From IMG/VR virus record IMGVR_UViG_3300020021_000019, positions 1 through 54,081 of that record: a stretch of DNA of 54,081 nucleotides. One strand, given 5' to 3'. This document shows, one piece after another, positions 1-54,081 of this stretch. The position numbers and the translations under genes are program-made. How positions within the stretch are numbered: position 1 is the stretch's first letter; each line of letters begins with the position of its first letter. The notes below the pieces were generated by a model, which ran no database searches, had not been told where the DNA came from, and was given only the letters and a program-made list of their open reading frames with translations. Source of the stretch: a virus. Taxonomy: Duplodnaviria > Caudoviricetes.

Positions 1-136
1 AGACGTAGCAGTCATGGATCACCGCGGCCGTCTTGATCTTGACCCGCGCATCGTCCTCCCAGAACCCCTTTACCTCGTGATACTCCTCCGTGCCGTCGAC
101 CAGGATCACCCGATAGTCCGGCGTGTAGAACGTGAG
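1..136. repeat. Terminal direct repeat, copy 1 (circular assembly overlap)
   Basis: 1-136 is identical to 53946-54081 except position 127 (A) vs 54072 (C). Confidence 0.97.
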
Positions 137-301
137 CGGCGCGAGCTTGAGCTTGACCGCCTCGAAGGCGTAGCTGGCCACCTCGCCCCGGATCCGCCGC
201 TGCTCCAGCAGCTCGCCGTAGCTGGCCTCCATCTTGTTCATCGCCCCGTGCTTGGGGCGCTGGGTGCGACCACGCGCGAAGGTCCGCTTGCCGAACGTCA
301 T
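1..301 (-). CDS. PD-(D/E)XK endonuclease-like protein (DUF1064-like); spans the junction and ends at the stop at 53881-53883
   Basis: Manual translation MTFGKRT...LTFYTPDYRVILVDGTEEYHEVKGFWEDDARVKIK...EEVPAV*; YTPD...EVKG motif; ATGA coupling at both ends. Confidence 0.8.
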   Translation of the reverse strand, partial: MTFGKRTFARGRTQRPKHGAMNKMEASYGELLEQRRIRGEVASYAFEAVKLKLAPLTFYTPDYRVILVDGTEEYHEVKGFWEDDARVKIKTAAVIHDCYV

Positions 302-666
302 GACTTTACTCCGAGATCCACTTCAAAAAGGCCGAGCTGCCCCCGGCATGGGATGAGGTCGCATCGGGACTGGAGCGCGAGCTCGAATCCGTAGGGCCCC
401 TGAAACCAGCGGCTTTTCGAAAACCGGACGCAGCCAATGATTTCAGCAAATCCCACTACGCCACCCTTCGGGAGCAGCTCGGCAGGCGGGAGCCGCTCTC
501 CCCACCCACGGTCTCTCAGGTACATATCCGCCAGGACATCCAGCTTCTTGCCGGCATGGATCGCGATGGGGCCCCGATACGTCGTTGACCAATTGCGGTT
601 CTCGATATCCTTGAGCCCTTCGGCGATCAGCCAGGCCCACGGCTGCTGGATTGACAGGGCTTTCAT
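298..666 (-). CDS. ASCH domain protein
   Basis: MKALSIQQPWAWLIAEGLKDIENRNW..YRGPIAIHAG...CRGQLGLF signature. Confidence 0.92.
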   Translation of the reverse strand: MKALSIQQPWAWLIAEGLKDIENRNWSTTYRGPIAIHAGKKLDVLADMYLRDRGWGERLPPAELLPKGGVVGFAEIIGCVRFSKSRWFQGPYGFELALQSRCDLIPCRGQLGLFEVDLGVKS

Positions 667-802
667 CGCACCTCCTCCGTCATCCACCCACTGGACAGGT
701 CCACAATCTCCGCCGGGCCGGCCGTGCTGAGCTTCGCTGCATCCCGAGTGAACGGGTGCGGCGGCGCAGGCGGCAGGGGCACGGGCGCCGGGTAGTTCAT
801 GG

Positions 803-1258
803 TCAGAGCATCCGCAGTTGGTCGCGGAGCCGGGCGGCGAGGTCGCGCGCCAGGTCCAGCTGGTGCTTCGTGTCGTCCGGGGCCATGATGCCCAGCTCGA
901 CCTGCGCTTCCTCGATCTTGGTCAGCTTCTCCACCATGAGGCTGATGCCCAGCCGCACACACGGCACGAGGTGGGGCGCCAGTCCCCACTCTTCCCGCTC
1001 GATGTTGGAATTCATCTGCTTCCGCGCTTCGACGGATTGCGCCGACAACGCGTCGATCGGCAGGGTCGCAATCCCGATCTTGGTCACCGCCTTGATGGCC
1101 GCCTCGACCGCCTTGTCGAGCAGGTCGAGCGACGTCCGCATCACCGACTGGTCGTGATTGGTCAGGCGGATCAGGTCCGCGCCCGCATCCGGTGGCAGGG
1201 TCGCGGTGGCGCCCTCAATCTCCCCCGTCTGCTTGTTGAACTTGGTTCCCTTGGGCAT
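803..1258 (-). CDS. Hypothetical protein
   Basis: Normal helical protein composition; in operon. Confidence 0.7.
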   Translation of the reverse strand: MPKGTKFNKQTGEIEGATATLPPDAGADLIRLTNHDQSVMRTSLDLLDKAVEAAIKAVTKIGIATLPIDALSAQSVEARKQMNSNIEREEWGLAPHLVPCVRLGISLMVEKLTKIEEAQVELGIMAPDDTKHQLDLARDLAARLRDQLRML

Positions 1259-1279
1259 CGTCAGTCTTTCAGTGAGGGG

Positions 1280-3001
1280 TTAGGCTGCGGCTGCGAGTTC
1301 GGTCGGGATGTTCGCCCGGACCAGAGCTTCGGCCGCTTCGGGGCAAACTGAATTGCCAATAAGTCGGACCTTGCCGGACTTGGTTTTGGCCGCCGACAGG
1401 TCGTAGCCCGCCGCGAAACGACCGAACTGCGCCCGGAGCAGCTCCTCCGGCTCCAGCATCCGGAGGCCGATATCCACGATTTGGTATTCGGTCCCCGCGA
1501 TGGTAACGAGCCCCATTCGATCCTTGGTCGTCAGGGTCCGCATTGGCTTGCGGACGGTCTGCCCGACCCCTTGCCCGTAATAGGTGACCAGGAAGGCGCG
1601 GACCTCGGCGAGGTGGTTGCCGTTGGCCGTGACCGTGGGGAGGGGCTGGTTCAGGTCGGCGCCATGATTGTCGCCACGCAGCTTGAGTAGGTTGGCCGCG
1701 ACAAGGCTGTGATGGTCGCTGGCGGTGACGGTGGCGAGCGGCTCGTGGGGAGACAGCCCGGGACGCTGGCCACGGTCGCCGAAATGCTTCGCGATGAACG
1801 CGGTGCACAGCGCGTGCTTCTGTCCGCCAGCAACCACTGTTCCGAGCGGCTGCTCGATATCGAGAGCGCGAGCCGCCTGTCCGTCCCGCTCACCGTATCC
1901 AGTCTGAATCAGGGTCGGGGCAATGAGCGCGTGGCGGTTTTCGACAGTGGTCGTCGGCAACGGCGCATCGGCTGGAGTGGTGGCCGGAGACTTCGATCCG
2001 GCATGGTCGATAGCGATCATGACTGGCGTGAGCAGCGCACGATCATTCTTGGCTGTGACCGTACCGACCGGCTCGGCCATACCAGTTGCTGGCGTCTGCC
2101 CAGCCCGGCCACCCACCCCGACGATCGATGGAACGACGACCGCATGACCACGCCGGGAGGCGGTGACGGTTGAGAGCGGCGCGTCGAGGGATTCGCTCCT
2201 GTCATCCAGGTTCCCGTGATTGACCTTGACGATGAAAGGCGCCGGATTGTCGAACACGAACCGGCGCATCCCTTCCGCGATCCGCCACAGCGTTTTGCCC
2301 GCCAGCGGCCGCTTCCGCTCGAAGATCGACGGGCACCGGAGTGACCAGTCTATGCACTCGGCCGCCGTGTGGAGTGGCTTGAGGATCGCGGCAAAGAGAT
2401 CGGGGTTGGCCGAGGCAGATCCGTGGGTGACCGCAGGCCAGAGAATCGGCACGCCATCCCGACGGGCGATCAGAAACAAGCGGCGGCGCTTGGTAGGGGC
2501 ACCGTAGGCCGAGGCATCGAGCACTCGGCAGTCCACTGCGTAGCCGAGGTTCTCCAGCCGCTTCCGCCACCGATCAAACGTCTGCCCCATCCGCGCCTTA
2601 TCTGGCCGCCCGTCCTTGCCGAGAGGGCCCCAGCCTTTGAACTCAGAGACGTTTTCCAGCATGATGATCTGCGGCCGCACGGCCTTGGCCCATCGCGTCA
2701 CCACCCAGGCCAGTGACCGGATATTCTGCTTCCGGGGCACGTTGCCCTTGGCCACGGAAAAGTGTGTACAGTCGGGGCTGGCCCAGAGCAGGTAGACCGG
2801 CTCACCGCGCGTAGCCACTTCCGGCTTCACATCCCAGATATCAGCCGTGAGATGCCGCGTCTTCGGGTGGTTGGCCCTGTGGGCCGCCAACGCCACTGCG
2901 TCGTGGTTGATCGCGAGATCTACCGGGCGGCCGAGCGCCGCCTCAATGCCAGTGGAGGCACCGCCACCGCCCGCAAATAGGTCGATCAGGAGCCCCGTCA
3001 C
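1280..3001 (-). CDS. DNA (cytosine-5) methyltransferase
   Basis: DLFAGGGG (motif I), ASPDC (IV), LENV (VI), RRRLF (VIII), IGNSV (X). Confidence 0.95.
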   Translation of the reverse strand: MTGLLIDLFAGGGGASTGIEAALGRPVDLAINHDAVALAAHRANHPKTRHLTADIWDVKPEVATRGEPVYLLWASPDCTHFSVAKGNVPRKQNIRSLAWVVTRWAKAVRPQIIMLENVSEFKGWGPLGKDGRPDKARMGQTFDRWRKRLENLGYAVDCRVLDASAYGAPTKRRRLFLIARRDGVPILWPAVTHGSASANPDLFAAILKPLHTAAECIDWSLRCPSIFERKRPLAGKTLWRIAEGMRRFVFDNPAPFIVKVNHGNLDDRSESLDAPLSTVTASRRGHAVVVPSIVGVGGRAGQTPATGMAEPVGTVTAKNDRALLTPVMIAIDHAGSKSPATTPADAPLPTTTVENRHALIAPTLIQTGYGERDGQAARALDIEQPLGTVVAGGQKHALCTAFIAKHFGDRGQRPGLSPHEPLATVTASDHHSLVAANLLKLRGDNHGADLNQPLPTVTANGNHLAEVRAFLVTYYGQGVGQTVRKPMRTLTTKDRMGLVTIAGTEYQIVDIGLRMLEPEELLRAQFGRFAAGYDLSAAKTKSGKVRLIGNSVCPEAAEALVRANIPTELAAAA

Positions 3002-3303
3002 GGCAGCACCGTGATGGCGTAGGCCTTGCCTTTATCCCGACGAATCCAGCCCCGGCGCTCCAGCGCGGTCAGATGCTCGTGGACTGAGGCCAACGACTTG
3101 AAGCCCAGGGCGCGGGCCATCGCCTCGAACGACGGTGCGCTGCCCGTTGCCGTAATGCGGTCCGCGACGAACGCCAAGACCCGCCGCTGCTTCGCCGTCA
3201 GCGGGTGCTTCCGCTCACCCCGGAGCGCCGCCAGTTCATCCCGGAGCGTGGCGTTCTCGGCCTGGAGCGAGCGCACCTGCTCTTCGAGGCCCGTAGCGGT
3301 CAT
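2998..3303 (-). CDS. LexA-like N-terminal winged-helix DNA-binding protein with no peptidase domain
   Basis: LTAKQRRVLAFV...APSFEAMARALGFKSLASVHEHLTALERRGWIRR, preceded by a coiled coil. Confidence 0.88.
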   Translation of the reverse strand: MTATGLEEQVRSLQAENATLRDELAALRGERKHPLTAKQRRVLAFVADRITATGSAPSFEAMARALGFKSLASVHEHLTALERRGWIRRDKGKAYAITVLP

Positions 3304-3419
3304 GACTTCCACCGGATCGGATAGACCCGCCGCCGGGTCCAGTACCAGCGCGCGGCGGCGAGGGTGCCGATCGTCCAGATCATGCCGCTGATGGCGAGAC
3401 GGGTGGCTGGGTCGGTCAT
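3300..3419 (-). CDS. Small membrane peptide (39 aa)
   Basis: MTDPATRLAISGMIWTIGTLAAARWYW...; ATGA-coupled to both neighbours. Confidence 0.55.
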   Translation of the reverse strand: MTDPATRLAISGMIWTIGTLAAARWYWTRRRVYPIRWKS

Positions 3420-3826
3420 GTCATCACCGTCTTGAGCACCGGGAACTCATGGCCTTCGACCACCACCAGGATTAGGCCCTGGTACTTGATCCGTTCACCG
3501 TCTTTCTCGCCCTTTTCCCGGGCCTCCAGCACCATCCGCATAAGCCAGGAGTAGAGGCCTTCGCCGCGTGCACCGGTCCGGCGCCAGAGCGGCAGAGCAC
3601 GCAGGCTCGCATTGTCGATCGCGTGGCCGGTGAGCTCTACCGCGGGCATTGTGTCGCCCCGGCGCTCGAACTCCGCCTTGGCGAGCAGGCGCCACCGTTC
3701 GGGCAGTCCGACATTGTTGGCCATCCACCGGACATAGGAGACCGGGACCCGGGTGAGCAGCTCGCCTGAGTGCTTTCCGAAGTCCATGGTGACACCGTGG
3801 GTGCTCAGCGGGTCAGCGGTGTTCAC
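3416..3826 (-). CDS. DUF3820-like protein
   Basis: MDFGKHSGELLTRVPVSYVRWM motif. Confidence 0.75.
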   Translation of the reverse strand: MNTADPLSTHGVTMDFGKHSGELLTRVPVSYVRWMANNVGLPERWRLLAKAEFERRGDTMPAVELTGHAIDNASLRALPLWRRTGARGEGLYSWLMRMVLEAREKGEKDGERIKYQGLILVVVEGHEFPVLKTVMT

Positions 3827-4086
3827 GCGACTTCATCCTCGTCCAGGTCGACGCCGGTTTCCCGCTTGACCATTGCCGCGTAGGTCCGGCGTGCCCGGGC
3901 CCGGCGCAACTGCGCGCCCTGCGCGCGCCACTCGGCTTGCCGCTCCAGTCGGTCCATGACCGAGAGGAGCCGGATGATCGGCCCGGCGCCGCAGAGCAAG
4001 ACCGCAAAGGCCAGCAGCGCGTAGAACAGGGGGCTGAGTTCCCGCAGGAATTGGGGCCACATAGAGGCCTCTCCCAGGAGCGGCAC
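3823..4086 (-). CDS. Hypothetical membrane protein
   Basis: One hydrophobic segment; overlaps the downstream gene start. Confidence 0.6.
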   Translation of the reverse strand: MPLLGEASMWPQFLRELSPLFYALLAFAVLLCGAGPIIRLLSVMDRLERQAEWRAQGAQLRRARARRTYAAMVKRETGVDLDEDEVA

Positions 4087-4109
4087 GGCGTGAGTTGTTC
4101 GATGCTGAG

Positions 4110-4191
4110 TGCCCGGTCGGGGATTCGAACCCCGCTTGGCCGGGGAGTGGTCCCCGTCCGTCCAGTCGCACCGCCGAAGCTGGTGCCGGGC
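4110..4191 (-). ncRNA. tRNA-like RNA (acceptor stem and T-arm, non-canonical centre)
   Basis: GCCCGGC...CGGGG-TTCGAAT-CCCCG-ACCGGGC-A; intergenic; no recognisable anticodon arm. Confidence 0.65.
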
Positions 4192-4197
4192 GCCATC

Positions 4198-4425
4198 CTA
4201 TTTGTCGATCGGGTCCCACCGGTCCAGGCCGTCGAAGGCACGGTCCTGCTGGCGCGCGAAACTCAGTGCCTTGTCGGGTGACAACCCCTCGGCTACGCCC
4301 TGGTAGTAGAAGCGGAGCATCCGGGTCGCCCATTCGGCGAGGTTGGGCAGGCTGGTCCGCTCGGCCATCGTCTTGAGTGAGGCGACCGCATGCGGCACCG
4401 GCTGGCCCTCGATCGTGCTGGGCAT
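4198..4425 (-). CDS. Hypothetical protein
   Basis: MPSTIEGQ start coupled to the upstream stop. Confidence 0.6.
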   Translation of the reverse strand: MPSTIEGQPVPHAVASLKTMAERTSLPNLAEWATRMLRFYYQGVAEGLSPDKALSFARQQDRAFDGLDRWDPIDK

Positions 4426-4604
4426 CAGAAGCCCCTCCCGGAGAACTTGAGGAAGGCGCAGACCCATGAAGCCACCCACGCTCCGGCAAAGAGGCCCGTC
4501 AGGTTGTCATTCTGGGTGCCTCCAGTGAAGCAGATATACGCCAGCATGAAGAACAGGATGCCGACAATGAACAACAGGCGGCCGACCGTCTCGACTTTCA
4601 TCAT
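4425..4604 (-). CDS. Small 2-TM membrane protein
   Basis: Manual translation MMKVETVGRLLFIVGILFFMLAYICF...; fills the gap with coupled ends. Confidence 0.6.
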   Translation of the reverse strand: MMKVETVGRLLFIVGILFFMLAYICFTGGTQNDNLTGLFAGAWVASWVCAFLKFSGRGF

Positions 4605-4927
4605 ACGGTCCCCGTCGTCGGCTTCTTCCGGTCCCGCTCGGCCGCCTCCCGGTCATGCCGCCGCTGGGCGTAGCGATCGGCTGCGAGTATCCCAGCCAGG
4701 CTGCCCGTGGAGATCAGCGACACCACCAGAAGAGAGAGCCCGCTGTGTCTGGCTTCGCAGAGACACCAGAAGGCCCAAGTGAAGCAACACAGAAGGGCCC
4801 CATGCTCGAAGGCAGGGAACGGCTCGTATTTGTTCATGGTCCTGATGCCGGACAACAAGGCGAAGAAGCCGAACACGCAGGCCACGTAGAGCGTGCCGAG
4901 GCCGAACCAATGGAAGAGGGCGCTCAT
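4601..4927 (-). CDS. Hypothetical membrane protein
   Basis: About 3 hydrophobic segments. Confidence 0.65.
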   Translation of the reverse strand: MSALFHWFGLGTLYVACVFGFFALLSGIRTMNKYEPFPAFEHGALLCCFTWAFWCLCEARHSGLSLLVVSLISTGSLAGILAADRYAQRRHDREAAERDRKKPTTGTV

Positions 4928-5226
4928 GATTCGACCGCCGCTCGCTTGGCCGCGACCCGTTCCGCCTGCTCCTGCCTGAAGTCGGCTTTCCGTTCCTTGT
5001 CCGCGAGGTGCGGCGGGGTCGTGCTGTAGTTCTCGATCCAGTCCGCGGTCGGCCCGTACTGCGCTTGCCGGGCGGCAACCGTTTTCCGAATGGCGGCCAG
5101 CGCGTCGGCCTCAGTCGGGAAGGCGGTGCCGAGGGCGTTCCCCCCGACCTGGTAGAGCAGCCCGTCCTTGGGATCAAGACAGCAGGGCCGCGACCGGCTG
5201 ATGCCGGAGTAGACGGTGATGGGCAT
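4924..5226 (-). CDS. Hypothetical protein
   Basis: In-operon ORF. Confidence 0.65.
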   Translation of the reverse strand: MPITVYSGISRSRPCCLDPKDGLLYQVGGNALGTAFPTEADALAAIRKTVAARQAQYGPTADWIENYSTTPPHLADKERKADFRQEQAERVAAKRAAVES

Positions 5227-5228
5227 GG

Positions 5229-5837
5229 TCAAAAAGGAAGCGATTCGTCGTCCGCTTCATGCGGCGGCGGGAAGTCGTCGTAGTCCTCGGCCGCGGCCTT
5301 CGCCATCGGCGTGATGTCGTTCAGGTGCTTGGCCGCCTCCGCCGCGTACTCCTCTTTCTTCTTGGCCCAGAACGGAGCGCGGGTATAGGGTTCGGCGACG
5401 AGGGCCGGCATCGCCTTCGGCAGCTTGGTTACCGTCATAATCTTGGCGGATTTCTTGCCGGTACCGCTCGTCTTGTGGCCCACCGTCAGCAGCGCGTTAT
5501 GGCCCACCAACTTGTCGACTGCGATCCCTTCCTTGGCCTGCTCCTCCGTGTAGGGCTTGCCACGCCACGACTCCAGGTCCCGCCGCAGATTGGCCTTCTC
5601 CCACATCGACAGCGTGTATTCGGTCGACAACTCGAACGGCTTGCCGTCCTGCCGCTTGGCGTCGAGTTGCCAGACCAGCGCGATCTTCGTCCGGATGGCC
5701 CCCACCTGTCCCGGGTACTGATCCCACTTCTGGCCCAGCGCGATCACGTCGACGCAGATCGCCTGGTGCGTGTCCTCCGGCGCCAGCTCCCGGGGAACGG
5801 CTTCATCCTTCGCGGTGACCTTATCCGGGCCGGTCAT
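5229..5837 (-). CDS. Probable ssDNA-binding/replication protein (NGO0469-like family)
   Basis: THQAICVDVIALG...EYTLSMWEKANLRRDLESWRG; SSB-type acidic tail DDESLPF. Confidence 0.75.
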   Translation of the reverse strand: MTGPDKVTAKDEAVPRELAPEDTHQAICVDVIALGQKWDQYPGQVGAIRTKIALVWQLDAKRQDGKPFELSTEYTLSMWEKANLRRDLESWRGKPYTEEQAKEGIAVDKLVGHNALLTVGHKTSGTGKKSAKIMTVTKLPKAMPALVAEPYTRAPFWAKKKEEYAAEAAKHLNDITPMAKAAAEDYDDFPPPHEADDESLPF

Positions 5838-6049
5838 GACGCCACCTCGCCCTGCCGGGCATCGAACCAGCGCCGGAAGTTCTCCGGATCCATTGCGGGT
5901 GGCCCCGTGTGGTCGCCCTCCGCGCAGTCGCGGCATCGGCCACTGATGGCTTCATGGGCCCACATCGGGCCGCCGCAGGCCAGGCACTCGGCATCGCCGG
6001 GGCGTGGCTCCTCAGTCTCTTGGGGTGTAACAACTCGGGTGGATTCCAT
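5834..6049 (-). CDS. Small zinc-ribbon protein
   Basis: CLAC...CRDC. Confidence 0.6.
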   Translation of the reverse strand: MESTRVVTPQETEEPRPGDAECLACGGPMWAHEAISGRCRDCAEGDHTGPPAMDPENFRRWFDARQGEVAS

Positions 6050-6151
6050 CGGGTACGCTCTCCGTGTAGGTTGACTTACGGCGTTGCTTGCCGTCTCTCC
6101 AGCGCCCGGCGTTCACAGCGTCGGGCGGCTTGTTGTTCAGGCCCAGTCCAT

Positions 6152-6313
6152 CTAGTTCACCGCTCTCAGGTCATCCAGCAGTCGGTCCAACGGGCTCCGC
6201 TGCTCCAGCAGCTTCCGGCAGTCGATCAGGTGACTGGCCTTGTGCGCTGACCAATCGGCCGGGTTGATCGGTTTCAGACAAAACGGGCACGTCGCTTTCG
6301 GTTGCCAATTCAT
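6152..6313 (-). CDS. Small C2H2-type zinc finger protein
   Basis: CPFC-x11-HKASH. Confidence 0.55.
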   Translation of the reverse strand: MNWQPKATCPFCLKPINPADWSAHKASHLIDCRKLLEQRSPLDRLLDDLRAVN

Positions 6314-6488
6314 CGCCCGCCTCCTTCTGTCGTGCAGCGTGCGCATCGCGGTGCGTGCGCTGGTGAAGATCCCAATACCTCGGTTCAACTTCGGCCTGAC
6401 AGGTGGGACACCGCGGCATGGCGCTGAATCCCGCCGCCGTCGCCGCGTCCCGCAGCCGCTGCTGAAACCGCGATTTCGTCGGCTTCAT
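6171..6488 (-). CDS. C2H2-type zinc finger protein
   Basis: CPTC-x11-HQRTH; ATGA-coupled start. Confidence 0.55.
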   Translation of the reverse strand: MKPTKSRFQQRLRDAATAAGFSAMPRCPTCQAEVEPRYWDLHQRTHRDAHAARQKEAGDELATESDVPVLSETDQPGRLVSAQGQSPDRLPEAAGAAEPVGPTAG

Positions 6489-6658
6489 GCGGGTACCGCC
6501 TCAACCGCTTCCGCCCGCGTCCCGGTCCAGCCGAACTTCCGGGCCCGGCGCTCCGCTTCCTGCTTCGCCCTCTGCTCCGACCGGGCGGCGATCCGGAGCC
6601 GCTGACCCCCGGCCATCAGGACGTCGTAGAAGTGCAGCGTCTCGCCCCGGTACTTCAT
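6485..6658 (-). CDS. Hypothetical protein
   Basis: MKYRGET start; coupled at both ends. Confidence 0.6.
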   Translation of the reverse strand: MKYRGETLHFYDVLMAGGQRLRIAARSEQRAKQEAERRARKFGWTGTRAEAVEAVPA

Positions 6659-7098
6659 GACGCCCGCCGCTCGAGCTCGGCCTGGATCGCCGCGATCGCG
6701 ATCTCCTCGGCCCCGTGGTGCTCGACCTTCTCCTTGAGCGCCCGCTGCAGGTCCTCCGTCGAATCCGTCTCGTGGAACACGGCGAGCGCCGCACTGGACT
6801 CCGATCCCTCCAGGCAGGCCCGGCACAGCGCCTTGGCGAGAGTCGGCAGTGCCTCATCAGGCAACCCCTTCGCCCGCTCGATCCGCTGCTGCAGCTCGGC
6901 CAGTGGACCCGGCAGGTTGCGCAGCGCGAAGACCGACTTCTCGATCACATCGAACGCCCGGTCCAGCGTCCAGCGGACATTCGGCACCCGGACATTCAGG
7001 GCCGCCGAGAGGACCTGGCGCCGACCCCGAATTCTTCCAGACTCGGGAAGGGTGGTTACGGGGGTGCCGGCAGACTGCGGTAGGCTGGTGGACATCAC
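6655..7098 (-). CDS. Hypothetical protein (CII-like position)
   Basis: Second gene of the early operon; helical. Confidence 0.6.
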   Translation of the reverse strand: MMSTSLPQSAGTPVTTLPESGRIRGRRQVLSAALNVRVPNVRWTLDRAFDVIEKSVFALRNLPGPLAELQQRIERAKGLPDEALPTLAKALCRACLEGSESSAALAVFHETDSTEDLQRALKEKVEHHGAEEIAIAAIQAELERRAS

Positions 7099-7295
7099 GC
7101 AGCCTGCTCTTCCATGATCTTGATGGCCTTCTCCACGGCGGCTTCCACGATGAAGTCACCGCGCTTCTTCTGAACGTGGGCCGCAGCGATATCCACCAGC
7201 CGCTTATCGGATGGCCGACACCGGCCACCAATCGTCGGCCAGCCTTCCTTGCTCTGGCCTGAATCGGGGGGTACGTTCTCGGAAGCCATTGCCAC
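7095..7295 (-). CDS. Ribbon-helix-helix (DUF1778/TacA-like) regulator in the Cro position
   Basis: TIGGRCRPSDKRLVDIAAAHVQKKRGDFIVEAAVEKA pattern; divergent from the repressor. Confidence 0.7.
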   Translation of the reverse strand: MAMASENVPPDSGQSKEGWPTIGGRCRPSDKRLVDIAAAHVQKKRGDFIVEAAVEKAIKIMEEQAA

Positions 7296-7355
7296 CTCAG
7301 CACTTAGAGTGTTGTGATGCTATTTGCCATCAAACAGCGTTGCTAGCGCGTCGAT

Positions 7356-7384
7356 ATGTTAGCAAAAGGCAATGGTTAACGCAA
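7356..7384 (-). promoter_or_regulatory. Putative sigma70 early lytic promoter
   Basis: TTGCGT-17 bp-TAACAT on the minus strand in the AT-richer switch region. Confidence 0.55.
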
Positions 7385-7402
7385 GGGGGAATATTGCCGG
7401 TC

Positions 7403-7840
7403 ATGATTGCGGCGGGATGGGGTGGGCGAATAGACCAACTCTGGCAGGCCCTCGGCTATACCAGCCACGGGGAATTCGCGGATGCGCTCCATGTGGGGAG
7501 CGCCCGCATTTCACATTGGGTGAATGAGACTGGGGACACGGTACGGCTGAAGAGCCTAAAGAAGATGGCCGGACTGACTGGCAACTTCGATGCGGCCTAC
7601 CGATGGTTGCGCGAAGGCGGGGAGATGCCCGAGCTAGGCGTTAACGCACCCGTTAACAGGGATGCGGCACTGCTCGCGGTTGCGTCTGAGTTGAAGGCCT
7701 TGGCCCAGCGCCTTGAGGCGCTGGCCGGGACTACGCCGACAGGCGAAGATGGCGATGACGACGGGGACGCGGGCCTACTGGGGAAGGCTCTACCAGCTCC
7801 TCCAGTTTCCGGGAAATCTCGGAAGCGTCGGACGGGGTGA
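7403..7840 (+). CDS. Xre-family HTH immunity repressor (CI-like, no S24 peptidase)
   Basis: SHGEFADALHVGSARISHWVN HTH...YRWLREGGEM; divergent orientation. Confidence 0.75.
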   Translation: MIAAGWGGRIDQLWQALGYTSHGEFADALHVGSARISHWVNETGDTVRLKSLKKMAGLTGNFDAAYRWLREGGEMPELGVNAPVNRDAALLAVASELKALAQRLEALAGTTPTGEDGDDDGDAGLLGKALPAPPVSGKSRKRRTG

Positions 7841-8027
7841 CGGGCTCCAGCGCTCCGTCGGCCAGCAGCCCAGCAAAGAGCCCGTAATTCGGATACACAC
7901 CATGAAGGACCACAGCAGGAGCGGTCGGGTGGCCAGGACGAACGCCGAGGCGGTCGCCTTTGACGCCAAGGCCGGGAATATCGCGGGTGAGGATAACGAC
8001 CATGCAGTCCATCGGTTCGGCTTCCAT
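7731..8027 (-). CDS. Hypothetical protein
   Basis: Protein-like composition (VVILTRDIPGLGVKGD...); convergent overlap with the repressor. Confidence 0.55.
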   Translation of the reverse strand: MEAEPMDCMVVILTRDIPGLGVKGDRLGVRPGHPTAPAVVLHGVYPNYGLFAGLLADGALEPVTPSDASEISRKLEELVEPSPVGPRPRRHRHLRLSA

Positions 8028-8205
8028 TCGGAGGCGGTCCGAAAGTGCAGCCCGGACCCCATCAGGTCAAGGGTGTAACCCTGCCCGGTTTTCACCCCTA
8101 TTACCGATGGTAGTGGCGCCCCGAAGACTTCCAGTTAGTGTGGTGCTGGTGAGGTCCATCAGCCGTACCCACCATATAATGGTGCGTCACCCACTGGAGC
8201 CGTAC

Positions 8206-9027
8206 ATGCGTGCGCCATCCCTGCTGATCCTGCTTGTCCTGGTTGCTTGTGGTGGTTCCGATCCCAGCGGACCGCCGCCAGCCCCCATTGCTCAGGTTGT
8301 GTTCAATGGCCCTGAGCGAGTGAAGGGCGGCGAGCCACACACCTACTCGGTCACGCAGATCCTAGCCGACAACTCAGTGGTGAATCGGCCGATTAGCTGG
8401 AGCGTCAGCCCGTCCATCGCCGGCACGATCACCTCGGCCGGCGTCCTGACCACGAGCTCGACCGCGGATCTACAGGTCATCGCAACCATCGACGGCGTAC
8501 AATGGCCGCTGGCGGTGTCGAGCTATGATTGGGTGCGACTAAGCAGCGCGACTATCGCGGGCGCGGCGCTCCCGGCAGATGTCGCTATAACCAATTATCA
8601 AGGTACCTCGGAATACCCCACGCTTTTGGTGGGCTGCGCCAACGGCGGATATGTAGTGGGCGTCAGCTTCCAGGGCATTCTGACACTGAACGGTGACGTG
8701 TCCTACCAGCTCGATGGTGGCGCGACCCAGAATGAGACTTGGGTAGACGAGGACGACGGCCTGGCCTACCCAAGCGCAACGAACGCAGGGCAGAAGGCTT
8801 TCGCAACGACCCTAGCCGCCCACCACCTCTTCGGTTTTGCCTTCTCTGAGTACGTCGGACCAACGGCTCATGCCACCGAATGGCGGCTGACGGGAATGAC
8901 TGCGGCCATCGCCACTTCTCTGGCCGCCTGCGCGAGCGATGCCATGATCTCCGCCTCGCCTGCCCGGCAGCGAGCGCTCGGCAATCTTCTTGAGGCCTTT
9001 CGCGCCGGGCAATCCAGCCGCCCATGA
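8206..9027 (+). CDS. Lipoprotein with Ig-like domain; moron or superinfection-exclusion candidate
   Basis: Lipobox LVAC, GGAG RBS at 8196-8199, TATAAT at 8175-8180, ISWSVSPSIAGTITSAGVLT Ig-like motif. Confidence 0.8.
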   Translation: MRAPSLLILLVLVACGGSDPSGPPPAPIAQVVFNGPERVKGGEPHTYSVTQILADNSVVNRPISWSVSPSIAGTITSAGVLTTSSTADLQVIATIDGVQWPLAVSSYDWVRLSSATIAGAALPADVAITNYQGTSEYPTLLVGCANGGYVVGVSFQGILTLNGDVSYQLDGGATQNETWVDEDDGLAYPSATNAGQKAFATTLAAHHLFGFAFSEYVGPTAHATEWRLTGMTAAIATSLAACASDAMISASPARQRALGNLLEAFRAGQSSRP

Positions 9028-9158
9028 AGCGCCACCGCTGGGAGCACCCGACCGACGACACCGACCCGCGCGCTCGGCGGTGCTCCGTCTGCGGACTGCG
9101 GGCCACCTACGACGATCAATCCATGTTCCATCTGCCGACCAGCGAGTGCCCCGTTACC

Positions 9159-9356
9159 TCACCCCTTGAGATGCAGGAACAATTGTAGGGCGAACCAGGT
9201 GCAGGCCATGGCCAAGGTGAACAGGTAGACCACCCGCTCGACCGTGGGCACCGGACGCGGGGTGCCAGGCTGGCGGAGATCACGGGCGAGCATCAGGACG
9301 AACAGGATGCCGACAATCAGGAGCGCAAGACCGAAGGTGACCACGGGAAACCTCAC
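9159..9356 (-). CDS. Small 2-TM membrane protein
   Basis: Two hydrophobic helices. Confidence 0.65.
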   Translation of the reverse strand: MRFPVVTFGLALLIVGILFVLMLARDLRQPGTPRPVPTVERVVYLFTLAMACTWFALQLFLHLKG

Positions 9357-9377
9357 CGAAAAAAGGAAGAGTTGAGA

Positions 9378-10016
9378 TTAGAACAGCCTGGGCAGCCGGA
9401 GCGCGTAGCTCACACCGACACCGACCATCGGCGCCGCGACCACCTTCCCACCCGACAGCGCCCCACCATAGCCACCGAACAGCGCGAGGCTCAGCCGTGA
9501 CGGGGCGCGGGCCTTGGCGATCACGGCCTGCAATCCCTCGATCACCTGCGTCTGCTGATTCATCCGGCCTTCCGCGTCGATCTGCGCCCGGAGACAGGTC
9601 GAGGCGACGAGTTGGGCGTCCCGCATGGCCGTGAACCCGAGGGCGCCGGCGATCCGCAGGGAGTCCGCCTCAGACGTGCGTTCCTGGTACGCCAGCCGGA
9701 AATAGGCGGCCGAATCGTTCGGGGCGGTATCGACGACCGTCGCTAGTCCGGCCAGGCTATCGGCCCGATGCCCGGAGAGGCCGGCCGCTCGCTGCAGCGC
9801 GGCTACGCGCACGGTCAGCCGGGCGGTCGAATCGCGGAACCGGGTCACCGAATCAGAGGCCCGGCGCTGCAGGCTGTCGAACGTGGGTCGGGTCGCCCTG
9901 AGGCTGTCGAGCTCATGCTGCGTCGCGGGGTCCACCACCGGCGGCCTGCCCGGGTGCAGCAGCCAGCCCACCGCGAAACAGGCGAGGCAGAGAGCGACCC
10001 ACACTATGGGCTTCAT
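9378..10016 (-). CDS. Spanin-like protein
   Basis: N-terminal TM, long coiled coil, C-terminal beta-hairpin; downstream of the endolysin. Confidence 0.6.
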   Translation of the reverse strand: MKPIVWVALCLACFAVGWLLHPGRPPVVDPATQHELDSLRATRPTFDSLQRRASDSVTRFRDSTARLTVRVAALQRAAGLSGHRADSLAGLATVVDTAPNDSAAYFRLAYQERTSEADSLRIAGALGFTAMRDAQLVASTCLRAQIDAEGRMNQQTQVIEGLQAVIAKARAPSRLSLALFGGYGGALSGGKVVAAPMVGVGVSYALRLPRLF

Positions 10017-10019
10017 CGC

Positions 10020-10235
10020 TCACCACCTCGGTTCCGGGTTCCGTCCCCGCGGCACAAACGCGGTGAGCCGTTGCTGGCCATGCGACTCGACCAACCCCTT
10101 GAGCAGTAGCTGCAGCGCGCACTCCATCTCGAAGGCTTCGCGAATGAGCCGCTGTTCAAGGGTTTCAGCCGCGTTCCAGGGCGAGGACTCGCCCTGCCAG
10201 GCGTCCCCGTCGTCTTCCTGGGAGTGGAGGCCCAT
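10020..10235 (-). CDS. Hypothetical protein
   Basis: In-operon ORF. Confidence 0.45.
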   Translation of the reverse strand: MGLHSQEDDGDAWQGESSPWNAAETLEQRLIREAFEMECALQLLLKGLVESHGQQRLTAFVPRGRNPEPRW

Positions 10236-10239
10236 CGCG

Positions 10240-10470
10240 TCACGCGCACAGCCTGGCCATCAGGTCCGCCTCGGGGTCATCCCACACGTCTTTCGACTTG
10301 CGCCGCTCCGGGATCCGCATTTCCTCGCAGGCAATCCGGTAACTGGCGCGACTCTGCACCCGCATGACCCCGGACACGGTGAGGAAATAGGAGGTGGCCG
10401 ATCGCACGTCCGGCCGGTCGACCTGGGCCAGGACGGCACCGCCCATCGTGAGCCCGTACCAGACGCACAT
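10240..10470 (-). CDS. Hypothetical protein
   Basis: TGATG-coupled to the endolysin stop. Confidence 0.45.
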   Translation of the reverse strand: MCVWYGLTMGGAVLAQVDRPDVRSATSYFLTVSGVMRVQSRASYRIACEEMRIPERRKSKDVWDDPEADLMARLCA

Positions 10471-10889
10471 CAGGCGGCCATCCGCGACTCCGGGGATATC
10501 CCCGGCGCCCAGCTGACCACGATCAGGCATTCATCGATGCCGTCCATCGCCGCCATGAAGCGGTCGAAGGCTTCATGGCTCTGAGTGACCATCTCGCTTT
10601 GCCGGCCGAGGCCGAGCAGGACACAGCCCAGCGTGTCCTTCAGGAAGTTCCCGATATGGAGTTCGACATCCTCCCGATCGGGCACGGCCGTGATCTCGAA
10701 CAGGATGCACCGATGCTTGACCGAGAAGCGGCGCTTGAGCGTGTAGGTGCCCGCAGGGATGCAGGAGACATTATTGAGGTTGTCGCGCCATGGGGGCTCT
10801 AACGTGTGGAAGGACAGGCCATCCGGCAGCGTGAGGCGGCCGAAGGTGACGGCGCTGCTGTCGGTCCGGAGGAGGGCGAGAATCATCAT
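10470..10889 (-). CDS. DUF5675-family putative endolysin
   Basis: TFGRL..HTLEPPWRDN..SCIPAGTY..VPDREDVELHIGN..DTLGCVLLG. Confidence 0.88.
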   Translation of the reverse strand: MMILALLRTDSSAVTFGRLTLPDGLSFHTLEPPWRDNLNNVSCIPAGTYTLKRRFSVKHRCILFEITAVPDREDVELHIGNFLKDTLGCVLLGLGRQSEMVTQSHEAFDRFMAAMDGIDECLIVVSWAPGISPESRMAA

Positions 10890-11209
10890 GGCTTGGCCTC
10901 GGGGATGGGCTGTTCGTTGGAGTCATTCACGCGCCGGCCCGGTATCTGCCCCGCGAGGACTTGAGTCGTGCCGGCCTTGCCGCTGGCCTGGCCGAAGGCG
11001 CTGGCCGCCACCCCGACGGTGACCGGTACCAGCGCGGCACCGCCCAGCCAGAGCAGGATCGACGTGTCGTCCTTCTTGAAGGCGAGGAACAGCGAGGCCA
11101 CGAAGGCTGCCACGAACGCCAAGGCCGCGGCGACCAGGACGAACAGTTTCTTGGCCCGGTCGTAGTCGAGCGCTCCCTCGGTATCCGAGATCCAGCGGAG
11201 GCGACTCAT
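10886..11209 (-). CDS. Putative holin (2 TM)
   Basis: Two TM helices and a charged C-terminus; immediately upstream of the endolysin. Confidence 0.65.
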   Translation of the reverse strand: MSRLRWISDTEGALDYDRAKKLFVLVAAALAFVAAFVASLFLAFKKDDTSILLWLGGAALVPVTVGVAASAFGQASGKAGTTQVLAGQIPGRRVNDSNEQPIPEAKP

Positions 11210-11517
11210 GCCGTCCCCCACAACGCGGCCACGGCCTCGACCAGTGCCTCATTCGTGAACGGCTTGGCCAGGGTCGCGTGGGAGTAGCCGGAGACGGTGA
11301 CGACGGGCACGTCAGGAAAGACGAGCGCGATATCGTGGCCGGAGCCATCAGGCAGGCGCTCATCCAGCACCATCGCGTCCCACGGCCCTTCGAGTGCCAG
11401 CGCTTGCCCCATCGAGTCCGCCGCCGCGACGAGGTACCCCGCATCCACCAGGACCCGGACCATCGCTTCGCGGATCGCCCGCTCGTCATCCACCACCAGT
11501 ATGCGTTTCGTGGTCAT
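11206..11517 (-). CDS. Single-domain response regulator (CheY-like receiver)
   Basis: ILVVDDE, phospho-acceptor MVLD-ERLPDGSG, TVSG, LAKPF. Confidence 0.93.
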   Translation of the reverse strand: MTTKRILVVDDERAIREAMVRVLVDAGYLVAAADSMGQALALEGPWDAMVLDERLPDGSGHDIALVFPDVPVVTVSGYSHATLAKPFTNEALVEAVAALWGTA

Positions 11518-11900
11518 GACAGCGCCTCACCCTTCTTCTGCGCAATCAGGCGTTGCAGGTTCAGATGCGCGGCGCCCACTACGCTCTCGACGTGCTTGGC
11601 CTGTTTCTCCTGTTCGTCCCGAATCGCATCCTCCAGCCGATCAAATCGCCGGTCGAGGAAGGACATGATTTCAGCCCGGTCGGACGTGGTGTAATGGGTA
11701 TCGTTGCGGCGGAACATCTCGATGACGGGCGGCAGCATCTTGAGCACCAGGGCGAGCCCGGCGAGCAGTGCGCCCACGGAGACGCCACTCGCGGCCAACC
11801 CGGAAAGGTCACCCTCGGCCCCGATGAGCAGCAGCCACGCGCCGAGCCCCAGCATGGAGCCAGCGAGGAGGGTGAACCAGCGAGAGTCGCGGCGGCTCAT
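11514..11900 (-). CDS. Holin/antiholin-like membrane protein
   Basis: 2 TM plus a C-terminal coiled coil. Confidence 0.6.
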   Translation of the reverse strand: MSRRDSRWFTLLAGSMLGLGAWLLLIGAEGDLSGLAASGVSVGALLAGLALVLKMLPPVIEMFRRNDTHYTTSDRAEIMSFLDRRFDRLEDAIRDEQEKQAKHVESVVGAAHLNLQRLIAQKKGEALS

Positions 11901-12160
11901 TAGTAGGGCTCGATCGGGGGCGGCACTTCGATGGACTGATGCTGGCAGACCTTGAGCGCGGTGTCCGCCGTCGGTAGGAGGTTCCCAGCCGGGAGCCAGC
12001 ACTCGAACCGCTGGACCGTCCCTTGCCGGAGGACGACGTGCCAGCCATCGCGGGTCACCGTGTTACCGCTTGGCGCGATGGCGAACGCCGGGGCCTCCGG
12101 GGCCGAGGTCTCCTGGCAGCCAGCCAGCACAGCGATGAGGAGCAGGGCAGGGAGGCGCAT
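11900..12160 (-). CDS. Small lipoprotein
   Basis: MRLPALLLIAVLAGC lipobox; GGAG RBS. Confidence 0.75.
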   Translation of the reverse strand: MRLPALLLIAVLAGCQETSAPEAPAFAIAPSGNTVTRDGWHVVLRQGTVQRFECWLPAGNLLPTADTALKVCQHQSIEVPPPIEPY

Positions 12161-12162
12161 AG

Positions 12163-13506
12163 TCAAATCTCCTCGACGAGGGCGAAGGGGGCGCGATGGC
12201 GGGCCAGCATCGCGTTCTCCAGCGGATTGAGCTCGCGGAACGTGGCGAGGAAACTCCGCCGCCAGGCGTAGGTGGCATCCGCCGGATCCCACGCGAAGAA
12301 GAGCTGGCCCGAAATCCCCAGATGCTGCTGCATCGCAAAGAACTGGCTGAGCGCTTCGTCCTCGGTGAGCAGACTCAGCGAGGCGTTCACCATGCGCCGA
12401 TTCGGCTTGACGTGGTACTGGGCTGAACCGCCATCCGTGCGGTTCCGCACCGTGTCGGTCTCCAGTCCAAAGGCGGCGCCGTAGTCCATGTTGACTTCCG
12501 GCTGGAAGGTGCCCGCGATCACCAGCCGCGCGAGGTCGACATAGCCCGCGGTGTTGGTCGGGTCGTTGATCTCGAAGAGGTACTCGCCGATGTTGTCGGT
12601 CGCGTCATTGGCGAACACGCCCTCGGTCGGGATATAGACGAAGGGGACATTCAGCCCGACAGTATCTTCTGCGGTGAGGCCTGCCGGGGCCGCCGAGACG
12701 TACCCCGAGTCAGCGGCCAAGCGGTCCGTGTCCGTGTTGTAAATTTCCAGATCCCCGCAGTAGAGCGTCCCGGTGTTGGCGGTGGCCAGCGCGGATGTGG
12801 TGGCCGGGTAGACCTCCCACTGATTCGTGTTCGCTGTCGTCACGCTGGCCGAGATGAAGGACAGGCGGAAGGAGCCCCCAATCACCCGGTAGCCGACATA
12901 GGTACCCGTCGTCATTGTGACAACCGGCAGGCCGCCGCTCCAAGTCAGCACGCCAAGCAGCCGGTTCGCGCCGGCGGTCGTGTCCCGGAGCCGGAAGGCG
13001 GACGAGGTGCTGGTATTCTGCCGGACCTTGAGGCAACAGGCTTTGACGGCATCACCGGCGAAGGCGCAGACCTTGGTATAGCCCTCCAGCGCGCCCGCGT
13101 TGTCATCGCCAATCAGATCCAGGGACACGCCATCGGTGCCGGTCACCGCTGCGGCCACCCGGGTGGGTGTGGCCACCAGTGACCATCCGGTGCTGAAGTC
13201 CGGCGAGAAGAAGCTGAGGCCCGGCTGGCCGAAGAAGCCGCGCGCGCGGATGGAGCCCGCCGCCGAAACGGTGTGCTTTGGAATGGCGACGAGGCCCACC
13301 GACCGCAGCGCCCCCAGGGTACAGGAGAACCTCGTATCGGCCGGCGAGGCACTGGAGGAGCGCGCGACCAACGACAGCCGCCGGTCCTGCAGATTGGTCA
13401 GCGGAAGGGTGCTGGACCATGAGCCGCCGATCGCCACGCTGAACGTCGGGGTGTAGAGGACGCTCACATCCGAATAATTGGGATAGCCAAAGAGACAGTT
13501 CGCCAT
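12163..13506 (-). CDS. Tail/baseplate protein with internal carbohydrate-binding-like insertion
   Basis: Position after the hub; WSSTLPLTNLQDRRLSLVARS N-terminus and FQPEVNMDYGA C-terminus around a beta-rich insert. Confidence 0.75.
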   Translation of the reverse strand: MANCLFGYPNYSDVSVLYTPTFSVAIGGSWSSTLPLTNLQDRRLSLVARSSSASPADTRFSCTLGALRSVGLVAIPKHTVSAAGSIRARGFFGQPGLSFFSPDFSTGWSLVATPTRVAAAVTGTDGVSLDLIGDDNAGALEGYTKVCAFAGDAVKACCLKVRQNTSTSSAFRLRDTTAGANRLLGVLTWSGGLPVVTMTTGTYVGYRVIGGSFRLSFISASVTTANTNQWEVYPATTSALATANTGTLYCGDLEIYNTDTDRLAADSGYVSAAPAGLTAEDTVGLNVPFVYIPTEGVFANDATDNIGEYLFEINDPTNTAGYVDLARLVIAGTFQPEVNMDYGAAFGLETDTVRNRTDGGSAQYHVKPNRRMVNASLSLLTEDEALSQFFAMQQHLGISGQLFFAWDPADATYAWRRSFLATFRELNPLENAMLARHRAPFALVEEI

Positions 13507-13507
13507 G

Positions 13508-16500
13508 TTAGTACCAGACCGTGAGAGTCAATCGCCCCTGCTCGCCATCCGGCTTGATGCCCAGCACCCGCATCAGCACCCCCCCCGAGAGGTTGTAGCG
13601 TGGATGGGTGAGCTGGATCAGGTTGGCGCCGAAGATGTCGAGCACATCCGTCTCTGCATTCCACGGCACCACCAACTCCAGCAGGTTCCGGAGCACGCCG
13701 CGCAGCGCCTGGCGGCGGGTCGCCTCCGCTTGCGCGTCCGTGACCGTGGCAAGCAGGGAATCCTCTGCCGTCTGCACGGCGAGGAGGTGGGCCGTCTGGA
13801 CGCCGGTGTTCTGCGCCGTCGCCTCCCGCCACTGGAGGGCCACAAAGGCCCGCCGGTCATCCGTGACACCGCCAGCGAGTCCGGTATCCTGCACCGTGTA
13901 GTTCTGCGCGTAGCGCACGATCGACTTCCAGGTCGGGAGGCCCCGACTCGGGTCACTCGTCACCAGCCGCTTGATCGGGGCGAGGAGGTCATGCTCGGTG
14001 AAGAAGCAGGACGCGGTGCCACTGGGCGCGAGCAGTTGCTGAATGCGGTAGACCCCGTTGGCGTCGGTGCCCCAGCCGGCCCCGATACTGCTGGCCACCT
14101 GATCCAGCACATCCGCGAAGGTCGTCTCCTCGGCCGTCCAGAACCCGATGACGGCACTGTTGAGCGCATCGAGCGCCGTGATATCGGCGGCGAGCCAGTC
14201 GCCCGTCGTCAGGCCGGCCCGCACGTCCAGAATCCGGGCGAAAATTTGTGCGGTGGTCCGATCGGCCGCGGTGGCGCCTTCGGTGACATCGGCCGTGACC
14301 TGGCCCGCGGGCGGGGAGCCGAGGCGGATGTACCCGCCGGCGAGATAGACCTTGTAGGTGCCAGCTGCCGGAGCCAGCGTATCGTCCAGCAGGTCGGTGG
14401 AATTGGCGTAGGTACCCACGGCGCCGACATTCAGCCCCAGCACCATCCCATAGATCGTATTGGCACCGAAGGCGGCCTGCAGCTTCGTGAACACCTGGCC
14501 GTCGGGGGAGAATCCCAGGAGTCCGGCCGCTGACCCGATCAGAAAGTCGTTGTCGAGATAGGCTGCCGTCTGGATCGAAACAGTCGACAGGTCGGTCAAC
14601 GCCCGAAGGGTCCAGACGTCGCCATCGGGGGAGAACGCGGCTTGGCCGACGGCACCCACGGTACCGACGGCCAAGAAGCCACCATTGCCGGCTGCAATCC
14701 CGTTCAGGGTGATGCTGAGGCCGGTCTTGAGCGTGAAGGTCACCGCATCCGGACTGGTCGACACCGTGCCATTGGTACCGGCCACTGCAAACACCTTGAG
14801 ATCAGGACTCCATACAGCCCCGGCCATGCCGGCCGTGATCCCGCTGGTCCTCTGGGTCCAGGTCACACCATCGGGTGAGCTGGCGATCTTGCCGACACTC
14901 GCGCTGGCCACCGCCATGAACATGCGAAGCAAGGGGCTCCACGCGATCGCCTGGATGGCCGTGCCGCCCGAAAAGCTGCTGGTCCGATTGGTCCAGGTGG
15001 TGCCGTCTGGCGAGGTGATGATGCGATCGTTCGCGCCACCCGCGACGAAGAGTCCGAGCTCAGGCGCAAAGGCGACCGAGAAGATGTCGTCGGTACCCGG
15101 AAACGGATTGGACCGGGAGGTCCAACCGCTGATACCGACAGTCGAGGTGAAGATCTTGCCCGCTGCTCCCACGGCCACGAACACCCCATTGCCGAAGGCG
15201 ATGCCATTGATCCGGCTGGTCCCGAATCCGCTAGTGCGCGAGGTCCAGGTCACCCGATCAGGCGAGGTGAACAGCTTGCCGGTATCACCGACCGCGACGT
15301 AGAGCCGCGGTGCCAGCGAGATCCCTGAATCCCGTACATCCTCGATCGATGCCAGCACCCCATCGTTGGCCTGATAGATCAGCTTCTCGGTGTTGACGCA
15401 GGGCAGGGCGATGTTCTTCACCGTGCCATAGCAGACCGGCTTGGGCTTGCCCTTGAGGTCCGTCTCGACGCCCTCGAGGCCGGCTGGCAGGACGTTGGAT
15501 CCCGCGTACTTGGTGGCCTGCAGCGGCTGCTGGAGCGCCAGCTGCTTGTCATTGACCTTGATGGTGACCGTGCTCTCGTCGGCCTCCGGCTGCTCCATCG
15601 TCCCGGTGAAGACGGCGGGGAAGTCTCCCGGGTAGGCGCCGCCTTGGACACCGCGCCGGATGGTGAGCAGGCGTCCGCTGAAGCCATAGGTCAGCAGCGG
15701 ATCGAGCAGGCTGTCATCGTTCTGCAGCACCAGGGCGCCAAGCGTTTCTTCGCTCTCGCCGGCGGTCGCACCGTCCTTGAACACCGACCGCTGGATATCG
15801 GCCGGCTGCTTGAGCCGTGGGTCGTAGTACGCGTCCGGCGGCGTCTCGCCGGTCCGGGTCGTGAAGCCGAGGCCGCTGGAGTAGCGCAGGATCTTGACGC
15901 TACCACCTCCGCTCGGGTCGTAGGCCGTGAGCTCGGCCAGGAACAGGTCACCGCCGAGGATCGAGGCGCTGAGCCCGATAATCAGGAGTTCGTCGATCCG
16001 GACCATACCCATGTGGATGGTCGCGCTGTTGCTCACGATCGAGGCGGTGAGACTCACCAGCGTCGGCAACTCGGCGACGTAATCAATGCCGGAGTAGGGG
16101 ATGATCAGGCCGGACACACAGACATTCCGCTTGCCCTTGAGGCTCGGAATCAGGTCCAGCCGATTGAGCACCAGCGTGACATCGGCATAGATCGCAGTCG
16201 TCAGGGACGAGGGCGCGTAGTGCGCGAGGACGATGTTGCCGCTCTGCCCCGCGAGCGCGACGACTTCCGCCTGCGTGCTGGTGACGCCCACCCGATCCAG
16301 CCCCAAGTCGGCATACGCCTTGGCCCCCCACCACTTGCCGCGTGGCTGGAAGCTGGGGGTCAGCATCCCGTCGATCGAGTTGTTATGCCCGTTATCGGTC
16401 CCGTCCGGATCGAGCCAATTGGAGGGCGTGCCTTGGACCTTGGCGATCTCCAGCTGCTGGAGCGCGGAGAGCTGACCGGCCTGTGAGAACTGGACCCGAT

Positions 16501-17614
16501 TGCCGCCGGCTTCGCTCACCTCGACATCACTCAACCCGATAAGTGCATAGGTCGCGCCGTTGACATAGCGGCTCCGTGCCGCGGCCACGTGGGTCGGAAT
16601 GACGGTGTAGTCGACGACATTGTCATGAAAGCTGAGGATGTCGATCTTGACGGGCGTGCCCCCGGGTCCACCGGTGAGCATGTACGTGAAGAAGGCATCG
16701 AGGTAGGTCTCGTCATAAGCGTCGATGCTGGGGCCGACGACGATCAGATTCGGGAACGCTGCCCGGAAGGCCGTGACGATCTGGGCGAAGGTGGCGAAGA
16801 AGTCGGTGTCATGGCCGGCCGGCCAGAAGGCAGTGTTGTTGGGCTCGTTCCATGGCTCCAGCCTGAAAGTCAGGCCCGCGTCAGCCGCGACCTCTGCGGC
16901 CAGCATGGTGGCAAAGCCAGAGGTCGGATCATACGGCCACTTAGCACCAGTATGAGTGCTCCCGCTCGGATAGCCCCAGCGATCCGAGAAGATGTGGCTA
17001 AAGAGCATCCCGAACGCGATGCTCCTCGCATAGCGCAGGAAGGAGCCGGCGCGATGGAACAGGCACTTGAGCGCGGTGATCAGGTTATCCGGCGGATCGG
17101 TGGCCGAAAACCCATTCAGCATCCCGAAGCGCGAGACCTGGGTGCCGCCACCGTTCGTCGTGGTGTTGCTGAAGTCCACGGTCACCGTCGTCGCCACCGG
17201 GGCCACGAAGGTGATCGTGCGGGTGGGCGTACAGGTGATCGGCGCGCCGCTGCTATTCGAGGACGCGGGCACCACCCACGTCAGCGTCTCGCTGGCCGGG
17301 ATCTCATAGGCGTGGGCACCCGAGTAGCCATTCGACCCGGGGAACGTGAGCGTGGCCACGGTGCCCGACGTGCGGACGAGGCAGGACAGATTGGCCAGCA
17401 GGTAGGGCAGCACTTCAGCGAGGAAGCCGTGCGGGTCGCTCCGATCGGAGGACACGCCATTCAGGATATTGGCCCGCTCCGCATCAAACGCCGCCCCGGC
17501 CGCCGGGAAGGTGGCGCCGGTGAGCGTGAAGATCAGTAGCCGCGTTCCGATTGGGATGGTGCTGTCACGGAGCGTCGACGTGATGAAGTTGCCGGAGAGC
17601 GCGCAGGTGGCCAT
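13508..17614 (-). CDS. Tail tip/hub protein with GH clan A (GH39-like) domain and BNR-repeat beta-propeller
   Basis: WNEP acid/base motif, ILSFH, VSEAG; KGKPKPVCYG hub motif; repeated TSPDGxTWT. Confidence 0.85.
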   Translation of the reverse strand: MATCALSGNFITSTLRDSTIPIGTRLLIFTLTGATFPAAGAAFDAERANILNGVSSDRSDPHGFLAEVLPYLLANLSCLVRTSGTVATLTFPGSNGYSGAHAYEIPASETLTWVVPASSNSSGAPITCTPTRTITFVAPVATTVTVDFSNTTTNGGGTQVSRFGMLNGFSATDPPDNLITALKCLFHRAGSFLRYARSIAFGMLFSHIFSDRWGYPSGSTHTGAKWPYDPTSGFATMLAAEVAADAGLTFRLEPWNEPNNTAFWPAGHDTDFFATFAQIVTAFRAAFPNLIVVGPSIDAYDETYLDAFFTYMLTGGPGGTPVKIDILSFHDNVVDYTVIPTHVAAARSRYVNGATYALIGLSDVEVSEAGGNRVQFSQAGQLSALQQLEIAKVQGTPSNWLDPDGTDNGHNNSIDGMLTPSFQPRGKWWGAKAYADLGLDRVGVTSTQAEVVALAGQSGNIVLAHYAPSSLTTAIYADVTLVLNRLDLIPSLKGKRNVCVSGLIIPYSGIDYVAELPTLVSLTASIVSNSATIHMGMVRIDELLIIGLSASILGGDLFLAELTAYDPSGGGSVKILRYSSGLGFTTRTGETPPDAYYDPRLKQPADIQRSVFKDGATAGESEETLGALVLQNDDSLLDPLLTYGFSGRLLTIRRGVQGGAYPGDFPAVFTGTMEQPEADESTVTIKVNDKQLALQQPLQATKYAGSNVLPAGLEGVETDLKGKPKPVCYGTVKNIALPCVNTEKLIYQANDGVLASIEDVRDSGISLAPRLYVAVGDTGKLFTSPDRVTWTSRTSGFGTSRINGIAFGNGVFVAVGAAGKIFTSTVGISGWTSRSNPFPGTDDIFSVAFAPELGLFVAGGANDRIITSPDGTTWTNRTSSFSGGTAIQAIAWSPLLRMFMAVASASVGKIASSPDGVTWTQRTSGITAGMAGAVWSPDLKVFAVAGTNGTVSTSPDAVTFTLKTGLSITLNGIAAGNGGFLAVGTVGAVGQAAFSPDGDVWTLRALTDLSTVSIQTAAYLDNDFLIGSAAGLLGFSPDGQVFTKLQAAFGANTIYGMVLGLNVGAVGTYANSTDLLDDTLAPAAGTYKVYLAGGYIRLGSPPAGQVTADVTEGATAADRTTAQIFARILDVRAGLTTGDWLAADITALDALNSAVIGFWTAEETTFADVLDQVASSIGAGWGTDANGVYRIQQLLAPSGTASCFFTEHDLLAPIKRLVTSDPSRGLPTWKSIVRYAQNYTVQDTGLAGGVTDDRRAFVALQWREATAQNTGVQTAHLLAVQTAEDSLLATVTDAQAEATRRQALRGVLRNLLELVVPWNAETDVLDIFGANLIQLTHPRYNLSGGVLMRVLGIKPDGEQGRLTLTVWY

Positions 17615-20298
17615 TAGTTACCCTTGGTCCAGCGCGCGTTGCGGCTCAGCTTCTCAAACCCATCCGTCTGCGAGGCGGTCAGGGCCGCCACCTGGTCCAC
17701 CAGCATTTTGAATCCCGCCTGCTGCACCGTGACGGAATCCTTCATGGCGGTCACGGTCGCCGCCGTATTGTCCTTGATCGGCTTCATCACCTCGAGCTGC
17801 TGGGTCGCCACATCCACCTGCCCGCTGAACATGTCCGCCAGCGCCCCACTCTCAGCCAGGACCGAGGCGAAGTCCTGGGCGAACTGGGGACCGGAGGCGT
17901 TGACCGCCTTGTCGAGGGAGAGGAACTGGCGCGCGAGATCGGGCAGGGCGGCCGCCGCGGCCTGGTCGCCCGCTTTGGCCTTGGCCAGGTCATCCAGATA
18001 CTGCTGGCGCGCCTCGGCCAGCTGCTGCACGGGGGAGAGGGTCGTCAGACTCGAGTCGAGCAGCAGCGACTTCCGGAAGTCCTTGAGACTGTCCACGACG
18101 CCGGCGAGCGCCGAATCAGCGTCCCGGAGCTGCCCGGTCATCTGGAGCAGTTCGTTCTCGAACTCCTGAGGGGTGAGCCCACCCAGCTGGGCGGTGGTGA
18201 TCTGGCCGCTATTCAGCTTGTCGAACAGGGCCGACAGCGCATCCTCACCCGACTGGCGGCCGGTGGCCGACCCCAGGTTGAGCCCGTTCAGGGCGTTGAA
18301 GATCAGCGCGTTGCCGGATGGGATCAGGTTCGCCGGGTCCCCCAGGGGGCCCTGATGGGGCTTGAGGGTCTGGAGCTCGGCCAGCAGTTGCTGGATCGGG
18401 TCCGTGATGTTCTTGAGCTGGAAACCGGTCTGCTGGTTCTGAAGCCGGCTGCCCAGACTCCCGTTGATCTGCAGCAGATCAGTCTTGTTCAGCGCGTCGA
18501 GCAGCTGCTGCAGGAACGTGGAGGACTTCGAGTCGAGCCCAAACTGCTTGCCGAAGTCGGTCAGTTCGGCCTTCTGGGCATCGGTCAGACCGGCGCCGAT
18601 GGTCCCGCTCCCGGTCAGGCCGCGGTTGATGAGACTCCGGATCTCCTGAGCCTGCGTACCGGTCACATCCGACTTGAGGCTCTCCACATCGGTCAGCCGC
18701 TGCAGCGCGATCGTGTTGGCCTTCTGGGCATCCAGCGCCGCCTGCTCCTCTGGGCTCAGCTGGTGGCCACCGAGAAGCCCCGACAGGACGCTGCCGATCG
18801 CGCCAGCGACACCGATGCCTGCCGTCAGGATATCGCCACTGCTGCCGGACTTGATCGCCTTGGCGAGTTCGTTGGCTGCGCCGACCCCTGACGCGAGGCC
18901 TTTGATGATATCGGCCGTCTGATCGCTCACATCCCCGAACACTCCCACCAGGTCCAGTCCCGCGGCGACGCTGTTCTGGATCTCCAGCGTCAGCCGCTGG
19001 GCGTCCTGGACCGCCTTGACCTGGTTGGCATGCTGCTCGGCCGCCTGCTTCTCGGGGTCGAGGTGCTCCCGCTGGCCGGCGCCGAGGAGGATCGACGGCG
19101 TGCGGTTCGGGTCGAATGGCTCGCTGGTGAACCCGGGAAAGTCGGAGTTGTCGAGGATCTTCACCCCGTTACTCAGCGCCTGGATGCCCTGCAGGATGGC
19201 GGGGATGTTGTGCGCCGCTGCTTCCAGGACGGTCTCGACCTGCTGGATGGGCGCGCCACTCATCTTGGTATAGAGGCCGGCCACCTTGGTCTGGGCCTGC
19301 AGCAGCTGGTCCGCCTGGTCGAGCAGCCCCTTCAGCCGATCGATCTCCGCGTGGGTGTCCTTGGTGCTCCCGAGCGCGTTCGGGTCGGCATTGAGTCCCG
19401 AGATCTCCGCCTTGATCCGGTTCTCGATCCCCACCAGCTCCTGGATGCCCTGCTGGTCGAGCTGGCCGCCAGTGAACTTGCGCTGCAGATCGGAGAAGGC
19501 GCGGCCGAGTTCGGTTGTCTCCCCGGTGAACTGGGCCATCTTGGCCTGATTATCCAGCAGATTCTTGTACTGCACATCGAGGTCGTGGATCTCCTGAATC
19601 GTCTCTTTGAGTTTGTCGCTCAGGCCGGGGACAAGGTTGGCACCGGGGACAAAGCTCTGAATGGTCAGCAGGAGACCCAGCTTGTCGTGCATTGCGTCGA
19701 GCTGATGCCCCACGATAGCCAACGGGCTCGTCTGGCGCAGCGAGTCCATGTACTTGTCATAGGCCTCACCCGCCTTGCGATAGTCCTCCGTCAGATTGCT
19801 GATGGCGAATGCAACCCCTGCCAGCCCTGCCAGCACCGCGATCATGATCGGGCCGCCGATGCCCAGCTGGGCGAATCGAGCCGTAAAGCTGACGAGGCGC
19901 TCATTGGCCCCGGCGGTCTCGGCCACCACACCCGACAGGACGCGCTCGAGGCCGCCGAGCCCGTGCACCGAGGCCTCAGCCCCCTCGGCGACGGCCTTTT
20001 GCTGGCCGGCCAGCTTCTGCATGCCGATGGTCCAGGACGACGTCCCATCGGACAGCTTCTTCATCAGGGGATCGACTTCGGTGAGGACGTCTTTGGTAGC
20101 GGCCTGCGCCGTCTTCTGCTGGGCGAGGGCGGTATTGAGGTTCCGCAGCTGGGCCGCCTGGACCGCCGAGGCCTGGGCTACCCGCTTCATCTGGGCCTCG
20201 GTCCCCACACCGGTCGCCGTCAACGCTGCCAGCCCGGTGTTGGCCGGGCCGATCTGGGAGTTGTCGATGGCGATGCCGAGGGTGGCCAGATCAGGCAT
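17614..20298 (-). CDS. Tail tape measure protein
   Basis: About 894 aa, Ala/Gly/Gln-rich helical, DLATLGIAID start; follows the chaperones. Confidence 0.9.
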   Translation of the reverse strand: MPDLATLGIAIDNSQIGPANTGLAALTATGVGTEAQMKRVAQASAVQAAQLRNLNTALAQQKTAQAATKDVLTEVDPLMKKLSDGTSSWTIGMQKLAGQQKAVAEGAEASVHGLGGLERVLSGVVAETAGANERLVSFTARFAQLGIGGPIMIAVLAGLAGVAFAISNLTEDYRKAGEAYDKYMDSLRQTSPLAIVGHQLDAMHDKLGLLLTIQSFVPGANLVPGLSDKLKETIQEIHDLDVQYKNLLDNQAKMAQFTGETTELGRAFSDLQRKFTGGQLDQQGIQELVGIENRIKAEISGLNADPNALGSTKDTHAEIDRLKGLLDQADQLLQAQTKVAGLYTKMSGAPIQQVETVLEAAAHNIPAILQGIQALSNGVKILDNSDFPGFTSEPFDPNRTPSILLGAGQREHLDPEKQAAEQHANQVKAVQDAQRLTLEIQNSVAAGLDLVGVFGDVSDQTADIIKGLASGVGAANELAKAIKSGSSGDILTAGIGVAGAIGSVLSGLLGGHQLSPEEQAALDAQKANTIALQRLTDVESLKSDVTGTQAQEIRSLINRGLTGSGTIGAGLTDAQKAELTDFGKQFGLDSKSSTFLQQLLDALNKTDLLQINGSLGSRLQNQQTGFQLKNITDPIQQLLAELQTLKPHQGPLGDPANLIPSGNALIFNALNGLNLGSATGRQSGEDALSALFDKLNSGQITTAQLGGLTPQEFENELLQMTGQLRDADSALAGVVDSLKDFRKSLLLDSSLTTLSPVQQLAEARQQYLDDLAKAKAGDQAAAAALPDLARQFLSLDKAVNASGPQFAQDFASVLAESGALADMFSGQVDVATQQLEVMKPIKDNTAATVTAMKDSVTVQQAGFKMLVDQVAALTASQTDGFEKLSRNARWTKGN

Positions 20299-20300
20299 GA

Positions 20301-20669
20301 CTACTTGGGGTCCTCCGGCGGATGGCGCTTGGTCCAATCGAGCTGGAGCAGCGCGTGAACTTCCTCAGGGTACGGTCTTCGGCCGGTCAGACTCGCCCAG
20401 GCCTGGATGTCCACGAAGCCGATCGGCGACATGGCGAACCCCGTGCTCCCGCGGGCGCGATCGAGTTCGACAAACCATTCCCAGAGGTAAGCCAGCTCAT
20501 CCGGGAAGGGCGGCCCTTCCAGCTGGTCGATCGCGTCCTGCCGGCCGCGCCGGGCCAACGACTCGAGATGGGTCCGGAGCGGTGTGTCATCGCCTTTACT
20601 GCCCGGCCGGGCCAGCTCGAAGAGGTTGGCCGCAAAGGCGATCAGCTGGTCGAGCCGCCACTGAAAAAA
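20301..20669 (-). CDS. Tail assembly chaperone, T (frameshift) portion
   Basis: PDELAYLWEWFVELDRARG..SPIGFVDIQAW; -1 frame relative to G. Confidence 0.85.
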   Translation of the reverse strand, partial: FFQWRLDQLIAFAANLFELARPGSKGDDTPLRTHLESLARRGRQDAIDQLEGPPFPDELAYLWEWFVELDRARGSTGFAMSPIGFVDIQAWASLTGRRPYPEEVHALLQLDWTKRHPPEDPK

Positions 20670-21070
20670 CGGGCCCGTTCCATTCGACCGGTCGCCACCT
20701 GCTCGTACAGCCACGGGAACCGCGAGTCGCTATAGACCTTGAAGGCGTTGGCCTCCGTGCACTCCAAGGCCTGGCCGTCGATCACATCCAAGTGCCAGTG
20801 AATGGTGGCCACGGCCAACCGTCGGGCGTTGCGCGCCTCGATCCCGACCGCGGTCAGCGTGCTCTTGCGGCCAGCCTTGGCCTGGTCGATCGCCTCATCC
20901 TGCTGCTTGCGGTCGTAGTCCCGCATCCGCTGGCTGTCATCGCCGAGCACCGTGACGGACATCGGTTCGCCGTCATCGTGCATCAGCGGCCCGCCCGTGC
21001 GGGGATCCGTCAGGATGATGGTCAGCCCGCGCTCACTGACGACCTTGCTGTCGAGGGTGGAGAGTTCCAT
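20642..21070 (-). CDS. Tail assembly chaperone G
   Basis: SVTVLGDDS...FPWLYEQV; position between the tube gene and TMP. Confidence 0.85.
   Translation of the reverse strand: MELSTLDSKVVSERGLTIILTDPRTGGPLMHDDGEPMSVTVLGDDSQRMRDYDRKQQDEAIDQAKAGRKSTLTAVGIEARNARRLAVATIHWHLDVIDGQALECTEANAFKVYSDSRFPWLYEQVATGRMERARFFSGGSTS
20663..20669 (-). promoter_or_regulatory. -1 ribosomal frameshift slippery site T TTT TTC
   Basis: CGT TTT TTC in the G frame; the -1 frame reads FFQWRLDQ... Confidence 0.85.
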
Positions 21071-21198
21071 CGTGGTGCTCCTCAAGGGCGTCCCGGCTTC
21101 CGCCACGGCTCATTCCCGTCACCTGCCCGGGCGCGACGGAAGACGGGACTGTCGAGCGTGGAACGACCGGCATCCCGATGAGCGCGGGCGCCGGGGGA

Positions 21199-21456
21199 CT
21201 ACTCCGCCTTGTCTTCCTTCGTGTCTTCCTTCGCCGGCTTGGCGGCCGGCACGATTGTGATCTGGGCGTCGATGGTGCACTCCACGGTCACCTGATCCTC
21301 CGGGCCGGCCTTTCGGATCTCGGCATGGAGGTAGTCGCCGACGGTGTCGATCGCGGCCTGGCCTTCGGGGTTGGCATCCCGGGCGTGACTGATCTGGGTC
21401 TCCAGGGCATTGCTGGCCTGGACGGGAGTTCCGCTGGCGCTAAGTGCGAGCTGCAT
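21199..21456 (-). CDS. Hypothetical protein
   Basis: GAGG RBS; protein-like composition. Confidence 0.65.
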   Translation of the reverse strand: MQLALSASGTPVQASNALETQISHARDANPEGQAAIDTVGDYLHAEIRKAGPEDQVTVECTIDAQITIVPAAKPAKEDTKEDKAE

Positions 21457-21466
21457 GGGTGGATCC

Positions 21467-21973
21467 TCAGTCGTTGGTGCCCGACTTCATGAGCGTCAGG
21501 CGTGGTTTGATGTGGCGCCGGACATATTCTGCCGCGGCCTCGAGTCTCGCTGGGCTATCTTTGAACTTTCCGAGTCCATGATTGCATCCACCGCAGAGCA
21601 GTGACCTGACCACACCGGTCTTGTGGCAGTGGTCAACATGCGGCGCGGCGGTGAACTCCTCTCGACAGATCGCACAACAACCAGCCTGATCGGACCGCAT
21701 CTGTTCGAAAACAGCCAGTGTCATGCCGCCATATTTTTTGAGATTGTGCGCCTTGACTTTGTCAGGGTGCTTCTCGCGTAGCCGCTTTTGCGCGGCGCAG
21801 TACTTCTGAGGGTCGGCTGCATACCGCGCTCGCCGCCGAGCCTTGATCTGCTCGCTTCGCCTATCCCTACTGGCGCGATAGTTCTCCCTGACCCGATCTG
21901 GATGTGCGGCGCGGTACCGCTTTGCCGCCTGACGCCTGGCTTCCCTCTGCGCCTCAGTCACTTCAGGGAGCAC
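21467..21973 (-). CDS. Endonuclease VII-like HNH nuclease (probable homing endonuclease)
   Basis: QAGCCAIC..HVDHCHKTGVVRSLLCGGCNHGLGKFKD. Confidence 0.92.
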   Translation of the reverse strand: MLPEVTEAQREARRQAAKRYRAAHPDRVRENYRASRDRRSEQIKARRRARYAADPQKYCAAQKRLREKHPDKVKAHNLKKYGGMTLAVFEQMRSDQAGCCAICREEFTAAPHVDHCHKTGVVRSLLCGGCNHGLGKFKDSPARLEAAAEYVRRHIKPRLTLMKSGTND

Positions 21974-23186
21974 TCGTCAGGACCGACAGCATCGTGTCGT
22001 CGTATCCCGACACGCCGGCGCCCTTGGTGCCGGTCATGAACGGCAGGTTGACGATCTTGGGCCCCGACTGCCCGATCTGCTCATCCACGTTGGTGTACTT
22101 GACCCGTGAGATAAACAGCGAGATGCAGTCCTTGGGCTCGCTCATCGGCGCGACCAGCAAGGCCAGGAACTCCACCTCGGTTTCCGCCACGAAATCGGCG
22201 AACGGCTGCATATCGGATTGCAGCGCGCTGAACGAGCCGTCGAGGTCGGCATTGTCGGGGAAGATGTCGGGCGAGTTGTTCGACCCGATGACCTCCACGC
22301 CCTTAGCGTGGTTGTCGAAGGTGGCCTCGAAGGCCGTGAGGTCGACCCGGTCGACGCCCTTGAGCCGGATGGCGGCATCCAGCCAGGTCAGTGCTACGGC
22401 GGTGGTGAGCGTTGGAGACGTGAAGTTCGGGCTGGCGCCCGAGGCGAGCGGGGTCTGGTCGGTCCCGACAAAGCCGAACTCGATGATGGCCATGCCATTG
22501 GGCTGGCCCGTGAGTTTGATGGACGCGAGGACCACGTCGACGGTCCGCTTCGTCAGGTCCATGTCCTGGTTGTACTCTTCGATCGTGAAGTACCGCTGCA
22601 CCGGCACCGTCGGCTGCACCAGCTTCTTCAGGATGGTGACGGTGAAGGTGGTGTCCGGGGTGCCGTTGACGACCAGCGTCTCGGCCACCGTCAGGGTGAG
22701 GGCGGTCACACCGGTCACGCGAACGTTGATCTGGTTATTGGCGCCATCGGGGAAGCCCGTCAGGCGGATGATGTCACCCACCCGCACGCCTTGGGTGATC
22801 CAGGAGCCGGCCGCTGCCACGATGGTGTGGGCGCCGGTGGTCACGGAGGTCGCCGCGGCCGAGCCGTTCAGCGTCGTGGCTTGGGTAATGGCGACTTGGG
22901 CCGTCCACGTCCCGCGCAAGCAGGCCTCGATCAGGGCATCGAACGTGCCCACCGACATGTCCGCGGCATAGCTGCCGGCGACGGTCTTGGACCCGAGACG
23001 GCCCATGGAACTCTTGCCATCGGCTCTGATCTCGTTCGACTTGAACGACGGCCGGTTCATCTTGATGCCACCGCTCGGATTGGCGCGAAACACGGTGGCG
23101 CCGGCACCCGAGGCCGGCACGCCGAGGCCCGACTGTACTTTGTACGCCACGATGACGCCATGGCCTGTCTGATAGGGTCCTGGCAT
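21963..23186 (-). CDS. Major tail tube protein
   Basis: SNEIRADG..FDALIEACLRGTW..YFTIEE; size and position. Confidence 0.85.
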   Translation of the reverse strand: MPGPYQTGHGVIVAYKVQSGLGVPASGAGATVFRANPSGGIKMNRPSFKSNEIRADGKSSMGRLGSKTVAGSYAADMSVGTFDALIEACLRGTWTAQVAITQATTLNGSAAATSVTTGAHTIVAAAGSWITQGVRVGDIIRLTGFPDGANNQINVRVTGVTALTLTVAETLVVNGTPDTTFTVTILKKLVQPTVPVQRYFTIEEYNQDMDLTKRTVDVVLASIKLTGQPNGMAIIEFGFVGTDQTPLASGASPNFTSPTLTTAVALTWLDAAIRLKGVDRVDLTAFEATFDNHAKGVEVIGSNNSPDIFPDNADLDGSFSALQSDMQPFADFVAETEVEFLALLVAPMSEPKDCISLFISRVKYTNVDEQIGQSGPKIVNLPFMTGTKGAGVSGYDDTMLSVLTSAP

Positions 23187-23197
23187 GGTCGGCTACC

Positions 23198-23860
23198 TCA
23201 GGAGTTGTTAGAGAACACGCGCCACGGGACCGTGACGACCACGAACGGGGCGCCGCGATCGTCGTTCCGGATCTGGCTGCGCCACGGCATCTGCTGGAGG
23301 ACTCGGACTGCGTACCCGGAGGTCAGCGGCAGGGTGGTCCCCGGCTTAAACAGCGCCATCACCGCATCCGCCATGCGATCGGCAGCGGCGTCACCGGTAT
23401 TCGGGACACCGAACAGCGTGGCCACATACAGACCTTGGCTGTCGACCATGGCGCCAGCGGCTGGTCCCGATCCAAGCACCGGCGGGGCTGGGGCGTACTG
23501 CTCCTGCAGATAGGGTTTCAGCTGAATGGGTCGGCCAACCAGGTTCTCGTAGAGCCTGGTCGACGGCACACCCACGGTCAGGCTTCGCCCGGCGCCCGCG
23601 CCCTCGGCCGACAGACCGGACACACTCAGGGTCAGCGGGGTTACCGCGGTGATCACCTGGGGCCCATTGTTGGTCCCGGTGCCGAACCCGCTGGCCAGCA
23701 GCTCCATGCCCGCCACGAAGCCATCCGTCACGAAGCTGCCCGACGTTCGCACGTACCCGCTTGCCGTCACGCTCAGGCTGATGGCGCCAGTCGTCGCCAC
23801 GACCAGGGTGAGCAGCTGGCCGCGGAGCGACAGGCGGATATCCTGGGAGCTGATCGTCAC
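23198..23860 (-). CDS. Tail terminator-like protein with internal insertion
   Basis: YEN..PYLQEQ..GLYVATLFGVPNTG..ADAVMALFKPGT..VTVPW. Confidence 0.75.
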   Translation of the reverse strand: MTISSQDIRLSLRGQLLTLVVATTGAISLSVTASGYVRTSGSFVTDGFVAGMELLASGFGTGTNNGPQVITAVTPLTLSVSGLSAEGAGAGRSLTVGVPSTRLYENLVGRPIQLKPYLQEQYAPAPPVLGSGPAAGAMVDSQGLYVATLFGVPNTGDAAADRMADAVMALFKPGTTLPLTSGYAVRVLQQMPWRSQIRNDDRGAPFVVVTVPWRVFSNNS

Positions 23861-24321
23861 GCTGGGGCACCGGCGATGCTCGAGCTGAGCGCGATCCCGA
23901 TCGCGGTGTCGACCTCTCGGACCGCCTGCGCGACGAGCTTCTCCCAGCCAAGCCGGGTCAGCTTCACGGAATGGAAGCCGCCAACCTGTGAGCGCAGGTG
24001 CAGCTCAATGTCCGGCTCACCCACGAGATCCTGGCTGTCTCCCTCGCCAATCCCTCGAGCTGCTCGACCCTTCCGGGCCCCATCCTCGATATCAGGGGCG
24101 TAGATGGCGTTGGTCACGATCTGCCGGGCCAGCGGCCCGAGAATCAGGTTGTGCCAGCTCCCCTTCAGGAAGCCGGTATCGACTGGCTGCCCCGGTGCAC
24201 CGGTGATCGCGGATCCGTTCACGATGGACTGGAAGGCCAGTTCGCAGACCCGATTGTGCACATCGAGCGCCCGGTGCTCGACCTTCGCCTGGAATCGCGC
24301 CAGATCGTCGCCGAACCCCAT
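23857..24321 (-). CDS. Tail completion protein (HK97 gp10-like)
   Basis: PVDTGFLKGSW..TNAIYAPDIEDG..SQ. Confidence 0.8.
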   Translation of the reverse strand: MGFGDDLARFQAKVEHRALDVHNRVCELAFQSIVNGSAITGAPGQPVDTGFLKGSWHNLILGPLARQIVTNAIYAPDIEDGARKGRAARGIGEGDSQDLVGEPDIELHLRSQVGGFHSVKLTRLGWEKLVAQAVREVDTAIGIALSSSIAGAPA

Positions 24322-24623
24322 CAGCGGGCCACGTGGAGCTTGGAGAGCACGACGACGCCATCCGGCGCCACGTGCACGGCGTCCTTGACCATCACGGTCT
24401 CGCCCGCCCATACCGTCACATCGCCAGCCTTCACCCGATCGACCATGTAGGGCTGGGGAATGAAGATCAGCTTCATGACCTGGCTCGAGGTCAGGCCGAG
24501 CGGCAGGAACACCTCGGGATCCGCAGGCACCTCGACCGCGTTGCCGCTGATCGAGGTGACCACCGGCGAGGTCACCGCGGTGGCCTCGTTGTAGGACTGC
24601 ACCGTGCGCGTGAAGGTGATCAT
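24321..24623 (-). CDS. Head closure/stopper protein (its N-terminal helix may lie in the upstream frame)
   Basis: ITFTRTVQSYNEAT...VAPDGVVVL beta-barrel pattern. Confidence 0.65.
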   Translation of the reverse strand: MITFTRTVQSYNEATAVTSPVVTSISGNAVEVPADPEVFLPLGLTSSQVMKLIFIPQPYMVDRVKAGDVTVWAGETVMVKDAVHVAPDGVVVLSKLHVAR

Positions 24624-26029
24624 ACGCCCGCATCGCCCACGTCCTTCAGCGCGGAGGCATGCTCCGCCGCGAACCCATGGGCTAGGCCCACATCGATGAA
24701 GGCCGAGTCATGCTCCGGCTTGTACTTGCCGATCACCACCACGGGGGGCACGACGATGATTCCGCCATCCGTGACGGGCATCCACCCGGATCCCGGGTTC
24801 TGGAAGGGCAGGATCGAGGTCGGGACCCGCCACAGGTGCGCCAGGCGGAGGTAGAGCGGGCTCAGCAGGTCCGCGATCGTCGGTACCACGATGACAGGAG
24901 CGCCCAGCCGTGGCGTGGGCAGGAAGAGCTGCGCAAACGGATAGTTCGGCGCGTAGGCGGCTGCGGCCCACTGACCCTGGAGGGTTAGGATGGGCGACGG
25001 GTCGCCGATCGGCACCAGCAACGCGCGATAGGCCAACTGCACGGCGGGGTAGGGTGCGGCGAAGAACCGGATAGGCCAGGCTGCTGGCGTCGGTGCGCCA
25101 ACAGGAGCTCCACCGATCGGCGGGAGCATCGATGCACCGAGGGCCAGCTGGATCTGGGGATACGGCGCCCGCCACTGCGAGGCCTGTCGGGCATAGAACT
25201 CGGCCAGCATCATCGGGCCCGCTGAGCCTGGCACGATGACCGGCGGCGGAATCAGCGGGGTGCGGAGCTGGAGCTGGACACTCGGATAGGGTGTCCGCCA
25301 CAGCGGACCGAACCGGTAGTACCAGGTGGCGGAGTCGAAGAACGCTGCCGGCGCATCGCCGCCCACCGCCACTTGGTCCAGGAACGCGATGCCGTATCCA
25401 CCAGTCGAGCTGGCGCGCTGGTTGGCGTAGAACGCGGCCGTATCGAACGGGGCAATGCCCGGGTTGCCGACCGAAGCCAGCGGCAGCTGCTGGGTGAACT
25501 GCTCCGAGGGGAACGGGATCCGCCAGAGATGGGCGTGGGCCGCGTAGAATGCCGCCAACGTCTGGGCCGACGGGGTCGAGGCGACGATGACGGGCGGGGG
25601 CAACAGTTGCGGTGGCAGCTGCAGCTGCTCCGAGGGGTACTGCACGCGGAAGTAGATCGACGGGGTTTCACGCAGGTGCGCGGCCCCGACGGGCGGATTC
25701 CCCACCGGCAGGAGCTTCGGCGCCGAGACCAGTTGGACTGCCGCATAGGGATGAGGAGCGGTGTGGAACGAGATCGGCCGCGCGGCGGGATGCGAGAGCA
25801 GCCCTGCTGCCGCGGCACCCACGGCCATCAGGACGGGCTTGGAGGCCAGCATCACGGCTGCGTAGGGGAACGGAGCCGAGGAAAAGAGGCCGGGGCCACT
25901 CGGCGAGATGGGCGGCAAGCCCACGGCCGGCGCCCCCACTGGCTGCTTGGGAAACACCTGGTGGACCTGCATCGGGTAGTGGCGGAAGACTCCACCGTAC
26001 CCGCCCGCGCCTCCCAGCGTTGCGCTCAT
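24620..26029 (-). CDS. Pro-rich tandem-repeat protein
   Basis: About 10 imperfect repeats of (W)RxPYPxxQL...PxG. Confidence 0.7.
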   Translation of the reverse strand: MSATLGGAGGYGGVFRHYPMQVHQVFPKQPVGAPAVGLPPISPSGPGLFSSAPFPYAAVMLASKPVLMAVGAAAAGLLSHPAARPISFHTAPHPYAAVQLVSAPKLLPVGNPPVGAAHLRETPSIYFRVQYPSEQLQLPPQLLPPPVIVASTPSAQTLAAFYAAHAHLWRIPFPSEQFTQQLPLASVGNPGIAPFDTAAFYANQRASSTGGYGIAFLDQVAVGGDAPAAFFDSATWYYRFGPLWRTPYPSVQLQLRTPLIPPPVIVPGSAGPMMLAEFYARQASQWRAPYPQIQLALGASMLPPIGGAPVGAPTPAAWPIRFFAAPYPAVQLAYRALLVPIGDPSPILTLQGQWAAAAYAPNYPFAQLFLPTPRLGAPVIVVPTIADLLSPLYLRLAHLWRVPTSILPFQNPGSGWMPVTDGGIIVVPPVVVIGKYKPEHDSAFIDVGLAHGFAAEHASALKDVGDAGV

Positions 26030-26033
26030 ACCC

Positions 26034-26318
26034 TCATTTCGCGGTCAGATAGACCGGGATGATGCCTTTCGATTGGACATGCGTCCGGTTGGGCTTGGGG
26101 TAGCCTTTCCCGCCGCATTCGGGGCAATCCAGATAGTCCGAGCCCCCCAGCCAGAGCTTGCCACGACCGGCACAGGCCACGCAGTGCTTCACGCGGCCAG
26201 TACCGTCGCAGTCCATGCACTTCATCCAACGCCAGCGACCATCGGTCCCGATGCCGGCGCGGTGGTGCCCATAGCCTCTGCAGCCGATGCAGGGCTCCGA
26301 GCCGTGCCGCTCAGCCAA
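26034..26318 (-). CDS. DnaJ-type Cys-rich zinc finger protein
   Basis: Four CxxCxGxG motifs. Confidence 0.75.
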   Translation of the reverse strand: MAERHGSEPCIGCRGYGHHRAGIGTDGRWRWMKCMDCDGTGRVKHCVACAGRGKLWLGGSDYLDCPECGGKGYPKPNRTHVQSKGIIPVYLTAK

Positions 26319-26757
26319 CTTCCAGCAGCTTGAGGCCGCTGTTGACGGTCAGCGCTTGCGGGGTGGTCTGGGTCCGGAGAGCCAGGATGCCGCCGCCGCC
26401 GACGGTCTCGCGCTCTTCCGGCACGCCCAGATACGTCCAGGGGTTCTGCCAGTTGAAGGAATCTGGAAAGAGGACGGCGCCGAGCGTGCCCTGCGTGGTG
26501 CAGAGGCCGCGGACTGTGCCACCGAAGGCGGTATCGCTCCCATCGGCGGGATTGGCCGTGGGGGCGGTGACGCCGGTGCCAGCCGTCGACTGCCGCGCCA
26601 GCGCGATGCCCTGCTGGTTCGAACTGGTGTTGCCCTGCTGGGAGAGCCAGGCGCGGAGGATGATGCAGCACTTGGCTGCGGCCGCGGTGAGCTCGATGAT
26701 CGTGGTCGCGGCCGCAGTCAGGGAGACGCCGGGGTGTTCGATCGAATAGGCGCGCAT
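26311..26757 (-). CDS. Hypothetical beta-rich virion protein
   Basis: Thr/Ala/Gly-rich; head module. Confidence 0.7.
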   Translation of the reverse strand: MRAYSIEHPGVSLTAAATTIIELTAAAAKCCIILRAWLSQQGNTSSNQQGIALARQSTAGTGVTAPTANPADGSDTAFGGTVRGLCTTQGTLGAVLFPDSFNWQNPWTYLGVPEERETVGGGGILALRTQTTPQALTVNSGLKLLEVG

Positions 26758-26759
26758 GC

Positions 26760-27104
26760 TCAGTTCCTCCGGGCTACGCCGGTGTATCCGCAGTCGCCTG
26801 CGGTGCAGCTGAATCCGGGAAGCGCCCGGTCGACCACGCGGGTGAAGGGAATGGCAGCACCCGTGAGGTTATCGTGGAACAACCGGACATCCTCGAACGT
26901 GATGGTCACCGAATCCCCGTACTTCGGATCATCGGGACCCAAGGCCGCCAGGTACGGGGACCCGCAGCGCGGGCATTCGCAGCGCACTTCGTTCTTCTCG
27001 GGGGTGAGCGTCCCAGAGTCCCCGCGCTGGATCTCGTATTCCTTGCCATCCACGTGCTGTGCCAGCATCGGCTTGCTGCTGGTGTTCGGCCGAAACGTGA
27101 TCAT
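26760..27104 (-). CDS. Zinc-binding hypothetical protein
   Basis: CECPRC...CTAGDC. Confidence 0.6.
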   Translation of the reverse strand: MITFRPNTSSKPMLAQHVDGKEYEIQRGDSGTLTPEKNEVRCECPRCGSPYLAALGPDDPKYGDSVTITFEDVRLFHDNLTGAAIPFTRVVDRALPGFSCTAGDCGYTGVARRN

Positions 27105-27156
27105 TGCGGTGACCCTTTCCTCACATGAAATGCAGGCCTGTGGGCCCGCCAGGTTG

Positions 27157-27867
27157 CTACATGCAGAGCAGTGTGGCCCGCTGTGCGTCCGGTGGTGGAG
27201 CGCTGGCGCCAGCCACCGCCTGCGCCAGCGCAATGACAATCACCATCGGCGCGGTCGTGACACTCGGGGTCTGCGATCCCGTGCCGGTGAGACTGCCGGT
27301 GGCGCCGGCCCCCACCGAGTCCTGGATCGCAATCTCGACATCGAGCTTGCCGGCGTCCGAATCGTCGACCTTTTCGGTGAACCCACCCGGCGGCGTATGG
27401 GTCAGCGTGCCGCCGGTCGCCGTGTCATTGGACCCGATGAAGATCAGGTCGCAGATCGCCGTGGTGACCGAACCAAAGGCGGCGGACAGCATGTTCCACG
27501 TCGAATTGAACGTGGTGCTCGACACCAGCGCACTGACCCGGTGCAGGAAGGCTGCGGGGTCTTCGCCGGAATGCGCGAGGATCCAGAGCCTCATCGGGTC
27601 GCCCTGGTTGTTCGTGAACTGGTAGGTCGAGGGCTCGGCGCCACCGGCCTTCTTCTGCATCACGAACAGCGTCTGCCCATCCGATCCGGAGTTGAGCGGC
27701 GAGCCCGTCACATGGCTCCAGCCCGCCGGTCCGGTCACCGTCCCCGCGCCCCCGTTGTCACATGGGAGCACCGCCGTCAGGATGTCGTCGATCGAGGTCC
27801 CGGGCGGCTTGTTACAGATCGGGTTTGACGCCGCCGTGAGCTGGGCGTCAAAGGACCGATAGGGCAT
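27157..27867 (-). CDS. Hypothetical virion decoration/fibre domain protein
   Basis: KPPGT..DDIL..TGPAGW..KKAGGAEPSTYQFT beta-sandwich pattern. Confidence 0.7.
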   Translation of the reverse strand: MPYRSFDAQLTAASNPICNKPPGTSIDDILTAVLPCDNGGAGTVTGPAGWSHVTGSPLNSGSDGQTLFVMQKKAGGAEPSTYQFTNNQGDPMRLWILAHSGEDPAAFLHRVSALVSSTTFNSTWNMLSAAFGSVTTAICDLIFIGSNDTATGGTLTHTPPGGFTEKVDDSDAGKLDVEIAIQDSVGAGATGSLTGTGSQTPSVTTAPMVIVIALAQAVAGASAPPPDAQRATLLCM

Positions 27868-28974
27868 TTAGGGCCAGCCGGGATCCACGGTCCCGATGTG
27901 GATGTTGTCGAACTGGAAGTGGCTCGGACCGAGGTCGTTGTTCGGGCCGCCGAACGTCATCTGCGTCACCGGGCCCGCGCAGGGTCCGCCGGGGTTCGTC
28001 AGGGTGGCCACGCTCTCGACGCCATCCTTACCCCACGTTATGGTGGCCGGCGAGGCACAATGCAGATGCATCTTGAACGTGTGCCAGCCCGCGGCGCTGG
28101 GGCTCCCAAGCGCACCGATGTCGTAGTTGGGGCTGTTGGTCAGCGAGAACAGCCAGCTCCAGATCCAGTTGCCCTGGATCTGGTTCATCTCCCCGAACTG
28201 ATTGGGCGCATTCCCGGTGTTCCGGAAAATCACCATCTTCTGGGTGAACACGTTCGGCGTATGAGGGCCGCCGGTCGGTGGGGTGATCACCTTGACCGCG
28301 AACGACACGTAGACATCCGGCCGCCCGCTACCAAGGTCCACGTAGGCCGAGCCATCGTTGCCGGTCAGATTGAAGTCCAGGCACTTCGACCCGCTGTAGC
28401 AGCCTGAGGTGGCGATGCTGGCGTGGGTCACCTGGGTCATCCCGCCGAACGACCCGTCCTCGAACGTCACATTGAACAGGTTGCCGGTGCCCGTACTCGG
28501 CGGCAGCTTGGTGGTATCGACCGGCGGGGGCGTGACCGCGCCGGTGATCGTGACAGTGGCGGTATCGGCCAGCTTCCCGCTCGATGCGATCACTCGATAG
28601 GTGCCCGCCGTCTTGCCGGGCCAGTAGAGGCCGGTCGCGCTCACCGGCCCACCAGTGGCGGTCCAGGTGACCGAGCTCGCACCCGTCGCAGTGAACTGCA
28701 CGAAGTTGCCGCTGATCACGGCGCTGACTGTCTTGGGGCTGACCGTGAGCACGGCGACCGGCGGCTTCGTCGGCACTGTGTCATGAACGACGATCTTTAT
28801 GAGCGTCGTGATCGTCGTGGTCGGCACCCATATTGGAGCCGTTTTCTGCACCGAATCATTCTTCACGACAGTCGTCGTGGTGGTGTCCGGCTTCTGCTGG
28901 GCGCGGAGCGGGACCGCAAAGGCGGCGAGGCCGAGGAGCAGCCAGGCGAGTGGGCGGAAGAGGGAGCGATTCAT
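27868..28974 (-). CDS. Secreted protein with Ig-like domain and lectin/jelly-roll-like domain
   Basis: Signal peptide (..PLRA-QQ), VQFTATG..VTWTATGG..GLY..AGTYRVIA, C-terminal FDNIHIGTVDPGWP. Confidence 0.8.
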   Translation of the reverse strand: MNRSLFRPLAWLLLGLAAFAVPLRAQQKPDTTTTTVVKNDSVQKTAPIWVPTTTITTLIKIVVHDTVPTKPPVAVLTVSPKTVSAVISGNFVQFTATGASSVTWTATGGPVSATGLYWPGKTAGTYRVIASSGKLADTATVTITGAVTPPPVDTTKLPPSTGTGNLFNVTFEDGSFGGMTQVTHASIATSGCYSGSKCLDFNLTGNDGSAYVDLGSGRPDVYVSFAVKVITPPTGGPHTPNVFTQKMVIFRNTGNAPNQFGEMNQIQGNWIWSWLFSLTNSPNYDIGALGSPSAAGWHTFKMHLHCASPATITWGKDGVESVATLTNPGGPCAGPVTQMTFGGPNNDLGPSHFQFDNIHIGTVDPGWP

Positions 28975-28987
28975 GAGCCGAATCCCA

Positions 28988-29761
28988 TTAGAGAGGCCAA
29001 CCGGTATCGACCGTCCCGATCGAAATGCTGTCGTACCGTGACTTCGAGGCGCCGCTGTTGGCATTCAGGGTCCCGCCGAACGAGACCTGATCCGGGATGC
29101 AGGCGCAGTCGTTTGGGCTGGTGTACTGGAATACATTGTTGACACCGTTGTAGCCGACTGTGATCCGGGTGCCGAGGCCGACGCCGAGAGCCTGATGGCG
29201 GATCTTGACCAGGTTCCTGGTCCCGACCTTCGCGGCGATGGACCCCATGAGGGCAATCACCCGATTGCCAGATTCGGTGAAGAGCAGACTGACGATCATG
29301 TCATCGTCGATCTGGTTCAGCTCGCACGTCAGGTTCGGGACTGATCCCTCGTTGCGCAGAATGCACATCTTCTGGGTCTTCACGCCGCCGACATTCGGCT
29401 GCGTAATGATCTTCAGACCGAACACCGCCCAGAGATCCGGAAACGGTCCACCGACCAGGACCGCATCACCGCGCGCGCCGCTGTCGCCCGTGTTGGTCGG
29501 CACATCCCACTGAAACGCTTTGCCGCTCGGTGAATCCGCGTCGGCCACAATCGAGCAGAATCCCGGATTCGTCAGACTCAGCCCATCGAACAGGCCATCC
29601 GCGAAGCTGGCATTGAACAAATTGCCGAATGCTCCTCCGCCTCCCGCCGCCGCGACGACCGGAGGCCGCGGCGGAACCTGGCGCGGCACCACGATCATGG
29701 GGCGTCCCGAGAGCGAGATCAGTCCCATGGTCAGTATCCGGAACAGGAGGGCGGAGAGCAT
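28988..29761 (-). CDS. Lectin/jelly-roll-like protein, paralog of the downstream gene's C-terminal domain
   Basis: Shares GNLFN, TQKM, NQI, FGG and IGTVDxGWP motifs. Confidence 0.75.
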   Translation of the reverse strand: MLSALLFRILTMGLISLSGRPMIVVPRQVPPRPPVVAAAGGGGAFGNLFNASFADGLFDGLSLTNPGFCSIVADADSPSGKAFQWDVPTNTGDSGARGDAVLVGGPFPDLWAVFGLKIITQPNVGGVKTQKMCILRNEGSVPNLTCELNQIDDDMIVSLLFTESGNRVIALMGSIAAKVGTRNLVKIRHQALGVGLGTRITVGYNGVNNVFQYTSPNDCACIPDQVSFGGTLNANSGASKSRYDSISIGTVDTGWPL

Positions 29762-29768
29762 CCGATGA

Positions 29769-30191
29769 TCAGCTCTTCGGCGCCGGACTGGCTGTGTTGT
29801 GGCCGATCTTGAAGCCCAGCCAGACGATGACGGCACTTCCGACACCGTAAGCCGTCTGCCCACCCCACTGCGCGGCGTCGGCCGGAATCCCCGGCAGCAG
29901 CGTGGCCGCGATACCACCGATGATCAGATAGAGCGTGGTCTTGGCGCCGGCGCTCATTTCAGCGATGAGGCGCCACTGGATCACCTTGTTGAAGAACCAG
30001 AGGATCCCGGAAGTGAGCAGAGCACCGAGGGGAGCGGCGAGCTTCGCCCAGAGGACGGCGAACGTCACCCCGCTGGCGACGTGGATGACGGTGCTATCGG
30101 CCTGGGCGACGACGGCGGCAAACGCCACCACGGGGATGGCGATCACGAAGAGCAGGGCGAGGAAGAGCAGGGTAAGTCGAGCAAACCGCAT
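29769..30191 (-). CDS. Multi-pass membrane protein with N-terminal signal/TM
   Basis: About 4 hydrophobic segments. Confidence 0.7.
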   Translation of the reverse strand: MRFARLTLLFLALLFVIAIPVVAFAAVVAQADSTVIHVASGVTFAVLWAKLAAPLGALLTSGILWFFNKVIQWRLIAEMSAGAKTTLYLIIGGIAATLLPGIPADAAQWGGQTAYGVGSAVIVWLGFKIGHNTASPAPKS

Positions 30192-30231
30192 ACAGCCTCC
30201 GGAGTGAGCACCGGGAGCCCCGGTGTGTGGG

Positions 30232-30789
30232 CTACGAGCCGCGAGTCACGGTCGCCGAGCCCCACTGGCCCGCGATCAGCGTGTAGGTCAGGAACGGTTG
30301 CAACCACCGCTGGACGATGCCGGGCAACCGCTCGAGCGCGGTCCCACTGGCGCCTGGCTCGAAGTACTCGGTCTCCAGCACATCGATCTTCTTCCGCTTC
30401 ACCCGGGCCGCGGTGGGATCCGGGCTGAGGACATCGACCGTGGCTCCCACCTCAAAGGCGCTGGAGTAACTGAAGGCCAGCTCAATGTTTGACTTCACGA
30501 TGTTGACCGGAACCTCGGTCTCCCCGTCGCGGGGGAACTCCAGCGCCTGGTCCTCGCTCGTCTTGTCGCCCTCGAAGTCGATCAAGTAGCCGTCTTCGCG
30601 GGTCTCACCGAGCGAGTCGATATCCTGGGCACCGGTGACCAGCGCCTGGATCTTCTGATCACTGGTCAGGGCCAACCAGTTGGTGCCGACGACACCGACC
30701 CGGTACTGTGCCGCCAGATCAGCGGCGGCCACATCGGCGTAGGCGTTGGCCGTCGCCGAACCCGGGTCGTTGTCGAGCGTCAGCGGCAC
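30232..30789 (-). CDS. Head-tail adaptor (annotated in databases as DnaT-like)
   Basis: ANAYADVAAAD..QALEFPR..KIDVLETEY. Confidence 0.85.
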   Translation of the reverse strand: MPLTLDNDPGSATANAYADVAAADLAAQYRVGVVGTNWLALTSDQKIQALVTGAQDIDSLGETREDGYLIDFEGDKTSEDQALEFPRDGETEVPVNIVKSNIELAFSYSSAFEVGATVDVLSPDPTAARVKRKKIDVLETEYFEPGASGTALERLPGIVQRWLQPFLTYTLIAGQWGSATVTRGS

Positions 30790-30795
30790 GGTGGC

Positions 30796-31200
30796 CTACT
30801 GATCGAGCTCGGCCAGCCGGGCCTCGTAGATGGCCACGGCGCCGGTCCGGTTGTCGCCGGCCTGCATGGCCCTGACATCGGCCGCAGTCGGGAGATCGGC
30901 CACCGCGGCCGGCAGATCGGCCAGGGTCGGATACTTCTTGGCGTCACTGACTCCGCTGGAGCCCGCATCGGGCGCTGGGGGAGCCGGGACCAGGGTCACG
31001 CCGGCGGCCGCGCTCTTCAGCGCGCCGGCGATGGCCAGGCCGACCTGGTCGGCGTATGACGGAGCGCCCAAGGCGCCCGGCTGCTTGCTCGGATCGGTGT
31101 CCGGGCCCTTCGCGGGCGCGTCTGCGATCGCCTTGCCCTCGGCATCGACCGCGGTCTCGTCGATGTAGTACAACCCGCCGTCGCGCTTTGCCTTTGCCAT
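30796..31200 (-). CDS. Hypothetical protein downstream of the capsid gene
   Basis: In-operon ORF with GGAG RBS. Confidence 0.65.
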   Translation of the reverse strand: MAKAKRDGGLYYIDETAVDAEGKAIADAPAKGPDTDPSKQPGALGAPSYADQVGLAIAGALKSAAAGVTLVPAPPAPDAGSSGVSDAKKYPTLADLPAAVADLPTAADVRAMQAGDNRTGAVAIYEARLAELDQ

Positions 31201-31260
31201 GAGTCGAGTCTCCAGAAAGCCCGAAGGCCCACCTGCCACGAGGGCGGGTGAGCGGCTGGG

Positions 31261-32322
31261 TTACAGGGTGAAGGTCGGCGCCGAGTAGCTGGCGTTATTG
31301 AACTGGAGGACGCCACCGTTGAGGCGGTTCCAGACCCCGATGCCGAACATGTGCTCGTAGTATTCGGCGCGGAGCGGGAAGGACTCAATAGTGGCCTCGA
31401 GGTGCAGGCCAGCGCTGTCCGGATCGGTCCGCATGACCAGCGGCTTCCGGGGATCCGCGGTGTCGGTGACGAAGGCGTAGTTCGCGATCGCCCACGGCTT
31501 GGTCCAGACTTCCGCCTGGCCGAAGATGCCGATCGCGCGGTTGTCCATCCGGGCCGGGTTGGCCCGTTCCTGATTCGGCTGGTTGGCGTTGGCGTTCAGT
31601 GAGAACCGGGGGTCGATGTAGGCCGAGAAGCCGGTCAGCGCCGCCACGGCGGCGGCATCGGCCACGTTGATGAACACCTTGACGGCCCCACCGAACCCGT
31701 GCTCCACGACATCGTTGATCGAGGCTTGGAGCACGGCCGCGGTCAGTGTGGCATTGGCGTCGTAATGGGTGTGCGACGTGCCGTCGTAGGCCTCGCCGTT
31801 CGGCCCGTCCTGGATGTTGGACGAGTCGGCGTTGATGAAGGCCTTCACCGCCAGACTGGCCTTGTCGACGTTGAGGTCGACGAAGGTGTAGTTGGTGGGG
31901 GTGTAGATGGCCTTCTGCAGCTGATACCGGATCCGGCGCAGGTCGGCCTTCTGCTGCGCCTGCTGGGCGATGGCGTAATCCGCCGGGGTCGCCTTCTTCT
32001 CGAACTGCTTGGTGAAGCCCACGGCGAAGTGGAACTTCTGCAGCGGGAACCCGATCAGGACGCCAGGGGCATCCTTCTGGGTCGGCGCCCGGGAGAACTC
32101 ATCCACTTCCTGCGAGTCGCCGCCGATCGAGCTGCCGGAGATCCGCTGCCGGTCCTGACTGACCGCGCACAGGTCCGTCAGCATCTGCTGGACCATGGCG
32201 TTGTAGTTGGCATTGTCCGCCGCGAGAACTTCCTCGATCGTGGACAGGCCGAACTTGACCGCCGACTGGAAATTGACGGCGAGCAGGGAACTGATGTCGA
32301 GAGTGCCGGTCTTCTGTGCCAT
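31261..32322 (-). CDS. Major capsid protein
   Basis: 353 aa; position after scaffold and cement genes; C-terminal FGIGVWNRLNGGVL. Confidence 0.85.
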   Translation of the reverse strand: MAQKTGTLDISSLLAVNFQSAVKFGLSTIEEVLAADNANYNAMVQQMLTDLCAVSQDRQRISGSSIGGDSQEVDEFSRAPTQKDAPGVLIGFPLQKFHFAVGFTKQFEKKATPADYAIAQQAQQKADLRRIRYQLQKAIYTPTNYTFVDLNVDKASLAVKAFINADSSNIQDGPNGEAYDGTSHTHYDANATLTAAVLQASINDVVEHGFGGAVKVFINVADAAAVAALTGFSAYIDPRFSLNANANQPNQERANPARMDNRAIGIFGQAEVWTKPWAIANYAFVTDTADPRKPLVMRTDPDSAGLHLEATIESFPLRAEYYEHMFGIGVWNRLNGGVLQFNNASYSAPTFTL

Positions 32323-32349
32323 GGAGAAAGGACTCCGGTTGGGCCGCCG

Positions 32350-32754
32350 TTAGGCCGCGTTGAGGATGACGCGGATGTCGGTCGCGCTGAGGGCACGCGC
32401 GATGGCGACGAGGCCGCCGGTGGTGGCCGCGGTATCCAGGCGGCCTGCGGTCGCGGCCACGAAGTAGCTGGCCCCGATGGTCAGGCCGGACCCGTACCGG
32501 AACCGGGCGCCGATGCCGAACAGCGTGACCGGTTCGCCGATCGCGCAGGCCCGGGCGGTGAATCCGTCGAACTTGGCGGCTTCATTGGCCGCGGTGCCGT
32601 TCGACATGTAGACCTTGCCGTCCGCGGCCTTGATGTAGCAGGCCGCGCCGACGTCCAGGGCTTCGCCGGCGTACAGATTGCCGGTGATCGAGGGCGCGAA
32701 CATGCCCTGCGAGGCGTCCATGCTGCACTGAGCAACCCGAGTGACGAGTGCCAT
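32350..32754 (-). CDS. Capsid cement/decoration protein
   Basis: AGEALDVGAACYI..DGKVY..GLTIGASYFV..AGRL. Confidence 0.8.
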   Translation of the reverse strand: MALVTRVAQCSMDASQGMFAPSITGNLYAGEALDVGAACYIKAADGKVYMSNGTAANEAAKFDGFTARACAIGEPVTLFGIGARFRYGSGLTIGASYFVAATAGRLDTAATTGGLVAIARALSATDIRVILNAA

Positions 32755-32787
32755 GGCGATCCATCCTCTTGTGAGTGATCCAACTGC

Positions 32788-32850
32788 AAAAAGCCGGGGC
32801 ACGGCCTCAGGGTCCCGTATGCGGGACCATCTGAAAGGCCACACCCCGGC
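32788..32850 (-). terminator. Intrinsic terminator with a long interrupted stem
   Basis: GCCGGGG..GGCCT..GGTCCCG/CGGGACC..AGGCC..CCCCGGC followed by TTTTT on the minus strand. Confidence 0.7.
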
Positions 32851-32991
32851 ATCGCGCCAAAGCCGATCACCGATGGGCATCGCGCCGATCGGGTCGTTGT
32901 GTCTATGTCTGCGGAGCCTCGCGCTCCGCCATTCGGTTGCCAGGCCTCGCGCCTGGCGCTGCTATCAGATCAGCCCATCGCGGGCTGGATC
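32848..32991 (-). repeat. Array of five hairpins with GCGA(T/G) loops
   Basis: Stems at 32971-32987, 32939-32957, 32911-32929, 32876-32886 and 32848-32858; stem sequences vary, loop conserved. Confidence 0.85.
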
Positions 32992-32997
32992 ATCCGT

Positions 32998-33675
32998 TTA
33001 CAAGGCGCCGGCGATATCAGCGTTCCGGCGCGCCATCACGGCGCTGTTCGTAGCCGGTGCTTCTTCGGCGTCACCGTCCGACCCGCCGGCACCACTGCCG
33101 CCAGCGCCTGACCCTTTGTAGAAGAAGGGGCATTCCTTCTTGTACGTGATCTTGAGGAAGTCCTCGACCGTCTCAGCGGTCACCTTTCCCGCGGCATCAC
33201 GAACCAGAAACCCCTTCTTGTCCTCGGTCCGGTCGATTCGACCATTCGGGCCGGGCGCCAGATCCTTCATCGCCTTGTCAATCCGGTCGATCATGACCCC
33301 GAAATTCAGGGCCAGGTACCGGACATGGTCGACCAGTGTGACCTTCAGATTCTCGGCCTTCAGCTGCTCGTTCTCATCGAGAATCGGCTTCCGAGCCAGC
33401 GCTTCGGCGTCCCTGATCTCCTGCAGTTGCTGATCGGTGACTCCGTTTTCCTTGGCCTTCTTGGTCAGCTTCAGCGCGGCGAGGTCTTCCTCGGCCTTCT
33501 TCGCCCGCTTGTCGGCTTCCTTCCGGTCGTCGCGCTCTTTCTGGAGCGTGGCCTCGAGCTTGGAGACATCCGGCACCTCGGTGGCCTTCGGGTGCCATTT
33601 GCCGTCCCGTTCCTCGTAGATCGCCTTGAAGGCCTCGGGAACGTCTTCTTCTTTGTCAAAGACCGGCAGCGCCAA
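32998..33675 (-). CDS. Capsid scaffolding protein
   Basis: VPEAFKAIYEERDGKW..KLEATLQKER coiled coil..FFYKGSGAGGSGA; TTG start inferred. Confidence 0.85.
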   Translation of the reverse strand: MALPVFDKEEDVPEAFKAIYEERDGKWHPKATEVPDVSKLEATLQKERDDRKEADKRAKKAEEDLAALKLTKKAKENGVTDQQLQEIRDAEALARKPILDENEQLKAENLKVTLVDHVRYLALNFGVMIDRIDKAMKDLAPGPNGRIDRTEDKKGFLVRDAAGKVTAETVEDFLKITYKKECPFFYKGSGAGGSGAGGSDGDAEEAPATNSAVMARRNADIAGAL

Positions 33676-33771
33676 GCGAACCTCGCATCGAGGGATGGTG
33701 AGCGACACCCCGGAAACGACAAACGCTCGGCCTCCGGGTTTCCCCAGATCCGAGCGCCGGACCACATCAAG

Positions 33772-33800
33772 ATTGTCCTGCGATGAACGATTCTAGGCAA
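33772..33800 (-). promoter_or_regulatory. Putative promoter for the scaffold-capsid operon
   Basis: TTGCCT-17 bp-GACAAT in the intergenic gap. Confidence 0.45.
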
Positions 33801-33814
33801 TCATGCGCGAATCG

Positions 33815-34795
33815 TCAAGCGGCAACTAGCGCCGACAGGTCGCCATCACCTGGCCTGACCTGACCGTTGGTCTCGTAAATCGGGATGCAGCGGCAGTTGT
33901 ATTCGGTGTCGCCAGGCAAGAACTGCCCGTTCGAGAAGTTGCCATCCCATGGCACCGTGTTGCCCTGCATCAGGACGTGGCTTTCCCGTTCCCGGTCGTC
34001 CAGGACACCAGACCACCGCTTCGTAAGAGTACCCCCGTCAAGGAACCCCTGATCCACCGCGTTCTTGTAGCCCAAATGTTCAGCTAGCCGATTGGCGTCC
34101 AGCGCCGCGGTCCGGGCATTCGTCTCGGCATTCGTGGCGATCCAGCTCTGGCGGTACGCCTCGGTCATCTTGTCGATCTGGCCCTCGCTCAGGCCGTTCC
34201 CGGCGAAGGCCTTCCTGATCGTGCCCACCGAGCGCTTGTCCAGCAGCGTCCGCTCGAGGGCCGAGAGATCCCCGTCGAGCAGCTCCTGACGGAAGTTCTC
34301 CACGTAGGACAGCTGGTTGGGCGCCAGGCCAATTACGCTGCGCAGCTGCCGGGCAACTTCCCGCGGGTTGACCCCAGCGCGGAGACCCTGCTCCACGTAG
34401 GCCCGGACGACCTCGCGCACCCCATCCTTGAGCCCACCGATGACCGCGGTATCGAGCTCCCGGATAGCTACCACGACATCGGGGCTGAGGACATTGAAGG
34501 CGATGCCACGCGCCGACGCCGGCAGCGTCCGGGTGACGGATTCGGCGGCCTGCTCGACTCCGTTGCGCAGGGTCTTCTGGGATGCCGCGAATGCCTGGTC
34601 CAGTACCTGAGCAGACAGCGGGCCCTCGAAGATCAGCTCGATCTGCTGGCTCCGGATGATCTGCTCGAGCTGGGTCTCGCTGACCGAGGCCCTGAGCTTG
34701 TTGAAGGCCCTGAGGATGGACTGGCGCAGTTCGGGGGAGAGCTGGCTGGCTCTCCGCTCGAGGCGGCGCCGGAACAGGATCTCGGTGGGGCTCAC
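33815..34795 (-). CDS. Head morphogenesis protein (SPP1 gp7/Mu F-like)
   Basis: KRWSGVLDDRERESH..YNCRC. Confidence 0.9.
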   Translation of the reverse strand: MSPTEILFRRRLERRASQLSPELRQSILRAFNKLRASVSETQLEQIIRSQQIELIFEGPLSAQVLDQAFAASQKTLRNGVEQAAESVTRTLPASARGIAFNVLSPDVVVAIRELDTAVIGGLKDGVREVVRAYVEQGLRAGVNPREVARQLRSVIGLAPNQLSYVENFRQELLDGDLSALERTLLDKRSVGTIRKAFAGNGLSEGQIDKMTEAYRQSWIATNAETNARTAALDANRLAEHLGYKNAVDQGFLDGGTLTKRWSGVLDDRERESHVLMQGNTVPWDGNFSNGQFLPGDTEYNCRCIPIYETNGQVRPGDGDLSALVAA

Positions 34796-36157
34796 TTCCG
34801 CCACCACGCTTTCTTCGGCACTGGCTCAGCACGTACCGTGATGGTGGTCGGGGTGACCTCGACAATGCGGACCAATCCCGCCGCTGGCTTCTGACCGCTG
34901 GGGATCAGGCCCAACTCCAGCAGCTGGTCACCAGTCCAGGTCTGCAGGTCGCCGACCTTCAGTCCGATCATTGGCCCCTCATGACGGTCGGTGTGGTTGT
35001 GGTGTAGTCGACGGTCAGCCGGGCACCGACCCTGCTCAGTTCTTCAGGTGTGGCCAGTCGCGGAGTTCCATCCGGCTCACCAATCAGCCACGGCCCGCCA
35101 TCCCTCGACACCATCAGGCCGGGACGCAGCCAGTCGCCGCTCACTTGCCCGCCATACGGCGATGCCGCCGACGACGGAACGTTCCCGGGCGCGGGAACAA
35201 CTTGACCCAACCCTGCGAGAAGTCGATGCGGTTCAATGCGGCTTGGTCGGCCCATGCTTCGCCGCGCGGAAGCGTCAGCGTGATCGTCTCACCGGCCACC
35301 CAATCGGGGAACGGCTTGTCGAGGCCCAGATCGACCGTCACCTGGCTATGCCGGGAGCGCCACCGCTTGCGCAGCCTCATTTTCCCGCCATGCGCCGGGC
35401 GCGGCGCGGCCGGAACTTCGAGGGGCCAATCCATGGTCGACGCGGGTTCTGGTTCACCATGTCCTGTTGGCCCCGGAAGGGGTTGGGGCCGTGATACCTC
35501 GCCCTGAGGAACTCCCCGAATACGGCATCCGCGGCAATCGTCATCGAACCATCCGCGGACTTGAGGTAGATGACCCCGCCGGTGTGCCGGCGTTGCCCCG
35601 GCTTCATCTGGTCGATCACCCGATCGTCAAACGGGGGCATTTCCATGAGGAGATGCGTGCGGGGGTCGAAGGTCATCGGGCGAGCTCCGGTGGCTTCGGG
35701 TGGCCTGCGTCAAATTGGACCGGGTCGGCCGGATCGTCGGATCGATGGACGACGATACAGGCGCGATCTTCATCATAGAATGGCACGACTCCACTGCCAG
35801 CGCAACGCCAGCAGTCCGCATCATGCCCCTCGACCCCATCCACCCTCAGGAAGTGCTGGTCATCATCGATATCCGGGTCTTCCGGGCAGACTTGTAGAAT
35901 CTCAGGCCGGCACCAGCAATCCCTCGACTCGTCCTGGTGGGGCCGGCTCATGCAGCCTTGCGCCTGGGCCAGGGTATCGTGCCGTTGAACATCTCGGCCA
36001 AGGTGTAGGCCTGGCGCCGGCTCAGGACACACTCGTCAATATTGGGCACCAGAAAGGGCGCGTTGTTCCGGTAGAGACTGTGGGTGGTGTACTTGCCCCG
36101 ATAGGCGTGGCGCACGACGTGGACAACATTGTGGGCCTGGTCTGCCTTGTTCTTCAT
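34792..36157 (-). other. Six small coupled hypothetical ORFs between portal and head morphogenesis genes (34792-34971, 34968-35144, 35141-35380, 35377-35676, 35673-35951, 35948-36157)
   Basis: Consecutive ATGA/GTGA stop-start overlaps. Confidence 0.65.
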
Positions 36158-36177
36158 GGGAATCCCCTTTCGAGTAG

Positions 36178-37788
36178 TTATGCCGCAACCGGCAGTTTCG
36201 GCGGCTGACCGCCGGCCGCTGCGAGGGCGGCCGCGGCCTTCTTGTTGGCCAGATCCTGCGCATCCGCCTCCTGCCGCTGCTTGGTCACCAGCAGTAGCGC
36301 CTCCTGCTCTGGGGCAAACTCCGGCGGCAGCTCCCCGGTCTTGAGGGCGTAGAGCAGGGCATCTGCCGGGAAGACACCTTCAGAGTAGGCGGTCACCAGC
36401 ACCGCCAGATAGGCTGGGTCGATGCCCTTGGCCTCGAAGTCCATGTTGATTTTTACACTGCCAGCCTCGATCCCGAGGAACTCGGCCGCGTACTGGAAGG
36501 CGAGCTCGAGGCAGTCCTGAGTAGCTCTCCCGACGGTCTTGACCGAGGCGTTCTGGGCCATGCTGTCGATCGATCGACCGGTGGCCGTCTCAGCAACCGC
36601 AGTGTTCGGATTGAGGAACGCAGCGCCGGCCTCGGCCATCGCCTTCTTCGTGTCCTCAAGGGTTTTCATCGAATCGGTAAGAACCTCGATTGGCGGAGAG
36701 AGCCAGTACACCGGCTGCGGAGCTATAGCCTGCCCGTCCTGAGGGTAGGGTACCTCAATAGTATTCCGCGGCCCCAAGGTGATCGGCGGGTAGTCGCCCT
36801 CATCGTCGGGTACAGCGCCGATTCGGACCAAAGTCGGAATCTCCGCCAGGCTCTCGAGGCTCAGGATGTTCGTCTGGACCTGGTGGTGCTGGATGTTGAG
36901 GTCGGCCAGGTCGAGCAGCGGCGGCGCCGTCTCCTGGTCGCTCTTCTTCCGGCCAGACCGGAGCGGGGACCACGGGATCCGTTTGATCACACGCATGGCC
37001 TTCTTAGCTTTAAACAACGTGGGCCTGGACTCGCCGGGCAGCAGCCGCCAGGACTGGTACTGCACGGTGCTCTTCTCCAGCGAATAAATGCGGTAGTACA
37101 CCACGGACTGCACCCCGAAGTCCCCAACCCGTTCCGTGGTAGTCTCCTGACGAATGAACAGGACCAGCGTCTTCTGGCCGTTGATCTTCTGATACAGCGG
37201 GAGGATCACTTCATCAGCCTTGACCAGGATGAAGTAGGGCCGAATCCCGAGCGCTTCCTCATCGTCCGAGCTCAGCTCGGCGCCGGGCTCCGCCGCGGCG
37301 GAGGCATTCGAGCGGTCAATCGTCGGGTCATCCGGATCGGGGCAGTCCACAAACAGGCCCGCGTGCCCATCGACAACCGAGTTCAGAATCAGGTCGCTGG
37401 TCAGCACCATGCCGTGGGTGCCGCCCGCATCGGCGTTCTCCCAGAGATCTTCCAGTTCCTGCGGCATGTCCTCGAGCTCGATCTCTTCCAGCAGAATCAT
37501 GCCGACTGTGGCCACCACGGTGCGGGCGAAGCCATTGTGCAGGGCCCCGATCATGACCCGGAACGCATAGGACTCGTCCGACTCGCCCTCGAGCTGCTTC
37601 AGGTAGATGTCCTCGCCGGCGCGGATCGCGTCCACACCCTCCATCAAGTCCCGGCAGCGCTGGTACTTCGCCTTCATGCGCAGGTAGGCCGGTGTGAGGA
37701 AGGCCGGGTTGTTGGTATCGACCGGAGGCGGTTCGGTGGTCGCTGCCGGAGTCGTAGTCGTCACGCCTGGCTGGAGGGCAGTGGCCAT
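36178..37788 (-). CDS. Portal protein (DUF4055-like)
   Basis: Follows TerL; PPLLDLADLNIQHHQ, AETAT motifs. Confidence 0.92.
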   Translation of the reverse strand: MATALQPGVTTTTPAATTEPPPVDTNNPAFLTPAYLRMKAKYQRCRDLMEGVDAIRAGEDIYLKQLEGESDESYAFRVMIGALHNGFARTVVATVGMILLEEIELEDMPQELEDLWENADAGGTHGMVLTSDLILNSVVDGHAGLFVDCPDPDDPTIDRSNASAAAEPGAELSSDDEEALGIRPYFILVKADEVILPLYQKINGQKTLVLFIRQETTTERVGDFGVQSVVYYRIYSLEKSTVQYQSWRLLPGESRPTLFKAKKAMRVIKRIPWSPLRSGRKKSDQETAPPLLDLADLNIQHHQVQTNILSLESLAEIPTLVRIGAVPDDEGDYPPITLGPRNTIEVPYPQDGQAIAPQPVYWLSPPIEVLTDSMKTLEDTKKAMAEAGAAFLNPNTAVAETATGRSIDSMAQNASVKTVGRATQDCLELAFQYAAEFLGIEAGSVKINMDFEAKGIDPAYLAVLVTAYSEGVFPADALLYALKTGELPPEFAPEQEALLLVTKQRQEADAQDLANKKAAAALAAAGGQPPKLPVAA

Positions 37789-37790
37789 GG

Positions 37791-39152
37791 TTACACCCTG
37801 AATTGAGAGGAGCCGTACTGGCCCTGTTGAACCACCGGGAACCGGTAGTCGATGTAGTAACCGATCGCGTCCGAGATGTGCGTCAGCTTCGGGTCCTTCT
37901 TCTTGTCGATCTCACCGGAGCCACCTTTGAGCAGCGCCACACCGTCCAGATCCTTGGCGAGGTGCGGCGCGAATTGGGCGTCGACCATCAACCGGATCGT
38001 GCCATCACCGGAAAGGGTGCGGCTGTTGACCGCGTTGACCCGGGCCCGCTCGGCAGGGTTGGCCGACTTCACATGGAAGGAGACCCGCTGGCCGAACCCC
38101 TGGAACTCGCCGGCGCCGTTCTTGAGCAGATCCTTGGCGATGTCCCAGTCGGAGCCCTGCACCTTTGCGGTCCCGCGGGCACCACCGGTGGAGTCGCCAT
38201 ACACCTCGACCCGACCCTCGTGTGCACCCCAGTCGAGCAGCAGCCGGCGGCAGACAGCGGGTGTGTTCGAGTTGTTGTCGATCCAGACCTCGCCGATCGC
38301 GGCGGTGCCGATCCCACCGACCGGCAGCATCAGCTCCTGGCAGACCGCGGCGACACCGGGCTCCACGTTGAAGTCGAGGCAGATGATCAGTGTGGCCCGG
38401 GGGTTGTAGAGCTTCCGGAGGGCGCCCTTGTTGCGATCGCCGAAGCAGTAGTAGGCCCGGCCGCTGAAGTTGACGAAGCTGGCCTCGTACTCCTGCTGAA
38501 AGGTCAGAAGGTCGAGATCTCGCTTGGCCTGAGCAATCTTCTCGGGTGGCAGGATGTCGGCACTGACCCAGTGGAAGTGCGCCCACTCCGCGGGATTGCT
38601 GAGCATCAAGGCCTTAGCCTGCTCGGCAACATCGTAGTAGTGGTTGCGACCCTCCGGCACGCCGATCATGTCACACCAGCCGTTGCGATCGGCCAGCGCC
38701 GGCTGGACATTCTCGCCCCAAGCCTCAGGCTTCATGTTCCCGTACTCGTCGAGGATCCCACCATCCCACGGTGAACCCTCCATCCGCTCCGGCTTGTCCA
38801 TCCCGATCACACAGAGCTCGCCCCCGTGCCAGAGCGGGATGACCAGTTCGGTCTCGCTCGGCCGGCCGCGCATGGCGTCTTTCGGGATCATCCGCTTCAG
38901 GTCTTTCCAGAAGATCCGCTTCGCTTGGTCTCGGGTCGGCGCCGCGGCGAAGAACCTGGGGTTGTCGTGCTTGGTGCCCCGCAGGGACCGCTTCGACACC
39001 CTTCGCTTGGCGATCTCGCTCTTGCCCGATCGGCGGCCAGCCGGTACGACCGTGACCAGCGCCTGACAGTCGAAATAGGCTCGCTGCTTCGCATGGTGCC
39101 GGAGCTGATCCCATCGAGGGTTGAGGAGCCGGGGCTGGGCAGCGGTGGTCAT
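37791..39152 (-). CDS. terL: Terminase large subunit
   Basis: AGRRSGKS Walker A, APT, ILDE Walker B, FQQEYEASF, LDFN, HISDA. Confidence 0.96.
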   Translation of the reverse strand: MTTAAQPRLLNPRWDQLRHHAKQRAYFDCQALVTVVPAGRRSGKSEIAKRRVSKRSLRGTKHDNPRFFAAAPTRDQAKRIFWKDLKRMIPKDAMRGRPSETELVIPLWHGGELCVIGMDKPERMEGSPWDGGILDEYGNMKPEAWGENVQPALADRNGWCDMIGVPEGRNHYYDVAEQAKALMLSNPAEWAHFHWVSADILPPEKIAQAKRDLDLLTFQQEYEASFVNFSGRAYYCFGDRNKGALRKLYNPRATLIICLDFNVEPGVAAVCQELMLPVGGIGTAAIGEVWIDNNSNTPAVCRRLLLDWGAHEGRVEVYGDSTGGARGTAKVQGSDWDIAKDLLKNGAGEFQGFGQRVSFHVKSANPAERARVNAVNSRTLSGDGTIRLMVDAQFAPHLAKDLDGVALLKGGSGEIDKKKDPKLTHISDAIGYYIDYRFPVVQQGQYGSSQFRV

Positions 39153-39871
39153 GCGGCCTTCGCCACGCTCTGATCCATGGCATCGAGCTCGGCCTGAATC
39201 AGCCGTGCCCGTTCCTCGGCATCTTCAGGCGCCTCGGTCTTCGGCTCCCCGATGCCGAGGTGCTTGGCCAGCAGCGACCAGGCAAACTCGCGGGACTCCA
39301 TCTTCATCTCGAAGCCGTCCTTCGTCTCCTTCACCCCAGAGTAGACCAGCTTTGCGCCGGGTGACAACCGGCGGCTGTCCTTGAGCACCACCCGGTGGAT
39401 GCCATCACCGAAGCACTCTGGGCAGGCTGGGTTGGGCGCCTTCTTGATCGTGTAGCCGACACCCCCCTGGCTATCGAAGTCCGGGGTCTTCTTCGTGGCC
39501 TTGGTGTCGTAGGCCTCTTTCACCCGATCGAGCTCCCGCGGCGTGAACTGGTACTTAAAGTCTTTGCCGTAGCAGTAGCGGCAGGGCACTAACTGATTCT
39601 CTACCAACTCGTTCCGGTCGGTGCGCACGATCGCAATCAGATCCCTGATCACCTCGTCAGCCGTGATTCCGGTGCGTTCGGAACGGGCGAGATTGGCGAC
39701 TTTGATCGCTTCTGCGACCCGAGCATTCCCCAGCAGCCTCGGCCCGTTGGTCTCCGCCACCTTGTCCGTGCAGTTGTACGCCTCCCTGTACGCCTTAGAC
39801 GCGTTCAGGTCAACGACATAGAGCTCGACAAAGCGAGCCTGTTTGGGAGGGAGCGGCTTCGTGTCAGTCAC
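39149..39871 (-). CDS. terS: Terminase small subunit with zinc-binding insertion
   Basis: KQARFVELYVVDLNASKAY..RLL..V; CRYC..CPEC insert. Confidence 0.92.
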   Translation of the reverse strand: MTDTKPLPPKQARFVELYVVDLNASKAYREAYNCTDKVAETNGPRLLGNARVAEAIKVANLARSERTGITADEVIRDLIAIVRTDRNELVENQLVPCRYCYGKDFKYQFTPRELDRVKEAYDTKATKKTPDFDSQGGVGYTIKKAPNPACPECFGDGIHRVVLKDSRRLSPGAKLVYSGVKETKDGFEMKMESREFAWSLLAKHLGIGEPKTEAPEDAEERARLIQAELDAMDQSVAKAA

Positions 39872-40146
39872 GCGGACTTCGGCAGGCGGTATTCGGTGAC
39901 CTCCGACGATCGGCCGCACTTGCCACACCGCACACCGCGGCCGCTCTTCGCGTCGGAGAGGGACGCGAGCGGCTTGGCCGTGGCGATCACGAGCGACGGA
40001 ATCACCATCAGATCACCCTGGCAGTGGGGACAGACAACCTTGGTCGATAGACGAGTGGCCCTCCCCGCTGTCGTTGCAGGGAGGGCCACCGGGGCGCACT
40101 TCTGGTTGTCTGCAGCCAATATCACCCTCCGGTCCGAGTCGGTCAA
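39868..40146 (-). CDS. Zinc-ribbon protein (Com-like or late regulator candidate)
   Basis: CPHC...CGKC; coupled to terS. Confidence 0.55.
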   Translation of the reverse strand: MTDSDRRVILAADNQKCAPVALPATTAGRATRLSTKVVCPHCQGDLMVIPSLVIATAKPLASLSDAKSGRGVRCGKCGRSSEVTEYRLPKSA

Positions 40147-40294
40147 CGGTGGGGCTCCGGTGGTGGCTCAAGAAAGTCGCCGCGGAAGAACCGCTCGACC
40201 CATTCCTTGACCGCGGGGTCGCTGGCCTGATGGTCGGCAATTTCGACCTCTCTGGTAATCACTACCTCGCACAGATCGCGAACCTCGGAGAGTT

Positions 40295-40477
40295 TCATCG
40301 CCCCCTCCCGACATAGAGCAGGAGATCCCCGCTCCGTTCGTAATTGTGCTTCTCGAAGCGGATCGGCCCACTGCTCGCGACCCGTTCGATCTGGACGGTC
40401 CGCCGCCCGTCGTCCCAGATCTGCTGGCCGTTGAGCGGGCCACCGAGGCAGTCGATCATGCGCGCGAGGTTAGCCAT
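40295..40477 (-). CDS. Hypothetical protein
   Basis: CLGGPLNGQ motif common in small phage proteins. Confidence 0.65.
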   Translation of the reverse strand: MANLARMIDCLGGPLNGQQIWDDGRRTVQIERVASSGPIRFEKHNYERSGDLLLYVGRGR

Positions 40478-40508
40478 CACGCCACCTGGGTGAGCGGGAG
40501 CTGGTCGG

Positions 40509-40925
40509 TCATGCCGCAGGCTCCGGTTCCCGCGCGTCGCCAGGTTCGTCCGGCGGCAGCGCAAAGCATTTCCCCTGGATCTGCCGGCGCATCTCCACGA
40601 ATTGGAGGAAGCCCGGCTTCACGGGTCCAGCCGCGATAGTCGCGATCGGCGCGCCTTTCAACGGCTCCCGCTTCGGTGGCTGCCGGCGTTGGTCATGGAT
40701 TGATTGCCGCAATTCAGCCAGAGTCGGGAAATGGTCGAGATCGTAGAGGCACCGATCCACGGCCCGGGCCAGTTCCGCCGTCGTGCAGAGAAATCGGAGC
40801 GCGTCCCAGTAGACATTCATCCGCTGCTCACTGGCCGGGTGCTCGAGGTTCCAGCCGTGGGCGGCGTGGAGGCGCTTGGCCTGCGCCACGAAGCCTTCCC
40901 AGTCCAACCGGTTGATGACGCTCAT
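40509..40925 (-). CDS. Replication-associated protein (helicase loader/inhibitor-like)
   Basis: YWDALR..AVDRC..HFPTLAELR; follows the initiator. Confidence 0.65.
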   Translation of the reverse strand: MSVINRLDWEGFVAQAKRLHAAHGWNLEHPASEQRMNVYWDALRFLCTTAELARAVDRCLYDLDHFPTLAELRQSIHDQRRQPPKREPLKGAPIATIAAGPVKPGFLQFVEMRRQIQGKCFALPPDEPGDAREPEPAA

Positions 40926-41698
40926 GCGGCGACCTCGCCTTTCGGTGGTGCGGCAGTCCAACTCGATCCATCCAACGCGGTCACTTTCGCCAGCACCCGC
41001 TCCGCCCGTCTGATGCAGCCGGCCAGAAACTCAGGGCTGAGACTCCGATCCTCGATCAGCGGGAAGTCCGCCAGCGCCTTACACAGCGAGGCCACCGAAC
41101 AGGGACGGCCTTCCGGCCGGTCAACACCCTCCAGCCACATCAGGAACCGGCGGGCCCAGGTATCCTGATCCGTGCTGGCCGGGAGTTTCTCGAACCATTC
41201 GACCACCGCATGGCGGTCCGGCTGTCCGAAAATCCGTCCGACCAACTCATCCACGGCAGCAGCAGGAACGTTCGTTCGTTCGTTCGTACCGTCCGTAGCC
41301 CCCACTTTCGCTTCACTTTTCCCCCACTTTTCCCCCATTTTTCCCTCAACAACTTCTGGGGGTTTTATGGGGGGTCGACTCCCTGACGGCTTCTTTTTGT
41401 CTTGCTCCCGGCGGGCCAGAAGTTTCTCCTGACGCCACCAGCCGCGGAGGTCGCCATCGGGGCACCATTCGCGCATGGCCTTGGCGAACTGGCCTTCCTT
41501 GCCGCGCCAGAGGGCCCACGATTCGAGCGCGATGTCGGGCACCTGATCGATCCGGCCATCCTGCCGGTGCTCCCCAAAGGCGCAGCACATCGCGTTGTAG
41601 TGGCCCAGCGCGTGGGCCTGCTGGATCTTGAGCCGGTCGGCCAGGAACAGCACGACTTCAGACCGTGGCGTCGCCACATCCCATCGTATCCAGGTCAT
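40922..41698 (-). CDS. Replication initiator-like protein
   Basis: MTWIRWD N-terminal wHTH-like region, low-complexity linker, helical C-terminal domain. Confidence 0.65.
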   Translation of the reverse strand: MTWIRWDVATPRSEVVLFLADRLKIQQAHALGHYNAMCCAFGEHRQDGRIDQVPDIALESWALWRGKEGQFAKAMREWCPDGDLRGWWRQEKLLARREQDKKKPSGSRPPIKPPEVVEGKMGEKWGKSEAKVGATDGTNERTNVPAAAVDELVGRIFGQPDRHAVVEWFEKLPASTDQDTWARRFLMWLEGVDRPEGRPCSVASLCKALADFPLIEDRSLSPEFLAGCIRRAERVLAKVTALDGSSWTAAPPKGEVAA

Positions 41699-43464
41699 CG
41701 CCGGGCCTCCAGGAAGAGCACGGGCTTAGCGACGACTCGGCCGGTGGACGGGTAGTCGATGAAGCCAAGGGTCCGGAGTCGGCTGACGGCGTTGGCAAAT
41801 CCCTTCGAGGCGAGATTGCCGTACCCGGCTGCCGCGGCGACCGTGGTCTTTTCCAGGGAGTCAGGGTAGGCCTCGATAATCGGACGGAGGATCTTCTCCG
41901 AGGCCCCGCCGAGGACCGCGAGCAACCGTGCCTGCAGCTCCTGGGTGGATCGTGGCGCCGCGACTGCGTTGGCGTTGTCGCGGCCATGATCGGTGAGCGC
42001 GACGACGCCTGGAGCGGGGTAGGTGATCGCGCCCGCAGTCTTCAATCCGCTGATGGCGTTCGCGAAGCCTTTGCTGGCGAGGTTGCTGTACCCGGCGAGT
42101 AGCGCCACCAGTTCCTTCTCTGGGTTCTCCGATCCCAGCGCCTCGAGCTCGGCCAAGGCATCGAGGATGCGCTGCTCGACGCCCGACACCCCCCCAAGGC
42201 TCGCCTTCCGGGCCATCGGAATGGCAGTCTTCCGGATTGCCGCCCTCGTTTGAGGCGGGACGCGGTGCGTCTCCCTCGAGAAGTTTCCTGCCAGAATCAC
42301 TGGTGGCTTCAGGAGGCGCGCGAACGCGCTCTCAAAGCGGCTTACCGACTCGGCGTTGTCCGCCACGAGCTGGCGGGCCACGGCGGTATTCGATTCGAGG
42401 TGCGCCGAGAGCTGCTCCACGGCCGCACGCTCCTCAGCCGTGAGCATCGGGACTTCCCGTATATCTGGCTTGACAGATAACGGGGCAGGGGAGGCCGCCG
42501 CCGCCTTCTGCCGAACATCCCGCTCGAGCTCAGCAATTCGCCGGCGCAGGGCCTTGGGATCGTCCTGCTCGGCTGTCTTGACGACCTCGGCCAGATCGGT
42601 GCGCAGCGCCTCGACGTCGACCTTAGCCAGCGTGGCGGCCTTTGCAGCTTTGCCGACCTCCGGGGTCGCTGAGGCGTCGAAGGTGGTCTTCTTGGCGAAG
42701 TGCACCCGCTGGAAGATCCGGAGCCAGGACGGCGACCAGACGTAGCCTTCGGCTTGGGCCAAGCCGGGGAGCTCACCGACCAGTTTGCGATCGGCGCCGG
42801 CCTCCTGGACCCACTCATCGAGCGCCTTCCGCTCGTGGGTGCCGTTGACCTGCAGGACGCAGAGGCACTCGACCTGCGAGAGCACCTCCTTGTTAACCGA
42901 TTGCGGCCGCTGGGTGACCAGCGTGGCGCCGACCCCGTAGTTCCGGCCCAGTCGGATGATGTTCTCGAACGCCCCCAGCATCCGCGCCTCGTCTGGGCCC
43001 GTCCGCTGCGGGATGAACTTCTGCGACTCTTCCACGACCAGGTGCACGGCCGACCGCTGGGTCTTCTTGAGGTGGAAGAATTCCTCGGCGAAGGCCGCGG
43101 CGAACCGCTTCCGCTCACCCTCTCGAAATGGCGAGAGGTCAAGCACGGCCGACACCCGCTTCTCGACCAGGAACCGGGCCACCTTGGCGCCCGACTCCGG
43201 AGTCAGCGGTACGTCGCCGTGCTCCCCACCGAGGACGAAGATGTCTTTGCCCTTGCCCTTCCCATCGGCCGCGACACGGAGGGACCACCAATTCCCGACC
43301 GGATCGATCACGATGACCTGGGCGCCGGCGTCCAGCATCTGCTCCGCGAGCAGCTGGGCCAGGTAGGTCTTGCCGGCGCCTTTGCGGCCGATCGCGGCCA
43401 AGGTCTGCGTGACCGCATCGAGCGGGAGCGACAGCTCGCGGGCCAGCTTGAGGGAGGTGGTCAT
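41695..43464 (-). CDS. HerA/FtsK-like (DUF87) ATPase with tandem C-terminal winged helices
   Basis: GRKGAGKT, VIDPVG, LVVEE, RLGRNYG, TQRP. Confidence 0.9.
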   Translation of the reverse strand: MTTSLKLARELSLPLDAVTQTLAAIGRKGAGKTYLAQLLAEQMLDAGAQVIVIDPVGNWWSLRVAADGKGKGKDIFVLGGEHGDVPLTPESGAKVARFLVEKRVSAVLDLSPFREGERKRFAAAFAEEFFHLKKTQRSAVHLVVEESQKFIPQRTGPDEARMLGAFENIIRLGRNYGVGATLVTQRPQSVNKEVLSQVECLCVLQVNGTHERKALDEWVQEAGADRKLVGELPGLAQAEGYVWSPSWLRIFQRVHFAKKTTFDASATPEVGKAAKAATLAKVDVEALRTDLAEVVKTAEQDDPKALRRRIAELERDVRQKAAAASPAPLSVKPDIREVPMLTAEERAAVEQLSAHLESNTAVARQLVADNAESVSRFESAFARLLKPPVILAGNFSRETHRVPPQTRAAIRKTAIPMARKASLGGVSGVEQRILDALAELEALGSENPEKELVALLAGYSNLASKGFANAISGLKTAGAITYPAPGVVALTDHGRDNANAVAAPRSTQELQARLLAVLGGASEKILRPIIEAYPDSLEKTTVAAAAGYGNLASKGFANAVSRLRTLGFIDYPSTGRVVAKPVLFLEARR

Positions 43465-43724
43465 ACCCGCCTCCAGGTGTAGCCATTGACGCTGGTGATC
43501 TGGTGGGCGAGGGATAGCCGCCGGCAGGCAGCATCCGCGGCATGACTCGACAGATCCGACCGTCGCGCGATCTCCATCACGCCGAACGTGCCGCTGGCCA
43601 GCACATCGAGCACCCGGCGCTCCTGCTCCTCCGGGCCCGGCGTGTGGTCGTGGCGGTCCGTGGTGCGCGGGACGTGGATGCGGGGGCCGTAGTTCGGCAA
43701 CCGGCGTTGGCTCGGGAGGGTCAT
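43461..43724 (-). CDS. Winged-helix protein
   Basis: VLDVLASG..EIARRSDL..CRRL..I..NGYTW. Confidence 0.65.
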   Translation of the reverse strand: MTLPSQRRLPNYGPRIHVPRTTDRHDHTPGPEEQERRVLDVLASGTFGVMEIARRSDLSSHAADAACRRLSLAHQITSVNGYTWRRV

Positions 43725-43772
43725 GCCAGCGTTCCCCGTGCAACAATCGGGGTGAATTGGGCCAAAGTGGAA

Positions 43773-44065
43773 TGTCTACGCCGTTTGTCTACGCCGGGGG
43801 CACAATTCGGCGCCTTTTCGGCTGACTTGGACCCTCCTTTATATCTGCGTACCGAGCCAGAAACAGGCGTGCTAGCGGAACCCCATGTCGGTGTGCCAGA
43901 TGGGGCAAAAGTGCTTTCCCCGCTTATGTCTGATAAGCGTGAGGTCCGAAGTTCAAATCTTCGCAGGCCCATTTCGTAACCCCTTGTGGTGTTAGGTAGT
44001 TGCAGTGATCCGGCGTAGACGCGACTGTGTGTCATTTGGGGCTGTCTACGCCGTTGTCTACGTCG
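43773..44065. promoter_or_regulatory. attP with arm-type repeats TGTCTACGCCG
   Basis: Copies at 43773-43783, 43786-43796, 44043-44053, 44055-44065 (1 mismatch) and an inverted copy at 44011-44020. Confidence 0.85.
43930..43971 (+). other. attP core: 3' half of tRNA-Ile(GAT)
   Basis: CTGATAA-GCGTG-AGGTC-CGAAG-TTCAAAT-CTTCG-CAGGCCC-A; 5' half absent; adjacent to the integrase. Confidence 0.9.
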
Positions 44066-45332
44066 GATCATGGTGCACCTCGGCCACTTCCCCTCGAATC
44101 CTCGCCCGGATCACCTTCGCTCCGTCCCTTGCCGTCTTGCTCTCCTGGTCCCGGTAGATGCGTTCCGGCACCTGCGTATCCGACCACCCGCCGATCTCTT
44201 TCAGCTCATCCCGGCTCGCGCCGCCTTCCACCGTTGCATCGACCGCCTGGCGCCGGATGCCGTAGGGGCCGCGGCCATCTGCGTGCTCGATCTGGCAGGC
44301 CACCTCGTTCAGTCGGTGCCACTTCCGCACGGCCGTCCCGGTCACCGGCTCGGCGTCCGCCTGCGCGGGCCTGGCCACCCCTTCACCCTTCCGTCCGCCT
44401 TTGAGTTGTCCCTGGGGGAAAAGCGGGTAATCGATGGCCAGCTTCTCGAGATCGCGGAGATAGCCATCGATCAGGCAGGCCTGCACGATGATGAGCTGTC
44501 CGGTCGTCAGGTGTACGACGGCGCCCCGCTTCTTCCCCCGGCCCCGCACCGTGAAGGTCCCGGCCTCGAGGTCAACGTCCGATCGGCGTTGTTTCCGCAC
44601 CTGGCCGAGTCGGAGCTCGGCCCCCAACGTGAGCAGCAGGCCGTACCGGGGCTCGATCTTCGGCGCGTTCCGAATCAGGGCCCGCATCTCCTCGAGCGTG
44701 TAGCGCGGCCGCTTGGGCTCTGGGGCTTCCAGCTCATCGCGCAGCTTCTTCTTCCACTGGGACTCCGGTAGACACTGGCCCTCCTCGATGTGCCCTTCAT
44801 CGCGGAGCCACTGCGCCACCGCCAGGAGCCGGCCGACCGTGATCTCGGCGCCCCGGACCCCGATGTGCCCCTCTTTCCGAAGTTCCCGGGCGCGCCGCCG
44901 TCCGAGCTCCCGGATGTCCGCTTTGCCGATCGTGGCGAACGTCCGTGCCGGGCCCCAGATCCGGGTGATGTCGGTCATCGCCCGGAGCACCTCCCGGCGA
45001 TGCGGCGTGTCCTTCGGGTAGCAGCCCCGATCCCGATCCTGCATCAGCACGGTCGCCTGGGCGATCGTGAGCGGAGCCGCGGCGCGACGCTCGACAGCCG
45101 GCAGGTTGCCGAGCAGCGCCTGGTGCTTGGCCTCCGCTTCTTTGATGGCCCACCGTTCCACCTCCTTCAGGATCCGACCGTTCGCCATCCGGAGCATTTT
45201 CTTGAGGGAGCGGTAGCGCCAGTTCTTCTGGTCGCGCCATATCAGGTAGAGCCGGTGGCCCCGCGTGGCGAGCTCCAGCACCGTCACCTTGTGCGGAATC
45301 TCCCCGACGCCATAGGACCACGGTTCGGTCAT
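44058..45332 (-). CDS. int: Tyrosine integrase
   Basis: ELRLGQ (R), GRGK (K), YGIRR, IGGW, RIY; next to attP and xis. Confidence 0.92.
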   Translation of the reverse strand: MTEPWSYGVGEIPHKVTVLELATRGHRLYLIWRDQKNWRYRSLKKMLRMANGRILKEVERWAIKEAEAKHQALLGNLPAVERRAAAPLTIAQATVLMQDRDRGCYPKDTPHRREVLRAMTDITRIWGPARTFATIGKADIRELGRRRARELRKEGHIGVRGAEITVGRLLAVAQWLRDEGHIEEGQCLPESQWKKKLRDELEAPEPKRPRYTLEEMRALIRNAPKIEPRYGLLLTLGAELRLGQVRKQRRSDVDLEAGTFTVRGRGKKRGAVVHLTTGQLIIVQACLIDGYLRDLEKLAIDYPLFPQGQLKGGRKGEGVARPAQADAEPVTGTAVRKWHRLNEVACQIEHADGRGPYGIRRQAVDATVEGGASRDELKEIGGWSDTQVPERIYRDQESKTARDGAKVIRARIRGEVAEVHHDPT

Positions 45333-45643
45333 GACGCCTTCTCCAGCCGGACGGCATTGGGGGCAATCCGGTAGCCCCGACCGGCGCGCTCGGCGGGCAG
45401 CTGCCCCTGGTGGATCCAGTTCCGTACCGTCTGCTCCGCAATCCCATGCGCCGCGGCGTACTGCTCGACTGAGACGGTGGCGCACTCCGCCTTGAGCATT
45501 GCGCAGCGGGTGTCCAGCTCCCCGGCGCACCAGTCCAGGGCATCGGCGACCGGATCGGACTTCGCCACCTTCCGCCGGCGCTCCGCCTCGGCCCGCCAGT
45601 CCCGGGACACGGACTGCACGGAGGCGAGGAGTTCGTAGATCAT
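45329..45643 (-). CDS. xis: Excisionase-like HTH protein
   Basis: VSVEQYAAAHGIAEQTVRNWIHQGQLPAERAGRGYRI. Confidence 0.8.
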   Translation of the reverse strand: MIYELLASVQSVSRDWRAEAERRRKVAKSDPVADALDWCAGELDTRCAMLKAECATVSVEQYAAAHGIAEQTVRNWIHQGQLPAERAGRGYRIAPNAVRLEKAS

Positions 45644-45695
45644 TTCACCTCTCCATTCTTCGGTTCCGCCGTCCGGCCGCCCGGCACGCACGCGC

Positions 45696-45866
45696 TCACG
45701 GACGCACCCACTTGTCGATGGCGATCCAGAGCGCCACGAGCGCAACAATCGGCCAGAGCATTGCCGCCGCGAACGATTTCGCGTGACTGTCCATCGTCGG
45801 GTCGTTCATCTCGTAGCAGGTCGCGGCGAGGAATCCGCCGAGCCACATGCAGATCAGGCCGCTCAT
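45696..45866 (-). CDS. Small membrane protein
   Basis: Manual translation MSGLICMWLGG...AAAMLWPIVALVALWIAI. Confidence 0.55.
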   Translation of the reverse strand: MSGLICMWLGGFLAATCYEMNDPTMDSHAKSFAAAMLWPIVALVALWIAIDKWVRP

Positions 45867-46036
45867 TGCGTGCCTCCTTCAGGGCCTGTCCCGTCCGGGG
45901 ACACCGGGACGGGGGGCGGATCATCGTGGCGCTTGCCGCCGGGTCGGGGCGTGGAAATACTGTTCCGCGCGTTCAGCGTCCAGTACGTCCCACCGATGGC
46001 GGTATAGTTCCGCTCGAACTTCGTCAGCTCAGCCAT
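45863..46036 (-). CDS. Hypothetical protein
   Basis: MAELTKF start with GGAGG RBS. Confidence 0.5.
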   Translation of the reverse strand: MAELTKFERNYTAIGGTYWTLNARNSISTPRPGGKRHDDPPPVPVSPDGTGPEGGTQ

Positions 46037-46679
46037 TGGTCCCCTCCGGCGCGGCAACGGCGCGGAACTCGATGACCCAGACCCATGGATTCGTCGCCCA
46101 GCCGAAGCCGCGCTTGGCGTTGATGGAGTCCCACAAATAGTGGAACGTGTCGCGGTTGTTGACTTGTGGCACCTCGGGATCACCAGCCCGATCTAATTGC
46201 CTTTGATATTCGCACACCGCCTCGTCGGTCAAGCCGTGTATGCCCTCTGCTTGGGCATCCGTCTCGCTGATCTCTTGCAGCCGCTCGACTCGGACCGCCG
46301 TGATCTCCAGTGTGAGCCGCGAGGCCCAGCGGGGCATGTGGATGGACGGCTTCCACGGGCCAGCTTCCCCGTCGCCCTCACGGTCCCACGGGTCAGCCTT
46401 GTATTCGATCCGGGCGTCCAGCGCGACAGGCTGGCGCTCAATTTCGCCGTGGTCGAAGAAGCTCTCCCGCACCCAGAGATGATCGCCGGGTTGGCCGTAG
46501 GGGCAGCGCAGCATCTCGTCTCCATCCTGCCACCGGCCCTCGCAGAGCCACGGATTGTGGTCTCTCGGATCGTCTTTGAAGGCCACCCGCCGCGTCTGAG
46601 TCTTGGTGCCGTCCAGAATGGCGCGGACCATCGGCGAGCTGAACAAGATCGGGCGCTCGCGTACCGCCGTCTCAGCCAT
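46029..46679 (-). CDS. ASCH/PUA-like conserved phage protein
   Basis: ERPILFSSPMVRAILDGTKTQTRR..WKPSIHMPRWASR..NPWVWVIEF. Confidence 0.88.
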   Translation of the reverse strand: MAETAVRERPILFSSPMVRAILDGTKTQTRRVAFKDDPRDHNPWLCEGRWQDGDEMLRCPYGQPGDHLWVRESFFDHGEIERQPVALDARIEYKADPWDREGDGEAGPWKPSIHMPRWASRLTLEITAVRVERLQEISETDAQAEGIHGLTDEAVCEYQRQLDRAGDPEVPQVNNRDTFHYLWDSINAKRGFGWATNPWVWVIEFRAVAAPEGTNG

Positions 46680-47169
46680 TGGCGCCCCCGGGGCGGCGGG
46701 ACCGATACTCGGCGATCACGGCTCGGGACTGCTCCAATGTGATTCGGGATGGCCTGGGGGCAGAGAAGGTCGATGGCCCATACCGTAAGACCTTGGAGAC
46801 CTCGACAACATTCAACGCGAGGCCTTCCAGCCGTGGGTCGGTCGCGTAGCCCAGATCGAGTAGCAGGTTAGCAGCTAGGATCGTGTCGGCGGCGCACTCC
46901 TGGATCGCGGCGGCGCGGGACGCGGCACAAGCGGCGTCGAGGTCGGCTTGGTAGTAGGTGCGGGTCGGGGGCTGGATCAGGTGCGCGGCCAGTGACGACC
47001 CTTCCGGGTCGAGTCGCGCAATCAGGTCACCGATCACATCGACTGGCGGCTTCCACTCGACCGGCTCCGGGGGCTTCGCCATCTTCTGGCTATCGCATGT
47101 CGGGCACGATCCAGCCGACGTAAACTCGGTGCCATGATATGGGCACGGTCCAAAGAATGGTGCGCTCAC
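46672..47169 (-). CDS. Hypothetical protein with N-terminal Zn motif
   Basis: CPYH..CPTC; GTGA coupling. Confidence 0.55.
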   Translation of the reverse strand: MSAPFFGPCPYHGTEFTSAGSCPTCDSQKMAKPPEPVEWKPPVDVIGDLIARLDPEGSSLAAHLIQPPTRTYYQADLDAACAASRAAAIQECAADTILAANLLLDLGYATDPRLEGLALNVVEVSKVLRYGPSTFSAPRPSRITLEQSRAVIAEYRSRRPGGANG

Positions 47170-47453
47170 GGAGCCTCCGAGGCGGGGGCGAGGGCGGCCA
47201 ACGCGGCGCGGCAGACGCACTCGGGAAGCGTACCCGAACTGTGAATCGCCCTGCGATCAGGTTGGGCGGTGAACTCAGCGCTCGTGCCGAACCCCTCGCA
47301 AACCTGCATCTCGCAATCCCACCCCAGCGCGGCCATGCGCTCGACCACCAGTTCCATACCGCTCCACGTCGAGGAGTAGTGGGGCACGATGGCGACCAGC
47401 CAGATCCACCCCATGACCTTCTCGGCCACCTCGGCGTCCAGGTCCCTACTCAT
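47166..47453 (-). CDS. Phage ABA-sandwich (BC1872-like) protein
   Basis: LDAEVAEKVMGW..PHYSST..LVVERM..CRAAL. Confidence 0.8.
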   Translation of the reverse strand: MSRDLDAEVAEKVMGWIWLVAIVPHYSSTWSGMELVVERMAALGWDCEMQVCEGFGTSAEFTAQPDRRAIHSSGTLPECVCRAALAALAPASEAP

Positions 47454-47643
47454 GGCGCCCCTCCGTGCTCGGGGGTGCGGCGCTACAGGAGCAGCCACGG
47501 GACGGCGAGCAGCCGCCGCGATTCGGCTCGGTAAGGTCTCGGCAGGTAAAGCAGACGCCGATATCAGTTCCGGAGCGCCACACCGCGAGCGGCAGGATAT
47601 GGCCGCACCCAAGACAAGCACCAACCTTCGGACTGTCAGGCAT
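47446..47643 (-). CDS. Small zinc-binding protein
   Basis: CLGC..CFTC. Confidence 0.5.
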   Translation of the reverse strand: MPDSPKVGACLGCGHILPLAVWRSGTDIGVCFTCRDLTEPNRGGCSPSRGCSCSAAPPSTEGRHE

Positions 47644-47977
47644 CTTTTCTCTCCCTCTCCCGAAGTGAGCGGCAGTATTCTTCCGCGCCGAGGCGACGAA
47701 ACGCGAGGATGTGGCCGATGGTCGCCTGATGCATTGCGCCGGTCGCACCAAAGGGCTCGGCCGCTGCAATCACTGCGGCAGTAAGATCCTTCGCCGCCTG
47801 ATTCTCCTCTGTGATGACCCCGTAAATCCCCGGATAGCCTTGGAATTGCGGATCAGCTTCCGGGTGCGCCTCCATCCATTCGACGCCAGCCTTGACCATT
47901 GCGCGGCAAGTATCCTCGTAGCCGCCGCCCATGCCGCTGATCTCGCCCATCTCGGGCGTCCATTCGACGTAGCTCAT
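47636..47977 (-). CDS. Hypothetical protein
   Basis: Strong RBS; protein-like composition. Confidence 0.7.
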   Translation of the reverse strand: MSYVEWTPEMGEISGMGGGYEDTCRAMVKAGVEWMEAHPEADPQFQGYPGIYGVITEENQAAKDLTAAVIAAAEPFGATGAMHQATIGHILAFRRLGAEEYCRSLRERERKDA

Positions 47978-48588
47978 ACTCCCTCCTTTCCCGTGCTCGG
48001 GGACGCGGACAACAGCAGCCGAGCAGTCACCGTGGCGGGTGAGTCCTCGAACCACTCGACGCCTTCGGGCATTCCGTCGAAGTGCGTCACGGTGCCTTGC
48101 ATCGCCCCAACGCCGAGCCGTTCAGCCTCTGCGGCAACCGCGCCCTCCGTGTACCACTGGCGAGTGCCCGGCACACTGAGACCATTCTTGAGCGCCCACA
48201 GCCCCAGCCGGGCCAGTGGCGTCAGCGCGGCGGCGGCCTGCTCGGCGGCGGTGAGCTTGGCCGTCAGTGCCTCGATGCGGTGCAGATACCCGACGCCCCG
48301 CGTGCCGCAGTCCTCAATCTGGCGCGACAGGTCGGCCGTGATGCGCTGGCTCTCGTCCGCCCGTGCCTCGGCGGCGGTGAGGCGGGACTCGGCAGACGAC
48401 AGGGCCGCGTGATAACGGTTGAGCATGTCCAGCATCCGAACCGCAACAGTGCCGGAGTCGAGCCGAAAGGTCACAGTGTAGGGGAAATTGACGCCGTGCT
48501 CAGTCACCTGCCACGGACCTACGTGACCTTCCGGCAACTCAGGCGGCAGGTCCGTCATGGCCTGGATCGGCAGCGGGTCAGCCATCAT
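47974..48588 (-). CDS. Coiled-coil hypothetical protein
   Basis: Heptad-rich centre. Confidence 0.65.
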   Translation of the reverse strand: MMADPLPIQAMTDLPPELPEGHVGPWQVTEHGVNFPYTVTFRLDSGTVAVRMLDMLNRYHAALSSAESRLTAAEARADESQRITADLSRQIEDCGTRGVGYLHRIEALTAKLTAAEQAAAALTPLARLGLWALKNGLSVPGTRQWYTEGAVAAEAERLGVGAMQGTVTHFDGMPEGVEWFEDSPATVTARLLLSASPSTGKEGV

Positions 48589-48886
48589 GTTTTCCGTTCC
48601 AGTCCGCATAGGGCGTTACCGGGAGACCTTGTTTGAGCCGGTATTGGCGATAGCCAACCCAGCGGAATGAGACGAGTTGGGCACCGGCTGCAATCGCCAG
48701 CGCCCGCTTTGACAGCGCAATATCGAAATGCACTTCCACGGGATGCCCCTCCGGCTTCTGAATCCACTTTCGCGCCACGCCGATCGTGTCAGCCATCGCC
48801 AGCAATTCCTCGCGAGTGTCGGCCACCATATGGCACATCTTCATCCGACCGAATGGGGCTTCCATGTCGTCCACGTAGACACTCAT
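48578..48886 (-). CDS. DUF4031 protein
   Basis: MSVYVDD..GRMKMCHMVADTREEL..HFDI..KRALAI. Confidence 0.9.
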   Translation of the reverse strand: MSVYVDDMEAPFGRMKMCHMVADTREELLAMADTIGVARKWIQKPEGHPVEVHFDIALSKRALAIAAGAQLVSFRWVGYRQYRLKQGLPVTPYADWNGKHDG

Positions 48887-48931
48887 CGTCCCGTCTCGCT
48901 CGTTTCGTGGATCGGCAGCGGGTCGCGTGGC

Positions 48932-49243
48932 TCAGGCGTCGGCATGATGCAGCCACCTTCCGATAGTCTTGGCCTTGGCATCCTCAAACTCGTCGGCCAG
49001 CTCGTCATTGAGGATTCCAGCGCCCCACGCTCGCTTGAGAGCATGGCGAAGGTGGCCGACCTCCTTCGCGAGGAAGCGCCGATTGTCGCCCGCTTCCGGG
49101 TCGAGCGGGTTGCGGGACTCCAGCCCGTGCCGCTGAATCTTGGTCACGGCCTGAATTACCTCGGCACACTCCTCGGCGATCAGGGCCAGAATCTCCGCGT
49201 CCTGTGGCGAGAGTCCGTTAAAGTGTTTCTCAGGCGTCGGCAT
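48932..49243 (-). CDS. MazG-like nucleotide pyrophosphohydrolase
   Basis: IAEECAEVIQAVTKIQRHG..LAKEVGH. Confidence 0.75.
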   Translation of the reverse strand: MPTPEKHFNGLSPQDAEILALIAEECAEVIQAVTKIQRHGLESRNPLDPEAGDNRRFLAKEVGHLRHALKRAWGAGILNDELADEFEDAKAKTIGRWLHHADA

Positions 49244-49964
49244 GGGCCGGAGCCTCCGGGAAAGTATCGGCCAGGTTCGCGTGGACCTTGGTGAAATGAG
49301 CGGCGGCCTCTGCCCATTGCTGGCGACCGCACGCCTCGCACTGCAACTGCTCGTCACCGCCATCAGTCCAGCCGGGAAAGCCGGGACCGCACTGTGGGCA
49401 GCCCTTCGTCGCCGCTGTCAGCCATGTCTCCCGAATCGCGTCCGCCCGCGCCTCGTCCCGCTCCCGCGCCACAGCGGCGAAGGCGGCGTCCTTGGCGGCG
49501 AAGGCGGCGAGGATCTGCGCTTGAAGCGTCTCCTTGTCCCGGTCGGATTCTTTCGATGCCCAAAGGTTGCCGCGCTCATAACTGCATGCGGAGTTTTCGG
49601 CCGCGAGACACGCCTCCCGGATAAGGTCCACCATCTCCTCGGGTGCCATCCGGGCCAGCCGCTCGACCGTGGCCGACTCCGACGCGGCAAGGTGGCCCCT
49701 GACCGTTCCGTCATCTGGAATACCCGTCGCGATTACCCGCATGGCTTCGCTCAACGGCATTGCCAAGTCGTCGCGCTCGGACGTGAAGTCGGCAATCTGC
49801 GCCTTGGCCTGCTGCTCGGTGTACAGGCCAGCGTTGAGTAGTTGGCCGGTGTAGCCGATGCCCTCTGCTCGCCAGAAGATTTCTTCCCGTGGCTTGTAGA
49901 TCACCCACGGCTCGGCGCTGCCCGGCGTTGGGGCGGAGGGGGAATCAGCAGACAAGTCGGACAT
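49230..49964 (-). CDS. Hypothetical protein
   Basis: FWRAEGIGYT..AGLYT motif; C-terminal CxxC pair. Confidence 0.65.
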   Translation of the reverse strand: MSDLSADSPSAPTPGSAEPWVIYKPREEIFWRAEGIGYTGQLLNAGLYTEQQAKAQIADFTSERDDLAMPLSEAMRVIATGIPDDGTVRGHLAASESATVERLARMAPEEMVDLIREACLAAENSACSYERGNLWASKESDRDKETLQAQILAAFAAKDAAFAAVARERDEARADAIRETWLTAATKGCPQCGPGFPGWTDGGDEQLQCEACGRQQWAEAAAHFTKVHANLADTFPEAPAHADA

Positions 49965-50172
49965 GCACGAATCCTTCCCGTTGAGCGCAGGGCACCCGTT
50001 CATCGGCGCCTGCGAGAGTGGCGTGGCCCTGCCTGGCGACCTGCCAGCCGTGGGTCGTTCCGGCCAGGATCTCGCGGTCGGCAAACTCCTTGACCGCTTC
50101 GTCATCCCATTCGGTCGGGACACAAACCTGCATATCGAGCATCCCTGATTGGGTCACTTGCGCGCCGCTCAT
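49945..50172 (-). CDS. Hypothetical protein
   Basis: MQVCVP..AGTTHGW..C..REGFVH. Confidence 0.65.
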   Translation of the reverse strand: MSGAQVTQSGMLDMQVCVPTEWDDEAVKEFADREILAGTTHGWQVARQGHATLAGADERVPCAQREGFVHVRLVC

Positions 50173-51008
50173 TGCCCGGCTCTCCCGAGGGCGACAATCA
50201 GGGTGTCCGCCGTGTGGCGCTGGCCGCGGAGCGCGTCGATCCTGGCCTTCAGGTAGCGCGGGCCGAACAGGGCGAACGCGGCGCGGAGGGCGACGCACTG
50301 CGCTCCCGTCATCTCCCGCTTCATTCCCTGATCGCCGAGAGAATTGTAGAACGCCTGCTGCTCTTTGCCGCTGGGCCAGAACGATGTGCCCTTGCAGCGC
50401 TCGCTGAACGGCTCTGTGTCCGCCTCGTGGGCCGCTGGGGGCGCGACCGGGTACGCATCACCGGAGCGGCGGCCCGCCAGCCCGCCCCACTCTAATGCGA
50501 GTCGGGAGAGATGACTCGTCCCAGCGTTAGGCCGGCGCCAGTACCCTCTTCCGGTAGCACGGTGACTGTCCTCCCACGGCCTCACCCGCCGATTCGCCTC
50601 CCCGTGTCGCCGCTCCTCGCCGATCCACTTGCCTTCCCGGCTCGTCCCCTCGGGCACGGGTTCCCGCAGGGACCGGCGGTCGGAAGCGGGAACATGGTTG
50701 CGACTGATCTTGGCCCAGCCCTCGGCCTCCCTGAACGCCCAATAGTGGCGGCCCCTGTAGATCAGGCCATCGGTCCAATCAACCTTCCGCCGCTCACCCT
50801 TGCGCTCATCGGCCACCATGCTCACGGAACAGCCGCCACCAGTAGCGTTACCCCACACCTTCCGGCGCTCGTACCGCTTCTCCTGCGGCGCCACGGCCCG
50901 GAGGCCAGCGGCGTGCAGGCTCTCGATAAACTCGGCAGTCCAGTAGCCACCACGGGCCACCAACGCCGTGCGAATCGCCTCGATTTCGTCGCGTGCGGCG
51001 GGCGTCAT
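50169..51008 (-). CDS. Hypothetical protein with repeated (D/E)RR motifs
   Basis: ERRK, ERRK, DRRS, ERRH, NRRV, GRRS. Confidence 0.6.
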   Translation of the reverse strand: MTPAARDEIEAIRTALVARGGYWTAEFIESLHAAGLRAVAPQEKRYERRKVWGNATGGGCSVSMVADERKGERRKVDWTDGLIYRGRHYWAFREAEGWAKISRNHVPASDRRSLREPVPEGTSREGKWIGEERRHGEANRRVRPWEDSHRATGRGYWRRPNAGTSHLSRLALEWGGLAGRRSGDAYPVAPPAAHEADTEPFSERCKGTSFWPSGKEQQAFYNSLGDQGMKREMTGAQCVALRAAFALFGPRYLKARIDALRGQRHTADTLIVALGRAGQ

Positions 51009-51166
51009 CGGATCAATGGGAGCCTCGCCGGGTCGATGCCGTACTCATCGCACACCCAGCGGAGCACCTTGGGCCTATCCTGCCACTCCAGATCCTCCAG
51101 CGCGTGGAGCGACCGGTCGAGTGCCAGCGCCAACTTCCGGCGCTTTGAAATCAGTTGCGTTGCCAT
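51005..51166 (-). CDS. Small hypothetical protein
   Basis: AGGAGG RBS; MATQLISKRR..; coupled stop. Confidence 0.6.
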   Translation of the reverse strand: MATQLISKRRKLALALDRSLHALEDLEWQDRPKVLRWVCDEYGIDPARLPLIR

Positions 51167-51187
51167 GTCTCGCGCTCCTCCTGGGGG

Positions 51188-51568
51188 TTAGGCGGGGACC
51201 GAATGTGATTCCGCGCTGTCGGAGCAGATGAGGTCGCAGAGAGCCTCATGCGCCTTGCGAAGTGCGGCGCGATGCTTTTCGCCCACGTTCCTGAGGGGCA
51301 CCTTCGCCGTCATCTTCGTGCGTTCATTGCGGACCTCAATCCACACCATCTTCTCGCGGGGCGGCTTGCGAAATGCGGAGCCTTCAGGCGGCCGAGTCTG
51401 CGAGAGACGGGAATCCTCGTTCGTCCACTCGGGACTATCCGCAGTGATGGCGTCATTGCGATGGTTACCACGGTGCCCTGCCTTTTTCTGGCAGGGCCAG
51501 CGGAGCCAGAACTTGCCGCTCCGACCGCAAATAATCGTATTGGGGCACTGGTCTTTCATCGGGCGCAA
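51188..51568 (-). CDS. Hypothetical protein
   Basis: CG..CQKKAGHRGNH metal-binding motif. Confidence 0.55.
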   Translation of the reverse strand: MRPMKDQCPNTIICGRSGKFWLRWPCQKKAGHRGNHRNDAITADSPEWTNEDSRLSQTRPPEGSAFRKPPREKMVWIEVRNERTKMTAKVPLRNVGEKHRAALRKAHEALCDLICSDSAESHSVPA

Positions 51569-51825
51569 TCTCCCTTGCTCATTGGTTTAGGACACAGACT
51601 CGTCAGCGGGGCCCGCAGGGCAATGGCGATCCGCCACGCTACGTCGATGGCGAGAACCTGCTGGCCGAGTTCGATGAAACCGAATGTCGCCCTAGAAATG
51701 CCAACCATCTCGGCGACCCTCGTTTGATTCAGTCCGCGCCGCTTCCTCGCCTTGCGGATTAGTAGCCCACACTCAGCGCGGAAATCCTTCTTGTCGTTCT
51801 CGGTCCACTGGTGCTCCGCTGCCAT
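51556..51825 (-). CDS. Xre-family HTH protein
   Basis: IRKARKRRGLNQTRVAEMVGISRATFGFIELG. Confidence 0.88.
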   Translation of the reverse strand: MAAEHQWTENDKKDFRAECGLLIRKARKRRGLNQTRVAEMVGISRATFGFIELGQQVLAIDVAWRIAIALRAPLTSLCPKPMSKGDCAR

Positions 51826-51853
51826 TGTCGCGCTCCTGTGTCGGTGCTGGGGG

Positions 51854-52201
51854 TTAGGCCGAGCGGTCCTGCCAGGCCGTTTCGGCCAAATACCGCTCCG
51901 TGAACTCATGGGCCAGGGCCTTCAGGCAGACGCCGTACTTCCGCTCGAAGGACTTGATCCCGTCTTCCTGTTCGCCGTGGTGCCGCCGGCACCCGGGGTA
52001 GACATTGTGCTCATCGCGGCCACCGGCTCCCCGCGTCTTGACGTGGCAACAGTCAGAGACCAGTCGGTTGCCTTCCCGCAGAAACCCGTCGCATTCGCAG
52101 GGCGTTCGGCCGGCCAAGATGCACGGTTGCCGGCGGATGAAGGCCCGCAATCCGTGATTCGGGACGATAGGCTCCGGCTTGGGAATCGAGGAGCGGATCA
52201 T
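51854..52201 (-). CDS. HNH nuclease (DUF968-like)
   Basis: FIRRQPC..CHVKTRGAGG..PGCRRHHGEQ. Confidence 0.8.
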   Translation of the reverse strand: MIRSSIPKPEPIVPNHGLRAFIRRQPCILAGRTPCECDGFLREGNRLVSDCCHVKTRGAGGRDEHNVYPGCRRHHGEQEDGIKSFERKYGVCLKALAHEFTERYLAETAWQDRSA

Positions 52202-52596
52202 GCCGCCCTCCGGTATACCATCTGAGAATTTCCATGGCTCTTGAGTATGAAGCTCCTGCGCCGCTCGCCCGTCGGTTCCAACCCGTCCCGGCGCATCACG
52301 GTGGGCAGGAAGCTCAGGAACCGCTGGTCACTGCTCTTGGGGATGAGGCCCCGCAACTCGCCGTAGTAGCGGACGTCGGCCGGGATGATGCCGGCTCGGC
52401 CCGCCTTGTCGGCCAGCTCCCGCGCGATCGGGACGAGCTTGGCGATCAACTCTTCCTTCCCGGCTGAGGCCTGGGCCAAGCCCTCACGCCCAGCCGCGAT
52501 CGAGCGGGCCGGATCCGGCTTCCGGGTCAGCTGGTCGAACAGGCCGAACGTTGCCTGCTGGCTCGGCAGCAACGGCTTCACGTCGCGGCGCTTCAT
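52198..52596 (-). CDS. Hypothetical protein
   Basis: MKRRDV start; coupled ends. Confidence 0.65.
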   Translation of the reverse strand: MKRRDVKPLLPSQQATFGLFDQLTRKPDPARSIAAGREGLAQASAGKEELIAKLVPIARELADKAGRAGIIPADVRYYGELRGLIPKSSDQRFLSFLPTVMRRDGLEPTGERRRSFILKSHGNSQMVYRRAA

Positions 52597-52778
52597 GCGG
52601 GTCTCTTCTTCGGTTGGAGCGACCGTCCGTGCCGGGCCGGGTAGTCCTCTTCGTTCCGTCGCCGACCACCCATGCCGCGCGCATTGAGCTGGGTCCGGCG
52701 ATTGTCCTTGAACGGACCTCCGCACTCGGCGCACTCGCACAGGTACTGGCGGCGGTCCCGATCGGCCCGGCGCTTCAT
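52593..52778 (-). CDS. Small zinc-binding protein
   Basis: CECAEC; coupled ends. Confidence 0.5.
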   Translation of the reverse strand: MKRRADRDRRQYLCECAECGGPFKDNRRTQLNARGMGGRRRNEEDYPARHGRSLQPKKRPA

Positions 52779-53884
52779 GCGGCACCCGAGACGTCTGGGC
52801 TGATCCGCTTCCGCGCGAGCTCGATATAGGCCGGCTTGAGGTCGATGTGGACTGCCGCGCGTCCCAGGCCGAGCGCCACCTTCGCCGTGGTGCCGGCGCC
52901 GCCGAACGGGTCGAGCACGGTGTCGCCGATAGCCGAGCCCGCCAGAATGCAGCGCCGCGGGATTTCCTCGGGGAAGGTGGCGAAGTGGGCACCCTTGTAC
53001 GGCTTGCAGTTGATTGTCCAGACGGATCGTGCGTTGCGAGTCTCAGGGTTCACCCCAAATCGACGGGTCGATTTTCCCGTCTGCCGGTGGCCACCGCTCA
53101 GGCCATCCGTGCCCGGATCGAATCGAGCCTCGGCCCCGGTCGTGGACACCTCGGCAATCGCGGCCGCGTTGAAGTAGTACCGGCGCTGTTTGGCGAAGAG
53201 GAACAGGTATTCATGGGCCCGGGTGGGCCGGTCCCGGACGCTCTCAGGCATCGGGTTCCGCTTGTGCCAGATGATGTCCTGCCGGAGCACCCAGCCATCC
53301 TCCTGAAGCGCGAAGGCCGCCCGCCAAGGGAGCCCCAGCAAGCTCTTCAGTGGCAGCCCGCCGAACGCTCGGCGAACGGTGGTGTTCCGGCTCTCCCGCT
53401 GGTTGTCGCGGGAACCTTCCAGCGTTGAGCCGGCATCCGAGCCCCGCCCGCCATCGGTGTAGCAATCCCCGAGGTTGAGCCAAAGGGTTCCATCCGGGGT
53501 GAGGACCCGCCGCACTTCCCGGAAGATCTCGACCAGCCTGGCCACGTACTCCGCCGGCGAATCTTCCACTCCGACCTGGTGGTCGATCCGCCTGGCCCCG
53601 CACGGGCATTGCGAACGGACAGGAACGGCGTAGGCAGATTTGGCCGGCTGACCGCCCCGAGTATTCGAGAACCGACCATGGCCCTCGCCGGCGCCGGTGG
53701 TGTCGTTGCGCGGCTTCACCCGCCCGCGGTGAGGACAGTCCGGCTCCCCGCCTTCCCACTGGCCGGTTCCGTAGTCCCGGAGCCCCCAGTACGGCGGACT
53801 GGTCACACAGACGCGGGCCGAGGCCTCCGGCAGTGTCCGGAGAACCGTGGGCGCATGGCCGGTGAGCAGTTGGAGCGAAGTCAT
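52775..53884 (-). CDS. DNA N6-adenine/N4-cytosine methyltransferase (beta class)
   Basis: TSPPY catalytic motif, IIWHK, HFATFP, VLDPFGGAGTT. Confidence 0.95.
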   Translation of the reverse strand: MTSLQLLTGHAPTVLRTLPEASARVCVTSPPYWGLRDYGTGQWEGGEPDCPHRGRVKPRNDTTGAGEGHGRFSNTRGGQPAKSAYAVPVRSQCPCGARRIDHQVGVEDSPAEYVARLVEIFREVRRVLTPDGTLWLNLGDCYTDGGRGSDAGSTLEGSRDNQRESRNTTVRRAFGGLPLKSLLGLPWRAAFALQEDGWVLRQDIIWHKRNPMPESVRDRPTRAHEYLFLFAKQRRYYFNAAAIAEVSTTGAEARFDPGTDGLSGGHRQTGKSTRRFGVNPETRNARSVWTINCKPYKGAHFATFPEEIPRRCILAGSAIGDTVLDPFGGAGTTAKVALGLGRAAVHIDLKPAYIELARKRISPDVSGAA

Positions 53885-53945
53885 ACGGCCGGTACCTCCT
53901 CGATCTTCCAGCCCTTGGTCTTGCGATCGCGAGTCACCGACCGGA

Positions 53946-54081
53946 AGACGTAGCAGTCATGGATCACCGCGGCCGTCTTGATCTTGACCCGCGCATCGTC
54001 CTCCCAGAACCCCTTTACCTCGTGATACTCCTCCGTGCCGTCGACCAGGATCACCCGATAGTCCGGCGTGTCGAACGTGAG
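53946..54081. repeat. Terminal direct repeat, copy 2
   Basis: Matches 1-136 with one mismatch. Confidence 0.97.

What the first reader, a model, noticed from the sequence alone, without database searches (positions are those of the whole stretch)
4110..4191. tRNA-like RNA with acceptor stem and perfect T-arm but no anticodon arm
Seen: an 82-nt intergenic element in the early operon with a 6-bp acceptor stem (7th pair C-A), discriminator A and T-arm CGGGG-UUCGAAU-CCCCG. The D-arm position holds ACC-A-GC-UUCG-GC-GGU (a cUUCGg tetraloop). The central hairpin CGGGGA-CCAC-UCCCCG has a 4-nt loop, not a 7-nt anticodon loop. No CCA is encoded. It does not resemble the Ile attP core. Inference: a tRNA mimic, for example an RNase P/Z processing signal in the early mRNA, a Y-RNA-like element, or a decoy for tRNA-targeting defence. 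Two ASCH/PUA-like proteins in the same operon are possible partners.
Basis: partly seen in the sequence, partly recalled or inferred. Interest (0 to 1): 0.7.

Follow-up and report, generated by a model that had tools for sequence, protein, structure and literature searches.

The report
tRNA-shaped relic without an anticodon loop
A soil phage carries an 82-base stretch that keeps the top half of a transfer RNA but has no anticodon loop, so it cannot read codons; it has no relatives in the databases searched and is most likely a processed leftover of a tRNA gene, not a proven new kind of RNA.

Summary
On the minus strand, 4191 to 4110, there is a 6-bp acceptor stem (7th pair C.A), discriminator A, a perfect T-arm, no CCA and no 7-nt anticodon loop. 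The tRNA frame is not chance: 1 in the window, 0 in 300 shuffles. In 719 kb of unrelated phage DNA the same filter hit only real tRNAs (5 of 5). It is not a callable tRNA. ARAGORN finds nothing, and no Rfam family reaches its threshold. The best tRNA-clan alignment (tRNA-Sec, 12.1 bits against 47) deletes the anticodon arm. The inner half, including the cUUCGg hairpin, is no more stable than shuffles. The element lies in a 135-nt gap between two ORFan genes of a temperate siphovirus from a soil metagenome. I found no homologue in any collection, no RNA data and no sequence variation, so conservation and covariation cannot be tested. Best reading (0.42): a tRNA-derived, non-decoding element whose acceptor/T minihelix is still cut out by RNase P and 3' processing, splitting the operon transcript. 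Main rival (0.28): a neutral pseudogene. A decoy role is possible but has no supporting evidence. Only one ASCH protein was found, 3.4 kb away. Interest is moderate to low. In passing I found a well-supported 111-nt anticodon-less tRNA-shaped family in other phage contigs.

The parts
4110..4191 (-). whole 82-nt tRNA-shaped element (RNA position p = 4192-p)
4185..4191 (-). acceptor 5' strand GCCCGGC (positions 1-7)
   Evidence: pairs with 4111-4117, 6 Watson-Crick pairs plus C.A
4170..4184 (-). hairpin ACC-A-GC-UUCG-GC-GGU in the D-arm position (8-22): 5 pairs, one bulge, 4-nt loop
   Evidence: Alone -3.3 kcal/mol, and 32 of 200 shuffles fold as well
4157..4169 (-). 13-nt linker GCGACUGGACGGA (23-35). 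It holds ACUGGA, which may be a remnant of a D-loop (A..GG..A); this is inferred
   Evidence: The model R2 alignment to tRNA-Val(GAC) of L051 places it over that tRNA's D-arm
4141..4156 (-). central hairpin CGGGGA-CCAC-UCCCCG (36-51), extendable to 33-54. It is either an anticodon arm with a 4- or 6-nt loop, or a long variable arm
   Evidence: z -2.07. The tRNA-Sec model aligns it as the variable arm. ARAGORN at 80% threshold reads it as an anticodon arm with a 6-nt loop
4135..4140 (-). 6-nt linker GCCAAG (52-57)
4118..4134 (-). T-arm CGGGG-UUCGAAU-CCCCG (58-74)
4110..4117 (-). acceptor 3' strand ACCGGGC (75-81) and discriminator A (82). No CCA follows
4198..4425 (-). upstream 75-aa ORFan gene. 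Its TAG stop at 4198-4200 lies 6 nt before the element
3823..4062 (-). downstream 79-aa ORFan gene with one predicted membrane helix. Its ATG is 47 nt after the element
4068..4075 (-). Shine-Dalgarno-like GGGAGAGG, 5 nt before the ATG of the downstream gene
   Evidence: read

Best explanation
The element descends from a tRNA gene and can no longer decode. It keeps the 12-position acceptor/T-arm minihelix and a consensus T-loop. This is the part of a tRNA that RNase P, the 3' trimming enzymes and the CCA-adding enzyme recognise. Its lower half is irregular and has no 7-nt anticodon loop. It is transcribed as part of the minus-strand operon, between a 75-aa and a 79-aa ORFan gene. The most likely course is that RNase P cuts before G1 (4191) and 3' processing ends the RNA at A82 (4110), with CCA added afterwards. 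That would cut the polycistronic mRNA 6 nt after the upstream stop codon and about 47 nt before the downstream start codon, and release a stable RNA of about 82-85 nt. Shown here: the tRNA-derived frame, the failure to qualify as a tRNA, and the intergenic, same-strand position. Inferred: transcription, cleavage, CCA addition and any effect on the two genes.
For: - The frame is tRNA-specific: 1 in the window, 0 in 300 shuffles. The same filter hits only ARAGORN tRNAs, 5 of 5, in 719 kb of unrelated phage DNA.
- The acceptor stem has 6 of 7 Watson-Crick pairs, the T-stem 5 of 5, and the T-loop is UUCGAAU.
- It is not a tRNA by any detector. ARAGORN at default settings reports 0 genes. Rfam at gathering thresholds reports 0 hits. 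RF00005 over the whole record lists only the attP fragment, at 19.1 bits. The best tRNA-clan match is tRNA-Sec at 12.1 bits against a threshold of 47, with the anticodon arm deleted.
- All neighbouring genes are on the same strand, and no sigma-70-like promoter or minus-strand terminator lies in the gap.
[quoted passage not shown] RNase P also processes non-tRNA substrates, including phage RNAs and polycistronic operon mRNAs (PMC11143913).
Against: - There is no expression or end-mapping data: the only runs holding the sequence are 2 DNA runs of the source sample.
- No homologue was found, so selection on the structure cannot be shown.
- The 7th acceptor pair is a C.A mismatch and position 8 is A rather than U.
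- If the 8-22 hairpin forms, the D-loop GG needed for the tRNA elbow is missing. This may weaken recognition by the processing enzymes.
- The inner half folds no better than shuffles, which also fits a neutral relic.
Confidence: 0.42

Rival explanations
1. Neutral pseudogene: a phage tRNA gene that was inactivated, for example by an insertion near positions 8-9 and a shortened anticodon loop. It is decaying and has no remaining role, even if it happens to be processed.
For: The inner half is not more structured than shuffles. It can be read as a canonical cloverleaf order plus defects: a 12-15-nt extra hairpin, a D-loop-like ACUGGA, a 5-bp stem with a 6-nt loop, and a 6-nt variable loop. A distant contig carrying a homologue of the neighbouring 136-aa gene has three ordinary tRNA genes 1.2 kb upstream of it (L009). 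Pseudo-tRNAs are commonly reported in phage genomes (search listing).
Against: All 11 Watson-Crick pairs of the top half and all 7 T-loop bases are intact, while the lower half is unrecognisable. Uniform decay would not be so uneven. Phage genomes tend to lose useless DNA (general knowledge).
Confidence: 0.28
2. Trans-acting tRNA mimic: the released RNA binds or titrates a host factor or defence protein that recognises the acceptor/T half of tRNAs.
For: The top half is intact and there is no decoding part. Other phage contigs carry tRNA-shaped RNAs without an anticodon loop and with covariation support (the 111-nt family), as well as reduced minihelices (L109, L110). So phages do keep such RNAs.
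Against: There is no partner gene in the window: no Ro60/TROVE, RNA ligase or nucleotidyltransferase among 49 ORF candidates. The element has no promoter of its own. It is not a member of the 111-nt family (8.7 bits). It is a singleton.
Confidence: 0.12
3. Relic of an attachment site: only the 3' 25 nt (T-arm plus acceptor 3' strand) is a copied tRNA fragment left by an integrative element. The 5' complement and the inner hairpins are fortuitous.
For: Partial tRNA genes left by integrating elements are common (PMC9897764, abstract read). The phage is temperate and carries a separate tRNA-Ile 3' half as attP. The inner region is not significantly structured.
Against: By my estimate, a 6-bp Watson-Crick complement at tRNA distance has about a 4% chance. 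The central hairpin is matched by only 5 of 200 shuffles. No integrase lies nearby; the only one is at 44058-45530.
Confidence: 0.07
4. An irregular but chargeable tRNA of the tRNA-Sec/allo-tRNA kind, used outside normal decoding.
For: The D-position hairpin has a long stem and a tetraloop, and the central hairpin looks like a long variable arm. Both are described for tRNA-Sec and allo-tRNAs, many of which come from soil and are inactive in translation (PMC5389517, sections 13 and 16 read). The best tRNA-clan hit is tRNA-Sec.
Against: There is no anticodon arm. The acceptor/T branch is 7/5, not 8/5, 8/4 or 9/3. The score is 12.1 bits against a threshold of 47. The discriminator is A, not G or U.
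Confidence: 0.05

Closest known systems
Canonical bacterial or phage tRNA (Rfam RF00005)
   Same: Acceptor stem, discriminator base, T-stem and T-loop. It sits between genes of a phage operon.
   Different: No 7-nt anticodon loop, no regular D-arm, and A at position 8. It falls below every detector threshold.
tRNA-Sec and allo-tRNAs (Mukai et al. 2017, PMC5389517)
   Same: A long D-position stem with a tetraloop, a long variable-arm-like hairpin, and a soil origin. Many of those tRNAs are inactive in translation.
   Different: A 7/5 acceptor/T branch and no anticodon arm. The tRNA-Sec model gives only 12.1 bits.
tRNA-like module of bacterial Y RNAs (YrlA, Yrn1; PMC4201824)
   Same: A tRNA mimic that does not decode. 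Yrn1 has a 5-bp stem with a 6-nt 'anticodon' loop. The M. smegmatis YrlA, which has a 7-bp acceptor stem, is cut by RNase P and receives CCA.
   Different: No Ro60 gene, no long Ro-binding terminal stem and no Rfam hit.
tmRNA tRNA-like domain
   Same: A tRNA top half without an anticodon.
   Different: No tag reading frame and no pseudoknots. ARAGORN's tmRNA search finds nothing, and there is no G3:U70 pair.
mascRNA / MEN-beta tRNA-like (RF01684)
   Same: A tRNA-like element cut out of a longer transcript by RNase P and RNase Z.
   Different: Those are eukaryotic. Only the T-arm aligns, at 16.5 bits against a threshold of 42.5.
111-nt tRNA-shaped family of uncultured phages (found here; alignment A1, model R1)
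   Same: Phage-borne, tRNA-shaped, no anticodon loop, a UUCG-capped arm, and a position just upstream of a small gene.
   Different: That family has a promoter-like site of its own, an encoded CCA, a regular D-loop GG and a very long variable arm. Its model R1 scores the window element at only 8.7 bits. The shared GCUUCGGC and T-loop motifs are there by construction of my scan.

Membership tests
tRNA (RF00005) | 7-bp acceptor stem with a discriminator base | tested here: met
   6 Watson-Crick pairs plus C.A, then A
tRNA (RF00005) | 5-bp T-stem and a 7-nt T-loop of consensus UUCRANY | tested here: met
   CGGGG-UUCGAAU-CCCCG
tRNA (RF00005) | anticodon arm: 5-bp stem with a 7-nt loop | tested here: not met
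   The only candidate has a 4-nt loop, or 6 nt if the A-U pair opens
tRNA (RF00005) | D-arm with U8 and a GG-bearing loop of 7-11 nt | tested here: inconclusive
   Position 8 is A. The 8-22 hairpin has a UUCG loop. A possible remnant, ACUGGA, follows at 26-31
tRNA (RF00005) | score at or above the gathering threshold (29 bits), or an ARAGORN call | tested here: not met
   Not listed at E<=1 in the whole record or at E<=10 in 92 nt. ARAGORN reports 0 genes. tRNAscan-SE was not available
tRNA-Sec / allo-tRNA | long D-stem with a tetraloop, and a long variable arm | tested here: met
   5 pairs plus a bulge with a UUCG loop; a 6-8-pair central hairpin. Features as described in PMC5389517, section 13
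tRNA-Sec / allo-tRNA | acceptor/T branch of 8/5, 8/4 or 9/3, and a 6-bp anticodon stem with a 7-nt loop | tested here: not met
   The branch is 7/5 and there is no anticodon arm. RF01852 gives 12.1 bits against 47
Bacterial Y RNA (YrlA) | encoded next to a Ro60 (TROVE) gene, with a long terminal stem that binds Ro | tested here: not met
   No TROVE domain in 49 ORF candidates. The ends form only a 7-position acceptor stem. No Rfam hit
tmRNA | tRNA-like domain plus a tag reading frame and pseudoknots | tested here: not met
   ARAGORN's tmRNA search finds nothing, even at the 80% threshold. No Rfam hit
111-nt phage tRNA-shaped family (R1) | significant match to the family covariance model | tested here: not met
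   8.7 bits, E 0.05 in 1.3 kb, resting on motifs that my scan had fixed
Intrinsic terminator | GC-rich hairpin followed by a U run on the transcribed (minus) strand | tested here: not met
   The scan of 3000-5500 finds none on the minus strand within the element
RNase P / CCA-adding substrate (works like, not a family) | cleavage at G1 and CCA addition at A82 | not testable with these tools
   No RNA run holds the sequence

The most novel reading that the evidence does not exclude
The element is one instance of an unrecognised class of phage-encoded 'top-half' tRNA mimics. These are RNAs that keep the acceptor/T minihelix, have lost or capped the anticodon arm, and are selected for a role outside decoding, such as titrating a host or defence factor that reads tRNA ends, or punctuating operon transcripts. 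Other instances would be the 111-nt family (18 distinct sequences, 8 covarying pairs) and the 46- to 68-nt minihelix-like elements in L109 and L110.
Probability: 0.13. Interest if true: 0.7.

Novelty: new variant of a known kind. Interest (0 to 1): 0.36.

Why it matters
If the element is processed as proposed, it would show a temperate phage using a disabled tRNA as a cutting signal inside an operon, much as mitochondria use tRNAs to punctuate their transcripts. If it acts in trans, it would add to the few known bacterial or phage tRNA mimics. As it stands, it is a single sequence with no relatives and no RNA data. Its practical value is as a worked example: a perfect tRNA top half that every standard detector misses. 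It also led to better-supported anticodon-less tRNA-shaped RNAs in other phage contigs.

Tried and rejected
Homologue searches that found nothing useful:
- megablast of 3000-6000 and blastn of the element against 50,697 phage records. One search gave no match. One search gave 4 records, each covering 26% of the query or less.
- IMG/VR pattern scans (0 matches).
- IMG/VR searches for relatives of the upstream ORF, the downstream ORF and the portal (none).
- Relatives of the 136-aa neighbour: 8 loci, GC 0.375-0.448, none sharing another neighbouring gene.
- Relatives of the ASCH gene: 64 loci. Seven also have the methylase and 1 the resolvase. None has the flanking ORFs or an uncalled tRNA frame.
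- GTDB genome pattern scan: 1 match, a tRNA-Leu(CAG) of a Fidelibacterota MAG that shares only the acceptor and T-arm letters the pattern demanded.
- JGI metagenome pattern scan: 7 loci. Six are canonical tRNA-Lys or tRNA-Glu, and 1 is an unrelated low-GC stretch.
- blastn of the 3' 35 nt against plasmids: nothing below E=1.
- tblastn of the 136-aa protein against phage records: none.

Other attempts:
- Sequencing runs: no RNA holder is listed. The only holders are 2 DNA runs of the sample the contig probably came from. Laying them showed no variant letters, indels or joints over 2500-6000.
- The single-sequence model R2, run over 183 sources (1.74 Mb), found only ordinary tRNAs at 28.9 bits or less, plus L109.
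- ARAGORN with lowered thresholds or with introns allowed gave only mutually inconsistent low-score models.
- Stop-codon read-through or a split gene was considered, because the two flanking ORFs share a frame with a single TAG between them. I rejected it: the chance is about 0.14 by my estimate, and frame GC3 falls to 0.60-0.65 over 4125-4080.
- The 22-nt direct repeat 4100-4121 / 4257-4278 (77% identical) is about what chance gives.
- The protein atlas gave no host clue.
- Earlier findings of this scan were not open, and relatives cannot be drawn for a virus record.

Full report
WHAT IS THERE. The window is a 54,081-base IMG/VR virus record. It was assembled from a soil metagenome, and the only public runs holding it are two DNA runs of one sample. 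Nearly all its genes lie on the minus strand. They include:
- small and large terminase, portal, scaffold, major head and tail genes;
- a tyrosine integrase at 44058-45530;
- next to the integrase, a copy of the 3' half of a tRNA-Ile(GAU), the probable attP, at about 43925-43975.

That fragment is nearest to alphaproteobacterial replicons in the plasmid collection (best match Methylosinus, 92.7% over 41 nt; 72 records). This is a weak hint of the host.

The finding lies in a run of small minus-strand genes at 1-7300. This run also holds a LexA-type DNA-binding protein, a C5 cytosine methylase, one ASCH protein and a resolvase fragment.

THE OBSERVATION.
- an acceptor stem of six Watson-Crick pairs, with C.A at the seventh position;
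- discriminator A, followed by CUC rather than CCA;
- the T-arm CGGGG-UUCGAAU-CCCCG;
- a bulged five-pair hairpin with a UUCG loop directly after the acceptor strand;
- a six-pair hairpin with a four-base loop in the middle.

RNAfold recovers these helices (MFE -43.6 kcal/mol, z -2.35).

The element sits in a 135-nt gap. The upstream gene (4198-4425) stops 6 nt before it. The downstream gene (3823-4062) starts 47 nt after it and has a good Shine-Dalgarno sequence. Both genes are ORFans: each matches only itself among 5.8 billion proteins.

IS IT MORE THAN CHANCE? The tRNA frame is. A strict filter (T-loop consensus, five Watson-Crick T-stem pairs, six consecutive acceptor pairs, length 68-95) finds one frame in the window and none in 300 dinucleotide shuffles. 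In 72 phage loci fetched for unrelated reasons (718,980 bases) it finds five frames, all of them ARAGORN tRNAs, and no uncalled frame even when the length range is widened to 40-124. So the element descends from, or copies, a tRNA.

The lower half is a different matter. The UUCG hairpin alone (-3.3 kcal/mol) is matched by 32 of 200 shuffles. Positions 8-57 are matched by 20 of 200, and the central hairpin by 5 of 200. CTTCGG occurs 55 times in this GC-rich window. The 'cUUCGg tetraloop' is therefore a true reading, but it is not evidence of design.

IS IT A tRNA? No.
- ARAGORN at default settings finds no tRNA or tmRNA in the window.
- At 80% threshold, or with introns allowed, ARAGORN offers only mutually inconsistent models. 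One has a six-base 'anticodon' loop and uses part of the UUCG hairpin as acceptor strand.
- No Rfam family reaches its gathering score.
- The tRNA model's best match in the whole record is the attP fragment (19.1 bits). The element is not listed at E<=1.
- When Rfam is given only 92 bases, it returns the T-arm alone (mascRNA, 16.5 bits against 42.5). The best tRNA-clan match is tRNA-Sec at 12.1 bits against 47. In that alignment the anticodon arm is deleted and the central hairpin is taken as the variable arm.

Two readings of the lower half remain open.
(a) A tRNA-Sec/allo-tRNA-like scaffold that lacks the anticodon arm: a long D stem with a tetraloop and a long variable arm, features described in PMC5389517, section 13.
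(b) A class I cloverleaf with an extra hairpin at positions 8-22, a D-loop remnant ACUGGA, a five-pair stem with a six-base loop, and a six-base variable loop. This reading comes from the alignment of my single-sequence model to a tRNA-Val(GAC) of L051.

Neither reading leaves a usable anticodon loop.

RELATIVES. I found none. The searches were: cultured phage records; IMG/VR by pattern and by five proteins; one scan of GTDB genomes; one scan of JGI metagenomes; and the plasmid collection.
- The genome scan returned one tRNA-Leu(CAG) that shares the acceptor and T-arm letters the pattern required.
- The metagenome scan returned six ordinary tRNAs and one unrelated stretch.
- Loci with relatives of the 136-aa neighbour or of the ASCH gene share no other gene with the flanks of the element.
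- The source sample shows no variant.

HOW IT MOST LIKELY WORKS. What survives intact is exactly the part of a tRNA that the processing enzymes read: a stack of 7 acceptor and 5 T-stem positions with a consensus T-loop and a discriminator base. From passages I read:
- RNase P also cuts phage RNAs and polycistronic operon mRNAs (PMC11143913).

The element lies on the coding strand of an operon, and no promoter-like or terminator-like site of its own was found. I therefore take it to be excised from the transcript. This would separate the message of the 75-aa gene from that of the 79-aa membrane-protein gene and leave a small stable RNA. This is inference, and I give it 0.42.

The main rival is a neutral pseudogene (0.28). 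It explains the unremarkable lower half. It explains less well why all 11 Watson-Crick pairs and 7 loop bases of the top half are intact.

A trans-acting mimic or decoy (0.12) is not excluded, but no partner gene speaks for it. There is no Ro60, RNA ligase or nucleotidyltransferase among 49 ORF candidates. There is only one ASCH gene, 3.4 kb away, and no second one is detectable.

A relic attachment-site fragment with a fortuitous 5' complement gets 0.07. Such fragments are common (PMC9897764, abstract).

An irregular but chargeable tRNA gets 0.05.

COMPARISON AND NOVELTY. The element works like the tRNA-like modules of Y RNAs, tmRNA or mascRNA in that it has a tRNA top half without decoding. 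It fails the defining tests of each of those families, and of tRNA, tRNA-Sec/allo-tRNA and the 111-nt family described below (see the membership table). Irregular, inactive tRNA-like genes from soil bacteria and their phages are in print (PMC5389517, sections 13 and 16), and large sets of candidate tRNA-like structures in viral contigs have been listed (PMC10690425, passages). I could not see the supplements of either paper; they may hold something alike. My four literature searches on phage tRNA-like elements, tRNA mimics, pseudo-tRNAs and truncated tRNAs listed nothing that describes this architecture. I rate it a new variant of a known kind.

SEEN IN PASSING. It was ascertained by GCTTCGGC plus a T-loop motif.
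- It turned up a 109-111-nt tRNA-shaped family in low-GC contigs: 23 copies, 18 distinct sequences. The family has a promoter-like site just upstream, a seven-pair acceptor stem, discriminator A, an encoded CCA, a UUCG-capped arm in place of the anticodon arm, and a long variable arm. RNAalifold predicts 31 pairs, 8 of them with compensatory double changes. A small gene of unknown family starts 13-29 nt downstream. ARAGORN, Rfam at gathering thresholds (on L052 and L028) and the cultured phage collection do not know it.
- A GC-rich contig (L109) carries two uncalled reduced tRNA-likes side by side, 68 nt and 46 nt. L110 carries a 46-nt minihelix.

These show that phages do keep anticodon-less tRNA shapes. 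That keeps the bolder reading of the window element alive, although the element is not a member of any of these groups.

Noticed in passing
L011:4984-5094, L013:3031-3141, L028:4525-4633, L052:8177-8287, L089:1293-1401 and 13 more loci (alignment A1): A 109-111-nt tRNA-shaped RNA family in low-GC uncultured phage contigs: 23 copies, 18 distinct sequences. It has a promoter-like TTTACA/TATAAT site upstream, a 7-bp acceptor stem, A plus an encoded CCA, a UUCG-capped arm instead of an anticodon loop, and a long variable arm. Of 31 predicted pairs, 8 show compensatory changes. A gene of about 105-117 aa from no known family usually starts 13-29 nt downstream. ARAGORN does not call it, Rfam (tested on L052 and L028) has no gathering hit, and it is absent from cultured phage records.
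   Followed up: partly
L109:7549-7616 and L109:7425-7470 (minus strand); L110:922-967: A GC-rich viral contig has two neighbouring tRNA-like elements that ARAGORN does not call, lying after an ORF. One is 68 nt with a UACG-capped 5-bp hairpin in place of an anticodon arm. The other is a 46-nt 'minihelix' of a 7-bp acceptor stem plus T-arm only. L110 has a similar 46-nt minihelix. The flanking ORFs have no PHROG match.
   Followed up: partly
L014:8116-8182, L024, L031, L033, L055, L079, L093, L094: A recurring short tRNA-like element (acceptor GGCGGTG/CATCGCC, discriminator G, T-arm with two G.U pairs, only about 30 nt between acceptor and T-arm) directly after a UUCG-capped terminator-like hairpin in AT-rich phage contigs. 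ARAGORN does not call it.
   Followed up: no
L069:1860-1928 region and L069:416-822: A 116-nt tRNA-shaped frame with a large insertion lies near a GOLLD RNA (322.7 bits) and a tRNA in a 180-kb phage contig.
   Followed up: no
L051:2247-5880 (same sequence in part in L108): A GC-rich viral contig with 33 tRNA genes in 3.6 kb, plus one 85-nt frame with a Ser-like acceptor that ARAGORN does not call (L051:4187-4271).
   Followed up: no
window 43902-43975: A copy of the 3' half of a tRNA-Ile(GAU), next to the integrase (44058-45530): the probable attP. It scores 19.1 bits with the tRNA model and is nearest to alphaproteobacterial replicons (Methylosinus, 92.7% over 41 nt).
   Followed up: partly
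window 3823-4479 minus strand: The two ORFs flanking the element are in the same frame, with a single TAG (4198-4200) and no other stop across the element. Frame GC3 stays at 0.85-0.90 down to about 4140, then falls to 0.60-0.65. I judged this to be chance (about 0.14).
   Followed up: partly
window 4181-4195 plus strand: A terminator-like hairpin with a T-rich tail on the strand opposite to all local genes, overlapping the 5' end of the element.
   Followed up: no
window 41695-43746 and 11206-11517: A 683-aa HerA-like ATPase with a weak Mrr_N match lies beside the attP and integrase. A stand-alone response-regulator receiver domain protein (103 aa) lies among small genes after the tail module.
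   Followed up: no
L015, L018, L019, L038, L041, L058, L084, L096, L111: A near-identical 54-nt stretch (a UUCG-capped hairpin followed by a T-loop-like motif) recurs in nine contigs. In L015 it lies next to four tRNA genes and a manA RNA.
   Followed up: no

What the first reader, a model, noticed from the sequence alone, without database searches (positions are those of the whole stretch)
32788..32991. Attenuator-like RNA in front of the capsid genes: five GCGA(U/G)-loop hairpins, the last overlapping a terminator
Seen: the ~240-nt gap between the scaffold and cement/MCP genes holds five hairpins on the transcribed strand: CAGCCC-GCGAU-GGGCUG, GCCAGGC-GCGAG-GCCUGGC, GCGGAGC-GCGAG-GCUCCGC, and GGC-GCGAU-GCC twice. 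Stems vary but stay paired while the loop is conserved. The 3' arm of hairpin 5 (GCC, 32850-32848) is also the base of a long stem closed by CCCCGGC-UUUUU, so hairpin 5 and the full terminator cannot form together. Inference: an RNA-binding protein (the scaffold, or a small Zn-ribbon or ASCH protein) binds the loops and sets read-through into the capsid and tail genes. Alternatively this is a discrete ncRNA ending at the terminator.
Basis: partly seen in the sequence, partly recalled or inferred. Interest (0 to 1): 0.82.

Follow-up and report, generated by a model that had tools for sequence, protein, structure and literature searches.

The report
Hairpin switch before phage capsid genes
A row of small RNA hairpins that all carry the same five-letter loop sits between a phage's scaffold and capsid genes, the last one competing with a transcription stop signal, and the same hairpins flank scaffold and capsid genes in many other phages, which points to an undescribed control of capsid production.

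Summary
The 243-nt gap between the scaffold gene and the cement/capsid genes (minus strand) holds the five hairpins described. A sixth lies in the scaffold's 3' end. All have the pentaloop G-Y-G-A-K closed by C-G.

The last hairpin's 3' arm is the 5' base of a 58-nt stem-loop followed by UUUUU. Rfam has no match.

Six other metagenomic phages with a homologous scaffold (39-49% identity) carry the same element directly after that gene. It has 2-5 hairpins with different stems, a conserved unpaired linker, and last loops 27-29 nt apart. The last hairpin overlaps a long terminator-like stem in 7 of 7.

Across 24 hairpins, 85% of stem cells pair against 58% in shuffles (0 of 500 reach it).

Pairs and arrays of the same hairpin occur in other viral contigs. 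They are sense-oriented and intergenic, between scaffold and capsid genes, on scaffold start codons, or before small-terminase-like genes.

Best reading, at about 0.5: a protein-dependent antiterminator/terminator switch, working like ANTAR or Bgl systems but not a member of them. The binder is unknown. The scaffold is the leading candidate, and ASCH is disfavoured. No expression data exist.

The parts
33790..33818 (-). sigma-70-like promoter candidate (TTGACG-17-TAGAAT) just upstream of the scaffold gene
   Evidence: 10 of 12 consensus matches. Consensus match only, not evidence of function.
32998..33675 (-). head scaffolding protein gene (likely TTG start at 33675; the ORF is open to a GTG at 33765)
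   Evidence: phrog_206 head scaffolding protein, E 5.6e-12. Start inferred from alignment with the L004 and L005 homologs.
33030..33044 (-). hairpin 0: GCGCC-GUGAU-GGCGC, inside the 3' end of the scaffold ORF
32971..32987 (-). hairpin 1: CAGCCC-GCGAU-GGGCUG
32939..32957 (-). hairpin 2: GCCAGGC-GCGAG-GCCUGGC
32911..32929 (-). hairpin 3: GCGGAGC-GCGAG-GCUCCGC
32893..32910 (-). unpaired linker AGACAUAGACACAACGAC. Its core GACAUAR is kept in 6 of 7 orthologs, with a variant in L237.
32870..32892 (-). hairpin 4: CCGAUCGGC-GCGAU-GCCCAUCGG (8 pairs and a C.C mismatch)
32843..32863 (-). hairpin 5, the candidate antiterminator: GCUUUGGC-GCGAU-GCCGGGGU. Its 3' arm is shared with the terminator.
   Evidence: -9.8 kcal/mol alone; loop 28 nt from the loop of hairpin 4
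32793..32850 (-). long stem-loop of the intrinsic terminator; its 5' base GCCGGGG is the 3' arm of hairpin 5
   Evidence: -44.2 kcal/mol. Forcing three pairs of hairpin 5 costs 7.4 kcal/mol.
32788..32792 (-). U-tract (UUUUU) directly after the stem
32350..32754 (-). 134-aa cement/decoration-like protein gene, with AGAGGA 10 nt upstream of the ATG
   Evidence: Conserved next to the capsid gene in 76 of 80 related loci by tblastn. No Pfam hit. Atlas lead to PF09956 Phage_cement_2.
31261..32322 (-). major capsid protein gene
   Evidence: phrog_3990 major head protein, E 7.8e-27

Best explanation
The gap encodes a cis-acting regulatory RNA on the transcript that leaves the scaffold gene.

It is an array of short hairpins that display the pentaloop G-Y-G-A-K on a C-G closing pair. 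These are most likely binding sites for a trans-acting, probably oligomeric, protein.

The last hairpin is made before the terminator. It uses GCCGG(R)G, which the terminator needs as the base of its stem next to the U-tract.
- If the hairpin is held, for example by a bound protein, the terminator cannot close to its base. RNA polymerase then reads on into the cement, capsid and remaining structural genes.
- If it is not held, the much more stable terminator displaces it and transcription stops after the scaffold gene.

Shown here: the hairpins, their covariation, the conserved loop, the conserved overlap with the long stem, the U-tract, and the linkage to the scaffold gene.

Inferred: that a protein binds, that termination occurs and is relieved, and who the binder is. 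The scaffold protein is the leading candidate. That would couple capsid-gene expression to free scaffold.
For: 1. Hairpins are real.
- Across 24 loop-defined instances from six elements, 85.4% of stem cells pair against 57.6% in shuffles (0 of 500).
- The covariation score is 0.687 against 0.187 (0 of 500). Slid controls give 32-50%. Seven of 8 pairs change on both sides.

2. Loop and closing pair are invariant while stems differ. This fits loop-specific recognition.

3. Seven orthologous elements exist: the window, L004, L005, L156/L208, L209, L213 and L237. Scaffold identity is 39-49% for those aligned in A5 and A6.
- In 7 of 7, a 57-76-nt stem-loop of -40 to -51 kcal/mol starts at the closing G of the last hairpin.
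- In 7 of 7, the last two loops are 27-29 nt apart.
- In the six folded, forcing the last hairpin costs 1.6-15.8 kcal/mol of the long stem.
- L237 was found through the scaffold protein, not through the hairpins.

4. A run of 4 or more U follows the stem in 4 of 7, including the window.

5. No sigma-70-like promoter lies in the gap in 6 of 7. The array is therefore read from upstream, where a promoter-like site precedes the scaffold gene. About 30 kb of structural genes lie downstream on the same strand, so read-through is required.

6. The same hairpin is used in other contexts that suit a binding site.
- The start codon of scaffold genes lies in the loop of the second hairpin in L025, L076, L093, L115, L145 and L164.
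- Eight of 10 such genes tested match scaffold PHROGs.

7. Two-hairpin matches in viral contigs are 72 of 80 sense and 37 of 80 intergenic. A permuted-loop control gives 40 of 67 and 7 of 67.
Against: - There is no expression, 3'-end or binding data. No RNA run holds the sequence (reported only as tried).
- Three of 7 orthologs (L156, L209, L213) lack a run of 4 or more U after the long stem. The stem may therefore not always be a terminator.
- The long stem is 30-40 kcal/mol more stable than the last hairpin. Any relief must be kinetic and protein-assisted.
- In the larger group of phages with arrays between scaffold and capsid genes (for example G020, G010, L130), no terminator follows the last hairpin. 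Antitermination therefore cannot be the hairpin's general function.
- No known RNA-binding antiterminator domain was found in the window: ANTAR, CAT_RBD, and PHROG scans of 20 early ORFs.
- Four of the seven orthologs were found with DNA patterns that already demanded two or three loops and GCCGG, so those features are given in them. The long stem was not part of any pattern.
Confidence: 0.5

Rival explanations
1. Passive RNA elements. The hairpins protect or mark the mRNA, as 3' or 5' stabilisers or processing sites. The long stem is a constitutive partial terminator or a processing site that sets the ratio of scaffold to capsid mRNA. The overlap with the last hairpin has no switching role.
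For: - Arrays without a terminator stand between scaffold and capsid genes in other phages.
- Three of 7 long stems lack a U-run.
- The long stems are about 20 or more pairs with internal loops, a shape that double-strand-specific RNases can cut (general knowledge, not tested).
Against: - Stability alone does not explain an invariant G-Y-G-A-K loop and C-G closing pair over variable stems.
- It does not explain the fixed 27-29-nt spacing of the last two loops.
- It does not explain zero spacer between the last hairpin and the long stem in 7 of 7.
- It does not explain start codons placed inside the loop.
Confidence: 0.18
2. A loading site for processive antitermination. The hairpins recruit a factor (N-like peptide, NusG paralog or similar) to RNA polymerase. 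The polymerase then ignores this terminator and later ones in the late operon. The overlap with the terminator is secondary.
For: - A five-nucleotide loop beginning G-N-R-A on a short stem resembles the kind of hairpin used by lambdoid N proteins (recalled).
- The hairpins lie at the heads of structural gene blocks, including before small-terminase-like genes.
- A conserved unpaired linker accompanies them.
Against: - No antitermination family was found among 20 early ORFs, though N-like proteins are hard to recognise.
- Multiple copies and start codons inside loops are not features of known loading sites.
- The conserved sharing of GCCGG with the long stem is unexplained by this model.
Confidence: 0.15
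3. A discrete non-coding RNA of about 200 nt that ends at the terminator and acts in trans.
For: A strongly structured region ending in a terminator.
Against: - There is no promoter-like site in the gap in 6 of 7 orthologs.
- The first hairpin starts 10 nt after the scaffold stop, and one hairpin lies inside the scaffold ORF.
- The number of hairpins varies from 2 to 6 by the strict 7-mer count.
- The same hairpins overlap start codons elsewhere.
Confidence: 0.05
4. A DNA-level feature: protein-binding repeats, recombination sites or single-strand DNA hairpins.
For: In some contigs the pair of hairpins lies between an HNH endonuclease-like gene and the small-terminase-like gene. That is where cos sites often lie (general knowledge).
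Against: - Variable stems with compensatory changes and 15 G.U against 6 A.C cells in stems.
- 72 of 80 matches lie on the sense strand, against 40 of 67 for a control pattern.
- The conserved part is a non-palindromic 7-mer.
Confidence: 0.03

Closest known systems
ANTAR-target dual-hairpin RNAs (EutV, NasR, AmiR; mycobacterial Rv1626)
   Same: - Two short hairpins with conserved loop positions and variable stems.
- The second hairpin is formed from the 5' base of an intrinsic terminator, so binding prevents termination. The binder is a dimer (passages of PMC3369931).
- In mycobacteria the same motif overlaps the ribosome-binding site or ORF start and represses translation (passages of bioRxiv 10.1101/660928).
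- Both layouts are seen here.
   Different: - The loops here are five nucleotides, G-Y-G-A-K, not six with A at position 1 and G at position 4.
- Up to six copies occur.
- No ANTAR domain is found in the window.
- The context is phage head genes.
Lambdoid N protein with its boxB hairpin (nut sites)
   Same: A short stem with a five-nucleotide loop that begins like a GNRA tetraloop, read by a phage protein to overcome terminators (recalled, not from a call).
   Different: - The last loop position here is U or G.
- There are several copies.
- The position is in the late structural region.
- There is direct overlap with the terminator.
- No N-like protein or boxA was identified.
BglG/SacY/LicT antiterminators with RAT hairpins
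   Same: A protein-stabilised hairpin whose 3' part overlaps the 5' arm of a terminator (general knowledge; review PMC12591593 seen only in the search listing).
   Different: - RAT is one longer imperfect hairpin with its own consensus.
- No CAT_RBD domain is found in the window.
Autoregulation of the phage P22 scaffolding protein gene
   Same: Free scaffold protein controls head-gene expression after transcription initiation. Only the reference Wyckoff and Casjens 1985 was seen, in the reference list of PMC2115188. The content is recalled, and the paper itself is not held.
   Different: In P22 the RNA target is, to my recollection, not defined. Here an RNA element is defined, but no protein has been tied to it.
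Coat-protein operator hairpins of RNA phages (MS2 type)
   Same: A hairpin with a loop-specific protein contact that contains the start codon of the regulated gene (recalled). Compare the scaffold start codons inside the GCGAU-G loop.
   Different: - That is a single hairpin with a different loop in an RNA phage.
- It has no link to termination.

Membership tests
Intrinsic (Rho-independent) terminator | G+C-rich stem-loop | tested here: met
   32850-32793, -44.2 kcal/mol. The simple scan did not list it, because its loop limit of 3-8 excludes compound stems.
Intrinsic (Rho-independent) terminator | U-tract directly 3' of the stem | tested here: met
   UUUUU at 32792-32788. Among the orthologs, 4 of 7 have a run of 4 or more U.
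Intrinsic (Rho-independent) terminator | RNA 3' ends formed at the site | not testable with these tools
   No RNA run is listed for this sequence.
ANTAR-target RNA | Two short hairpins, the second built from the 5' base of a terminator or covering the RBS or start | tested here: met
   (terminator overlap, 7 of 7). (start codons in the second hairpin in other phages). Definition from passages of PMC3369931.
ANTAR-target RNA | Hexanucleotide loops with A at position 1 and G at position 4 | tested here: not met
   All 24 loops are five nucleotides, G-Y-G-A-K.
ANTAR-target RNA | A cognate ANTAR-domain protein | tested here: inconclusive
   No PF03861 match in the window. The record is 76% complete and the host is unknown.
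Bgl/Sac RAT antitermination | CAT_RBD protein | tested here: inconclusive
   No PF03123 match in the window. The host is unknown.
Lambdoid nut site | Hairpin with a five-nucleotide GNRA-like loop | tested here: inconclusive
   The loop has five nucleotides with G1, G3 (purine) and A4. Its three-dimensional fold is not tested, and the boxB consensus is recalled only.
Lambdoid nut site | boxA element and an N-type protein | not tested
PHROG scans of 20 early ORFs named no antitermination protein.
Any Rfam 15 family | Match at the family's gathering score | tested here: not met
   0 matches in the window and in 18 related or motif-bearing loci. The best sub-threshold match in the region has E 0.43.
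Head scaffolding protein (phrog_206), upstream gene | Profile match | tested here: met
   E 5.6e-12. L005 gives 4.3e-20 and L154 gives 1.2e-34. L128 gives 3.4e-08.
Phage cement protein (PF09956), downstream gene | Profile or fold match | tested here: inconclusive
   No Pfam hit at E 0.01 or better. The Atlas gives feature score 0.96 to a cluster in which 19% of members carry PF09956, and a structural row of TM 0.77 that meets its naming bar.

The most novel reading that the evidence does not exclude
The scaffold protein itself reads the G-Y-G-A-K hairpins.

Free, unassembled scaffold would bind the array on its own mRNA. In this phage that would open the terminator, so that cement and capsid proteins are made only once scaffold is available.

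In other phages the same contact would sit on the scaffold start codon and shut off scaffold synthesis.

This would be a widespread RNA-based assembly checkpoint. It would supply the missing RNA target for the classical autoregulation of scaffolding proteins.

A basic helix shared by most of these scaffolds (GK-AL--ER-ARK-AE) would be the RNA-binding part.
Probability: 0.2. Interest if true: 0.85.

Novelty: new variant of a known kind. Interest (0 to 1): 0.7.

Why it matters
Regulation of phage late genes after transcription starts is known for only a few model phages. How scaffold and capsid protein levels are balanced is largely unknown.

Here a compact, easily mutated RNA element recurs next to scaffold, capsid and terminase-like genes in phages with different capsid families. 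It is wired in at least two ways: overlapping a terminator, or overlapping a start codon.

If a protein partner is found, three things follow:
- It defines a new RNA-protein recognition pair.
- It gives a testable model for ordering head assembly.
- It gives annotators a marker for head-gene regulation in uncultured phages of G+C-rich hosts.

It could also serve as a small orthogonal switch.

Tried and rejected
- Rfam: nothing at gathering score in the window or in 18 loci. Only chance-level matches appear in the region.
- Cultured-phage collection: no DNA match for the scaffold-to-capsid region, none for an HNH-terminase array, and no protein match for the scaffold.
- Expression: no RNA holder listed. 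The two DNA holders may be the source sample.
- tRNA/tmRNA: none in the window, L156 or L208.
- Promoter inside the gap: none in 6 of 7 orthologs by my scan. One weak 8-of-12 site appears in L004.
- ASCH as general binder: PF04266 was found in 1 of 20 motif-bearing records and 0 of 20 comparison records. The search also missed the G001 homolog that tblastn found, so its sensitivity is limited.
- CxxC-rich or basic small ORFs: none has a homolog in the ortholog-bearing contigs.
- Link between an ER..AR-type scaffold motif and nearby hairpins among capsid relatives. By my count from its rows, 12 of 23 with the motif against 3 of 54 without. I rejected this as evidence: close relatives are counted repeatedly, the regular expression is loose, and in L093, L115 and L145 the motif's own codons form the hairpin.
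- Loop pairing with the 3' end of 16S rRNA: the GUGAU variant would fit (recalled), but the commoner GCGAU would not. Dropped.
- Whole-element MAFFT alignments misplace the upstream hairpins. I therefore counted pairs on loop-anchored instances.
- Raw hit numbers do not separate the motif from chance. The permuted-loop control gave 67. Only orientation and position do.
- Six of 11 metagenome pattern hits looked like chance matches in coding sequence, judged by eye.
- PDB sequence searches with the scaffold profile and the cement-like protein: nothing below E 0.1.
- Structure prediction was not accepted.
- Literature: 11-mer strings and keyword searches returned nothing on this motif.
Some of these arrays may be among them.

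Full report
**Setting**

The window is a linear viral record of 54,081 nt from IMG/VR, estimated 76% complete, with 65% G+C. The DNA is held by soil-metagenome runs. Nearly all genes lie on the minus strand.

Around the finding the order is:
- portal (36178-37788; phrog_145)
- MuF-like head morphogenesis protein (33815-34807)
- head scaffolding protein (32998-33675 or to 33765; phrog_206)
- a 243-nt gap
- a 134-aa protein (32350-32754)
- the major capsid protein (31261-32322; phrog_3990)

The 134-aa protein has no Pfam match. The ESM Atlas relates it, as a lead, to phage cement proteins (PF09956).

**The observation**

- The fourth and fifth are longer than described: 8 pairs each, one with a C.C mismatch and one with G.U pairs.
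- A sixth hairpin with loop GUGAU lies in the last 45 nt of the scaffold ORF.
- The 3' arm of the fifth hairpin (from 32850) is the first part of a 58-nt compound stem-loop (-44.2 kcal/mol). UUUUU follows at 32792-32788.

The cluster is not chance.
- The 7-mer C-GYGAK-G occurs 6 times in 349 nt, against 22 times on the remaining 53.7 kb of that strand.
- At least 4 of 5 flanking positions pair in 6 of 6 inside. This holds for 0 of 22 outside and 4 of 37 on the other strand.
- The region folds 5.7 standard deviations better than dinucleotide shuffles.

**Relatives**

A capsid-protein alignment found 80 related viral loci.
- In most of them the gene upstream of the cement-like gene ends within a few tens of bases of it.
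- By my scan, 62 of 77 have no such hairpin there.

Two loci have a gap of about 240 nt holding the same element: L004 (capsid 66% identical) and L005 (54%).

A DNA pattern taken from the shared parts found three more elements in metagenome contigs: L208 (the same phage as L156), L209 and L213. It also gave six matches that I judged by eye to be chance.

A search with the scaffold protein, which does not look at the RNA, returned 5 loci. Four of them have DNA after the gene, and all 4 carry the element, including a new one, L237.

A scaffold homolog (36-49% identical by tblastn) stands directly upstream in the orthologs searched. It also does so in L237. The downstream gene is the cement/capsid pair in five. 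It is a different head gene in two: phrog_212 capsid protein in L209 and an unknown 121-aa protein in L156. The element therefore travels with the 3' end of this scaffold gene.

**Anatomy shared by the seven**

- One to three upstream hairpins.
- An unpaired linker with the core GACAUAR followed by A/C-rich sequence (a variant in L237).
- One hairpin.
- Then, 27-29 nt further loop to loop, a last hairpin of the form ..GGC-GYGAK-GCCGG...
- The closing G of that last hairpin is the first base of a 57-76-nt stem-loop of -40 to -51 kcal/mol.
- After the stem come a ribosome-binding site and the start codon.

The shared GCCGG and its partner CCGG(C/U) do not vary. The rest of the long stem differs between phages yet stays paired.

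A run of at least four U follows in 4 of 7. L156, L209 and L213 have only U-containing tails.

In the six folded, before the 3' half of the long stem exists the last hairpin is the favoured local fold in 4 of them. Forcing three of its pairs in the full RNA costs 1.6 to 15.8 kcal/mol.

**Covariation**

I took every C-GYGAK-G in six of the elements (24 instances, chosen by the 7-mer alone). I aligned them on the loop and counted an 8-pair stem.
- 85.4% of cells form standard pairs, against 57.6% in shuffles (0 of 500 reach it).
- Slid controls give 32-50%.
- Seven of 8 pairs show changes on both sides.
- The covariation score is 0.687 against 0.187 (0 of 500).

Among positions 2-6 there are 95 Watson-Crick, 15 G.U, 6 A.C and 4 other cells. 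This agrees with an RNA of the sense strand.

The instances are not independent in descent, so the shuffle numbers are not probabilities.

**A wider family**

Eighty of them were stored. A control with the loop letters permuted hit 67, so raw numbers say little. Position and orientation do.

| Pattern | Sense to local genes | Intergenic (crude gene calls) | Within first 70 nt of a gene |
|---|---|---|---|
| Real | 72 of 80 | 37 of 80 | 15 of 80 |
| Permuted-loop control | 40 of 67 | 7 of 67 | 7 of 67 |

Fisher p for orientation is 2.8e-5.

Context of the arrays:
- Of 76 loci with a called downstream ORF, 18 fall in one cluster. Its tested member (L130) matches capsid protein phrog_212.
- Seven fall in a cluster that matches phrog_10 (L101 tested).
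- Eight fall in two clusters of small-terminase-like proteins. These match phrog_226, whose label reads minor tail protein, and phrog_1897 terminase small subunit for L117.
- At least 11 are proteins I took for scaffolds.
- Upstream of the capsid-linked arrays stands a scaffold gene. It is phrog_206 in a cluster of 17 (L128 tested). It is phrog_4708 in L144 and L101.

Start codons in the loop:
- In L025, L076, L093, L115, L145 and L164, the AUG formed by the last two loop letters and the closing G is the likely start codon of the gene.
- A Shine-Dalgarno-like stretch lies just upstream.
- Of 10 such or related genes, 8 match head-scaffolding PHROGs. L076 and L145 match none.

In two complete genomes (G020, G010), one hairpin precedes the scaffold start. 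Two or three lie between scaffold and capsid genes, without a terminator. The hairpin is therefore a module used in several wirings. The terminator overlap is specific to the clade of this window.

**Who binds?**

Nothing here shows binding.
- The scaffold is the only protein always encoded beside the element.
- Most of the scaffolds compared share a basic N-terminal helix motif.
- The ASCH protein at 298-687 has a 46% identical homolog in G001. The family was detected in only 1 of 20 other motif-bearing records, including none of four complete ones. That search also missed the G001 homolog.
- No ANTAR or CAT_RBD domain is present.
- No antitermination PHROG appears among 20 early ORFs.
- A host factor cannot be excluded. 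The host is unknown.

**Mechanism**

I think a conditional terminator is most likely (0.5). A factor bound to the loops, probably across the two last hairpins, holds the last hairpin closed. It withholds GCCGG from the terminator, so that polymerase continues into roughly 30 kb of structural genes.

This is the logic of ANTAR and Bgl/Sac systems (passages of PMC3369931). The start-codon layout in other phages mirrors the translational mode described for mycobacterial ANTAR targets (passages of bioRxiv 10.1101/660928).

Membership in those families fails on the loop (five letters, not six with A1 and G4) and on the absence of the proteins.

The rivals, scored separately, are passive stability or processing elements, a loading site for processive antitermination, a discrete small RNA, and a DNA-level site.

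**Novelty**

No Rfam family matches. My literature searches found no description.

A 2023 survey of IMG/VR intergenic regions may include some of these arrays in supplements I could not open (PMC10690425; passages seen). The main text passages I saw do not mention them. The term scaffold occurs 0 times and hairpin 0 times.

I rate this a new variant of a known kind of control. It is conserved in sequence and structure and widespread, but it has no experimental support.

Noticed in passing
L093 about 5805, L115 about 2898, L145 (minus strand) about 3630 in reverse-complement coordinates: In three scaffold genes the codons of the conserved protein motif E-R-(D/E)-A-R themselves form a GAGC-GYGAK-GCUC hairpin. 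They use GAU/GCU codons that are unusual for these G+C-rich genomes. The window's own scaffold does not do this (GAC GAC).
   Followed up: partly
L004 2211-2815; also L008, L009, L011, L012, L015-L018, L020, L026, L029/L030, L042, L045, L053/L054: Many relatives have 400-730 nt between the end of the cement-like gene and the capsid gene. In the window the two are 27 nt apart. An extra gene or non-coding element may lie there. L018 has a single GCGAU hairpin in that gap.
   Followed up: no
L156 about 3120-3160 (minus strand), same sequence in L208: Just upstream of the hairpin array lies a stretch that looks like the T-arm and 3' acceptor end of a tRNA, ending in CCA. ARAGORN finds no tRNA or tmRNA there.
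   Followed up: partly
window 298-687 (minus strand): An ASCH-domain protein (PF04266, E 1.2e-05; phrog_3193), with a 46% identical homolog in the ortholog-bearing record G001.
   Followed up: partly
G020 51446-51520; L130 about 3300-3347; L106: The 5' leaders of capsid genes that follow arrays without a terminator are pyrimidine-rich. By eye they show no Shine-Dalgarno sequence before the start codon.
   Followed up: no
window 44058-45530, 51556-51909, 52775-53884 (minus strand): Integrase (phrog_1), an HTH repressor-like protein and a DNA methyltransferase. The phage is probably temperate.
   Followed up: no
window 26034-26318 (minus strand): A 94-aa protein with repeated CxxCxGxG-like motifs inside the structural gene block. 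No homolog in the ortholog-bearing contigs.
   Followed up: no
L209 about 1790-1835: A second strong hairpin lies between the long stem and the start codon of the capsid gene.
   Followed up: no
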